Shown here: positions 1 to 64,000 of the stretch, piece by piece | How positions within the stretch are numbered: the first letter of the stretch is position 1 | How the letters are laid out: every line of letters starts with the position of its first letter | DNA from: Octopus vulgaris | Lineage: Eukaryota | Assembly: GCA_951406725.2 (NCBI GenBank) | Contig: OX597814.1 | Coordinates: 195,734,001-195,798,000 of the forward strand | Reading direction: 5' to 3' | Length of the DNA stretch: 64,000 nucleotides | Translations under genes and position numbers: made by a program | Notes under the pieces: model-generated | What the model was told of the DNA's origin: nothing | Databases searched by the model: none | The model's input: only the letters and a program-made list of their open reading frames with translations

Positions 1-172
1 AATTCTTCCAAAGGTTGTGTGACATATTTACCAGAGACATAGTGAGTGATGAGAACTTTATATCCAAATCTACTTAAACGCCATGTATAATATCTCATAT
101 TCTGTTAGTAAACAAAACTATTATTCAGATACAAGGCCAACAAGTTTGCCGGGAGGGTATTAATTGATAAAA

Positions 173-440
173 GGCGGCGAGCTGGCAGAAACGTTAGCAC
201 ACCGGGCAAAATGCTTAGCAGTATTTCGTCTGCCGTTACGTTCTGAGTTCAAATTCAGCCGAGGTCGACTTTACCTTTCATCCTTTCGGGGTCGATTAAA
301 TAAGTACCAGTTACGCACTGGGGTGGATGTAATCGACTTAATCCTTTTGTCTGTCCTTGTTTGTCCCCTCTGTGTTTAGCTCCTTGTGGGTAGTAAAGAA
401 ATAGGAATTTCGTCTGCCGCTACGTAGTAAAGAAATAAGT
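173..440 (+). mobile_element. tRNA-derived SINE family A (head GGCGGCGAGCTGGCAGAA), with start of a second unit
   Basis: Pol III-like head (A-box TGGCAGAAACG, B-box GAGTTCAAATT), core CCTTTCATCCTTTCGGGGTCGAT, tail ending GTAAAGAAATAG. More than 15 related copies in the window. Confidence 0.9.
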
Positions 441-585
441 ATAAATCGATAATATCAAGTTCAGCTCTTTTCGGTCCCGAAATGATGAGTAGCAAAGTTA
501 ACCTCGGTTGAACTTGAATCCCGACCATAAAACGCAAGAACAAAAGTGCATGGCTTTTTTTCGACGTTCTAACGAATCTGCCAAA

Positions 586-870
586 TCAAACGAGACTAAT
601 TTGCACATCCTCTGATAACACACGGATGGTCATTCGACGATTTCCCCTCACAGCTGCACGCACATCTGCGATGTTTTTCTCAGTTCTGTTGGCTGCGGGT
701 CTCCCAGAACGTTCGTCTCTATCGATATTTTTTCGGCCATCTTGGAAACGCCTAAACCGCTCGTACACTTGTGTGCGGTTTATACACTCCTCTCCATACG
801 CTTTCTGCAAATTTGCACAGGCCTCTGAGCAGGTATCGCCATGACAACTTTCTCTGTCATGATCAACGCG
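586..870 (-). mobile_element. mariner transposase N-terminal (HTH) fragment
   Basis: Translation LQKAYGEECINRTQVYERFRRFQDGRKNIDRDERSGRP...VRGNRRMTIRVLSEDVQIS matches the mariner HTH1-GRP-HTH2 pattern. No catalytic domain. Confidence 0.85.
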
Positions 871-911
871 ACAATCACATACTACACATCTTCCACACAC
901 ACACACACGCA

Positions 912-951
<40 letters not shown>

Positions 952-1117
952 GATATATATATATTATATATTTGCACTACTCAAGCAACATGCGAGCGCA
1001 CAATATAAATACAAAACTAACGTGTAACATACATACACACATACGCTGATACACGCACACACGCACGCACGCACGCAAGCATACACACACACAGATATAT
1101 ATGTATGCACGTGTATA

Positions 1118-1165
<48 letters not shown>

Positions 1166-1559
1166 GCTCAATGCTAATTTATTGTGACGACGTACCACTA
1201 AACATCAGGCTGTAGGCGTTTCGGTCTGTCTGTGACTAGATTCCTGCTGTGATAATTATCACGGCCTAGTTTATGTAGGTAATTCGATTAAAGAGTAATG
1301 GAAATATTAAATGATATATTTCATCTTTTTTACTATGTTGAGAATAAAAAGTATCCCCGGCATCCACTTAACACTTTACAGATCGAATCTGTGAGCTAAG
1401 AGGCACCTGGTAGAAATAGTAGCTAAATCATTTATAACAGTTAAATCTTTATGAAAATTACTCTTTATTCTCTTAAACCGGTTAATCGTCAATTTAGATA
1501 TATCTTGACTGGATAAAGAATCCGATATGCTGCTACTGGCCCCTAATTTGGAGTACTTA

Positions 1560-1792
1560 GTAAAATGCATATCTGGCTTCAAATTAGGGCACTGGGCCAG
1601 CATGTTTTTGAGAGGAGGAGTAAGTCGGTTACACCAATCCCAGTTTTTGAGTGGTACTTATTTTATCGACCCCGAGTGGATGAAAGGCTAAGTCAACATC
1701 CGCGTAATTTGAGCTGAGAAACTAAAGACGGACGAAATGCCGCTAAGTCGCAGTTTATCCGGCGTGCTAATGAATCCGTCAGAGCGCCGCCT
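1560..1792 (-). mobile_element. degenerate SINE family A
   Basis: TACTTATTTTATCGACCCCGAGTGGATGAAAGG and CCGGCGTGCTAA...GCGCCGCC, reverse complement of family A. Confidence 0.75.
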
Positions 1793-2101
1793 ATTTGATC
1801 AATGCATATATGGAACTAAATAACAAGAACAAGTAAGGTGTGTATCAGTCGCTTTGACACAGTTGTTTCGGCGTCGCTGATTCGCCGATAACCTTTTTGA
1901 CACGAGACGCTTTAATGTTTCTCTAATTCTCCCCCGCCCCTTCCCCCTCTGTGTATATGTGTGTGACCATATTTTTTATTTATGTGTATGAGGAAAAACG
2001 AAACTAATTATGCCAATCATGTTCACTGAATATATTGTAATGTCTCTCTCGTTGTCTCTATTACCAGTTGGGAAGTGATAATGGAGACAAAGACAGACAC
2101 A

Positions 2102-2232
2102 CAGGAGTGGCTGTGTGGTAAGTAGCTTGCTTACCAACCACATGGTCTTGGGTTCAGTCCCACTCAGTTGCACCTTGGGCCGATCAAAGCCTTCTGACTG
2201 GATTTGGTACACGGAAACTTAAACCTGTCGTA
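2102..2232 (+). mobile_element. SINE family B, 5' half
   Basis: CAGGAGTGGCTGTGTGGTAAGTAGCTTGCTTACCAACCACATGG head, identical to other family B copies. Confidence 0.85.
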
Positions 2233-2302
2233 TATATATACATATAAATACATACATACATACATATACATACATACATACACATATATATATAAATATA
2301 TA

Positions 2303-2353
<51 letters not shown>

Positions 2354-2357
<4 letters not shown>

Positions 2358-2556
2358 GCAAAGTTTACGAAAATAAACAAAAGACGAAGGCAGGTGGTGT
2401 ACAAACAAACAAATGTATTAGTATAGCGCTCGGGAATAGAAAAAGTCTTTTACGTTTCGAGCCTACGCTCTTCCACAGAAAGATGCACAGAAAAAAACAA
2501 GGAGAGAAACAAGGAGGGAAAACAATGCGTGTAGGAGCTAACGATCTATCATGGCA
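2354..2556 (-). mobile_element. PLE-type terminal fragment with degenerate minimal hammerhead (2446-2483)
   Basis: Minus strand TCTTT-CTGTGGA-A-GAGC gtag GCTC-GAAA-CGTA-AAAGA. Related copy at 4055-4215. Confidence 0.6.
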
Positions 2557-2574
2557 TATATATATAATTCAATA

Positions 2575-2772
2575 ATCCTACATATCTTACATCTATTTTC
2601 TTTCCTCCACCTCACTCTCTATTTTGTATCACATCGAAACTATGACTTAACTATCCTCTCACACTGTCTCCGATTAAGGGATATTATTAATAAATATCCT
2701 AGAAACAGCTGTAAGACCTTTTATCTATAAATGGTCTATTATCTATACAGCCTTGGCTTTTTATCTCATTAC
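2575..2772 (+). mobile_element. PLE 3' terminal fragment with degenerate hammerhead (2666-2717)
   Basis: GTCT-CCGATTA-AGGGATATT...AATATCCTA-GAAA-C AGCT G-TA-AGAC. 2575-2622 also matches 42229-42280. Confidence 0.6.
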
Positions 2773-2773
2773 G

Positions 2774-2819
<46 letters not shown>

Positions 2820-3244
2820 AGAGGGGGAGAGGCGGAGGAAAATTAGAGAAAGCATGTTTTTGAGAGGATCTAATCGACTAGCCTCCTCCCCCAAAACTTT
2901 GGGACTTGTGCCTAGAGTAGAAAAGAATATACAAATGGGGGCAAATGTAAGTATATAGTTGGTTACTGAGTGGAATGTTCCTTTAATTTCTCTTTTTTTT
3001 TTTTTAAACCCAAGCGATTCATAATTCGACAAAGTGATCAGCGGGAGATTTCTAGTCCATTGGAAGTCCTCTCTTTAGATTTCCGGGGCCTTTAAGTGGA
3101 TGCTTGAGCCACAAGCATAAAATTTTCTAAACGGTCGAGCACACCCCCGTGCACCGCAGATAGACCAAATCTGCTGAAATTTGTCGCGTATTCTGTGAAC
3201 TGTTAATTATGATTGAGCTGGTGTTCGACATTCTTCAGTCCATT

Positions 3245-3590
3245 TCTGCCTAACCATTTCTGCATCCTGTTGATTAAGAATGTTGATTAAGAATTTCAAA
3301 GGCTTAGGAAAGAATTTCACTATTGAAGTGGAGTGTATGTTAAGCTAATTGTTCAGAGCACGATGCCTATCGTAATCATTTGTAGGAGTAAAAAGTATGT
3401 TTCTGCCAGTGCTTACATTTATAGGATTTCTCTATGAGTGTGTTTATAAGGGGAAACTTAGAAAAGAGGATATGGAAGAGCTCAGAGTTGCAAATGTTAC
3501 AAAATATCCTGCCCTTATCAAAAGGAAAGGATACAGACAGTATGAACCAATCTAACTTGAAATCTATATTATTGTCTTTAAGACGCCAAA
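3245..3590 (-). mobile_element. Penelope-like element, GIY-YIG endonuclease C-terminus plus 3' UTR
   Basis: IWRLKDNNIDFKLDWFIL...PFDKGRIFCNICNSELFHIL...LINTLIEKSYKCKH follows the W-x-LK...W...C-x2-C-x2-E...N...C-x-H pattern also seen at 17012 and 39830. Confidence 0.8.
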
Positions 3591-4000
3591 TGATTACGAT
3601 AGGCATCATGCTCTGAACAATTAGCTTAACATACACTCCATTTCAATAGTGAAATTCTTTCCTAAGCCTTTGAACATTCTTAATCAACATACCCTTCCCT
3701 TTCCACCGGTTCCCTACCCTATCATTCCTTTAACCCTTCTCTTCCTACTATCTAACTTTGACGTCAATTCTTCTAACAGTTTTTTTTAAAAATCACTTAT
3801 TGTCGTTTTGTTTACCATGTAGGCAGTCATCGAAATTTTTGTTTGTCTTGTTGCCGAGAGAGGCTCCCTTTCTTTCCTGATGAGAAGATTGCATCATTAA
3901 CCCTTTATTCCTTTGGAATGAAACCATGTGGTCTTCGAAACATATGTCGAGAGTAAAGGAAATTTGTTAACATCTTCGTTCGACTCCATTCTTTCATTTA

Positions 4001-4003
<3 letters not shown>
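3587..4003 (+). mobile_element. inverted PLE 3' UTR copy carrying a hammerhead
   Basis: 3587-3690 is the reverse complement of 3280-3381 and continues into the HHR at 3872-3953. Confidence 0.75.
3872..3953 (+). ncRNA. type I hammerhead ribozyme motif, intact core
   Basis: CTTTC-CTGATGA-GAAGA(long loop)TCTTC-GAAA-C ATAT G-TC/GAGAG. Predicted cleavage after GUC at 3948; palindromic stem III loop. Confidence 0.75.
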
Positions 4004-4036
<33 letters not shown>

Positions 4037-4054
4037 TATATAGATATAGAGAGA

Positions 4055-4215
4055 ATTCACAAAACAATACGAAGTTAGGTGGTGTAGACAACAAACAGAT
4101 GTATTAGTTTAACGCTCGGGAAGTGAAAAAGTATTTAACGTTTCGAGCCTACGCTCTTCCACCGAAAGGAACACAGAAAGAAACAAAGAAAGAAAATAAA
4201 GAATGTATAGTGGCT
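4055..4215 (-). mobile_element. PLE-type terminal fragment with degenerate hammerhead
   Basis: Minus strand TTT-CGGTGGA-A-GAGCgtagGCTC-GAAA-CGTT-AAA; homologous to 2354-2556. Confidence 0.55.
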
Positions 4216-4613
4216 ATATATGTATATGTGTGTGTGTGTGTACACACGCATGCTCAACATATATGCAGGAAAAATATTAAAAGCTGAAAGCTCACTGAAT
4301 TTTTCTGTCTACATATGAATAGAACAAGTTTTATTTTCTAACACAGAATGTAAATATTTCGATTATACGTTCGGATATGAAAATAAAGATACAAAATTAT
4401 TATTTTCACATAGAAAATATTTTCTCTATAAAAATTTTGCAGTGAAAATATTTATGTATGTTTCCAGTAGGTGAGTTTTACACACACAGAACAAAAAAAA
4501 AAAGAAAAAAATGAGTCACATTATCTAAAAATGTCTTTGGACAAAAAAAATTTACTGAAAATAAATATTTGTTCATGTTTTAACCGAAGACGTGTCGGAA
4601 TGAGAGGGAAATT

Positions 4614-4644
<31 letters not shown>

Positions 4645-4689
4645 TAATATAGTGATGATGATTATAATGATGATGTTCATGATAATGTT

Positions 4690-5084
4690 TTCTACTATAG
4701 GCACAAGGCCTGAAATTTGGGGGAAGGGGCCAGTCGATTAGATCGACCCAGTACAAAACTGGTGATAAATTTATCGACCCCGAGAGTATGAAAGGCAGCA
4801 AAGTCGGTTTCGGTGGAGTTTGAAGTCAGAACGTAATGGCAGACGAAATACCTATTTGTTTACTACCCACAAGGGGCTAAACACAGAAGGGACAAACAAG
4901 GACAGACATAGGTATTAAGTCGATTACATCGACCCCAGTGCGTAACTGGTACTTAATTTATCGACCCCGAAAGGATGAAAGGCAAAGTCGACCTCGGCGG
5001 AATTTGAACTCACAACGTAACGGCAGACGAAATACCGCTAAGCAATTCACCCGGCATGTTAACGATTCTGCCACCTCACCGCCT
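4690..5084 (-). mobile_element. dimeric SINE family A
   Basis: Head near 5084, internal junction GACGAAATACCTATTTG at about 4843-4859, second unit ending in the alternative tail (GGCCTTGTGCCTATAGTAGAAAA). Confidence 0.85.
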
Positions 5085-5085
5085 T

Positions 5086-5300
5086 CGATGATGATGATAA
5101 TGATAGTTCTTCGTTTCCGAAATTCATGAGGAAGATCGTTAAGCTCTAAGGTGTCTGTGTAAACCGATTCTTGAATAACAGGGTCTGGCACACTTGGGGC
5201 AGATATGTATGCTGTAGTCATGGGGATAGTGACAATCACTCTTTGGCGTTTCAGGTCTGCCGCAGCTGCTCCCACCGCAAACCTACTTGCAGTGATGTGA
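5086..5300 (-). mobile_element. RTE-clade LINE 3' end
   Basis: Frameshifted C-terminus ...AAAADLKRQRV.../ICPKCARPCYSRIGLHRHLRA* (C-x2-C...SRIGL-x2-H motif typical of RTE ORF ends), short 3' UTR and (ATC)n tail. Confidence 0.75.
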
Positions 5301-5397
5301 ACACACATACACACACACAAAAACATATAGATATATATGTATATATACATACATATATATATACATATATAGAGATATACATACACACACACACACA

Positions 5398-5428
<31 letters not shown>

Positions 5429-5599
5429 GGAGCAATCTCAAGATTAATCAGCCGATTAATGATCCGGTTCTTGACTGATGATTGAGGGCTTCGAATGTCC
5501 CGTCCGTGTTTTTTGTGTCGTCTTCTAAATGTTTCACGTTCTTGTCCCAGTTTGTATATTTTTTTACTTTTACACACACACACACACACACACATATAT

Positions 5600-5668
<69 letters not shown>

Positions 5669-5714
5669 TGTGTCTGCATATACATACATACATATATATG
5701 TATATGTTTGTGTG

Positions 5715-6050
5715 TCGGTGATTGTCTCCTTCAGAGAGACTTAGAAATATTGATATTTCTATTTTTGAAAACCAGTGGATGAATTTTAGGTTAATAATTC
5801 TTCGAACAAACGTTCAGTGGCGACGCCTGTTGGGTTAGGCTGCTCTACATTGATAAGGGGCAAATACCCTGCAGCTAGACTGTGTGGTTTCGTTGTTTTC
5901 CTTCTTCTTTTGCCATATGTGAGTTACAAATAAATGCTGTTTGTGGAGACATATTTTTGTAGTAAAATGAAATAGTAGTCCTTTGACTGCTATTTCTAAT
6001 ATTTTCGGAATGTGGTTTAAGCAACCTGTTGCAAAAAACCCTTATTATTA
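5715..6050 (+). mobile_element. decayed PLE-related fragment
   Basis: 5720-5772 resembles 16655-16710, and 5920-6000 resembles 17514-17590. Eroded HHR-like stretch ACA-TTGATAA-GGGG..CCCT-GCAG-CTAGAC-TGT at about 5847-5883. Confidence 0.45.
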
Positions 6051-6118
6051 TAATTATATATATATATATATGTAGGTCCGTGATTGGGTTAAACAGTAAG
6101 TAGGTACCAATACATTAT

Positions 6119-6194
<76 letters not shown>

Positions 6195-8044
6195 CAGTTC
6201 TATTATGATTTCATTATTGGCCAAAATAGACTGGTTAAGTTTATATAATATAAACAGTCTATTATGATTTCACCAAATAGACTGGTTAAGTTTTAAGTCT
6301 CAACCTTCACTGAATATCATAGTTCTTCACTATAGAGGTGCTTTGCTGTGGTATTTATGGATTGAAGCATATAATGGAATTTCTTCATGAAGTTGTTACA
6401 TGAAACATTTCTTCCAGGAAGGAACGAATTTGGAATTGGAAACCAGCGAACCGTTTGTGAAATTTCCTAGGCTATTGCTCTTTACAGCAGCGAAATGTGG
6501 CGCCCTTTGACCTCAGAATAGAAATGGGTGGATTCCATGGTGGATAGCTAAATATGTTGGACATAAACATGATGATATTAGGTGTTAGGGAAATGTCAGA
6601 ATCGCTGGACTTAAAGGGAATTCTATATTACTCTACTGATTGAGATATCTACACTGTTAGGGATAGGGACACTAATTGATTTTAACGGATCAACTTAGAC
6701 GCGCAATATGCATAAAGCAATAACAATATTCAAATTTATGCAAAAGACATTAGCTGGTGTCCTTGTGTTTCTATATCAGTCGCTATTAGAAGCCTGTACA
6801 ATAACTTACTGTTTCGTCTATGACAACTACACCAAACACAGACATATATATGCTTTGCTGATGAGGTCATAATATCAGTGAAACATATTGGATATGGTCT
6901 GTCATGTACTTGACTAAACTATTCAAATGATATCAAATAAAATTCGAACCATTGACTATTACGTTTCCTTAACCATCACAGTATAAATATTTCTATCTTT
7001 TTAATAAGTTTTACCTTTAATATGTTAACGTACTAAATTAGCTACTGGCTGTAAGATTTGAACTCTAGAGGGAAGCAGAGATCTTCATTGCTTCGTAATA
7101 CCTAATGCTTTCATCTTCATCTGATCAGCTACTTTAATTTTCTGCTTAACTCGATGAGATTTATTGCTTTTCAAGTAACAATTTTATTACTTATGCCGCA
7201 ATACTCATAGCTTATCATTGAAGGATCTACTATTTATTATAGGAATTGAGGAAAAAAAAAAGAATCTTCTGTAAAAGTAAAGTAAAAAAAAGCTCAGACG
7301 AAAAAGCTCTGATTTCTTATTTTTGTTTATTTTGCCAAAGACGCAAAAATCTGGTAAGAAATATTTTGGTTAGAAGTAAGTAATTTCTTGGTTTCTGTTT
7401 TTGAATTTTCTTCTTTTGATCTGACTAATGACTGATCAAGAGAAATAATGAAATATATCATTTGATACGACTTTATTCGGTATATAATGACGACGATCAA
7501 TTAATACAAACAGATATCACTAAGTACAAAGCAATACGACTGTTTTCTGTGTAATTCTACTATACTAACCAGGTGACCAGTATTTTACTGACTGAAGAAA
7601 GAAAGGTCTGTATATTCTATAAAAAAAAGTTATAAGCTGGAAAGCTTTCATCTATGATAGGGTTGATGACTAAAGGATATAGACATCATTAAAACAAATC
7701 TAGAGAGTTAAAACAACCGAGTAAATAATGTAGTGAATCACTAGTGTATGAGGTGAAGTAAGATCAAATCGGCTGCAAGTGTATCTCTTACTTAACGGCT
7801 TAATCAATAAAGGTATGGCAGCCACTACGACCGTTTCGTTTTTAGGGCTTTTGAGACTAATGAGAAGAAGGGAAGATAACATTAAACCGGGCATTTGAAT
7901 GCTTGCAACAGAGTGAGATCTGTGAAGGACACATAAATACAGAAATTGGTGACAGAATAACACTTCCACACAAAAGAAGAATGATGTTCTAAATGAAATT
8001 CCACATATCTTCCATTTGTTACGATATTTTGAAAATATGTAATA

Positions 8045-8421
8045 CTAGCAGTATCGCCCGGCGTTGCTCGGGTTTGTAAGGGAAATAACTATATAAGCAT
8101 TTTTAGAGAGTCATAGCCAAAAAATAGCAAAAAAATGCATTAAAAACTTTTTTAAAAATCGTTGACTCATCGTAGACATTTTTAGAGAGTTACTTCCCTT
8201 ATATAATAGCGAAAAAATGCATTAAAATGGAAATAAATGATGGTAATTTTTTTTTAAAGTCGTAGACTCATCGTAGACGCACGCTAATACCCAGAAGGGC
8301 TCGATATGAATCACGACTATAAGATACCCGGTTTTGGTTAAACTGCACCGCAAAATGTGGCAGTAGTTAGGAATCTAAATCGTAGGAGACAGACACACAA
8401 CTTGACTTTTATATATAAAGA
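8045..8421 (-). mobile_element. non-autonomous Helitron
   Basis: On the minus strand it starts TC and ends CTAG, with hairpin CCCGAGCAACGCCGGG just before the end. Inserted between A and T with no TSD. Second copy at 59046-59413. Confidence 0.85.
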
Positions 8422-8684
8422 TGAGACCCATAAAATTTTGTGCCTATTCACTCAAAACAATGAAGTCCTTCAATTATTTTAGACAATATTTTGGCGGGGG
8501 AGATTTGGTGTTATTTAGTTTAGGAGCAAATCAACTCCAATTCAGCTGATTCACACTTTACAGAGTCTCCATATTGACTTTTAGGTGTATCTAAGGCTGC
8601 ATTATGTGTTTCAAGACGGTTGAGTTTAAGGCTGAAGAACATTTTGCTGCTATTATTAGCAATTCGAGGCTTTCTTTGGTTGTA

Positions 8685-8901
8685 CGAGTAGGTGCTGAAA
8701 TGTTTCTGGTTTTGGGTAAAAGAAAATACAGGAGGATCAGTTAATTACGATTCTATTCAAAATATTCCCCTCTCATATTCGCACACGTATTGCAGCGGTC
8801 CTTCAGATTTTGTAAGTTCTGTAAAAGAACTCGGAAGTTTGGGCCCCCAGCCAGGCCTTTTGCGATACTCTTAAAGCCAGGAACTTTTCAGCACCCAATC
8901 G
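8685..8901. mobile_element. mariner-type MITE (copy 1)
   Basis: Imperfect TIRs CGAGTAGGTGCTGAAATGTTTCTGG / CCAGGAACTTTTCAGCACCCAATCG flanked by TA. Confidence 0.75.
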
Positions 8902-8964
<63 letters not shown>

Positions 8965-8967
<3 letters not shown>

Positions 8968-9438
8968 GATAACTCTCAGAGCGAGATATAAACAGTAGCG
9001 GTATCACATCGTGACGCATATTTGCCATTTGAATATGGCTAACCCCTAAGGGTGGATGCTACTGTAGTTTGTAGCCCCAGGAAGATATCTCCTCCAGCTG
9101 GCTATAGACACACTATCTGTGTCCTCTCAGTATTTGTGAAGGGGAGTCATCCTCGCCGTCTTCAACTCATGATACACACGGACCCGAGTTTCAAGGTGTT
9201 TACTTTTCATCAGCGTGTGACAATCATGGTTGTCGACGAGAAGTCAGCTCCCTTCACAAATACATATACTTTTTCCAGTGTCGATTGACACTGATATTGA
9301 AAAAGTGAAATCAAACAATGATAAATCTCAGAGCGAGTTATAAACAGTAGCGGTAACACATCGTGACGCATATTTTGCCATTTGAATATGGCTAACCCCT
9401 AAGGGTGGATGCTACTGTAGATTGTCACACGCTGATGA
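8965..9438 (-). mobile_element. PLE pseudo-LTR or retrozyme-like repeat, 352 bp period
   Basis: 8965-9067 is repeated at 9317-9420. HHR at 9175-9219; short inverted HHR start at 9420-9438; both ends sit in (TA)n. Confidence 0.65.
9175..9219 (-). ncRNA. type I hammerhead ribozyme motif, intact core
   Basis: CACACG-CTGATGA-A AAG taaacac CTT-GAAA-C TCGG G-TC/CGTGTG: 6 bp stem I and GUC cleavage triplet. Confidence 0.75.
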
Positions 9439-9456
9439 TATATATATATACATATA

Positions 9457-9672
9457 AGAAGTGGGTACTGAAAGGTTCCTGGCTTTGGGTAAAAGAAAAT
9501 ACAGGAGGGTGGGTTAACTAGGATTTTATTCAACATATTTCCTTCTAGATTCACACACTTTTTGTAGCAGTCCTTTGGGTTTTCTAATCCCTGCAAAAGA
9601 ACTCGGAAGTTTGTACCTCCACCCTGGCCTTTCGCTACACCCTTAAAGTCAGGAACTTTTCAGCACCTCACT
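9457..9672. mobile_element. mariner-type MITE (copy 2)
   Basis: Colinear with 8685-8901, with the same TIR type and TA flanks. Confidence 0.7.
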
Positions 9673-10061
9673 TAGAGCTTGGAACAGGTAATTCTGAATC
9701 TCCCTGAAAACTACGTTAGGAGTACGCATGTCTGTGGAATACTCAGCCACTTGCCATTAACTTCACGAGCAGGCTGTTCCCTTGATCGAATCAACGGGAA
9801 CACTCGTCGCCGTAACCGACGGAGTGCCAGATTTTTCTTTCTTAATTTCTGAGTTGTACCTTTTACGTGTAGTTAAGTGGCCTTACACTCTGAGACTTCT
9901 CCGTATTCCATCAGAGACATTACTTGTTTGACAGACTACGACCTCTTCACTTTTTGTGTATCGCTTTGGTCTTTTACTTGTTTAAGTTATTAGGTCTGCG
10001 GTCGAGCTGGAGCACTGTCTTAGAGGGTTTTAGTCGATCCCAGTTCTTATTATTTATTCTT

Positions 10062-10251
10062 TTACTCTTTTACTTGTTTCAGTCATTTGACTGTGGCCAT
10101 GCTGGAGCACCGCCTTTAGTTGAGCAAATCGACCCCAGGACTTATTCTTTGTAAGACTAGTACTTATTTTATCGGTCTCTTTTTGCCGAACCACTAAGTT
10201 ACGGGAACGAAAACACACCAGCATCGGTTGTCAAGCGATGGTGGGGGACAA

Positions 10252-10283
<32 letters not shown>

Positions 10284-10463
10284 GTATATACATACATATA
10301 TACGACAGGCTTCTTTCAGTTTCCATCTACCAAATCCACTCACAAGGCTTTGTTCGGCCCTTGGCTATAGTAGAAGACACTTGCCCAAGGTGCCATGCAG
10401 TAGGACTGAACCCGGAACCATGTAGTTCGTAAACAAGCTACTTACCATACAACCGCTCCTGCA
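10062..10463 (-). mobile_element. SINE family B, full length
   Basis: Reverse complement of head, CCTTGGGCAAGT CORE-like motif, internal (TA)/(GT)n and tail ...GAAACAAGTAAAAGAG. Confidence 0.9.
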
Positions 10464-11369
10464 CCTTTATTACTTATAAAGTTTGGTACTTGTTCTACAC
10501 CAGTTGTTATGCAGTGAGTTCTTAAGCAGTTAAGCACCAGTTGTTAAGCGCGCACCCACACACACACACACACACACGCACAAATATATATACACACAAT
10601 GGGTTTCTTCACAATTTCCTTTAACCACAAAGCTTTGTAGTAGAAGTCGTTTGCCCTAGGTGCCGCGTTGTGGGACTGAACCTGAAACCAAGTAGTTCCA
10701 AAACGAGTTTCTTAAACACTGTCATACCTTAACAAATCTGTTATAAAGGATTCTGTAATTAATATGATAATTATTCGCAGCAGATATTTCTTGTTGGTAA
10801 TTGAAATATTTTAACTATAAAAGCATTAATAATTAATGCTAATAAACTCCTGAATATTTTATAAAATTTTTTTCTAAACTATTGGCAAAGAATATTCTGA
10901 AACACCAAACATAACAAACCATGTAAGCAGTACACGAACTGAATTCTTAAAAACACATTTTCTATCGAAACTTTGTTCTTAGACTTTTGTTAACTCTAAA
11001 AATGCAAATACCAAATAAACTAACCAGTTGCCTATTAAAACAACCGGACATTTTGTTCACCCAACTATGTAAACAGCGAAATATTTAGTAAAAGGGAATT
11101 AATAACCCTTTGCGGTTTGGTGGACGCTTTAGGAAAGTAAAATGTCGGCAAAGTAAGATCACGTTGCTGATTCAGTTTATGTGGTAACTGATTCGTTTCA
11201 CTTTATGCCGTGCTCTTTGATAATGCAATAATTTAACTCAACAATCAATAACATTTTCATTATCCTATAAATCTGAAGTCTGCTGTACAACATAAGCCAT
11301 GAACAATCGTCCACATGAAACAGTTAAAGTCAACAGGAAAAAAAAAGCACTACTGGACTCAAACCCAAT

Positions 11370-11419
11370 ATATATACATATGTGTGTGTTTGTGTGTGTT
11401 TGTGTGTGTGTGTGTGTGC

Positions 11420-11474
<55 letters not shown>

Positions 11475-11591
11475 TACATACATATATATATATACATACA
11501 TACATACATATATACACATACATACATATATATATATATACACATACATACATACATACATACATATATACATACATACATATATATATAC

Positions 11592-11626
<35 letters not shown>

Positions 11627-11635
11627 TATATACAC

Positions 11636-11680
<45 letters not shown>

Positions 11681-11685
11681 CATAC

Positions 11686-11718
<33 letters not shown>

Positions 11719-11723
11719 CGTAC

Positions 11724-11805
<82 letters not shown>
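11370..11805. repeat. compound (GT)n/(TA)n/(TACA)n microsatellite
   Basis: Directly visible. Confidence 0.95.
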
Positions 11806-11807
<2 letters not shown>

Positions 11808-13264
11808 TAGCCTAATGGCTCATCCAGATATTTATAAGCAAAACGCTTTATATATCTTTATATACGTTTCAGCTAACGACTGAATCTGAACAGCCATCTT
11901 CTCTTTTGAATTTCAATCTCGAGTCTGTTTTGTCGCGTATGTCTGGCTTTCATTCATACTTAGTAGAAGACCGATGACAGCCAAGGGCCCTTCCTTTCTT
12001 TTGTTACATTGCTTCAGAAAGAACTATAATCCACAAGAAATCAAAAAAGACAAATTCAAAATAAGAAAGGGATCTAAAGATGTCTTCCTTTGTTTGTATT
12101 CTATAAATGCTATTTGTAGAAATTTTCTTTCAATGAATTTCTTTCTTCACCTTACATTTCGTACTATTCTACGTTCTTTGTTATTCAATTTCACCCACCA
12201 GCCATTATTGATCGTCATTGTTATACACATCTTTAACATTAGCTTTTTACTATCACTTAATACAATACAAAGTAATATTGACGGAAACATTGCTTTTCTT
12301 GCTGGCAATACGTTGTTTCTTTGTATTTTCGTTCAACGTTCAAACACCATGGCCTAAATCTTTGATTTGTTTAAAACAAAAATCACACGCTATTTTCTCT
12401 TTAAATATTTTACAAACCAACCTATTAACTTCTTATACGATTTTGCTAATTTGTTTTCTCCATCTGGACCACTCTCTCCTCACAGCATGATCTACATACT
12501 GTGTATATTGTCAATACTATCCCCTATATTCTGCTCTTCCTGTTAGAGATGCGGCATTTATTTTATCGAAAACCAGAAGCATGAAACTAAACACTACTCC
12601 CAGCGTGATTCGAACTCAGAACATAAGGAAACGCCGTAAGGCATTAGTTCTGTTGTGTACTGTATATTTTGTTCTTCCAATAATCACGTGACCAACCATA
12701 CCTCGCTGGTACTAATGTACTTTGTATCGTTTTAGCTTTCGAATGATGCCACCGTGCTGGTTAGGCGAGCAGACCAACGTTTCCCCTGATTGGAAGACCT
12801 TAGACTACAGCCATGCTGGAGCACTGTCTTGAAATTCTTTATTTTTGCTTCATTGTTTTTTTCCATGCCCGGTATTTATATTATCGGTATCTTTTAGCGA
12901 ACCGCTAAGTCACAGGGTCGTAAACACACTAACAAGAGGTGATGGAGGATAAACATAGACACAATGAACTTACACACACACACACATATATCAAAGGATT
13001 CCACACAGTTTCCATATAGTAAATTCAGCCACGAAGGATGGGTGAATCCGGGGTTTATTTTCTTTCCAACGCCTCCCTTCGGTGTACAAATTCCTCGCAG
13101 ATTAGTATGCAAGTTAAAGAACACAAATCTAGAACGATACCAGTGACATACGGCGGGTGTTTCTTTTTCTTCTGTGATATCATCTCATCAGGTCGGGCAT
13201 TAATTTTGAGAAAGTTTTTATCATTAGAAATATTTAAATGGCCGTTCCAGGCGAAGACAATTGA

Positions 13265-13598
13265 AACCTCCTTCGGTCATGACTGACCATGGGATTGCAC
13301 CTAGAAAGTTACCCTCCCAGGCACAAGTCCGGGCAAGGTTGTTTATGGAAGAGCAGCAGTCGCCCATGCATACCGGTCTCCCCTATCCACGCCACCAGAG
13401 TTATCCAAGGGAAAGGCAAAAACCGATACGGCTTGGCACCAGTGACGTCGCAACTCATTTCTACAGATGAGTGATCTGGAGCAACGTGAAATAAAGTGTC
13501 TTGCTCAAGAACACAACACGCAGCCCGGTCCGGGATTCAAACTCACAACCTCACGATCGTAAGTTTGACGCTCTAACCACTGAACTATGCGCCTTCAC
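13265..13598 (-). mobile_element. tRNA-derived SINE family D
   Basis: Minus head GTGAAGGCGCATAGTTCAGTGGTTAGAGCG...GAGTTTGAATCCC, then TTCTTGAGCAAGACACTT. Partial copies at 20815-20941 and about 32495-32625. Confidence 0.8.
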
Positions 13599-13807
13599 TA
13601 CAGGCGAAGACAATAGTTATGACATTAACAACATTGTATATTGTATACTCCATAAATATTGACACAGGTGCAAGCAACAAAGAACAATTATAACATCTAC
13701 ATTGAAATTGATAAATCAACATATAACATACACACACACACGCACACACACACGCACACGCACACACGTACACACACGCAAGTACACACACACAAACCGT
13801 CACTCAC

Positions 13808-13893
<86 letters not shown>

Positions 13894-13910
13894 CATGTAT
13901 CCATCTATTC

Positions 13911-13976
<66 letters not shown>

Positions 13977-13985
13977 TTATCTATC
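13808..13985. repeat. (TATC)n microsatellite
   Basis: Directly visible; similar tracts at 38635-38782 and 48468-48557. Confidence 0.95.
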
Positions 13986-14045
13986 AACCTAACTATCTTT
14001 ATGTCTCTCTGTCTGTCTAGCTATCTTTCTTTCTTTCTCCCTCTT

Positions 14046-14077
<32 letters not shown>

Positions 14078-14589
14078 CCTATGAATAAAATCTGTTAAAC
14101 ATTCTACCCGGCAAGAGACCGATAGAATAAGTACTAGGCTTACAAAAAAATAAGTCCTGGGGTCGATTTGCTCGACTAAAGGCGGTGCTCCAGCATGGCC
14201 ACATTCAAATGACTGAAACAAGTGAAAGAGTGAATGAGAGTATATCTGTCATACAAACATACATACATACACCGTTAGTGCTGAAATCCTTCTAGCTCTT
14301 ACATTAACCGATCTATTTATTTTCTTCTTATCTTCCCCTCACCCCCCGTAATCTGTCATTCCATTCATCGCCATTTCATCTTTATCATGATCGATTTGCC
14401 TATTATTCTCTTTTCTCTTTTTTCGTATCTGCCTGCAACTAATTTTTAGTGGATAATAGAATGAAATTCATCGTAAAACGACGGGAAAATGTACAGAAGA
14501 AATTGGGAAAATGATTTGTTTTCAAATACTTCTGCTTGTCAGTCATGATTTGTGACCGTGTTTGACGATAAACGATACGACTAATAATT

Positions 14590-15700
14590 GTTTTCAATTT
14601 AGTCACAAGGCCAGCAATATTGGTTCCAAATTTAGGCACGAGGCCAGAAATTTGGAGCGAGGGTACAAGTCGATTGCATTGACACCAGCGCTCAACTGTT
14701 ACTTATTTTATCGACCCCGGCGACGTTTGAATTCAGAACGTCAAGTCGAAAGAAGTGCCGCGAAGCATTGCTTTCCAGCGCCATAACAATTTTGCCAGCT
14801 CGCCGCCTTAATAAGAGCAGCAATCTTAGTATCAAATTTTAGCACAAGGCCAGCAAATTAGGGTGAGGTCAAGTCGATTGGGTCGATCCCAGTGATGCGC
14901 TTCTACTTGATTTATGGACCCTGAAAGGAGAAAAGGCGAAGTCGGCCCCAGCAGCATTTCAACTCAGAACTTAATGTCGGAAGAAATGCCGTTAAGTATT
15001 TCTCATCGCGGTAACGATTCTTATTTCTTTATTGCCTACAAGGGGCTACACACAGAGGAAACAAACAAGGACAGACAAACGGATTAAGTCGGTTATCTCG
15101 ACCTCAGTGTGTAACTGGTACATATTTAATCGACCCCGAAAGGATCAAAGGCAAAGTCGACACAATACCTTATGAACGCTATCCGCAGAGGTTAACTTTC
15201 AAAAGAAATACTGTGAGTTCGGGATTTTGGCAATACATAATCATCAGAAAGAAGATATAAGCTATAAAAAAGATGACCGATTGAGGTACCAAGAGAAGCA
15301 GTCTTGAGGGAAGGGGTCCGGTCGATAAGATCGACGCTGGTACTTGATGGTGCTTCATCTTATCGACAACGAAACGAGGAAAAGCAAATTTGACCTCGTG
15401 GAGACTTGAAGGCAGAGGTAAAAAGTGAAGAAATACCACAAGGTATTTTGTTCGACGCCCTAACGAATCTGCCAATGTTGCACTCTAACAAAGATAATGG
15501 CTTCTAACATAGTTACAAGACCTGAGGTTAGGGAATAACCGATTATATTATCCCCAGTATTTGAGTGGTACGCAATTTTATCTTCCTCGGAAAGATAAAA
15601 AGCAAACTTGACCAAGGTGAGATTTGAACTCAGAATGTAGAGAACAGGTATAAAGATCATAAATCATTTTAACCAATGTTCTAATGATTCTGCCAATGAT
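14590..15700 (-). mobile_element. cluster of co-oriented, variably decayed SINE family A copies
   Basis: At least five successive partial copies (about 14600-14810, 14835-15020, 15022-15162, 15285-15477, 15510-15697), all on the minus strand. Confidence 0.7.
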
Positions 15701-16012
15701 AATTCTCTGAAAATTTCTTCGTTATAATATTGGCCATTCCAATAAATATTAGGACTTGTTTCATGAGTAAAATTGAGTCAATGTATCTGTGTGTGTGTGT
15801 ATGTGTGTGTGTGTGTGTCTGTTGTGGTGCTAAAGAAGAAGCAATAAATGGAATGTGCATACACTTCCATTACATATTTTTCTATCTTTGATTGCATTGT
15901 TTACATAGACGTATTCGTATTCGAAAGGTCGTAATATTCAATAATGGCTCTAAATTCTACAGATCTGTAGAGATAGATTTATACATACACGCGCGCACAC
16001 ACACAGACACAT

Positions 16013-16043
<31 letters not shown>

Positions 16044-16124
16044 CATACATAAACACATACACACACATATACAATACACATACGTACATAGATACTTATA
16101 TAGCTATATTATTATATATGTATA

Positions 16125-16419
<295 letters not shown>

Positions 16420-16829
16420 GAAATGGGTAGTTGCCAACATGATGTGGCTGTCGCGAAAGAGACGGTGTTACAGTTGTTTTAGCCTCAAGAAACATTGTTT
16501 CTAGCTGGCTATACGATACAGTGTCTGTGTGCTTATATTTTCGAACAGGGAGCTCAGCATCCCCCTCTAGCACCGCTGGATGGAGATGCTTAGCTCCCTG
16601 TTTGGGGACAGCCACATTATGTTGGCAAATAGCCTTAAGCAAAAGAACTGTTACTGAATGTCTCTCTTTGAGAGATTTAGAGATACTAATATATATATTA
16701 TCTAAATACCAAACAAGGAGATGTAAACCGCAGTGATAAACACCAACTACGGCCAATTTGTAGTAGTATAAACACTTATAATATAGCTAACACGGTATCA
16801 ACGACAGTAAATGGAGTCAGGACTGCTCA

Positions 16830-17215
16830 GGCAGAGAAAAATCAAAATGTCCTTTGAGGAATCTATGTATGAATACAAATATTGTATATAAATGTACCGT
16901 GCACACAAGGGAAGGCCCATATGTTTACATTGGGCAGACGGCTGATTCATTTAAGAATCGTTATCGTAACCATGTTGCCAGCTTTAAGACAATAAGAGTC
17001 ATTCAACATCTTTGGCAGATTTTGTATGGCGACTGAAGGAGGATAAAATAAAGTACATAATTAATTGGTTCAGAGTAAGGTACGTGAAACCATACAATGC
17101 AATTTCCAGGAGATGCCGTCTCTGCTCCGAGGAATCTTTGTGTATTCTGCGGACTAACGAGATCATTAATAGAATTTCTGAACGACTCTCGAGAAGCCTA
17201 CACACATATGAATGA
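16830..17215 (+). mobile_element. Penelope-like GIY-YIG endonuclease, frameshifted
   Basis: CMNTNIVYKCTVHTREGPYVYIGQTADSFKNRYRNHVASFK / STSLADFVWRLKEDKIKYIINW...PYNAISRRCRLCSEE. Flanks 16420-17700 also look element-derived. Confidence 0.85.
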
Positions 17216-17750
17216 ATTAATTTAATTTAAGGTATGGATGACTTAAGTTACTTTTAAACTCCCCATTCTTATAAACACCAAGTAGAAAGCTAACTCACTT
17301 AGTGATCATGACTGTACCAAACCTCACGTGTGCGTATGCTAACATTTTTGCGGATGCCTGCATGTGTGGGTGTACTCGCGCTATGCAATTTGCCCGAGGG
17401 CGTTTATACATCCATATTTGTTAACGGTTATTTTTAATACTCTTCACACTGTATTGCGTGTATACAGTTAATCAGAGCCGGGAAGATTCTTTATTTTTTC
17501 TCTTTACCTGCATGAGTTGTTGAGTATTGTTGTCTGGGAGACATCTTATAGTAGTAGAATAGTAGTTTTTAACTGCTATTTCTAAATTTTGCTGAACCCT
17601 AATTAAAATTATACTCATAGAATTTTTGTATAAGTTTACTGATAATGGCTCTTTTAACATACCGAACTACTTCGTAAAATTATTAATTATTTATTTATTT
17701 AATTAATTAATTTTACCCTTTATTATTATTGATAACAGACACACACACAT

Positions 17751-17837
<87 letters not shown>

Positions 17838-18417
17838 TACACGCACACACACACACATATGTATATCTTTATCACAAGCACGGGTGCGTAGTTATATATA
17901 TGTATGTATGTATTGTAGCAAATGTAACTTCACGTGAGACCAATAAACTTGTAACCGAGTTTAGTCGAATCTCTGTCATCAGGAAAAAATGATCAACACA
18001 AGGGAAACAATGAAAACAAAATGTTTTCTATTCTGTTTCAATGACTGAATCAATTTACTCTACTCGCTGTTCAATGAACCGAGTTATGAGAAACACTCCT
18101 TTGTTTTTGTTTTTTGTTTTTTTTTGTTTTTTTGTTTTTGTTTTTTTTTTCTTCTTCTTCTCTCTTCTTCTGATAATGAATTATAGTTGTTTTACTGATG
18201 TTCAGCTTACTTGCGAAGTGTTTGGTTAAAAGCTAAAAAATTTATGATCTAAAACGCAGATTTAGTGCAAAGATATTTGCGGGTTTATTTAGAAGAGAGG
18301 AGCTCTAACAAGGATTAAAAGTATTTTGTGCAGTAATTTCAGGTGTTTTAAGCATACACTTTTTCCCCGTCTCCCTCCATTCTCATCTCTCCTTCCCCCA
18401 CTCTCCCACATCTTCCT

Positions 18418-19387
18418 ATTTCTTTATTACCCACAAGGGGCTAAACACAGAGGGAACAAAAAAGGACAGACATAGGTATTAAGTCGATTACATCGACCCC
18501 AGTTCGTAACTGGTACTTAATTTCTCAACCCCGAAAGGATGAAAGGCAAAGTCGACCTCGGCGGAATTTGAACTCACAACGTAACGCAGACGAAATACCT
18601 ATTACTTTACTACCCACAAGGGGCTAAACGCAGGGGGGACAAACAAGGACAGACAAACGGATTAAGTCGATTATATCGACCCCAGTGCGTAACTGGTACT
18701 TATTTAATCGACCCCGAAAGGATGAAAGGCAAAGTCGACCTGGGCGGAATTTGAACTCACAACGTAACGCAGACGAAATACCTATTTCTTTACTACCCAC
18801 AAGGGGCTAAACATAGAGGGGACAAACAAGGACAGACAAACGGATTAAGTTGATTATATCGACCCCAGTGCGTAATTGGTACTTAATTTATCGACCCCGA
18901 AAGGATGAAAGGCAAAGTCGACCTCGGCGGAATTTGAACTCACAAGGTAACGCAGACGAAATACCTATTTCTTTACTACCCACAAGGGGCTAAGCATAGA
19001 GGGGACAAACAAGGATAGACAAAGGTATTAAGTCGATTACATCGACCCCAGTTCGTAACTGGTACTTAATTTATCAACCCCGAAAGGATGAGAGGCAAAG
19101 TCGACCTCGGCGGAATTTGAACTCACAACGTAACGCAGACGAAATACCTATTTCTTTATTGCCCACAAGGGGCTAAACATAGAAGGGACAAACAAAGACT
19201 GACAAAGGGATTAAGTCAACTACATCGACCCCAGTGCGTAACTGGTACTTATTTAATCGACCCCGAAAGGATGAAAGGCAAAGTCGACCTCGGCGGAATT
19301 TGAACTCAGAACGTAGCGGCCGACGAAATACTGCAAAGCATTTCGCCCGGCGTGCTAACGATTCTGCCAGCTCACCGCCTTCTGCCA
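18418..19387 (-). mobile_element. pentameric SINE family A insertion
   Basis: Five units at an exact 183 bp period (18415, 18598, 18781, 18964, 19147), one head, and TSD ACTCTCCCACATCTTCCT at 18400-18417 and 19388-19405. Confidence 0.9.
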
Positions 19388-19532
19388 ACTCTCCCACATC
19401 TTCCTCCCTCACCCTCTCTAAACATCTGTTCATATAAAATTGGCATGAGCGATTCTTTCTTGTATATGTTCATTGTCTTGGGATTCACGGTCAAACGGGT
19501 GGGTGGAATTGTGCGAAAATTTACACAGATAT

Positions 19533-19950
19533 AGGCGCAGGAGTGGCTGTGTGGTAAGTAGCTTGCTAACCAACCACATGGTTCCGGGTTCAGTCCCACT
19601 GCGTGGCATCTTGGGCAAGTGTCTTCTGCTATAGCCCCGGGCCGACCAATGCCTTGTTAGTAGATTTGGTAGATGGAAACTGATAGAAGCCTGTCGTATA
19701 TATGTATATATATATATGTACGTGTGTGTGTGTTTGTGTGTCTGTGTTTGTCCCCCTAGCATTGCTTGACAACCGATGCTGGTGTGTTTACATCCCCGTC
19801 ACTTAGTGGTTCGGCAAAAGAGACCGATAGAATAAGTACTGGGCTTACAAAGAATAAGTCCCGGGGTTGATTTGCTCGACTAAAGGCGGTGCTCCAGCAT
19901 GGCTGCAGTCAAATGATTGAAACAAGTAAAAGAGTAAAAGAGTAAAAGAG
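19533..19950 (+). mobile_element. SINE family B, full length
   Basis: GGCGCAGGAGTGGCTGTGTGG head to (GTAAAAGA)n tail. Confidence 0.9.
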
Positions 19951-20999
19951 ATGTGTAGAATGATCCGGTGGTGTTGCTGGGCTTGTATTCTTTTCATAGC
20001 TTCCATGTTTACCGAGATAATCTATTATAATAATACTCTTGTGTTTATGAATGAGCAAGGAAGGGGTGGTAGATGAATAAAGAAGGAAGGGGTGATGTCA
20101 TACTTGGTAGTGGGATGATGAAAATTGTACGCTGAAAAAATAAATCAAACAACGTTTCAACTCTGTGTGAATATATGTGTGTATGTAAAAGGGGGTATGT
20201 GAACGTGTGTGTGGACGTGTGTGTGTGTGTTTGTGTGTGTATATGTGTGTATGTGTGCGCAATAGAAGTGGAATGGTTAACATTCAACGCTGAAAAGAAA
20301 AGATCAAACAGCGTTTCAACTCTGTGTATTTGGTATTTACTTACCAGCTTTTGTATTTAATCAAGGCCAGCTTTATGTGGCCTTAAGTCGGACAAAAAAG
20401 AAGGAAAAATATACATATACGACAGGCTTCTTTCAGTTTCCGTCTACCAAAGGGTTTGGGCGGCCTGAGACTATAGTAGAAGACACTTGCTCAAGCTGTC
20501 AGGCATATTTCGTTGTTAAGAAGCTCCTTTTGTAACAGCGTGGTTTCAGCTTCAGTCGCGGCAGCTTGGTTCTCTTCTACTGTAGCCCTGGACCAACAAA
20601 TCGCTTGTGTACACGAAAACTGACTGGAAGCCCGTTATATATACACACACATACATAGATACATACAAAAAGACAGTCATACAATCTACAGGCACTCTGT
20701 CGGTTAGGGCGACGAGGGTTCCAGCCTGTTCGTGAAATTAAACATGCAAGTGGCTGAGCACTCCACAGACGTAGTTCTCAGGGAGAACACATATTTGTAC
20801 TACACACTTTTGTCTGGTAAGTGAACTGGAGCAACGTGAAATAAAATGTCTTGCTTAAGGACACAACGCGTGGCCGGGAATTGAACACATGACCTTACGA
20901 TCGTGAGGCGAATACTTTAACCACTACGCTACGCGCCTTCACAGACAGATATACACATATGCATGCATACATACATAAAATGTCGTCACGGTAGTACCT

Positions 21000-21178
21000 G
21001 TTTCTTTACTACCCACAAGGGGCTAAACACAGAGAGGACAAACGAGGACAGACAAACGGATTAAATCGATCATATCGACCCCAGTGCGTAACTGGTACTT
21101 ATTTAATCGACCCCGAACGGATGAAAGGCAAAGTCGACCTCGGCTGAATTTGAACTCAGAACATAACGTCAGACGAAC
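21000..21178 (-). mobile_element. headless single unit of SINE family A
   Basis: Core plus tail unit without the 5' tRNA head. Confidence 0.8.
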
Positions 21179-21484
21179 CTCCCTACGCGGAACGATGTTA
21201 CTGCTAAAACAATTTACAATGCCATCTGCAAGAAAGACGGCCCTGAAATAAACTTAGAAAATCTCTCTGTTATGGAAGACATTCATAAACACCAACTGAA
21301 GGAATACTGGGGGAATATTCCCATCAAAACATTAAAACCTGCAATTTTTTTTCTTAATTTCTTCGGATTCCTAGGTTTTAAATGTTGAGATTACGAATAT
21401 CCAAAAACTAGTTTTCAAAATTTTAACCCCCACCCCACTACCCCCATTTTAAATGTATTGTTATATAGAAATTTGTGTAAAAAT

Positions 21485-21717
21485 ATATTTATTTATTGTC
21501 CACAAGGGGCTAAACATAGAAGGGACAAACAAAGACTGACAAAGGGATTAAGTCAACTACATCGACCCCAGTGCGTAACTGGTACTTTATTTATCAACCC
21601 CGAAAGGATGAAAGGCAAAGTCGACCTCGGCGGAATTTGAACTCAGAACGTAGCGACAGACGAAATACTGCTGAGCATTTCGCCCGGCGTGCTAACGTTT
21701 CTGCCAGCTCGCCGCCT
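21485..21717 (-). mobile_element. monomeric SINE family A with 17 bp TSD
   Basis: TSD GAAATTTGTGTAAAAAT at 21468-21484 and 21718-21734. Confidence 0.9.
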
Positions 21718-21935
21718 GAAATTTGTGTAAAAATTTAATTAAAGCAGGTATGTAAAGTACACTTTCTACGTTACTTGGCTAAACTGTAGAAACTGTTGTT
21801 TTGGTATTGTTGTTAAAATCCCCGTATTTTGGCACGTAGATTGAAAAAGAAAATTTCGAAATAAGTTTGAAAGGTAGTAAAATTAAAAAAAAACAAAAGA
21901 CTAGGCGGCCCGGGTTCGATTCCTAGCGCGTTTAT

Positions 21936-22098
21936 AGGTGTAGGAGTGGCTGTGTGGTAAGTAACTTGCTTACCAGTCACATGGTTCCGGGCTCAGTCCC
22001 ACTACGTAACACCTTGGGCAAGTGTCTTCTACTATAGCCTCCGGCCGACCAAAGCCTTGTGAGTGGAGTTGGTAGACGGAAACTGAAAGAAGCTCGTC

Positions 22099-22146
<48 letters not shown>

Positions 22147-22540
22147 GTCTCTCTCTCTATCCGCTCTGTCGAAGTCAACTCTCGGTCACTCGTTGGATCA
22201 GTGTCCTCCAGTCAGTTCTATCCTGGGCCGCTTCCTTCAGATTGGCCATGTCGATTCCGGTATCACTCCTGATGGTGTCAAGCCAGCGGCCTCTTCCTCT
22301 CTTGCCACACATGTATGTGTGAGTATATGTTTGTGTGTCTGTGTTTGACCCCGCCCACAACATCGCTTGACAACCGATGCTGGTGTGTTTACGTCCCCGT
22401 AACTTAGCGGTTCGGTAAAAGACACCGATAGAATAAGTACTAGGCTTACAAAGAATAAGTCCTGGGGGCGATTTGCTCGACCAAAGGCAGTGCTCCAGCA
22501 TGGCCACAGTCAAATAACTGAAACAAGTAAAAGAGTAAAA
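21936..22540 (+). mobile_element. SINE family B interrupted by an RTE fragment
   Basis: Head at 21936, tail at 22540, foreign insert in the internal microsatellite. Confidence 0.9.
22149..22308 (-). mobile_element. RTE/BovB-like LINE 3' end
   Basis: GKRGRGRWLDTIRSDTGIDMANLKEAAQDRTDWRTLIQRVTES matches the RTE C-terminal RW...DR..WR motif; (AG)n tail; ACATGT duplicated at 22143-22148 and 22309-22314. Confidence 0.85.
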
Positions 22541-22993
22541 TAGCATATCCGTAACCTCTGACATATAAAACCTAGGAATCCAAAGAAATGTTTTTAAACC
22601 CCCCCCCCCAAAAAGTACTTTTGAGGATGACGTGCGAAACTGCACTAGCCCCGGGTGGACCCCATAGCCGTTCGATGTTTAAAAAATCCTATATAGCCTT
22701 ATAATTAAATATTTTATTAAGAATTGTATAAAAGGTGTCTAATTATTTTCTGTATTGTGAACCAATAATCAATTTATTGGTCTGAAGCACAATTATTTTC
22801 ATGGAGCTGAAGAAATCACCGTGCACCCCGAATTTGCACTATTGCATCTGTGGACTGCACAATATCTAATATGGACACCCCGGTACATATGGACCTTGGT
22901 TGAGAATCCCTGGACTAAAAACAAAAACAAAACACATTCGAAGCAGTGCTTCCGCATGGCCGTAGCCCGATGATTGATAAAAGTAAACAGATA

Positions 22994-23515
<522 letters not shown>

Positions 23516-23868
23516 AAATAGATAACGGGTTAAAAGACTAAACTCTTTGTTTCATTTTGGCTTCGAGAATCCCCTCTGATTTGCTTATAGTGCCAGCGTG
23601 GTTTATTTAACAGTTTTAAAATAAAATTTTATTAGAATGTTTTAAATATTTGAAAGGGTTATTATTTTTTTTTTATTTTGTATTATGTGCAAAGACACCG
23701 ATTTTGCAGTAAAAGCTAAATCAATCGTAGGATAAATAAATCTCACCTTCAATGTTTTGTGTTTACACTTAATTCAAATCAATAAATATAAATATAAATA
23801 TGATAGCTTGATCATATTATGAGGTAACAAAAAAAAGCACACACACATGTACATACACAAGTATATGT

Positions 23869-23967
<99 letters not shown>

Positions 23968-24108
23968 CACATATATGTGTATATACGTGTGTGTGTATAT
24001 TTAATTGTTTTCAGATATGACTAAACGGGCCTTTATATAAGTTGTAAGTTCTAAGGTTTCGCATAAATTTAACAGGAGTTAATGTTATTGTACAAGAGTG
24101 TTTACAGT

Positions 24109-24139
<31 letters not shown>

Positions 24140-24143
24140 CACG

Positions 24144-24189
<46 letters not shown>

Positions 24190-24234
24190 AATAAACATAC
24201 ACTATATATGCATATATGTGTATGTGCGAGTGTT

Positions 24235-24269
<35 letters not shown>

Positions 24270-24332
24270 ATATATATGTATATATATATGTATGTATATA
24301 TATATGTATATATATATATATTTATATATATA

Positions 24333-24382
<50 letters not shown>

Positions 24383-24508
24383 TTCATGTTTTTATATGTA
24401 TTGTTTTTAGTAACACCTCTCATAAACTCTATGGTTTCATATAAAGGTTAATATTGTTGTACTCGAGAGTATATAGTATATATTCTTTTATGTATGCGTG
24501 TGTATACG

Positions 24509-24576
<68 letters not shown>

Positions 24577-24934
24577 ATATATATCTGTATATATGTATAT
24601 ATATATATATGTGTATATATATACGTATGTATGTATATATATATATATATATCTTCTGCAAAATGTGAATAAAAATATATATATACTGAAATATTGGGTT
24701 CTATTTTTCGTGTTTGCACCAACATATCCTCTATGGATGTGTGTGTGTGTGTGTGTGTATAATTGTTTTTAGATACGTCTTAACAACTCGTTGTATAAAT
24801 TCTAACGCCGTTAACACTTCTTGAAACCGCCTCTGTCTCTTTAATATAATATCTTGTTTTCAAAAGTTCTGAATTAAAATCTTCCACCGAACTCTTGTCA
24901 TAATTTATGTCCCTAACACAAGCTTAATGATAAC

Positions 24935-25356
24935 TCTTTACTCTTTTACTCTTTTACTTGTTTCAGTCATTTGACTGCGGCCATGCTGGAGCACCACCTT
25001 TTTTTTAATCGAGCAACTCGACCCCGGGACTTATTCTTTTGTAAGCCCAGTACTTATTCTATCGGTCTCTTTTGCCCAACCGCTAAGTGACGGGGACATA
25101 AACACACCAGCATCGGTTGTCAAGCAATGCTAGGGGGACAAACACAGACACACAGACACATACGCACACACATATATATATACATATATACGACGGGATT
25201 CTTTCAGTTTCCATCTACCAAATCCACTCACAAGGCTTTGGTCGGCCCGAGGCTATAGTAGAAGACACTTGCGCAAGATGCCACGCGGTGGGACTGAACC
25301 CGGAACCATGTGGTTGGTACTTATCATGTACTTACCACACAGCCACTCCTACGCCT
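24935..25356 (-). mobile_element. SINE family B, full length
   Basis: Reverse complement of 22994-23515, sharing diagnostic variants. Confidence 0.9.
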
Positions 25357-26249
25357 AAGTAATTTTACTAAATTCTGTGTTATATTCAAAATTAATTGAA
25401 AGAAACACAGAGCATCTCAACAGAAACTTGGCAACAAAACATTGTTGTACACGTGCATATACACTATCTCTGTGATAATCTGTTGAATTTACTCTCGGAT
25501 ACCTTAACAATGATTGCGTCAACACGGCGAAAACCGAGCGGTTGTTGTTATTGTAATGGTTGTGGTGGTGACGGCAGTAAGAATCACTAAATTGAGAAAT
25601 AGGCATCCTCGTGAAGAGGCAAACAAAAAGGCTATAGAAAGCAACATTGTATATATATACACACTTATGTTTCGCTGGTTTATTATCTTTGCTATATGAG
25701 ACTTTGAGAAGGAGGAATTTATTTCACGTGAAACACAGGCTGTGTTGTTGAAATTGTAAAGGATCTTGTAGATCTGAAAAGCAGTAATGACATAAGCGAA
25801 ACATTTACAGCTTAGATCAAAACCTTGATTGCGAAGCTGGTTCAAGGAGGTCTTAATGCTACATCAAAATACCTTGTTTCTTCCTTTCAAACAATTATTT
25901 CAAACATGAATGAACTTTAGTGGTTTTTAGTGAATGAGAAATAAGATGTGTTCGGCTTTTAAACAGTAAATTAGTGAGAATCTCAACCGGATTATGGTTC
26001 AATTGACAGCGAGATCCCTCGACACGGTAACTATATCGATATAATCTCAATGAGACTCCATTCTTACTTCTGAAGTCAATTTGGAAGCGCTTATGCACAT
26101 ACATGCACGTACCTCACAGATTCGCACATAGATGTGTACGTACATACATGCATAATACATACATACAGACAGACACTCATACATAAATGCAAACACAAAC
26201 ACACACATATATATAAAAATATACAAATATAAATGTGTATATATATGTA

Positions 26250-26313
<64 letters not shown>

Positions 26314-26457
26314 TAAATATACATTTATATTATTTGTGTATATATATATATACAAATAATACAAATATAAATGTATATATATATATGTATGTTATATATA
26401 TATATATATGTATGTATATATATATACAAATAATACAAATATAAATATAAAATATAA

Positions 26458-26515
<58 letters not shown>

Positions 26516-27562
26516 AGATATAAATGGCAATTTTAGCTGCGTATTTCATGGAAATGTGTTCTTCGTTATATTAGTTCTACATATTCAGTATATAAAGGGC
26601 ATCGATTAATATCCGATAAAAAGAATGTGAAGTTTTCAATTACATAACATACAATCTGTGATTTAAAATAAACCTAAGATGGTAACCAACTTAGTGAGTG
26701 CTTACACTTATTCTCATCAATTCTGTTCGCTCTGAACCATCTCATACATCTGCTTTCAGATGGAACTCGCATTTGTACGTATTTCCATTTATGTAAACTT
26801 GGCTAATTTTCTTCTATTTTCAATTCTGAACATAATGGAAAAATAAAAAGCAAAAATTATGAAACGCATTTCCTCTATAGAGCATACAGTGCTCTTACAT
26901 CTGCATATCTGAAACGACCTGGCACATGTTTTAGTGACATGCTAAAAGAAACTCGATTTAAGACAGCATGTTTATAAATTTATATCAGTTAGGTTAAACC
27001 ACACTCTTTAAACGAAATCGAGGAAAGTTAAAACGTTAAACTAATTGAAGACGGAAGAATATTTACCTACAGATATATATGCAATTAGAACGTATATTAA
27101 GAGAAATCCTGTGAGAAGCATATCAACGGTAAAATGAATCAATTTTGTCAAGCATTTAAGAAATATCATGCAGTGTTCTTTACATAAGAATCTGTGCATT
27201 AAGTTGTTATGTTTAACCTGTATATTCTCTTAAAGCGCAAACTTAATCTTAGACACGTAGCAAGGAGACAAATGTATGTAGCGTTTGCTCTATTGCTTTT
27301 AAATATTTTCTTTCTACGCTTCGTATGAAAAATAAGTGTGTGTGTAAGTAAAACTATCAAGGAAGTCTGTATGTAATGGTGCAATTTGATGGATTTAGCG
27401 TCAAATCTGCCTAAAATCACACCCTACTGTTTTATATAAAGAAAGGTGCCATTGAATAAGGCAATGCTAAATATCTATAAACAGACGAGATGGTCACGGT
27501 TAGAATACTTTCAATTACCGGTCAGTTCAATCGGAGCTGATGAGGAGCTAAATGATAAATAT

Positions 27563-27978
27563 TCTTTACTCTTTTACTCTTTTACTTGTTTCAGTCATTT
27601 GACTGCGGCCATGCTGGAGCACCGCCTTTAGTCGAGCAAATCGACCCCGGGACTTATTCTTTGTAAGCCCAGTACTTATTTTATCGGTCTCTTTTGCCGA
27701 ACCGCTAAGTGAAGGGGACGTAAACACACCAGCATCGGTTGTCAAGCAATGCTAGGGGGACAAACACACACACACAAACATACACACAAATACATATATA
27801 TATATACATATATACGACAGGCTTCTTTCAGTTTTCGTCTACCAAATCCACTCACAAGGCATTGGTCGGCCCGGGGCTATAGCATAAGACACTTGCCCAA
27901 GATGCCACGCAGTGGGACTGAACCCGGAACCATGTGGTTGGTAAGCAAGCTACTTACCACACAGCCACTCCTGCGCCT
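27563..27978 (-). mobile_element. SINE family B, full length
   Basis: Close match to 19533-19950. Confidence 0.9.
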
Positions 27979-28289
27979 ATGTAAATTATTCTTTGAAATA
28001 AATCTCAGAACTGATCACATGAACATCATCGTTTGTTACGCCATGTTCATTTTAAATCAGTGAGGAACCCACACATCGTCACTCGAACTGCCAGAAATAG
28101 AAGTTAAATCTGCCTCAAAGAAACTTTTCTATCTGTAAAAAAAGGGAAAATTAGACAGAGTATTCCAAGAGTGCTCAATACTTTGAATAATAATGCATGT
28201 TACAGTGGGAATTCCTATAATCAAAGGGCTACGGGATCAGGGCTGGCTAATCTGGTGTCAAAATAATAGTAGTAATAACACTAATATTT

Positions 28290-28685
28290 TTTCTCTACTC
28301 TAGAAACAAGGCTCGAAATTTTTGGGGTGGGACCAGTCGATTAGATCGATCCCAGTACGCATCTGGTACTTGATTTATCGACCCCGAAAGGATGAAAGGC
28401 AAAGTCAACCTCGGCGGAATTTGAACTCAGAACATACAGACAGACTATTTCTATTTCTTTACTACTCACAAGGGGCTAAACATAGAGGAGACAAACAAGG
28501 ATAGACATAAGTATTAAGTCGATTACATCGATCCCAGTGCGCAACTGGTACTTAATTTATCGACCCCGAAAGGATGAAAGGCAAAGTCGTCCTTGGCGGA
28601 ATTTGAACTCAGAACGTAACGGCAGACGAAATACAGCTACGCATTTCGCCCGGCGTGATAACGATCCTGCCAGCACACCGACTTA
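28290..28685 (-). mobile_element. dimeric SINE family A
   Basis: Two core units, head near 28680, alternative terminal tail near 28290. Confidence 0.85.
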
Positions 28686-28825
28686 TAATAACAGTAATAT
28701 TAACAGTAAGACTAAGTGAGATGAGAATCTTGTGCCCATGTTTCCTCGTGTGGAGTAACAACCCCTTGTCACTGGGTGAGGAAGATTGAAGTGTACGTGG
28801 TTGAATATTCAAATGATGTGGAACT

Positions 28826-29205
28826 CCGTCGGTTCCGACGACGAGGGTTCCAGTTGATCCAATCAACGGAACAGTTTGTTTGTGAAATTAACGTGCAGGT
28901 TGCTGAGCACGCCACATTCACGTGTATCCTTAACGTAATTCTCGGGGAGATTCAGCGTGACACAAAGTGTGGCAAGGCTGGCCTTTTGAAATACAGGTAC
29001 AACAGAAACAGGAAGAAAGAGTGAGAAAAAGTTGTAGTGAAAAAGTACAGCAGGGTTCGCCACCTGAAGCTCCACGAGACTCTGACAGGTGCCTCGTGGA
29101 GCTTTAGGTGTTTTCGCTCAATAAACACTCACAACGCCCGGGCTGGGAATCGAAACCGCGATCCTACGACCGCGAGCCCGCTGCCCTAACCACTGGGCCG
29201 TTGCG
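28826..29205 (-). mobile_element. tRNA(Arg)-like SINE family C
   Basis: Reverse complement of 36339-36718. Confidence 0.85.
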
Positions 29206-30304
29206 TACAATTTTAAATTAAAGGTTCAATCCACCTGATACGCTCCTAAAAATTACAGTTTCTGTCATACAATATCACTCACAAAATATGGGTCGTTTCG
29301 AGGTTATAGAACCGAGAACATCTCAAGGTACCACGCAGTGAGACCGAACCCGGGACTTCGTTGTTGCAGAATGAACTTGTTAATCATTCATCAATACTCA
29401 CCATGTATCATAAAAGGTATTCAACAGTATTATAAAACATGTCATAAAACATACGGTATTGATTACCCTGAAAGGGAAATATTTCTAAGGCTGAATATTG
29501 AAGTCTTTGACATTACAGATTACAACAGTTTTCTTATTTTATAAGGTACTATGATTAACTTTGCCAGCAATGACAAACATTTCTACAGTCTTTTGATAAA
29601 TTTATTATTCAATCCGAAAGATATCTGAGACTTATGAAGCCAGATGAGAACAATAAATTGGACTTATGTCAATTAAGTATGGGTGATACAGCAGCAATTT
29701 ATACAAAATATTGTGGCTTAAGATTACCAAATCCAAGCCTGGAAAGGATATTACATACAATTCAGGATCAAATCTTTTTTTATTGCATCTGATATGTAGC
29801 AGAACAGCGTGAAACAACAGTCTAAACTATCGATTAGTAGTTTTATCAGATCTTTTATGGAAATATAAAAACAAATGTCAGTCCTATAAGCGAAATTTCT
29901 TATCTCATGTGCGCAGGTAAGCTGTATCGGCGCAGATCGACGGCCTTTCCCTTGCAATCTTATCGGTAGCATGAAGAAAAGTAATTTCAATGCAGGAGTA
30001 ACATTCGCTGACACATGGTTAAATTTGATCGAGGGACGACCGAGGATGTTGCACATGCACCCAAGTTGTGAGTGCGTTGCTTCTTATAGCAGAAACAGCT
30101 GTTTGCTAATGAGTGTGTAAGTCTTATTGTTTTGTCATTCATTAATTGACATTACGCTTAGTACTCATCTTATGCTTTAGCTATGACTATATCGAGTTGT
30201 AACTGATTATTTGTATCACTATACCTAAGCTAAATGATATGACACACGCGCACGTGCCGCGCACACATGTGTATGTATATATATGAGAGTGTATATATAT
30301 ATAT

Positions 30305-30497
30305 GTGACCGCGTGTGTACCGTTGGCGATTTTTTTCATCTGTCTTCCCTTCTCTGGATCTTTCCTTCTCTTACGTTTCCGACGAAGAGCTCCGCTCGAA
30401 ACGTTAAACCCTCCTTCTTTCCTGAGCGTCCAATAATACTATCTTTGTTCCACGACCTCACGTTGTTGTGATTTTTTGTGCTTTCATGTTTGGATTA

Positions 30498-30500
<3 letters not shown>
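30305..30500 (+). mobile_element. PLE-type terminal fragment with minimal hammerhead (30375-30409)
   Basis: GTTT-CCGACGA-A-GAGC tcc GCTC-GAAA-CGTT-AAAC; embedded in (TA)n on both sides. Confidence 0.65.
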
Positions 30501-30575
<75 letters not shown>

Positions 30576-32636
30576 TGCGTGTGTGTATGTGTAACAAGAA
30601 CGATGAAACAATAAGATGAACTACTAAATCAATGGACAGTACACCGTTGATTTCATGAGTTTTGAAGATCCATTCATTAAATGGTCGTATTTAAATCTGC
30701 ACGTCGTCTAACACTGGAAGACCAGTTTATTTATTATGCGTGTAAAAAATAATCAACAATCTCTACTGTTCAAAATAGTTCTTTAGTTGAAAAGGTTCTA
30801 AAGAAGAAAATACTCTCCTTAACCCAATGTCTTGAGCCTGTTTACAACAGAGTATTGTCTTATACTCTCTCCAGGCCATTTACCTCGAGTCCCTGAAGCC
30901 AAGACCGAAGATAGGTCGGATGAAAATTCGTACCTTTGGATACGTTGCTGTTGTACTTAAATAAATAGAGCTATTCACACGATAATAATGTCAAAATCAT
31001 TTTGGAAGCAGAGGAAGGATACGTTATCAATTTATCGGTGTATTACAATTGTAGCAGACGATCCTATCTCGTGAAAAAGAATTAGAAGATTGCTTGCCTA
31101 TTTGTATCACTATGTCCGAATAATAAACAATGGCTGCTTCTTTTTGTTATATTTTACGTTGTTAATTACTAGGTTTTGTTTTACGCATCCATTATTTAAG
31201 CTTTTTGGAAATTTCTTTTAAATGCTCTTTCTTTGTCTTGTACGGTATAATATTGGATGTTCTATAATTGTCTTATATTGTTAATGTTAATTACTATCGG
31301 TAGGTTTATGCGAGATCACGAGAGTCCCGTGGACATGCGTGCTCTCTGCATATTGTAAACATGTGAATGAAATGATTTCGTTCGCAGACAATTTCTGAAT
31401 TATGAAATGTTTCTATGCTTAGATAGGGACTTGTTGGAATTGCGGGATACAACATACAATAACTACAGACGCAACAACAAGAACAGCAACAGCAACTGCC
31501 AAAACAACAACAATCACAACTACAACAACATCAATTAGAACACCAACTGGTTAAAAGCTTAGCAGCTTTGTTCAGTGATTGGTCACGAAATGGAATAGAT
31601 AATTACAATTCCCGAACCGTTGCGTAATTGACTAATTGTTTGTATGAATCCTAACGAGAGAATCACAATACAAGGTTCGACTACATTATAGAATCTCTCC
31701 TTCAAAACGTCTCACATCACGGATGTATTTACCAGGAAAAAAAAGATAAAGAAAACAGAGCTTAATAGACGTAAACATATTTCTAGAAAACAACTCGGGA
31801 TGTATGGCATCAGCCGAAAATCTCAAAGAAAGCTGAATATCATGGTGTCAAATTCCTATCTTGGAATTTAAAATAATATATATTTTGTTATTATGTAACC
31901 CTAGTTCAAGCTTGATCAAGTATATCTTTAATCATTAGCATTATCACGTTGACCATTTCGTCTATTATCCAGACATTGTTTAAACTCAGGTCAGTGGTAA
32001 TTGTGCAGGCAAATGATCGAATGCTTCCCAGCATATCCTTCCTTTTGTAATATGTTAGAATGTGTTTTGATGTAGATTTGGTTGTTATTTCTAGCATTCT
32101 GTGGGACAACTTAGCGAAACCTTCCTTTTTTTATTCGCAAGTATGGATGGAATAAAGTTAAATACAGATACTAAAAATAATTCGACAAATTCAGCACCAA
32201 CTATAGTAATCTTTCTCATTTAAGTTCAAAGCCTGCAGTATTGAGGGTAGCGGATTAATCGATAGCATCAACTCAGTGTTTTTTTTTTTTAGCTGGTCCT
32301 TTATTTAATCGAACTAGATAGGAGAAAAGGCAAAGTTGACCTCGGTGGAAGAATAAGAGCCTACATCGTCGGAGTGACGCTATTGAATCCCTCAAAGTAT
32401 TTTGTCCGACGCGCCAATGCGTCTGCCAGTCATCAAGCTATGTTTCAGAGATATATTTAAAATGCGATATCACTTCATGAAGGTTTTTTGCTTTAGTGGT
32501 TAAGGTATTGCTCTCACAATTGTATGATTGTGGTTTCGATTCCCAGCCTGAGTGTTGTGCTGCGTTCTTGAGCAACACACATCATTTCACATCACTCCGG
32601 TCCCCTTAGCTGTTACTGAGTCTCAGCATGAACTGG

Positions 32637-32852
32637 GAACGAGCTGGCAGAAACGTTAGCACGCCGGGCGAAATGCTTAGCAATATTTCGTCTGCCTCTA
32701 CGTTCTGAGTTCAAATTCCGCCGAGGTCGACTTTACCTTTCATCCTTTCGGGGTCGATAAATTAAGTACCAGTTACGCACTGGGGTCGATGTAATCGACT
32801 TCATTCCTTTGTCTGTCCCCTCTATGTTTAGGCTCTTGTGGGCAATAAAAAT
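32637..32852 (+). mobile_element. SINE family A
   Basis: GAGCTGGCAGAAACGTTAGC head to GGGCAATAAA tail. Confidence 0.9.
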
Positions 32853-33451
32853 TAATAATAAATAGATAAATAAGAATTGGGAAGTTAATTCTGCGACAGA
32901 CCTGTGTCCCGTTCAGGAGTGGGGATTGTAATCTCAGTCCCTTATGCGATATGGAGGGGTACTTATGCCCCGTCCTTCCCTATGGTTCATGACAGACCTA
33001 TAGTTTCACATGTTACTCTGAGGACATCGGTACGACTTTGGGTTGTACGGCTTTCAAAACTACGCTAAATGCCAAGACCATTCGTCAACTGTCATCTTCG
33101 ACATCTCTGTTACCAAGCACCTACATCTTTAATCAATACTTCATGGAATCCTGACTCTGGTGACTATTTTACTTTGTCTAATACTTGACTATTGACCCAA
33201 TTATTTTTTATCAACTCCGTAGTGCCATTATTGTAAACCTTATCATACTTTTCAAAAATAAATAAATTGACAAACCTGTTTGTTTTACTTGCTGGTTTCG
33301 ACTAGGGACTGCTTCCTTGTCATGCAGCTACTGTAACAATACATATTGAGGAAACCCTAGTACGATATAGTATTTGGTACAGATATGTTACCTAAACTGT
33401 AGATTCTTTCAAAAACTAGTGGTAGGGCGATATAAAACAATTTGGTATTCA

Positions 33452-33850
33452 GGCGGCGAGCTGGCAGAATCGTTAGCATGCCGGGCGAAATGCATAGTCG
33501 TATTTCGTCTGCCGCTACGTTCTGAGTTCAAATTCCGCCGAGGTCGACTTTGCCTTTCATCCTTTCGGGGTCGATTAAATAAGTTCCAGTTACTACTGGG
33601 CTCGATATAATCGACTTAATCCCTTTGTCTGTCCTTGTTTGTCCTCTCTGTGTTTAGCCCCTTGTAGGTAGTAAAGAAATAGGTATTTTTTTCGGCTCTT
33701 TACGTTCATAGTTCAAATTCCTCCGAAATATACTTTGCTTTTTGTCCTTCTGAGGTCGAAATAACAAGTACCAGTTGAACACTGATGTCGATATAATTGA
33801 TTTACCCCTTCCCCGAACTTGGTTACCTTGTGCCAAAATTTCAAACTAAT
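33452..33850 (+). mobile_element. dimeric SINE family A
   Basis: Junction AAAGAAATAGGTATTT at about 33673-33688; a further degenerate copy follows at about 33870-34025. Confidence 0.85.
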
Positions 33851-34077
33851 ATTCAAGAATTCTAAGTTGGCTTCGCAGAATTATTAGCGGGTCAGGCAAA
33901 ATGCTTAATGGTATTTCTCACAGTTTTTTACGTTCTCAGTTCAAATTCCGCTGAGATCGACTTTGCTAATCGTCGTTCCGAACTCGTTAAAACAAGTACC
34001 AATTAAGTACTTGGGTCGATGTATTTCCACAAAATTAAATACAAAGAATTCTCAAAGGCATGAACAATCCACATTTT

Positions 34078-34108
<31 letters not shown>

Positions 34109-34509
34109 TGGTGTTTTTCTACATCGAAGAGCAATAAGAGAATACAACATTTTACCGAAGTTCTAATTAGAAGTAAGAAGTCTTTGTCATAACTTTGTAT
34201 TAAGGGTTGATATTAAATATTTTCTTAGTGTGGTACCAAGCTACAAACATTGAATGAGTAAATGCATAACAGTTTGTTATTATCACAGTCTTTTCTAGTG
34301 CATAATTAAAATTAATTGGCTTCACCTTAAGTCTAGAATCAATAGTAACTCACCTTGTGCAATTTTTCCACGGCACTAGTTCCAAATAAACACAGTTCAA
34401 TATTCATCGTTACCACATTGAATTTTAAATTTTAAATTAACAATTATGTTGATAATGGTAATGATAAAAGATAGCGACGATGTTCTAGATAATAATGGTT
34501 CTGCAAATG

Positions 34510-34590
34510 GCGATGATGATGATGATGGTGATGATGGTGATGATGATGATGGTGATGATGGTGATGATGATGATGGTGATGATGGTGATG

Positions 34591-34646
<56 letters not shown>

Positions 34647-34670
34647 GATGATGATGATGAAGATAATGAT
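34510..34670. repeat. (GAT)n/(GGT) microsatellite
   Basis: Directly visible. Confidence 0.95.
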
Positions 34671-35683
34671 CCTATAAGTTACAAGAAGTAAAAATATCAA
34701 CACCGGTTGTCTAATGGCGGCGGAGGGCAAACATAGACACAAAGACAAACACACACACACACACACACGCACACACACACACAGACCCCTCCCTCACACA
34801 CACACATACGACGGGCTGCATTCAGTCTCTGCCTATCGAATCCACTTACAAGGTCTTAGTGGGCCCGAGGTTATAGCAGAAGACGCTTGTTCAAAGTGCT
34901 ACGCAGTGGGACTGAACCTGGAAACATGTAGTTGGGAAGTAAGTATGTTTTTTTTTTTTTTGAGAGTTGAAACCGGTCGTGAAAAAAAGGAACGAGACTT
35001 TTTGAGTCAAGGGAGTTGCTGTTGTTTGCAAATATGTGGTTGAGTTGGTGAGTTGGTGAGTTTCGAACCGCCTATGCACACAATCAAGTGTGTGCATATA
35101 TTTGTTTAAAGAACCTTATATAAAGAATCTTTGGAATGTCTTACAAATTTACACTTTAACTCTAATAGACAGGATTTGGAGAATGCGGATCTGTTTCTTT
35201 TACTCTTTCTTTGAAAAACCTAGTATTTCTAGATTTTGTTTCTATAAATTTATATATACATAGCCTAAAGCACATGTTTTTAAAAGATTTATTTATGATT
35301 GTCTTGAGGAGAACACAAAACGATCAATAACATAGTTGCAAAGCGCATTTGTTTTAAGCAACAGAATTATTGAGGTTTGTGAATATCTGCTTCGGTTGAC
35401 GAATAGTTATATGCGTTTATGTTTTGAGTAGATGGCACCATGTGCGCGTGAATGGAGTTAAACTGAATGTGTGCGTATGTATATGAATGTCAATTTAATA
35501 ACTAGCTGAGTCAGAACCTCATAACTCAAAAGGTTTCATACGCTTAAATATGTATCTATATCTTCAGACGTACGGGTTTCTTGTTATTTAATATCAAACA
35601 ATTTCAAATGTGTGTGTTGAATGCTACATTCTTTCGTTTGCTTGCCCTCTAGGGTACATAAATCATACATGCATACGTATATA

Positions 35684-35733
<50 letters not shown>

Positions 35734-35735
35734 CA

Positions 35736-36312
35736 CACAGACATGCAAGAAATAAATAGACCCGTTTAATTTTCGAAATTTCTGATCAAAGCGTCTTAAT
35801 ATGTTTTCAGCGGTGTAGAATTTACAATGTAATTATTCTTTTTCATTCCAGATGTCATTATATTAAACATTTGTGAAGAGAAACCATGCCACACGCAAAA
35901 AATTCAGTAGAACTGTCAGATTTTCAAAGAGGTCGTATTGTTGGGCAATGTGAGGCCGGACTTGGCCAGCGAAAAATTGCCAAAAATCTTCAAATTCCTC
36001 TTTCTACTATTAATAGAATTATAGTGCAATTCAAAGCCAAGGAGGAGATTCAACAGATTCTCGTCCCGGCACACCTGCGCCCTCAGAAAGGAAGCTTCGC
36101 TGTTTGAAGAGAACTGTAGAAAACGAATCCCGTTCGAAGGTTTTCGACATTGCAAAACAGCTAGAAGTTAGTCCAAGAACGTGTGTTACACATCTGCATA
36201 AGCTTGGGTATTATGGACGAGCAGCTAGAAGAAAACCTCTCCTTCAACCAATTAATAGCAAATGAAAGATTTTGAAAATTAAAGGTGCCTATATATTTCC
36301 TGCATGTCTGTG
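35736..36312 (+). mobile_element. internally deleted Tc1-like transposon
   Basis: TIRs CACAGACATGCAAGAAATAAATAG / CTATATATTTCCTGCATGTCTGTG followed by TA. ORF MPHAKNSVELSDFQRGRIVG...IAKNLQIPLSTINRII, frameshift, ...LHKLGYYGRAARRKPLL; DDE domain absent. Confidence 0.9.
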
Positions 36313-36338
36313 TATATATGTTCTTGTATATATATGTG

Positions 36339-36718
36339 GAGGCGCAATGGCCCAGTGGTTAGGGCAGCGAACTCGCGATCATAGGATTGCGGTTTCGATT
36401 CCCAGACCGGGCGTTGTGTGTGTTTATTGAGCGAAAACACCTAAAAGCTCCACGAGGCTCCGGCAGAGGATGGTGGTGGTCCCTGCTGTACTCTTTCACC
36501 ACAATTTTCTCTCACTCTTACTTCCTGTTTCTGTTGTACCTGTATTTCAAAGGGCCGGCCTTGTCACTCTCTGTGTCACGTTGAATATCCCCGAGAACTA
36601 CGTTAAGGGTACACGTGTCTGTGGAGTGCTCAGCCACTTACACGTTAATTTCACGAGCAGGCTGTTCCGTTGATTCGGATCAACCGGAACCCTCGTCGTC
36701 GTAACCGACGGAGTGCTT
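36339..36718 (+). mobile_element. tRNA(Arg)-like SINE family C, full length
   Basis: GGAGGCGCAATGGCCCAGTGGTTAGGGCAGCGAACTCGCG...GGTTTCGATTCCC head (TCG anticodon-like), then 300 bp body. Confidence 0.9.
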
Positions 36719-36933
36719 CCATATATATGTACATATATATATGTATGTATATCTCTATACATACCCCCCACACACACACTCTCACACACATATATATATA
36801 TGTATGTGTGTGTGGGTTCAGTCCCACTGCATGTCACGTTGAGCAAGTAACTTCTACTATAGCTACGGACCGACCAAACAACCAAATCCTTGTGAGTGGA
36901 TTTGGTAGACGGAAACTGAAAAAAAGACTCTCG

Positions 36934-36967
<34 letters not shown>

Positions 36968-36974
36968 AAGAATT

Positions 36975-37905
36975 CCAACCTTGTCTGATTTTCACGTTTT
37001 ATTTACAATCTTATAATGATATATTATAAGATAATATATTATAATTGAATAAAATAAAATGAAATAGTAGAATGTTAAATATTCATTCTGATTGAACTAG
37101 TACTTTCATGCATTGAATTCTGCAATCTTCGGGTTCATGTAGTAGTGTTGACAGTCATGCTTCACAATTTTTGACTGTAGCAAGATGAGTGATTCTGTGC
37201 TATAAATACAGCTGGGTAGGCTCCAGAGTGCTAGGTTTTGCAAACTGTATTCTGACCAATCAGTGTGTAGTATCACTCAATTACTTAAGCTGATTGGTTG
37301 GTTGAGCTGATTGGTTTAGGCATCACGCTTTGTTGGACAGGTCAAGAGTCCTGTATCTTGACCCTGGCCGAAGCAGCAATTGTTGGGTTATTTTTAGAAA
37401 TGTTGTAAATATCCTTTGTCAGAGATTTTTATATTTTTATATTTCAATTGTCATCATCATCATTGTCAGCACCTTAATTATTGTTGCTAGTGGTGATGGT
37501 GGTGGCAATAGAACTTTTAACCCTAAATAAGATAATTTTCCTGCTATCTTCGTCTTGATCACCTTTAGTATTGTTGTTGTTGTTAGTGGTCATGGTCGTA
37601 GCAGTGGAAGTAATACCTCTAAGTATTATTATTATTGCTTATTTAGCTTGGGTTCGAATTTATCAATAAAATTCTTTTCTCTGATTTTCCTCTCGATTTC
37701 ACTTGGGCTGTGTAATTTGTAGAATGGAAATATTATATATATTTTCCGACCACATGTTGCTAGGTGGTTACTCAAAGGTATCTGACGGACCTCTGGGTCT
37801 CTAATCTGTTGCCGGTGTACACGTGAGCGTTCTAATAGTGCGTTTCCCGTCTGACCTACATATATTTCTTCACAATTTGGGCATTTGATGCAGTAAATTA
37901 AATTA
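36975..37905 (-). mobile_element. Penelope-like element 3' part: GIY-YIG domain (37632-37905) plus 3' UTR
   Basis: NLIYCIKCPNCEEIYVGQTGNALLERSRVHRQQI...HL...REKNFIDKFEPKLN is a complete GIY-YIG motif set; HHR in the UTR. Confidence 0.85.
37093..37137 (-). ncRNA. type I hammerhead ribozyme motif (one core change)
   Basis: TGAAC-CCGAAGA-T TGCA gaattcaa TGCA T-GAAA-G TA C-TA/GTTCA: 5 bp stem I, palindromic AGTACT stem III. Confidence 0.65.
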
Positions 37906-38124
37906 TATATGTAATAGAAATATTTTACAAAAAGAAAATAGAAACTACACTTGGGAATGTAAGGGGAAAGTAAGAAGAAAAATAAGCGAAAATACAAATT
38001 GGAAATCAAAAACAGTAATGGTTTTTTTATGAAAAGTAACAATAGATATATATAATTAGATGAACTGAGGTAGGAATAAAAGTAATAAAAGTCATTATTG
38101 TGAATTGTTAAAGAGATTCAAAAG

Positions 38125-38159
<35 letters not shown>

Positions 38160-38634
38160 GTATATATGAATGTGTGTATGTGTGTGAATCTGATAGTATT
38201 CGTATGTGTGATTGTATGTATGGGTTTAAATATGTTGAAGGTGTTATGCGTGTCAGACGGCGGGTTTTTTTGACTGGTTGCTTGTCAAACGAATGAGATA
38301 TCGAGGGAGGTCATTTAATATAGAGTATGTTGTTTGCAGTTCTAAAATAATGCACTAGTATTGAGAGATGAACGGACAAGTTAGAAATATGTATTCAAAG
38401 GGAGAAAAATATATAGTTGTTGTATGAGAAAGTGAAACTAATTGCGTGAAGGGGAGAGAAAGAAAGGAGAACGAGGTCACACGGTCAGACTTTAGAGTTG
38501 GGGGTAAGGAAAAACATGCAAAATCAAAACAACTATTGATAGAGATCAATGATTGGAAGTGAGGCAGAGTAGGAAATTGAAATAATAGAAATATAAAATT
38601 CATATGAGGGTAAGGACATGTAAATATATATTGG

Positions 38635-38781
<147 letters not shown>

Positions 38782-38789
38782 TTATCTCC

Positions 38790-39254
38790 CTTAAAAAAGA
38801 TGGGTGAATGTAGCAAGGATGGCACGTATGAATGACGAAGCCACCTTGACTATGATTCTATGAACCGTAAACATTAATACAGAGAGTTGCTTATTTGCAA
38901 AAAAAAAAGAAATATAACATGTGACTTCATTGACCGAGGTTACCGTGGTCTTTTCCGTAGGCTTTTCTTTCCACGGGTAAATCTCACCTGTCCTCTCCTT
39001 TACACTTCATATTGACATTTCTGTGATAACGATCCCTATTGATCAATTTTTTTTCCTCTCCCTTTTTTTTCCTCTCCCCCTCTTTAAAAAATTTTTTAAT
39101 TTTTTATTTTATTCCCCCTTTTTTTGTCCTCTTTCTTTCCCTTTACGATACCTTTTGATCGAAAACCAAACCCCCTTTTTTACCCCCAAAAGAAAAGCTC
39201 TATCTTGTAATTTGTCCTGTCTGTGTGCAGCCCTGTGTGGCTAATAAAGAAACA
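38790..39254 (+). mobile_element. probable LINE 3' end (ORF end plus T/C-rich 3' UTR)
   Basis: Frame ending [22 protein letters not shown], a long pyrimidine-rich UTR, and terminal GCCCTGTGTGGCTAATAAAGAAA. Clade not established (L1/Tx1-like guess). Confidence 0.45.
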
Positions 39255-39298
39255 TATCTCCCTGTCTCTATGTATATGCACACACACATATATATATA

Positions 39299-39335
<37 letters not shown>

Positions 39336-39340
<5 letters not shown>

Positions 39341-39793
39341 CAAAATAAGCAACAAGTATATCCGAGGTAGAGCAGTACAATTGTTTCATGCTACTTCATT
39401 TTATTAAACGCTGTAAGCATTACATCAGTTTTAAAATGTCGAGCAATTTTCAGCCACTTATAGGATTTTCCAATCAAACGGATGATGTACATTCTTATCT
39501 CTATTTCATTTGCCAACATTATAAAGAGGATAGATATATAGACAGAGAGGTTGATTTCATACTTAAGAACATGATAGTAGTAACTTCACTCTTTGACTGT
39601 AGATTTTATCATTGAATTTACTTTGTTATTTAGATCTGTCAGTGAGGAGGGGAATTTACTTTTGGTTGGATGGAGACGAAGAATATTTTCTATTTATAGA
39701 TATAGGAAGGGGTAGTACAAATGTCAGAACCATAAACCTATTCCCATTTTGAGGAATTCAGTTAAGACACATTTGAATGTATTATAACAAAAA
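39336..39793 (-). mobile_element. inverted PLE terminal arm
   Basis: Reverse complement of 40925-41373. Confidence 0.85.
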
Positions 39794-41465
39794 TAGACTT
39801 AAACATAAGGCGGGTTGCACAACACTGTCCAGTAAAATTTGGGAACTGAAAGAAAAAATATCGAATTTAACCTAAAATGGGATATAATAAGAAAGGCATA
39901 GCCTTATAAAAATAGTAGGGATGGATGTGAACTTTGTTTTATGGAGACATATGGAAGTTTAAAAGATAGGAATAATACAAACTTTTTGAATAACCGTTCC
40001 GAACTGGGATTATCTTGTATACATTCTGCTACACGTACGTTTAAGTATTTTAAATAATAACATTCTGACCATTCCTAAATTTTCAAATCCTAATATTTTG
40101 TAACCAAATAAAAAATTAATATACCATACTAGCTTTTATTTAACCTGCCTAGATTACTAAGAAATTTCATTGTATATATAAATCTGAATATAATGAAATT
40201 AGGAATTTTTTATTTTGATACTTTCCTATATTAGATGGAAGAAAAAAATTCTATATATCTAGGGAAATTACTTGGTTCATCTTGATTACCTCCCTTCCAT
40301 TACTTTTTAATATATCTTATTGAATCCTGATATATTTACTAAATTGATAAAGTTTTTCTCCAAAGGTAGTAAATATTATGTCTAACATAATCTTTTAATT
40401 CGACTCATTAATAAAACAAATCACCATTTACTAGCTAATTATGATTCTCTATTAATAGAAATAGAGATATATTAATATGAAATAATTACAAAAAAATTCT
40501 ATATACCGAGAGAAATTACTTGGTTCATCTTGATTACCTCCCTTCCATTACTTTTTAATATATCTTATTGACTCCTGAGATATGTGCTATATTAATAAAG
40601 TTTTTTTTCACCACAGTTAGTAAATACTATGTCCAACATTTGCTTTTAATTCAACTCATTAAAAAAATCCCCATTTACTAGCTAATTATGATTATATATT
40701 AATAGAAATGGATATATAAATATATAAATATGAAATGATCTATATATTTTTTCTATCCCTATATAAGATACTAATATTTCTTGAAATTCTTTAGGAAATT
40801 GTCTAAAGAATATTTACTTAGATTTCTTAATATAGAATCTGGATGTCAAATGGTAAGGGACATTAAAATATCGAGAGCACTAGTAGTCTATGTTTCCCTA
40901 CCCCTCTAACTTCAACCTACTAGCTTTTTGTTATAATACAAATGTGTCTTAACTGAATTCCTCAAAATGGGAATAGGTTTATGGTTCTGATATTTGTACT
41001 ACCCCTTCCTATATCTATAAATAGAAAATATTCTTTGTCTCCATTCAACCAAAAATAAATTCCCCTCCCCATTGACAGACATCAAAGTGAACTAAATGAC
41101 AAAATCTACAGACGGGGAGTGAACATACTACTATCATGTTCTTAAGAATGAAATTAACCTCTCTGTCTATATATCTACCCTCTTTATAATGTTGGCAAAT
41201 GAAATAGAGATAAGAATGTGCATTATCCGTTTGACTGGAAAATTCTATAAGTGGCTGAATATTGCTCGACATTTTAAAACTGATGTAATGCTTACAGTGT
41301 TTAATAAAATGAAGTACCATGAAACAATTGTACTGCTCTACCTCGAATATATTTGTTGCTTAATTTGATTATAATCACCCATTTGATTTATATGGATAAT
41401 ACCATACCAAATTCTGGTACCTTTGACTTAAAGTACCATATTCATCTGAATCTAAATTTTGCTGA
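39794..41465 (+). mobile_element. Penelope-like element: endonuclease C-terminus plus long 3' UTR
   Basis: TTLSSKIWELKEK/IEFNLKWDIIRKA*PYKNSRDGCELCFME...FLNNRSELGLSCIH. Internal tandem duplication of about 249 bp (40242-40490 / 40491-40720). Confidence 0.8.
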
Positions 41466-41900
41466 TCTTATATATATATATACACATATATACATATATT
41501 TTATAATATATTATTATTGATATCAGGATATCAACATTAGAAAATTCTTCAGAAAAATATATACGTACGTAAAATAATTGCTGTATTAAAAATATAAATA
41601 TATATAAATATATACTTAAATTTATAAGTATAAATATATAATGTATATGACAGTTTTGAAAGTTTTGAATTAAGCTTTCAGAGCATCCCACGATCGGTTC
41701 ACAGAAGTACTGCCCCTATAATGAAATCCTATATTGATAAGCATTTATAGACAACTCCTCTGCTCTTCAGAGATATAAACTTTGAATTTTGTATAATATA
41801 TCGAATGGTAGTTTTTTTAAAATATGAATTAATACTATAAAATGGTGTTTGTTTCAAATATAAATTAAAATTTAACATTATAAATTACTGCTTTTGATTT

Positions 41901-41992
41901 TGGTAAATACACTTTAGTATGAGAATCTTTAAATCCATATATAAGGAAGTATATATGGATTTAAAGACTCTCATACTAAAGTGTATTTACCA
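41901..41992. repeat. near-perfect hairpin, 43 bp arms and 6 nt loop
   Basis: TGGTAAATACACTTTAGTATGAGAATCTTTAAATCCATATATA-aggaag-reverse complement, with one mismatch. Confidence 0.95.
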
Positions 41993-42403
41993 TATTTTAA
42001 GCAATATTCTTTAAATAAACATCTTTGACTCTGCAACACTGTGTATAAACTTGGAATGACCAAGTTTAAATACTGCTGGAGCTCGCTCATAAGGTATTGG
42101 AATCTTACATTGTCTATAAACTCTATATTTGGAAGGACCCATTTTAAATTCTGTTAGATTTTACTCATTAGTTATTGGAATCTTACATATATACCATTCT
42201 GCCTAAAAAATGGATCTACAACTTCAGTATCCCTACATATCTCAAATCTATTTTCTTTCCTCCACCTCACTCTCTATTTCTCAGAGGGTACTCATTTTAA
42301 CGATAGCCAGAACGAATTTTATCGATCCAGAGCGTAAATATGGACGAAATGCCGCTAAGCATTTTTCTTGGCGTGCTAACGATGCTTCCAGCCCGCCGCC
42401 TTT

Positions 42404-42468
<65 letters not shown>

Positions 42469-43727
42469 TCTGAGCAGAATAGGTTATTCAGAGCAGATTA
42501 GAAGAGATTCTATAAAGAAATAAATGGAAAGTGTACAGATGAAAATTTGAGGCCAGATAATATTGAAAGTCAAAGGTTTTGGAGTGACATCTGGCGTAAA
42601 GACAAGGAGCACAAGAAGGATGCTGGTTGCAAGAACTAAAACAAATAGTCGTCTGTCCATAACAGGTAGAACTAACCATTTCAGTTAAGGAAATGAAGGA
42701 AATCAGCAAAAAATGGGTAACTGGAAATCCCCGGGACCAGATGGAGGTCAAGGCTTCTGGATCAAAAGATTTGGTGATTATTTATGCACGAATAGCTGCA
42801 CAAATCAACACCTTGTCAAATGCCGACCAAGTAACACCAGAGTGGCTGACAATGTGTAAGACATCGAAAAAGGCAATACGGTAGACAACTACAGGCCGAT
42901 ATCCTGCTTGCTACTTATATCGAAATTATTGACTGAAATATTCGCAGAGTCAATATACGGACATCCAGGAAAAAGTGGTGTTCTGCCACATGAGCAGAAG
43001 GGTTACAAGCGTAAGTGCAGAGGTACCAAGGATCAACTCCTAGTAGACAAAACTGTACTTAGAGACTGAAAGTGGAGGAAAATTAACTTAGCAATATCAC
43101 GGATACATTATCGTAAGGCGTAAGATATGATTCCACATTCTTGGATTATGGCATGTATGAACTTACTTGGTATTGCATCGAATGTTGAGCAATTGTTTGG
43201 AAAAAGTATGGCGAAGTGGCGGACGGAACTGAGAGCGTATGGAAGAAGTTTAGGGACATTAGAAATCACGAGAGGCATCTTCCAAAGGGACTGCCTGTCC
43301 CCACTGATCTTTGTACTGTGCACGATACAACTAACACTGATTCTGAGGAAAGCAAAGGCTGGATATGTATTCAAAAGCCGCCAGCAAAATGTCAACTACT
43401 TGTTATTCATGGATGACCTCGATACGGTGTATACTTGTATACTTTTAGTGCTGATATCGGAATGGAGTTCGGACTGAAAAAGTGTGTAGTGTTAGTCTTT
43501 CAGAGAGGCAAAATCAAATGTATGGACGGGCTAGCGATACATTCGTGGGACGTTACGAAGCAGATAGACGAGACGAGCTATAGGTACTTGGGGATATTGG
43601 AAATGGATAAATTGATGGAGAAAAAAAATGAAAGAAAAATATAAGGTGGAGTACTTGCGCAGACTGTGACTGATCCTTAAGTCGAAATTAAACGGACGGA
43701 ATAAGATTGAAGCTATCAACACCTGGA
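42469..43727 (+). mobile_element. decayed non-LTR reverse transcriptase, R4/Dong-like
   Basis: Motifs [93 protein letters not shown], with stops and frameshifts. Starts directly after (TAA)n. Confidence 0.85.
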
Positions 43728-43880
43728 GGAGAACAAGCGGGAGGAGGAGAAGAAGGAGGAGAACAAAGGGGAGGAGGGAAACAAGGAGGAGGAGGAGAAC
43801 AAGCAGGAGAAGAAGAAGAAGAAGAAGAAGAAGAAGAAGAAGAAGAAGAAGAAGAAGAAGAAGAAGAAGAAGAAGAAGAA
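43728..43880. repeat. (GGA)/(GAA)n purine tract
   Basis: Directly visible. Confidence 0.95.
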
Positions 43881-44474
43881 CTACAGCATAAAGCCTGAAA
43901 TTCTGTAAGTGGGAGCTAGCCAATTACATAAACCTTAGGGTTCCACAGGTACTGATTTTCGTGATCCAGAAAGACTGAAAGGCAAAGTTGACATCACCGG
44001 AATTTGAACTCAGAACGTAAGCCGTAAAGAAATTCCGCTAAGCATTTGTTACGACTGACTAACGGCGTGCAAACGACTCAGGCCAACTTACCGCCTTCCT
44101 GGTTAATGGCAACTTAGTTTTGCCTGCCTCTGCCGGAAAAGTTTCAAGATGAAAAAGATGAAAAAGGAAGATTTTGGCCGAGACGTGTATTGTCCAGGGT
44201 GTCTAATCTTGTTTTACAATTATGTTACTTCAATTACCTGAAATATTAAAATTTAAATAATATCCCGGAATCTTCCGCTCGTAAAATCGCACCGTTTTGG
44301 CAGTAAAACAGAGACAAGGGGGCACAGGGAATTCAGATGTGTGGAATGTCGGGGTGGGGGGGTGGGGCGCTTGGAACATTCTTCCAACGTTTCAAAGTGA
44401 AACTGATTAACTATTTACAAGCATCAAAATAATCAACACCGTTCTATTTAATCATCAATATTATACACGTCAGA

Positions 44475-45051
44475 ATCATCATTATTATCGTGGCCATCAT
44501 CATCATCATCACCTTTATCATCATCATCATCATCATCATCATTATCATCATCATCGCCATCATCATCATTGCCATCATCATCATCATCATCATCATCGCC
44601 ATCATCATCGCTATCATCATCATTATCATCATCATCATCATCATAATTATGTTCATCATCACCACCACCAACAAAACCACCACCACCACCATGATGATGA
44701 TCTTCATCTTCAACAATGACCCATCATCATTATCATCACCACCACCGACACCGCCTTCATTATAATGATCGTCATCATCACATTCATCCCACCACTACCA
44801 CCACTACCATCATCATCGTCATCATCATCATTTTGATCATCTTCAACAATGAACCGCTATTATCATCATCACCTTTATTATCATCCTAATAGTCGTCGTC
44901 ATCATCATCATCATCCTTCTCGCCATCAGTGTTGTTGTTGTCATCATCATCATTGTCATCATCATCACCATCATCATCATTTTCGTCATCATTGTGGTTG
45001 TCATCGTCATCATCATTGTCATCATCATCATCATCGCCATCGTCGTCGTCA

Positions 45052-45082
<31 letters not shown>

Positions 45083-45470
45083 TCTCCTCCTCATCATCTT
45101 ATTAGCACGAACGACACCAATCTCACCTCGATCATCTTCATCACGATCTGCGTCTATGTCTCATCCTCCTCATTACCATCGTCATCGTCAGCTAATTACC
45201 ACTATCCGCCGCCGCCGCTCTACCCTCGTTGTCATGAACACCATCGTTGTTATCGCTGTTCTAATTTCCATTTCCATCATAAACATCGACATTAATATCG
45301 CATCGCCATCGTTGCATTATCATCGTCGCCATCATAATCATTACCACCACCGCCAGTACCCCCACCGAAAACCATAATCCTTTCTCTGCAATCGCCGCCA
45401 TCTCCATCATTTATATCGTCTTCATCTTTGCCGGTCTAATTACAGTTTTCACTCTCACCGTCACCATCGC
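44475..45470. repeat. long degenerate (CAT)n low-complexity tract
   Basis: About 1 kb of CAT/CAC/CGT/CCT triplets. Confidence 0.9.
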
Positions 45471-45512
45471 TATCCTTATGTTTCTAAAGCAGCCTTCTTT
45501 ATTATCTGTAAT

Positions 45513-45676
45513 GGGCGCAGGAGAGGCTGTGTGGTAAAAAGCTTGCTTACCAGCCACATAGTTCCGGGTTCAATCCCACTGCGTGGTGCATTGGGCAAGT
45601 GTCTTCTACTATAGCCTCAAGTCGACCAAAGACTCGTGAGTGGATTTGTTAGACGGAAACCGAAAGAATCCCATTG

Positions 45677-45718
<42 letters not shown>

Positions 45719-45915
45719 CGTGTGTGTGTGTATGTGTGTGTGTGTGTGTGTGTCTGTTTGTCCATCGCTTGGCAACCGATATTAGTGTGTTTACGTTCCC
45801 GGCAAAAGAAACCGAGAAAGTACTAGGCTTACTAGAATAAGTCCTGGGGTCGATCTGTTCGACTAAAGGTGGTGCCCAAGCAAGGTCGCAGTCAAATGAC
45901 TGAAGCAAAAGGATA
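45513..45915 (+). mobile_element. SINE family B with internal deletions
   Basis: Head GGCGCAGGAGAGGCTGTGTGG, tail GCAGTCAAATGACTGAAG. Confidence 0.85.
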
Positions 45916-46149
45916 AAATAATATATATACATTTATCTATTTTAAATAATTGATAGGGAAGGCATTGTGTACTGTAAGTTTTATTTAGCACTATGATCGT
46001 TTCGGCTTACCTCTGCACTACTACCTAGTGAGTAGGGAACGTTCTTCATTCATTAGGGTGCAGTATAGATATTAGCCGAAAGAATCACCGTGCTAAATAA
46101 ATCTTACAGTACAAACAGTACCGCGGTTGACGCCTATTATCTGTAGTTA

Positions 46150-46600
46150 CTTATTCAGATTACATGTTCAGGTTTATACCTGTAATTATTGGTGCCATGG
46201 GATATGTAAAACATTGCCTAAATACCGATCTCGAGAAATTAGGCTACTCAAAACCAGAAAGGAAAAAGCTAATTCGAAGGCTACAGATCCAATCCAGCGC
46301 TGGAACTGTAAAAATTTGTAAAAGTTCCCAGAAGGTTATCATTTAAATATATTTGAGCGTGTCTAGATATGTAACTTTATGCGTGAGAATACATTCATAA
46401 AACATACAAATCTGCAGATACATACATACATACATACATACATACATACATACATACATACATACATACATACATACATACATACATACATACATACCCT
46501 GTTGTTGGTGTTGAAATTCCAAAGAAGGAGCCTTGGGTCTAGGTTAGAAATCGGTTCTTTCTTTATTGGCAAGAAACCGTGAAATAAACTGAATAATGAC
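46150..46600 (+). mobile_element. 3' end of an RLE-type (R4-like) non-LTR element
   Basis: FRFIPVIIGAMGYV...LEKLG...LQIQSSAGTVKICK resembles the IPV(I/V)IGALG tail after the restriction-like endonuclease; UTR contains (TACA)n. Confidence 0.65.
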
Positions 46601-46866
46601 ATACATACACACACATATCCATACACACACACAAACACACATACGCACACATATATACTAATTTATATATATATATACGTGTCGGTGTGTATAGTATGTA
46701 AATAATGTATACACGTATAAGATATATAATGTGTATATATATATTATTTATCCTGACAATTCTTTGTTTTACAACACTGAAGCGTTAATCACCACTTTTC
46801 GAAATGCAATCCATGGTATCTGATTATATTGTGAGTTTTCTCTTGCAAATCAATTTTTGTGAACCC

Positions 46867-47921
46867 ATGGATAGATAAAAAAATTCGTGTTGTTTATGAA
46901 TATTTGTTCCGCCGTGAAACTCGAAACATCCATGAGGTGTTTTGGTGAAGAGGCGAATGAACGCACTGTATGTCGATGGTTTAAAATTTCCTGTCTGATG
47001 ACTTAACTCTTGAAAATCAGCCCCATGTTCTCAGATCGGCAAAGTAAAGAAGCTGCACAAGTGGGTACCACACAAACTGAACAAATATCAAATGACAAGA
47101 CGTCTTGAAACTTGATATTCTTTGCTGTCAAAGCATAAAAGCGAACCATTTTTGCATCGTATTGTTACGTGTGATGAAAAATGGATTCTTTTCAACAATA
47201 ACAAGAATCTGCACGGTGGTTGGATGGAGACGACGTGCCGAAACATAATCCAAAAAGAATATTCACCAAAAAAGCTGATAGTGTCTGTGAGAATACATTC
47301 ATAAAACATACAAATCTGCAGATACATACATACATACATACATACATACAAATATACATACATACAAATATACATACATACATACGAACATACATACATA
47401 CCCAGGGCTATTGTCATTCGCCTCGGCTTCATGAGACCTGTTAAGTCAATGACAGCAGATGTATGCATCAACCAGTTGGATGAAATGAGTGAACTTGCAA
47501 TTAAACAACCGAGATGGATCAATAGAGACAAGCCAATTCTCTTGCAAGACGATGTTCAACCACATGTTGCACAAAGAACGCTGCTCAGGTTACAGGAACT
47601 GAACATGGAAGTACTCTGTCATCCACCCTTATTCACCAGACCTTGTACCAACTGACTATAACGTTTTCCAGGCATTAGACAACTTTTTGCAAAGAAAAAA
47701 CCTTCGAATCTGAAGAAGATGCAAAAATAGCCTTTCGCGATTTCATCACCTCTTGCTCTCCAGAATTCTTCGCTGCCGGCATAAATAAGCTTGCGATAAA
47801 ATGGCAAAATTGTGTCGACAATTTAGGTGCATGCTTTGATTAACTGCATTGTTTTTTGTCGAGATAAAATAAAATATACTTTCAGTACAAAATAGGTCAT
47901 TTGATTCTTAGTAAACTAATG
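46867..47921 (+). mobile_element. decayed mariner element
   Basis: KWVPHKL, FLHRIVTCDEKWI (D1), LLQDDVQPHVA (D2), EVLCHPP...PDLVPTDY after a frameshift (D3). Deletions, frameshifts and a 117 bp foreign patch. Confidence 0.9.
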
Positions 47922-48465
47922 TCGTTTATTTTTTACTTTCACTCATTAGACTGCTGCTGTGCTGGGGCACCGCCTTGAAGAATTTTTAGTCGAATGCATC
48001 TCGCCTCGTTGTAATCCATTACGTCTTGAATAGTCCCATGCCAAATTCAGCACAATTTCAGTGCATAACACCCCACCACACACATAGGGCAAGCTTCTTT
48101 CAGTCTCCGTCTACCAAAGCCATTTACAAGGTTTTGGTCAGCTTGCGGCTATAGTGGAAGACACCTCAGGTGGTATGCATTTATATATATCTCTTATATA
48201 CATTACAATTATCTATAAATCATATGTACATTAGAATAACGTATACACACACACACATATATATATACTTATATGTATAATTATATGTACATATATATAT
48301 ATATATACTTATATGTATAGTTATATGTACATATATATATATATACATACATACATATATAAATACATATATATATACATATACATATATATATATCTAC
48401 ATATATATACATATACACACACACGTACACACATATCTATATGTGTATCAATCTATTAAAATCAA

Positions 48466-48558
<93 letters not shown>

Positions 48559-49009
48559 GTATACATATCTACATATATTTATTCACTTATACAGAGCGAG
48601 TTAGTGGGAGGGAAGGATCGTGAGAGGTTGTGCTTTTTTCTCCAAGTCTAACCACAAAATATTGTAACGTTTCCTTTTCTCTCTTTTATATTTTAAAATC
48701 AATAACTAATTTTTTCTTCAATTATGTTGCTTTCATCTTTCATATTCTTCTTCTTTCTGCTACTCAGTCACCTGAATGTCTTTAGATTTCTTTTTTTTCT
48801 TCATTTTCTTCTTCAAACAATTACTTGCTCTTTCGAAAAATGCCAGGTGTATTCTCCTAATTTCTATGCAAACGATACGAGTCTGAATAATTAAAGTATA
48901 GCTGTATTTTCAATTTGTTGTCTTTTATATCAACTTACATCTTTTATCATAAGTTAATTGATAAGCAAAAAGAAACCGAGACAATATCATATATACACAC
49001 AGACATCTA

Positions 49010-49035
49010 TATGCATACATACATACATACATACA

Positions 49036-49071
<36 letters not shown>

Positions 49072-49181
49072 TACATTCATACATACATTCATACATACAT
49101 TCATACATACATTCATATATACATTCATACATACATACATACATATATACACACACATACATACATGTATATATATATATA

Positions 49182-49215
<34 letters not shown>

Positions 49216-49313
49216 CACACACATACATACATACATATATACATACATATATAGACATACATACATACATATATATATACATTCATACATACATACATAC
49301 ATACATACATACA

Positions 49314-49347
<34 letters not shown>

Positions 49348-49386
49348 CACACACATACATACATACATATATACATACATATATAG

Positions 49387-49417
<31 letters not shown>

Positions 49418-49427
49418 TATACATTCA

Positions 49428-49463
<36 letters not shown>

Positions 49464-49589
49464 CATACATACATACATTCATACATACATACATACATTT
49501 ATACATACATACATACATTCATACATACATACATACATACATACATACATACATACATACATACATACATACATACATACATACATACA

Positions 49590-49620
<31 letters not shown>
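49010..49620. repeat. (TACA)n microsatellite with higher-order duplication
   Basis: The variant block ...CACACACATAC...TATAGACATAC... repeats at about 49205-49290 and 49335-49430. Confidence 0.95.
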
Positions 49621-49625
<5 letters not shown>

Positions 49626-49916
49626 TAAATGTATATATATATATGTATGTATCTATGTCGGTATGTATTTTACATACATTTACATAGCTTTATATATGTG
49701 TATATTGATTCCCCCCACCAAAAAGAAAATGTCTAAACGAAACTATATAAGAATGTTAGCGGAGTGCGGTTGGGTGATGTGTGTTGCATATTCACGCTTA
49801 TATGCACGGCTTATCTCTATATCTCTTCTTTTCCTCCTTCTTCACACTCCCACTCGCTAAAACCATATACGCATATTCGCACATATAAGCCCATGTACAC
49901 CTCTCTCTCTTCCCAA

Positions 49917-49958
<42 letters not shown>

Positions 49959-51712
49959 ATGTATGTATGTAAAATATACGTTTATATATTTATACACGTA
50001 TCCACGAGTTTCTTAATACCTCATTCAATGCATATTTATATTGTAGTAACACGGAAATCGATATGTAATTTAGATCGTATTAGAACTTACGATAATAGAT
50101 ATATAGTAGCACACATACGAAGAATATATGGGAATTTCAATTTTAATCTTGAATATCAGGTTTATGCCATTCACATCCACACACGCATATCTGTCTGCGT
50201 ATATGTGCGTGTATATATATGTTGTGTGTGTACATATATATATATATGGAGAGATAGAGAGTGAGGGCGAAGGAGAGAAGGGGGAGAGAGATAGAGAGGG
50301 AGTGGGAGAGAGTGAAAGAGAGACAATGAGAGTGATAAAGGGAGCGACAGACAAAGAAAAAGAGAGAGAGAGATGGGGGATGGATTAACATATTATACGA
50401 CTAAACGCACGCACCCTATTAAGTAAGATTGTTCTGTTTATCAAGTTCGCCTTGATATTAACTCTCACGCGACTCTGCATCTTATATATTTATACACGTA
50501 TATGTTTTTATACATATTAATATGTATTGAATATATATATATACTAGCAAACACACCCGTCCTTTGGAGAGTTTAAGTTGCTTTGGTGGTATTTTTTTCA
50601 CCAAATAAATGAACTACCGAGAAGGTTTACGAGTTCTAAGGCCACTGGTCGACTTCTTCCTCTCTCGTCGTCCACTATAATCCAGCGTTTGCAATACTTT
50701 TTTCGTCTGGCGTTAACAGCCCTTCTTATCTTGTTCTCCTTGTCCTGTCTCTCACTGTTATATATTTATTTTTCCACTGTTTATATATATACAAGTTTGC
50801 AAGGGATGCAAAGTAGAGCTGCTGATGTGTTTTAGGAGTACATTACGATAATGCCTACAAAATATAGTTGTGTTATATGAAAGCGAAATTTCTTGTTAGA
50901 ATCAGCCACATAAATGGTGTAAGGAAATTGAAAGATGACGTTGAAACTTACCCTCTGTATGTTTATTTTATATATATATATAACAGCAAAGGACGCTATT
51001 TTTTCGGAGAGAAGTATGATTGGTACGTTCAAAAAATGGCAAGATAATACTTACTTGCAAAAGCAGATTTAAAGGAATGTATTTGCTACATACTTGCAGT
51101 GTACGTAAGGAATTGACTTCAGGTAACGAAAAATGAAGACATGAAGATTTTAACTTCAGTTCACTGCAATTTACAGTGAAAAAATGTCGCGTTGAAAGGT
51201 AGAAAGATAATTGCGAAGTTGTAATGACGGTTAAAATGAGTAGGATACACGTATATACGTACTCAAAATAACCAGTATGAGTCTGAGTCTTATTCTGAGT
51301 AGAGAGTTTACTTACAGTTGTCCCCCTGCATATAACCACAGCCATTATTAAGCTTTCATGATGGATTGAAAGGGATCACGTCCGCCGGTAACGCCCAATG
51401 AAAATTGGAGAATGATTGCACAGTATTCGAGTTTTTAGCCATTCAGACCAAAGTCAGAATGTTTCCCAGTCAACACCACAAGGATGTGAACTCTTGTGGA
51501 CCATCCCACGCCATCCCGCTCCGTCCAACGTCGGTGTGTCGAAACAACTGCTAAAGAGTTGACATGAAAAATTATGTTGATGTATTGGTGAAAGAGGTAG
51601 CCATATAGACGATGGTGTGGCTTCATCGGGAGTGCAGAGCATCCTAGTGGCTCTCCGATAGATGTTCGGTCATACCTTATGATAGCTTTGAAGTTGGGGC
51701 CGTCTATATGTC

Positions 51713-52331
51713 AGGTGAAATGAGTTCGCGAGAATGGAGAGAAGAGCAGATGTCAACTCGGGATTTGCGGTTGCTTTCGGACAATTCACGAGGCACCCAT
51801 TTTCCAAGTTTAGGAACTTTTCTAAGTTGTTGATAACAACGAACTGTCGTATCGTCTGAACTAAGCTTTATTGTTAATTCTTCAACTGATAATGCAGGAT
51901 TTTCTTCAAGTGATAAAGGAGCTTATCATCAAACTCAACTGGGCGTCCTGTTCGATCTTCACCTTCAAGGCTGAAATCTCCACTTCTGAATTTTGCAAAC
52001 CATCTTCTGCAAGTTCTTTCATTCAAGCCTTCTTTCCCATAAACTGAGTGTACATTTCGAGTCGCTTCGGCTGCAGAGTTTCCTTTTTTTGTACTCATAA
52101 AGCATTATGTGCCTCAAATACTCTTTGGATACTTCCATGTTAGAAAGGGTTTTAATCAAAGAAATTTGAATTTTATTTTTCTGTAAAACAATATTCAATT
52201 AGTTTCAATGTACAGTACACAAATGCATAAAAATAATTTCTAATTCCATTAGACATTCTAAAATACTATTAAATTTCATTCAATTTTTAAAAAAATGTAC
52301 AATCGGTCAGAACTTATGGGGTGACCTGATA
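51713..52331 (-). mobile_element. mariner element, 5' half
   Basis: TA-TATCAGGTCACCCCATAAGTTC terminal sequence. MEVSKEYLRHIMLYEYKK/GNSAAEATRNVHSVYG...RRWFAKFRSGDFSLE..RTGRP...GKWVPREL. Confidence 0.9.
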
Positions 52332-53770
52332 TAAATGCAAATAACTAAATATATTCGGAAGATGTGCAAGTCATGTAACTATTTCTCTACATGCGGCTCT
52401 CTTTTTTGAAGGTATCTCAGAAAGTTGACTGGGAGGAAGGAAGGCGTCTTCAAACCAGAAATGCTTGCAAGAGAGAAGACTTCTCTTAGCGCATTTGTTT
52501 TGCTAACCGGAGCTGCTAAGTCCAACACCAAAATAGGCCTTTGTGGAATTTGAACTCAGAACGCAGGACAAACAGTGCAAAGCTTGCGGTCGGACGTTTT
52601 TATTCTTCTGCCAATCTACCGCCCTGGATTGGTGTACCGATCCGAAATATCGAAAACCTAAACTGGCGACGAGTTACGTGCCTGGTACACAATTTCGAAG
52701 CAGGTAAGCTTCTGTTAAAACTATCAGTCTCAGTTAAGTCACTGTTAATATTTTCAGTCTTAATTACCTATTTAACAGCAAGATACTGTTAAAATTTTCA
52801 ATCTCAATTAATAATTCCGCTTCTTTTTAACATCACTAATGTAGTTTTTCTCTTACTTGTTATTATTTTAATTAGCATCTTATAAATAGTTGTCCTCCCA
52901 AAGCTCTGATGTTGTACCAAGTTTCAACCAGGCAATAATGCTATTCAACATGTATAGTCATCAAATTCATGCATATAAAAGACTACATGAAAAACAGATT
53001 CTATACAAGCTTTCCGAAAAGTATTTAGTGCTTAAAAGAAATAGAATTCTTCAAGGTTTAAAGTTGAAAAGTCAATTCTTTGGCAAGCTACCCCATACGT
53101 ATATCGTAGATTTTGTTCAATGTACGTTACAGATTTTGCTGAAGCTGTTGAGTAAAGTTATTACTTCAAGTAGATTAAATGAAAGATTAGAGATGTTGGT
53201 AGATACTCCATCGGGCCCGACGATGTTGGTTTTTTTTCTTTTGTTTTGCGTAGCTGGTTTCCAACTTGTGAAATCAATTCACAAGCAGTCGTATATTCGG
53301 CGGATGCATATACCCTTCCCTCTTTTCTCAAGCCGAAACCTCATCGTGAGGTGGCTGAACGTTTGAATTACAGAAAGAAATAGAGAGATAGAGAGAAGAA
53401 CCATTTTCTTGCTAGACAGTTATTATCGGCCTTGAAAGGATGAAACTGGGCGTGATTTGAAATCAGATGACACTTTACCACCAGACAGGGGAAACCCCTC
53501 CAACTCATGATTCTGTTTGGGTAGTCGCTACTAGAGAGTGTTTTTACATGGTCGGTGTGAACCACCTAACTCAACCTGTCTTACGAAGTACATAGGAAAC
53601 AATGGGATTAGCCACTGGATTGCTGATCCCCTCAAACTGGAACAAAAATGATCTCAACACAAACGGTTTTAAGAATTTTAAAGATTTGAAATATACTCGA
53701 TAAATTTTGCTAAACCTATTGCAATCGCTCTGTTAGATATTTACAAGTAAAATTCCGTCCTTTGAAAGAA

Positions 53771-53879
53771 ATACTAGCTACAGCGGTAAATATTCTAAAA
53801 CTGGAACGATACAGAGAAGATTAGCATGGCCCCTTGCACAAGGATGACATGCAAATTCGTGAAGCATTCCATATTTTTT
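53771..53879 (+). pseudogene. U6: full-length U6 snRNA-like copy, probably a pseudogene
   Basis: Colinear with U6 from the 5' stem to CCATATTTTTT. ACAGAGA box and AGC triad intact. About a dozen differences by eye, four of them CpG-decay type. Confidence 0.9.
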
Positions 53880-53880
53880 A

Positions 53881-54043
53881 GGCGCAGAAGTGGCTGTGTG
53901 GTAAGTAACTTGCTTACCAACCACACGGTTCAGGTTCAGTCTCACTGCGTGGCACCTTGGGCAAGTGTCTTCTACTATAGCCTCGGGCCGACCAAAGCCT
54001 TGTGAGTGGATTTGGTAGACGGAAACTGAAAGAACCTCGTTCG

Positions 54044-54104
<61 letters not shown>

Positions 54105-54317
54105 GTGTATGTGTGCTTGTGTGTCTGTGTTTGTCCCTCTAGCATTGCTTGACAGCCGATGCTGGTGTGTTTACGTCCCCGTCACTTAGCGGTTCGGCAA
54201 GAGAGACCGATAGAATAAGTACTAGGCTTACAAAGAATAAGTCCTGGGGTCGATTTGCTCGACTAAAGGCGGTGCTCCAGCATGGCCGTAGTCAAATGAC
54301 TGAAACAAATAAAAGAA
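53881..54317 (+). mobile_element. SINE family B, full length, abutting U6
   Basis: Head begins 1 nt after the U6 T-run. Confidence 0.9.
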
Positions 54318-55254
54318 AAAATACAAACATACGTATTTTTATATTCATACAAGCGTGTCCTAATCACTCCACTATATCATTTTGCTGTATCATTTTCCCA
54401 GCGCTTCTTCTCAGCGGCAACTTGATAGAGTTTTTGGAGTGACGGATAAAATACCATATCGCATTTACACCGACTCTGTTATCCCAATGAAGTCAACTTT
54501 GAATTTAATCCTTTCGGGATCACTAGTAAGGTACCAATTCTTGGGGCATCGGATTGGTGGAACTATAAGAACTTCGGACTCAATGCTTTCTGGTATTTGC
54601 TCCAGTACTTGCATTCTATGTTCAATGCCTCGCTATGAATTACTTGACTGCCGAGCTTAGTCCGCATTAACACGGTCACCACCGATGACTTGGGTGATTT
54701 TTGCAGAGTCCAATCTGTTGCAAGTATTCCGACCAGCTATCAAGTTTGATGACACCATCATTACTCCCGCCCATCAATCTTGGAAGACCAGCAAAATACC
54801 ATGGTCCCTTCCGTTTGTTTTTGACTACAAAATTAGGGCTACATTGCCAACCATTAAAATTCCTTTCCTTCATTTTACCTGAATAATGTTCCGTATGAAC
54901 ATGCAAGGATTTTCATCATGTCCTTATTATACGCTAAATTTTAGGTTCCATTTTCCACAATCGTCAGAATAGCGGCAGCGAGAAGCTTGGTATAATGATT
55001 TGTGAAGTTTTAGCTACCGTCAATTTATATAACTTCACTTTGGCAGTTAGTACACTTTTTTCTTCCTTTTGTTTATACTCAAGTAGTTAAATATTTATAC
55101 GCACAAATACACAAGTGCTTTTTTGCATACTCTGTCTCTGCATATTATATATGCTATATAAAATGCAGACACACACACACACAAATATATATACATGCAT
55201 ATGTGTATACGTATAGATATTATATTTCTCTACACACAAACACACACACACATT

Positions 55255-55289
<35 letters not shown>

Positions 55290-56237
55290 CAAACACACAC
55301 ATATATATATATACATACATATATATTTATATGTATATTTATACACATACACATGCATATATATATATATATATATATACATATTTATAGGTATATACAT
55401 ATACACATACACACATATTTATATGTGTATATGCATATATACATATATATCTATATGTATATTTAAACACATACACATACATATATATATATATCTATAT
55501 ACATATTTATAGGTATATACATATACACATAGATACATATTTATATGTGTATATATATTTATATGCATATATTATATATATATAATATATACATATATAT
55601 ATATATATATATTTTATATACATATATACACATACATATCTATATGTGTATATATATTTACATGTATATATTAGGTGACGATCACAAAAACAATACCGAC
55701 AAATATTTCACATACATGCATGTATGCATATCCATATATATCTACACAGACTCTTACCACCATAGAAAGACGTACACGCACGTACACACTTATACGCACA
55801 CACACACAAACACATTTCTTATAGAAGCAACTAGACAAATGTGTATGAGCTTGTGCGTATATATGTGTGCGTGTATCTGTATATGTTTGCGTGTGTGTCA
55901 TGTGAACTGGTATACAAATATGGAATAGAAAGTGTTTGAAAAAATACGATAAAAAAATTACATAAATAAAATATTACAAAATTACATTAATCAAGTGAAA
56001 CATTAAAGTTTAAAATTGCACTTGGCCTTTGTGCGTAAGAATCAAGATTCAATATTTCCTGATTCATGTTTCTCACTTTTTCATTTTATTCAGACTGATT
56101 ATTACGTTTTTACCTTGTATCATAGAAAAATGCTATGTTTAAAGATATTTCTTTAATACCATATCATATTATGTGTATATATATATATATTTATAAAATA
56201 TAATATAATATATATAATATAATATAATATTATATTT

Positions 56238-56346
<109 letters not shown>

Positions 56347-56391
56347 CTTTATTTCTTTATGTGTACCACTTCGCCATGATTTCTTTATGTA

Positions 56392-56466
<75 letters not shown>

Positions 56467-57190
56467 ATATATATATATGTGTGTGTGTGTGTATGTATCG
56501 TACTTGTTTTTATCTGTATTTCATTTTTGTTTCTTTTAGAAATAAATTTCCTTCCTTCCTACTTTCTTTGTTGTCTATTGTTTGTTTTATTATTATTTGT
56601 TTCTAAATTTGTGATTGGAAATTGTTGTGAAAACAATGGAGAAATATAGGCAATCACTGCCTGCGACTTATATAGTAATATCTATCTTCGAATAGCAAAA
56701 GAAAAAAAAAACAAAAACAAAAAAAACAATATGGAAATAAACATAAACAATAACAATAACAATACAAAAAAAATGAAAGTACAAATAAGAAATAAAAACG
56801 GAAATAGTAAAATACGAAGGAAAAGGAAAATGTGATAAAATGCCGACATCAAAGATCATATCTTGATTGTTTTGTATTTAAAAATAATAATTTCTGCTCT
56901 GAGGAATCTATAGTATACGTTAAAGATTCTTGTCAAGATTCATTAACATTTCTTGTCACCTCGTCGCCTTTGATTTGTGTTAAAGTAGGACAGAGAGATT
57001 ATTGTTACCCCGAAGATTATATACATATATTAAAAAGATATATTAAAATAAAGATAGAAAAGAAAATGGCACAGCAGAGTAAAACATGTCTACGACAGAA
57101 TGGAACGAAGCGCTGCAACATAATATTCTATTCTTTAATATAGATCCACGAGGGATTATTCAGGACAACGAATTAAAGAAAATAAAAGGC

Positions 57191-57285
<95 letters not shown>

Positions 57286-57293
57286 TAATAGTT

Positions 57294-57567
57294 GAGGCGC
57301 AATGGCCCAGTGGTTAGGTCAGCGGATTCGCGGTCGTAGGATCGCAGTTTCGATTCCAAGACCGGGCGTTGTGAGTGTTTTTTGAGTGAAAACACCTGAA
57401 AGCTCCACATGGGACCGGCAGGGGGTGGTGGTGATCCCTGCTGTACTCTTTTACCATGACTTTCTCTTACTCTTTCTTCTGTTGGCCTGCTCGCTTAGCC
57501 GGCGTGGTGGCGTCATTGGAAGGCTAAAACAATTCGAACTAATTGTGAACAGCGATGTGTAGCAACC
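57294..57567 (+). mobile_element. SINE family C with alternative tail 2
   Basis: Same head and core as 36339; diverges after CTTTCTCTTACTCTT. The tail is also seen on the minus strand at about 12725-12780. Confidence 0.8.
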
Positions 57568-57599
57568 GTGATCATGTGATGATAATGATAATAATAATA

Positions 57600-57810
57600 A
57601 TGGTTTCGAATTTTTCCACAAGGGCAGCCATTTTAGGGGAGGAGACTAGCCAGTTACGTCGATCCCCAGTGTTCCACTGGTACTTATTTCATCGATACCG
57701 ATAGGATGAAAGTCGACTTCAGCGGAATTTGAACCTAAAGCGTAGCGACAGACGAAATATCGCTAAGCATTTCGCCTGGCGTGCTAACGAGTCGGCCAGC
57801 TCGTCGCCTT
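57600..57810 (-). mobile_element. SINE family A
   Basis: Reverse complement with the alternative tail; a deleted copy follows at 57835-57992. Confidence 0.8.
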
Positions 57811-57996
57811 AAATAATAATAATAATAATAATGATTTCAAATTTTTGCTACAATGACAGCTTGCGGGAGGGGATTAAATCGATTACATCTGCCCCAGCGC
57901 GAAACATCACATATTTGAACTTAGAACGTAACGGCAGATGAAGTACAACTAAGCAACTCGCCCGGTGTGCCAACGATTCTACAAGGTCACCGTCTT

Positions 57997-58102
57997 CATG
58001 TGCCTGGTGTACCCTTATCAGACGGATATTCATGATGAGTATACTGAGCTGTGTATATTTTCCGCCAGTGTCACTTTGATGGCATGCACTGCTCTCTCAC
58101 TC

Positions 58103-58163
<61 letters not shown>

Positions 58164-58501
58164 GTAATAATAATAATAACAACTAGATCGATCCCTAAAT
58201 CTAATCAGTTTTGAATAATTCACCTCTGGAAACATGGGTGCTTCGATCAACATCCTGAAACAACCCTTATTCAGGGACCTATTGAGCCGTATGGGTTACA
58301 CGACCAGAAGAAAATTCTAACTGGGCCCTCACCTGCAAGATCATGCACTGTTTATCGTGATATGAGATCACCATGCCATGCACATATGGTTGTGATACAT
58401 GTGCCTGGTGTACCTTTATCAGACGGATAGTAATGATGGGTATACAGGGCTTCGTATATTTTACCCCAGTGTCACTTTGATGGCATGCGCTGCTCTCGGT
58501 C
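57997..58501 (+). mobile_element. two tandem 5'-truncated copies of a (TAA)n-tailed retroelement end
   Basis: 57997-58102 matches 58398-58501; each ends ...GCTCTC..TC followed by (AAT)n. Confidence 0.65.
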
Positions 58502-59045
58502 AATAATAACAATAATAATAATCACAAAAGTGCAAACAATCGTGTTAACTGGAACGACTCATGTACTGAGAAGAGCATTATCGCTGTTAACATCCATTCA
58601 TGAATTTATTATTTTTATTTAATTTTTTAGATACATATTTTATCTGTGAATTTGCATGTGTAATCTGGGAATGCATACAATGAGATTCTCTGCCTTAGGT
58701 GTACGGAAAACACACGACGAGAAATTGAAGAAAATTTGAAGAAAGACGGAAAAAAACAACAACAACTTGTTACCAAGATGAAGGATGAGGGTGACAATGC
58801 AAAGACAGACACAAAGTGTAGGGGATTACATATAATGAAATGATATAAATAAATGACAAAAAATGGGTTAGTATGCACGGTATACAAAGAAAAGCAAGGG
58901 AAATAATACAAATGCAGTACAATGAATGCAATATCGTGATTGGAATTAAACCTCCGAAAGTTAACATAACTCTAGCATTTATAACGCCGTATTAACGTGA
59001 GTTCTGATCTCAATTAAGCTTCATATATACTTATGTTATATTATA

Positions 59046-59413
59046 CTAGCAGTATCGCCCGGCGTTGCACGGGTTTCTAAGGGAAATAACTATATAAGCA
59101 TTTTTAGAGGTGTAAAGTATAATAGCCATCTCAATATGGCTAACCACAAAGGGGGGGGTGTTACTGTAGCTTTTAACGTTCTTAGATTTAATAATAAATT
59201 TTTAGAGAGTTACTTCCCTTATATATGCCAAAAATGCATTAAAAATGGGAAAAATTGATGGTAAATATTTTTTAAAATCGTAGACTCATCGTAGACGCGC
59301 GATAATACCCAGAAGGGCTCGATATGAATCACGACAATAAGATACCCGGTTTTTGTTAAACTGCACCGCAAAATGTGCGAGACAGCACACAACCTCTCTT
59401 TTATATATAAAGA
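59046..59413 (-). mobile_element. non-autonomous Helitron (copy 2)
   Basis: TC...hairpin-CTAG, A/T insertion; colinear with 8045-8421 except for one internal segment. Confidence 0.85.
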
Positions 59414-59471
59414 TTATATGTAGCCTTTACACGTCTGCATATGTTTCATCACAAAATGCAACAGCTCAGGT

Positions 59472-59921
59472 GGAGGCGCAATGGCCTAGTGGTTAGGGCA
59501 GCGGACTCGCGGTCGTAAGAACGCGGGTTCGATTCCCAGACCGGGCATTGTGAGTGTTTATTGAGTAAAAATCCCTAAGCTCCACTAGTCTCCGGCGGTG
59601 GTGGGGGCGTGAACCCCGCTGTACTCTTTCGCTTCAACTTTCTCTCACTCTTTCTTCCTACTTCTGCCACAAAGCAGAGGAACCTTGGTGCAAGCCACTA
59701 TGGTGTGGTTAACTTTCAGACCCTAGTCTAGATTGCGAATCCTCTGTAGCCCAGGGAGGTTCAGCTCTCCACCCGTTAAAAGCCACCGTTTACGGAATGA
59801 GGATAACAACGTAGCCTTCACGCCCGTGCAATCGCCAGTCTATCGCGGTGGGTGGATCTTCAAGTTGCCACACGCATTCTTAGTAGTATATTCTTTGTGG
59901 CTAATGGCGAGAGTCCTGATT
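59472..59921 (+). mobile_element. SINE family C with putative alternative tail 3
   Basis: Head GGAGGCGCAATGGCCTAGTGG, shared core to about 59657, then a different GC-richer 260 bp ending in (GAA)n. Confidence 0.65.
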
Positions 59922-60340
59922 AGAAGAAGAAGGAGAAGAAGGAGAAGAAGAAGGAGAAGGAGAAGAAGAAGAAGAAGGAGGAGGAGAAGGAAAAGGAGAA
60001 TAAGGAGGAGAAGAAGAAGGAGAAGGGGAGGAAGGAGGAGAAGAAGAAGGAGAAGAAGGAGAAGGAGGAGAAGAAGAAGGAGAAGAAGAAGGAGAAGGAG
60101 AAGAAGTAGGAGAAGTAGAAGGAGAAGGAGGAGAAGTAGAAGAAGAAGGAGAAGAAGGAGAAGGAGAAGAAGGAGGAGAAGAAGAAGAAGAATATGAAGG
60201 AGAAGGAGAAGGAGAAGGAGGAGGAGGAGAAGGAGAAGGAGGAGAAGGAGGAGAAGGAGAAGAAGGAGAAGGAGAAGAAGGAGAAGAAGAAGGAGAAGAA
60301 GGAGAAGAAGGAGAAGAAGAAGGAGAAGAAGAGGGAGAAG
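59922..60340. repeat. (GAA/GGA)n purine-only tract
   Basis: About 420 bp that is almost pure A/G on the plus strand. Confidence 0.95.
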
Positions 60341-60764
60341 ACAACAGCTCAGTGTGAAGTTATGTTCTTTTTCCTTTTTTTGGGAGGGATTCCTATGACT
60401 TTCTGAACTATTGATACCCAGGAGGTACATCTTGAGGTCAATGTTGACTTTTCAGGTTATTTTTACACCAAAAAGAAAAAAAAGTTATAATTGTTCTATT
60501 AGTTATAGAAACTGAAAATTTGGAAAATAATATGATAAATGATTCATGACAGTGTCTGTCTGTTCTGTTGGGTGAGGAAGGAATGATCAAAATATTCGAA
60601 ACGATTTTGATTGCTGGTTTGAGAAACATTACAGTGTAACAAGTATAGTTCTAAGATATATATATGCACGCGTGTGTTTAAGAAGCTCGTTTTGCAACAA
60701 AGAGCTTTCAGGTTCAGTCCCACAGTAGGGAAACTTGGCCAGATGTATTCTACTATAGCGCCGT

Positions 60765-61312
<548 letters not shown>

Positions 61313-61343
61313 AATATATATATACATATATACATACATATAC

Positions 61344-61383
<40 letters not shown>

Positions 61384-61574
61384 ATAATAACAATATTAAT
61401 AATGATATTTATTCTACATTATATCGATACAGCTAGGTGCAACCCCCCAAAACTGATTGACTTGTCAACTTCATTAAACTGTAGCCAGGATAATGAATAG
61501 GCACTTTAATTGCATATCGAAAATATTACACACACACATGCGCGCGCGCACACACACACGCACTGAAGTTCAGT

Positions 61575-61693
61575 AAAAATTTAGATTCAGATGAATATTG
61601 TACTTAAGTTTGAGGCACCAGAATTTAGTATGGTATTATCCATACAATTTAAAATAAAGTGATTATAATCAAAATAAGCAACAAGGATATCCA
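61575..61693 (-). mobile_element. short PLE fragment
   Basis: Reverse complement of about 41345-41465. Confidence 0.65.
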
Positions 61694-61786
61694 TTTTTGA
61701 TATATATATGCCATATTAATATGGCGATAACAATAATTTCCAGTAACGCTGCCGTAATCTCTTTTAGAGAGACTTAGTAGAATATT

Positions 61787-61820
<34 letters not shown>

Positions 61821-61859
61821 CATATATATGATGATGTATGTATGTATATATATATATAC

Positions 61860-61896
<37 letters not shown>

Positions 61897-61999
61897 TTGC
61901 TATTATGCAAAAGTGTCGTAAGTCCAAAACGTTCCTTATTCAGAAAACGAAAAAATAGTTCTACTATTCCTTTTCTTTTTACATTAGCAATAGTTTCAT

Positions 62000-62225
62000 A
62001 TTTCTTTATTGCCCACAAGGGGCTAAACACAGAGGGGACAAACAAGGATAGACAAAGGGATTAAGTCGATTACATCGACCCCAGTGCGTAAATGGTACTC
62101 ATTTATCGACCCCGGAAGGATGAAAGGCAAAGTCGACCTCGGCGGAATTTGAACTCAGAACGTAACAGCAGACGAAATACGGCTACACAGTTCGCCCGGC
62201 GTGCTAACGTTTCTGCCAGCTCGCT
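62000..62225 (-). mobile_element. monomeric SINE family A
   Basis: Head, core and tail on the minus strand. Confidence 0.9.
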
Positions 62226-62921
62226 TAGTTTCAGCTTAACAATAATACTTTGTTGGATGCATGAAATTTGGACATACAGCAGGGTAACATAATAGCAAAG
62301 ATATATATTTACGTATATATGTATTTATGTATATAGGTGCAAGCGAGACTGTGTGGTAAGAAACCGCGATCCTACGACCACGAGTCCGCTGCCCTAACCA
62401 CTGGGCCATTGCGCCTCCACAGCTTAACAATAATACTTTGTTGGATGCATAAAATCCTAACTCCATGAAGGTTCATTTCCACGTTAACCCATATTTGCTC
62501 AACAGTCGTATGTGGTACTTAGTATATTTTTGAAAAATGCTAAACCGTTGTACTATATTTCAGTAATTTTCATCTGAAGCACCTCGAGATACGATAGTTT
62601 GACCATAAGAACCGGCTATTGCAAGCAAAATTAAATATTCGAAAAAAAAAAAAACGCATTTGGCGAAATTTGGACATACAGCAGATTAACATAATAGCAA
62701 AGATATATATTTATGTATATATGTATTTATGTATATAGGTGCAGGCGAGACTGTGTGGTAAGAAGTTTGCTTCCCAACAACATGGTTCCGGGTGCAAAAC
62801 CTATCACCTCGTGATACCTTGGTCAAGTAGTCTTCTCTATTTCTAGGTTTCTTCTTATGAGGTTCATTTCCACGTTAACCCATATTTGCTCAACATTTCT
62901 ATGAATCAAAATTATGTATTA

Positions 62922-63507
62922 TTTTCTACTCTAGGCACAAGGCCAGAAATTTTGGGGGTGGGGGCCAGTCGATGAGATCGACCCCAGTATGCAACAGGTA
63001 CTTAATTTATCGAACCCGAAAGGATGGAAAGCAAAGTAATGTAAAGACAGACGAAATACCACCAAGCATTTCGCCCGGCGTGCTAACGCTTCTTATTTCT
63101 TCATTGCCCACAAGGGCTAAACACAGAGGGGACAAACAAGGACAGACAAAGGGATACAGTAGATTATATCGACTTCAGTGCGTAACTGGTACTTAATTTA
63201 TCAACCCCGTAAGGACGAAAGGCAAATTCGACCTCGGCGGAATTTAAACTCAGAACGTAGCGGCAGACGAAATACCTATTTCTTTACTACCCACAAGGGG
63301 ATGAACACAGAGAAGACAAACAAAGACAGACAAATGGATTAAGTCGATTATATCGACCCCAGTGTGTAACTGGTACTTATTTAATCGACCACGAAAGGAT
63401 GAAAGGCAAATTCGACCTTGGCGGAATTTAAACTCAGAACGTAACGGCAGAAGAAATACCGCTAAGCATTTCGCCCGGCGTGCTAACGTTTCTGCCAGCT
63501 CGCCCCC
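62922..63507 (-). mobile_element. multimeric SINE family A
   Basis: Head at about 63505, junction GACGAAATACCTATTTC at about 63267-63283, then a further partial copy with the alternative tail. Confidence 0.85.
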
Positions 63508-63659
63508 TTGATAAAATAAATATTCTTTTCTACTCTTGGCACAAGACTCGAAATACCCGTCGTGATAACGTTTCTGGAAGCTCACTGCCTTAATCGAGAT
63601 TATATATTGCAGCATTGACAGACATGCAAAAGAGCATAGTACATGCATTTACGTGTAAT

Positions 63660-64000
63660 GTCTGTGAGTGTGCACGTGTGTGTGCATGTGTACGTGTGCA
63701 TGTGTATGTGTGTGTGTACGTGTGTGTGTGTGTACGTGTGTGTGCACGTGTGTGTGTACGTGTGTGTATGTGTGTGTACATATAAATGTACGTGTGTGTG
63801 TAAGTGTGTGTGTACGTGTATATGTACGTATATGTGTACGTGTGTGAGTGTGTACGTGTGTGTACGTGTGTGTACGTGCATGTGTGTGTATGTATGTGTA
63901 CGTGTGTGTGTGTGTATGTGTGTGTACGTGTATGTGTACGTTTATGTGTATGTGTGTTTGTGTGTACGTGTGTGTGTGTGTACGAATGTGTGTACGTGTG
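63660..64000. repeat. (GT)n tract punctuated by GTAC
   Basis: Directly visible; runs off the window. Confidence 0.95.

Follow-up and report, generated by a model that had tools for sequence, protein, structure and literature searches.

The genome of Octopus vulgaris contains, within a window of 64,000 nucleotides of contig OX597814.1 (the whole stretch of DNA analysed here), a SINE array that raises the question of how five units came to be joined at one internal point behind a single head, and whether they arrived together. TRF on the window reports a repeat of period 183 at 18415-19331 (5.0 copies, 92%). The array lies on the minus strand and consists of one head-bearing unit of 232 nt and four units of 183 nt within an 18-bp TSD, whose copies at 18400-18417 and 19388-19405 are identical at 18 of 18 bases. 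This agrees with a preliminary description of the locus as one tRNA-like head with five units of about 183 nt in a single 18-bp TSD. The features are as follows:

18400..18417, no strand: TSD copy at the 3' end of the element; it shares its final base with the tail and, read in element sense, begins with (A)GG, as does head position 49.
18417..18599, minus strand: last unit (positions 49-232), of the young subfamily, with a 1-nt deletion near 62, 72G, 172A/174C/176A, 194T and 222A.
18600..18782, minus strand: middle unit; 5' part of the last-unit type, from about 126 of the first-unit or common type.
18783..18965, minus strand: middle unit; 5' part of the last-unit type, 3' part a haplotype with a 36-nt string that has 25 exact genomic matches.
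18966..19148, minus strand: middle unit; last-unit type to about 174, then another type.
19149..19332, minus strand: body of the first unit (49-232); its tract at about 131-218 is identical to the monomer at 21485.
19333..19380, minus strand: tRNA-like head, positions 1-48, with an A-box-like motif; a B-box-like motif lies 3' of it at about 74-84.
19381..19387, minus strand: seven extra bases equal to head positions 12-18.
19388..19405, no strand: TSD copy at the 5' end of the element, pairing with 18400-18417.
21485..21717, minus strand: neighbouring monomer with a 17-bp TSD; likely conversion donor for the first unit of the pentamer.

The neighbouring monomer with its 17-bp TSD and the self-derived nature of the bases 5' of the head were also as first described. 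The exact period of 183 holds for the four downstream units, in which a 1-nt deletion gives this length, but not for the first (unit 0, 184 nt) or for the family, whose period is 184 as judged from junction spacings genome-wide. All junctions in the pentamer fall at the same internal point, although one has a tail variant. The same junction had been claimed at four other loci in the window; those at 4850 and 63275 are indeed at head position 49, whereas that at 33680 is decayed and that at 400 is only a second-unit piece of about 21 nt. Between pentamer units 9-20 of 183 sites differ, most of them at positions that are polymorphic in the family as a whole; each unit has about 3 private changes, in a star-like pattern. 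A second, unrelated, abundant SINE-like family occurs at window 19530-19950 and has at least 10 copies in the window.

We found 39,269 exact matches to the tail-head junction in the genome and 0 to a reversed control; exact matches number 32,934 for a 26-nt head string and 75,354 for the tail. In 1.28 Mb of sampled DNA the elements fall into two sister families, A and B, that have positions 1-150 in common (4 differences) and differ in their tails. A sample of 133 complete elements, partly chosen for junctions, comprises 50 A, 26 B, 21 AB, 10 AA and 26 longer or irregular elements. Multimers make up 8 of 16 full A elements in stretches chosen blind and 33 of 69 in head-centred stretches. Overall, about half of full-length copies are multimers, and the number of units ranges from 1 to 10 or more. 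The median TSD is 15 bp; because a TSD was detected in no more than 35-62% of complete elements, all rates are biased. The young subfamily has 3,753 exact matches to its 5' markers and 3,618 to its tail, of which 1,068 then run into the junction.

The family has the properties of a tRNA-derived SINE, namely dispersal at high copy number with variable TSDs and box-like motifs, identified by eye, at about 12-23 and 74-84. We take these motifs to be the A and B boxes of the general Pol III consensus, from which the element would be transcribed. ARAGORN found no tRNA gene in the SINE, and an Rfam scan returned no ribozyme family and 2 chance hits. The element may resemble MetaSINE, a class with a 66-bp Meta-domain after the head, and the family itself is probably already catalogued. 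Other arrangements were seen as well. L351 and C12:21107051-21108942 are arrays of ten or more units with private deletions common to units, and have the appearance of nascent minisatellites. C5:87874181-87875487 and L086 hold tandem repeats of the head alone, covering positions 1 to about 64 at a period of 65-67 and joined through the site-49 TSD. In L329, near 1500, a tRNA-like sequence is directly fused to the last ~30 nt of the SINE/LINE tail.

Since a junction that recurs genome-wide could reflect either the RNA or the target, we examined what follows intact tails. Among 165 intact A tails, 100 run into SINE sequence, 95 of them at position 49, 2 at 16 and 3 elsewhere, in a sample enriched for junction loci; the junction is thus as fixed genome-wide as the preliminary description held. 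The remaining 65 tails are terminal, and their next bases are G/T, G/A, T, A, T, each position at 62-83%; 18 of the 65 match site 49 over at least 5 bases, compared with 0.07% of random positions. At non-SINE insertion sites 50 of 91 TSDs start with GGT (consensus GGTAT), the 91 being the A-terminated elements with a detectable TSD among 238 complete elements, a set enriched for the young subfamily. The SINE head itself has GGTATTTCG at 49 and AGAA(A/T)CG at 16, and in the L347 array, whose heads have C at 49, the junction uses site 16. Our data indicate that the junction is fixed because GGTAT, the motif at which the family inserts, is found at position 49 of the head as well, which makes the junction a target site of the family. 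The preliminary reading of the unit as GT...AG was an artefact of register. The unit reads G-GT...TA, and the G of 'AG|GT' is head position 49, which is G at all 164 junctions whose unit aligns from 49 or before (7 more start later). Since this G belongs to the head and no AG precedes it there, splicing is removed as an explanation. By eye, tail variants seemed strongly linked to the motif that follows, but the counts at single loci were too small to support this.

Insertions into the head are also seen directly. Nested insertions, in which site 49 is followed by a new head, have 262 strict matches genome-wide. Among 30 inspected cases, L073, L076, L079, L098, L070 and L089 have a private variant on both TSD copies, four are non-host targets with the same motif, and several are ambiguous double heads. 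The nested case in L073 retains the outer TSD of its host.

We asked whether the units of a multimer come from common or separate sources. The earlier view that units were drawn from different dispersed variants stands, as does its argument from unit heterogeneity against rolling on a single circle. A tandem master fares worse: no same-source pair was found in 1596 pairs among 57 last units of young-first multimers, where 6 would be expected with 262 sources, and a conserved order of haplotypes across arrays was not found. Three diverged second units had no near-identical copy elsewhere among the best 40 candidates scored for each (best 96, 96 and 94%). In two-unit arrays adjacent units differ by 6.7% (n=13), compared with 6.3% for unrelated copies.

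The order of the units is polar. Multimers picked by a young tail before the junction number 69, and in 44 of them a young first unit is combined with an older last unit of type A or B; 20 young tails with no exact junction next yielded 0 arrays with another type first and the young type last, and an unselected sample gave 6 versus 2. Heterodimers outnumber homodimers in the youngest cohort. B occurs as a last unit, and B last units have diverged by 6.0%, equal to B monomers (6.0%), while their first units have diverged by 3.5%; first and last A units are equally diverged (2.8 versus 2.3%, n=27). TSD mismatches are more frequent in B-terminated multimers (19 of 156 bases) than in A monomers (34 of 592; p=0.008). 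B monomers have 7 mismatches in 125 bases (TSD found for 12 of 34), which makes them not older than A, and p=0.065 relative to B-terminated multimers. TSD divergence and last-unit divergence are uncorrelated in 38 A-terminated multimers (rho 0.02), and dimers with and without common rare alleles have TSDs of equal age (12/214 and 22/366). Taken together, the TSD-age tests are mixed.

Rare alleles are common to first and second units at 43 of 326 sites in 52-150 (2-3% after shuffling) and at 0 of 41 in 151-222, and 24 of 71 dimers have such sharing in the 5' half only. In arrays of at least three units, middle units agree with the last unit over 52-100 (56 of 69 informative sites) and with the first unit over 191-222 (87 of 109), these sites not being independent of one another; only 4 of 338 sites match neither. 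These first/last hybrid middle units show homology-driven duplication. L346 and L351 have stepwise shared mutations and private deletions across units, as in minisatellites. At position 49, 22 of 46 multimer heads are non-G, much as monomer heads are (30 of 53); multimer heads therefore come from the incoming copy. Of 68 head-bearing young multimers, only 1 is a nested primary.

These data are consistent with a model, for which we see the balance as even, in which the SINE inserts into resident copies at its own target site, the surplus head is lost through homology and the segment across the junction is then duplicated. A partner enzyme would nick at GGTAT, with or without help from pairing of read-through RNA. 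Homology to the resident head would let the new cDNA anneal in register and replace that head, and the product would be a new head and unit followed by the resident sequence from 49 to its end, inside the old TSD of the resident. More units would arise when the junction-spanning segment is duplicated by slippage or unequal exchange, and by repeat insertions. Since multimer heads are of the incoming type, growth in place needs the resident head to be replaced. We infer this replacement by analogy with R1/R2 junctions, where upstream homology anneals, as described in the available part of that source (PMC2718515). Growth in place explains the unique old last units, the polarity and the older TSDs of B-terminated arrays. 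It also means that the array cannot be taken as inserted in one event on the strength of its single outer TSD, as the preliminary description had done, since in-place growth leaves the same TSD. On the other side, the incoming-type heads are accounted for more simply by re-priming, as set out below, and the argument from age is countered by the B monomer TSDs. Self-targeted growth and re-priming may both operate. We lean slightly towards the broader statement that the SINE is its own preferred target and that about half of its insertions become concatemers, either via a head swap resembling prime editing that makes no new TSD or via a looping RT re-primed on the same motif.

The pentamer itself has a composite history. 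A 31-nt string in its first unit occurs genome-wide only there and in the monomer 2.1 kb away, and a private haplotype at window 19149-19250 and 21485-21590 is common only to these two; the tract that they have in common is likely the product of local gene conversion, a later event. All middle units have the 5' markers of the last unit; the change to another type comes at about 175 in one, before 139 in another and before 126 in the third. The polarity of the pentamer is reversed relative to the family trend, with the young unit last. For the middle unit at 18600-18782 the best other copy is 97% identical (among 40 scored of 1582 candidates). In relatives, 18152-18399 is covered by one contig each from organisms B (depth 42.1) and C (depth 6.26). 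A difference at 19423 recurs with the same depths, 36 letters from the end of its piece, which places the start of the piece at 19388. From these matching contig records, which cover both sides and not the joint itself, we infer that organisms B and C have an empty site with one TSD copy, which is the extent to which the empty site anticipated in related species was seen. Compared with B and C, the flanks have diverged by about 1%, with 1-2 substitutions in the 248 bases on the left and 1-2 more on the right. A contig of organism A crosses the left pentamer junction with no difference. No contig record spans the pentamer, short-read contigs cannot resolve unit number, and five units is the count in the reference sequence. 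The whole pentamer would then be younger than the split from B and C, and one step or several both fit. Given its perfect TSD, the low flank divergence and the star-like private changes, in-place growth needs several events in a short time.

A tentative alternative, possible though we favour it less, is re-priming within one insertion. Here a cDNA ending at the head hairpin would act as a GGTAT primer, pair with read-through sequence 3' of the tail, in the same or a different RNA, and loop, while homology switches would make the hybrid units; template jumping as first suggested thus survives in modified form, with GGTAT pairing and no processing step needed. Predicted folds give the head a long hairpin of 13 bp whose loop has position 49-50 on its 3' side, and 8 of 34 headless copies start at 45-56. 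Only 1 of the 34 starts at 49, so a fixed 5' end there was not seen among them and the processed RNA of the preliminary description finds no support. Re-priming would also yield heads from the 5' unit and a single outer TSD, it suits the absence of a T4 terminator from both family consensuses and from the sequence before the end of the pentamer, and L197, L247 and L249 are young arrays with near-identical units. The youth of the pentamer locus, with its perfect TSD and apparently empty site in relatives, fits as well. However, re-priming predicts symmetry between young and old units, and young units come first; it predicts source loci for last units, which were not found in three of three tests (best 40 candidates each). 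RNA-templated bases at TSD starts were not detected (9 versus 7 mismatches, no asymmetry, three per side from few loci), and the stepwise mutations in long arrays need several rounds.

We consider it unlikely that multimers are re-inserted whole from read-through transcripts. A nested insertion would make a dimer source locus, Pol III, starting at the new head, would continue through the host that had lost its own, and the resulting multimer RNA would insert again. Nested primaries exist, the lack of an internal terminator would permit read-through, and the host head would be lost with no new repair step; but nested primaries are as rare among head-bearing young multimers as stated above, and last units have no common source. 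A genome-wide search for a source pentamer found none, nor any second array with both of two unit markers, which give 16 and 25 matches at different places. Read-through from nested sources would need thousands of sources.

DNA slippage between the GGTAT of the head and a GGTAT starting the 3' TSD, which would duplicate a monomer in place and leave conversion to diversify it later, is very improbable. It yields exactly the observed junction and suits homo-arrays such as L182/L197, and conversion is evident at the pentamer locus. Against this, the units of dimers are as different as unrelated copies, 21 of the 133 complete elements are AB dimers, heterodimers predominate in the youngest cohort, and the TSD of the pentamer starts with GGA, not GGTAT. 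A circular 183-nt RNA, a spliced GT-AG unit or a variable-length tandem master is largely refuted and highly unlikely, for although the junction is fixed and a few arrays have identical units, no AG acceptor lies before position 49/50, the head is always linear and 5', arrays often end in units of the sister family, a second junction exists at 16, unit order is not conserved and the Rfam scan gave no ribozyme. Three further candidates were rejected: a constitutive Alu-like multimeric master (unit number 1-10+, last units with no common source), a retrozyme (no ribozyme family in Rfam) and an R1-type tandem (units headless with no spacer, and only 262 strict nested cases).

Multimerisation of SINEs is already known, and a clear cause for the fixed junction is what is new here. 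In the blood clam Scapharca broughtonii, the available part of one report describes arrays of the form TSD1-(SINE)n-TSD1 in which, as in the octopus, the first unit has the full tRNA head, later units have one common head truncation and one outer TSD encloses the array (PMC11481361). In the clam such arrays are about 3% of high-scoring copies and internal tails are truncated too, whereas in the octopus they are about half and tails are complete; unlike in the clam, the octopus junction is the insertion motif and families are mixed (PMC11481361, in part). The clam arrays are discussed there as unequal recombination between TSDs. R1 arrays and R1/R2 pairing similarly involve sequence-specific TPRT that re-targets an existing insertion, and read-through target sequence anneals to the target, with upstream homology giving junctions that have no TSD; R1 copies are full-length, autonomous, TSD-separated and at an rDNA site, while the octopus SINE has the target in its own head and headless units (PMC2718515, PMC6795142, in part). 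SINEU elements, as far as the source extends, are moved by Tx1-clade LINEs with a target preference (Tx1-Mar) and form tandems by sequential insertion, a likeness for which the octopus has a candidate partner only; there the target is another transposon and tandems sandwich a TSD (PMC4494074). Up to half of B2, Dip and Ves copies are head-to-tail multimers, which in these mammalian families are described as full-length units (PMC8466645), and squamate SINE-derived satellites have tandem units of partial SINEs in homogenised arrays (PMC10702118). In the available parts of these two accounts no fixed internal junction is tied to an insertion motif. In the DRT2 system an RT makes concatemeric cDNA from a template region of a non-coding RNA, as re-priming would, although this is an unrelated bacterial defence system and an analogy only (PMC12039810, in part).

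The mechanism had been put forward as undescribed; similar arrays are published in the clam, and self-targeting of the head was not found in print. Our full-text literature search brought up the structural precedents above, but no account in which a SINE inserts into its own head. The available part of a 2026 octopus repeat annotation leaves self-targeting unmentioned, with 'dimer' and 'nested' at 0 occurrences (PMC13282606).

The family provides tens of thousands of natural replicates of how TPRT is resolved when the target is homologous to the template. Most work on this step has been done with R1/R2 and with engineered insertion. The family also offers a testable origin for the headless SINE arrays and SINE-derived satellites of clams and reptiles. 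If arrays grow in place, a locus changes state yet gains no TSD in the process, with consequences for the dating of repeats and for treating SINEs as clean insertion markers. If self-targeting is true, SINEs would have a path to minisatellites that operates on the scale of the genome, and the retrotransposon would continually overwrite the promoters of its own old copies.

The 3' tail of the SINE is, by sequence similarity, common to L1/Tx1-like LINEs. Over its last ~45 nt, family A is similar to the 3' end of a LINE in L042 that has APE, RVT_1 and zf-RVT domains and whose best PDB match is L1 ORF2p, and the last 24 nt of the tail are identical in LINE fragment L330. A LINE with a GGTAT target, the true partner, was not found, the relatives that have the tail in common targeting other motifs. 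The L042 LINE family has 150 scored matches at 89-100% identity and its own fixed target at 19 of the 21 loci where the tail was found (30 loci examined). L043:1-9000 is a tandem array of 1.8-kb units that are 98-99% alike and all end with the same tail motif; three long frames in it had no Pfam match. In the window, 38859-39257 is a 3' fragment of a related LINE family with the tail motif, which elsewhere is followed by a (TATC)n target. L042:3960-8657 (C4 near 70.03 Mb) and L281-L310 belong to a young LINE family with many intact 1132-aa frames, and LINEs of the L042 type frequently occur as tandem copies about 5.26 kb apart, with one fixed target within another repeat.
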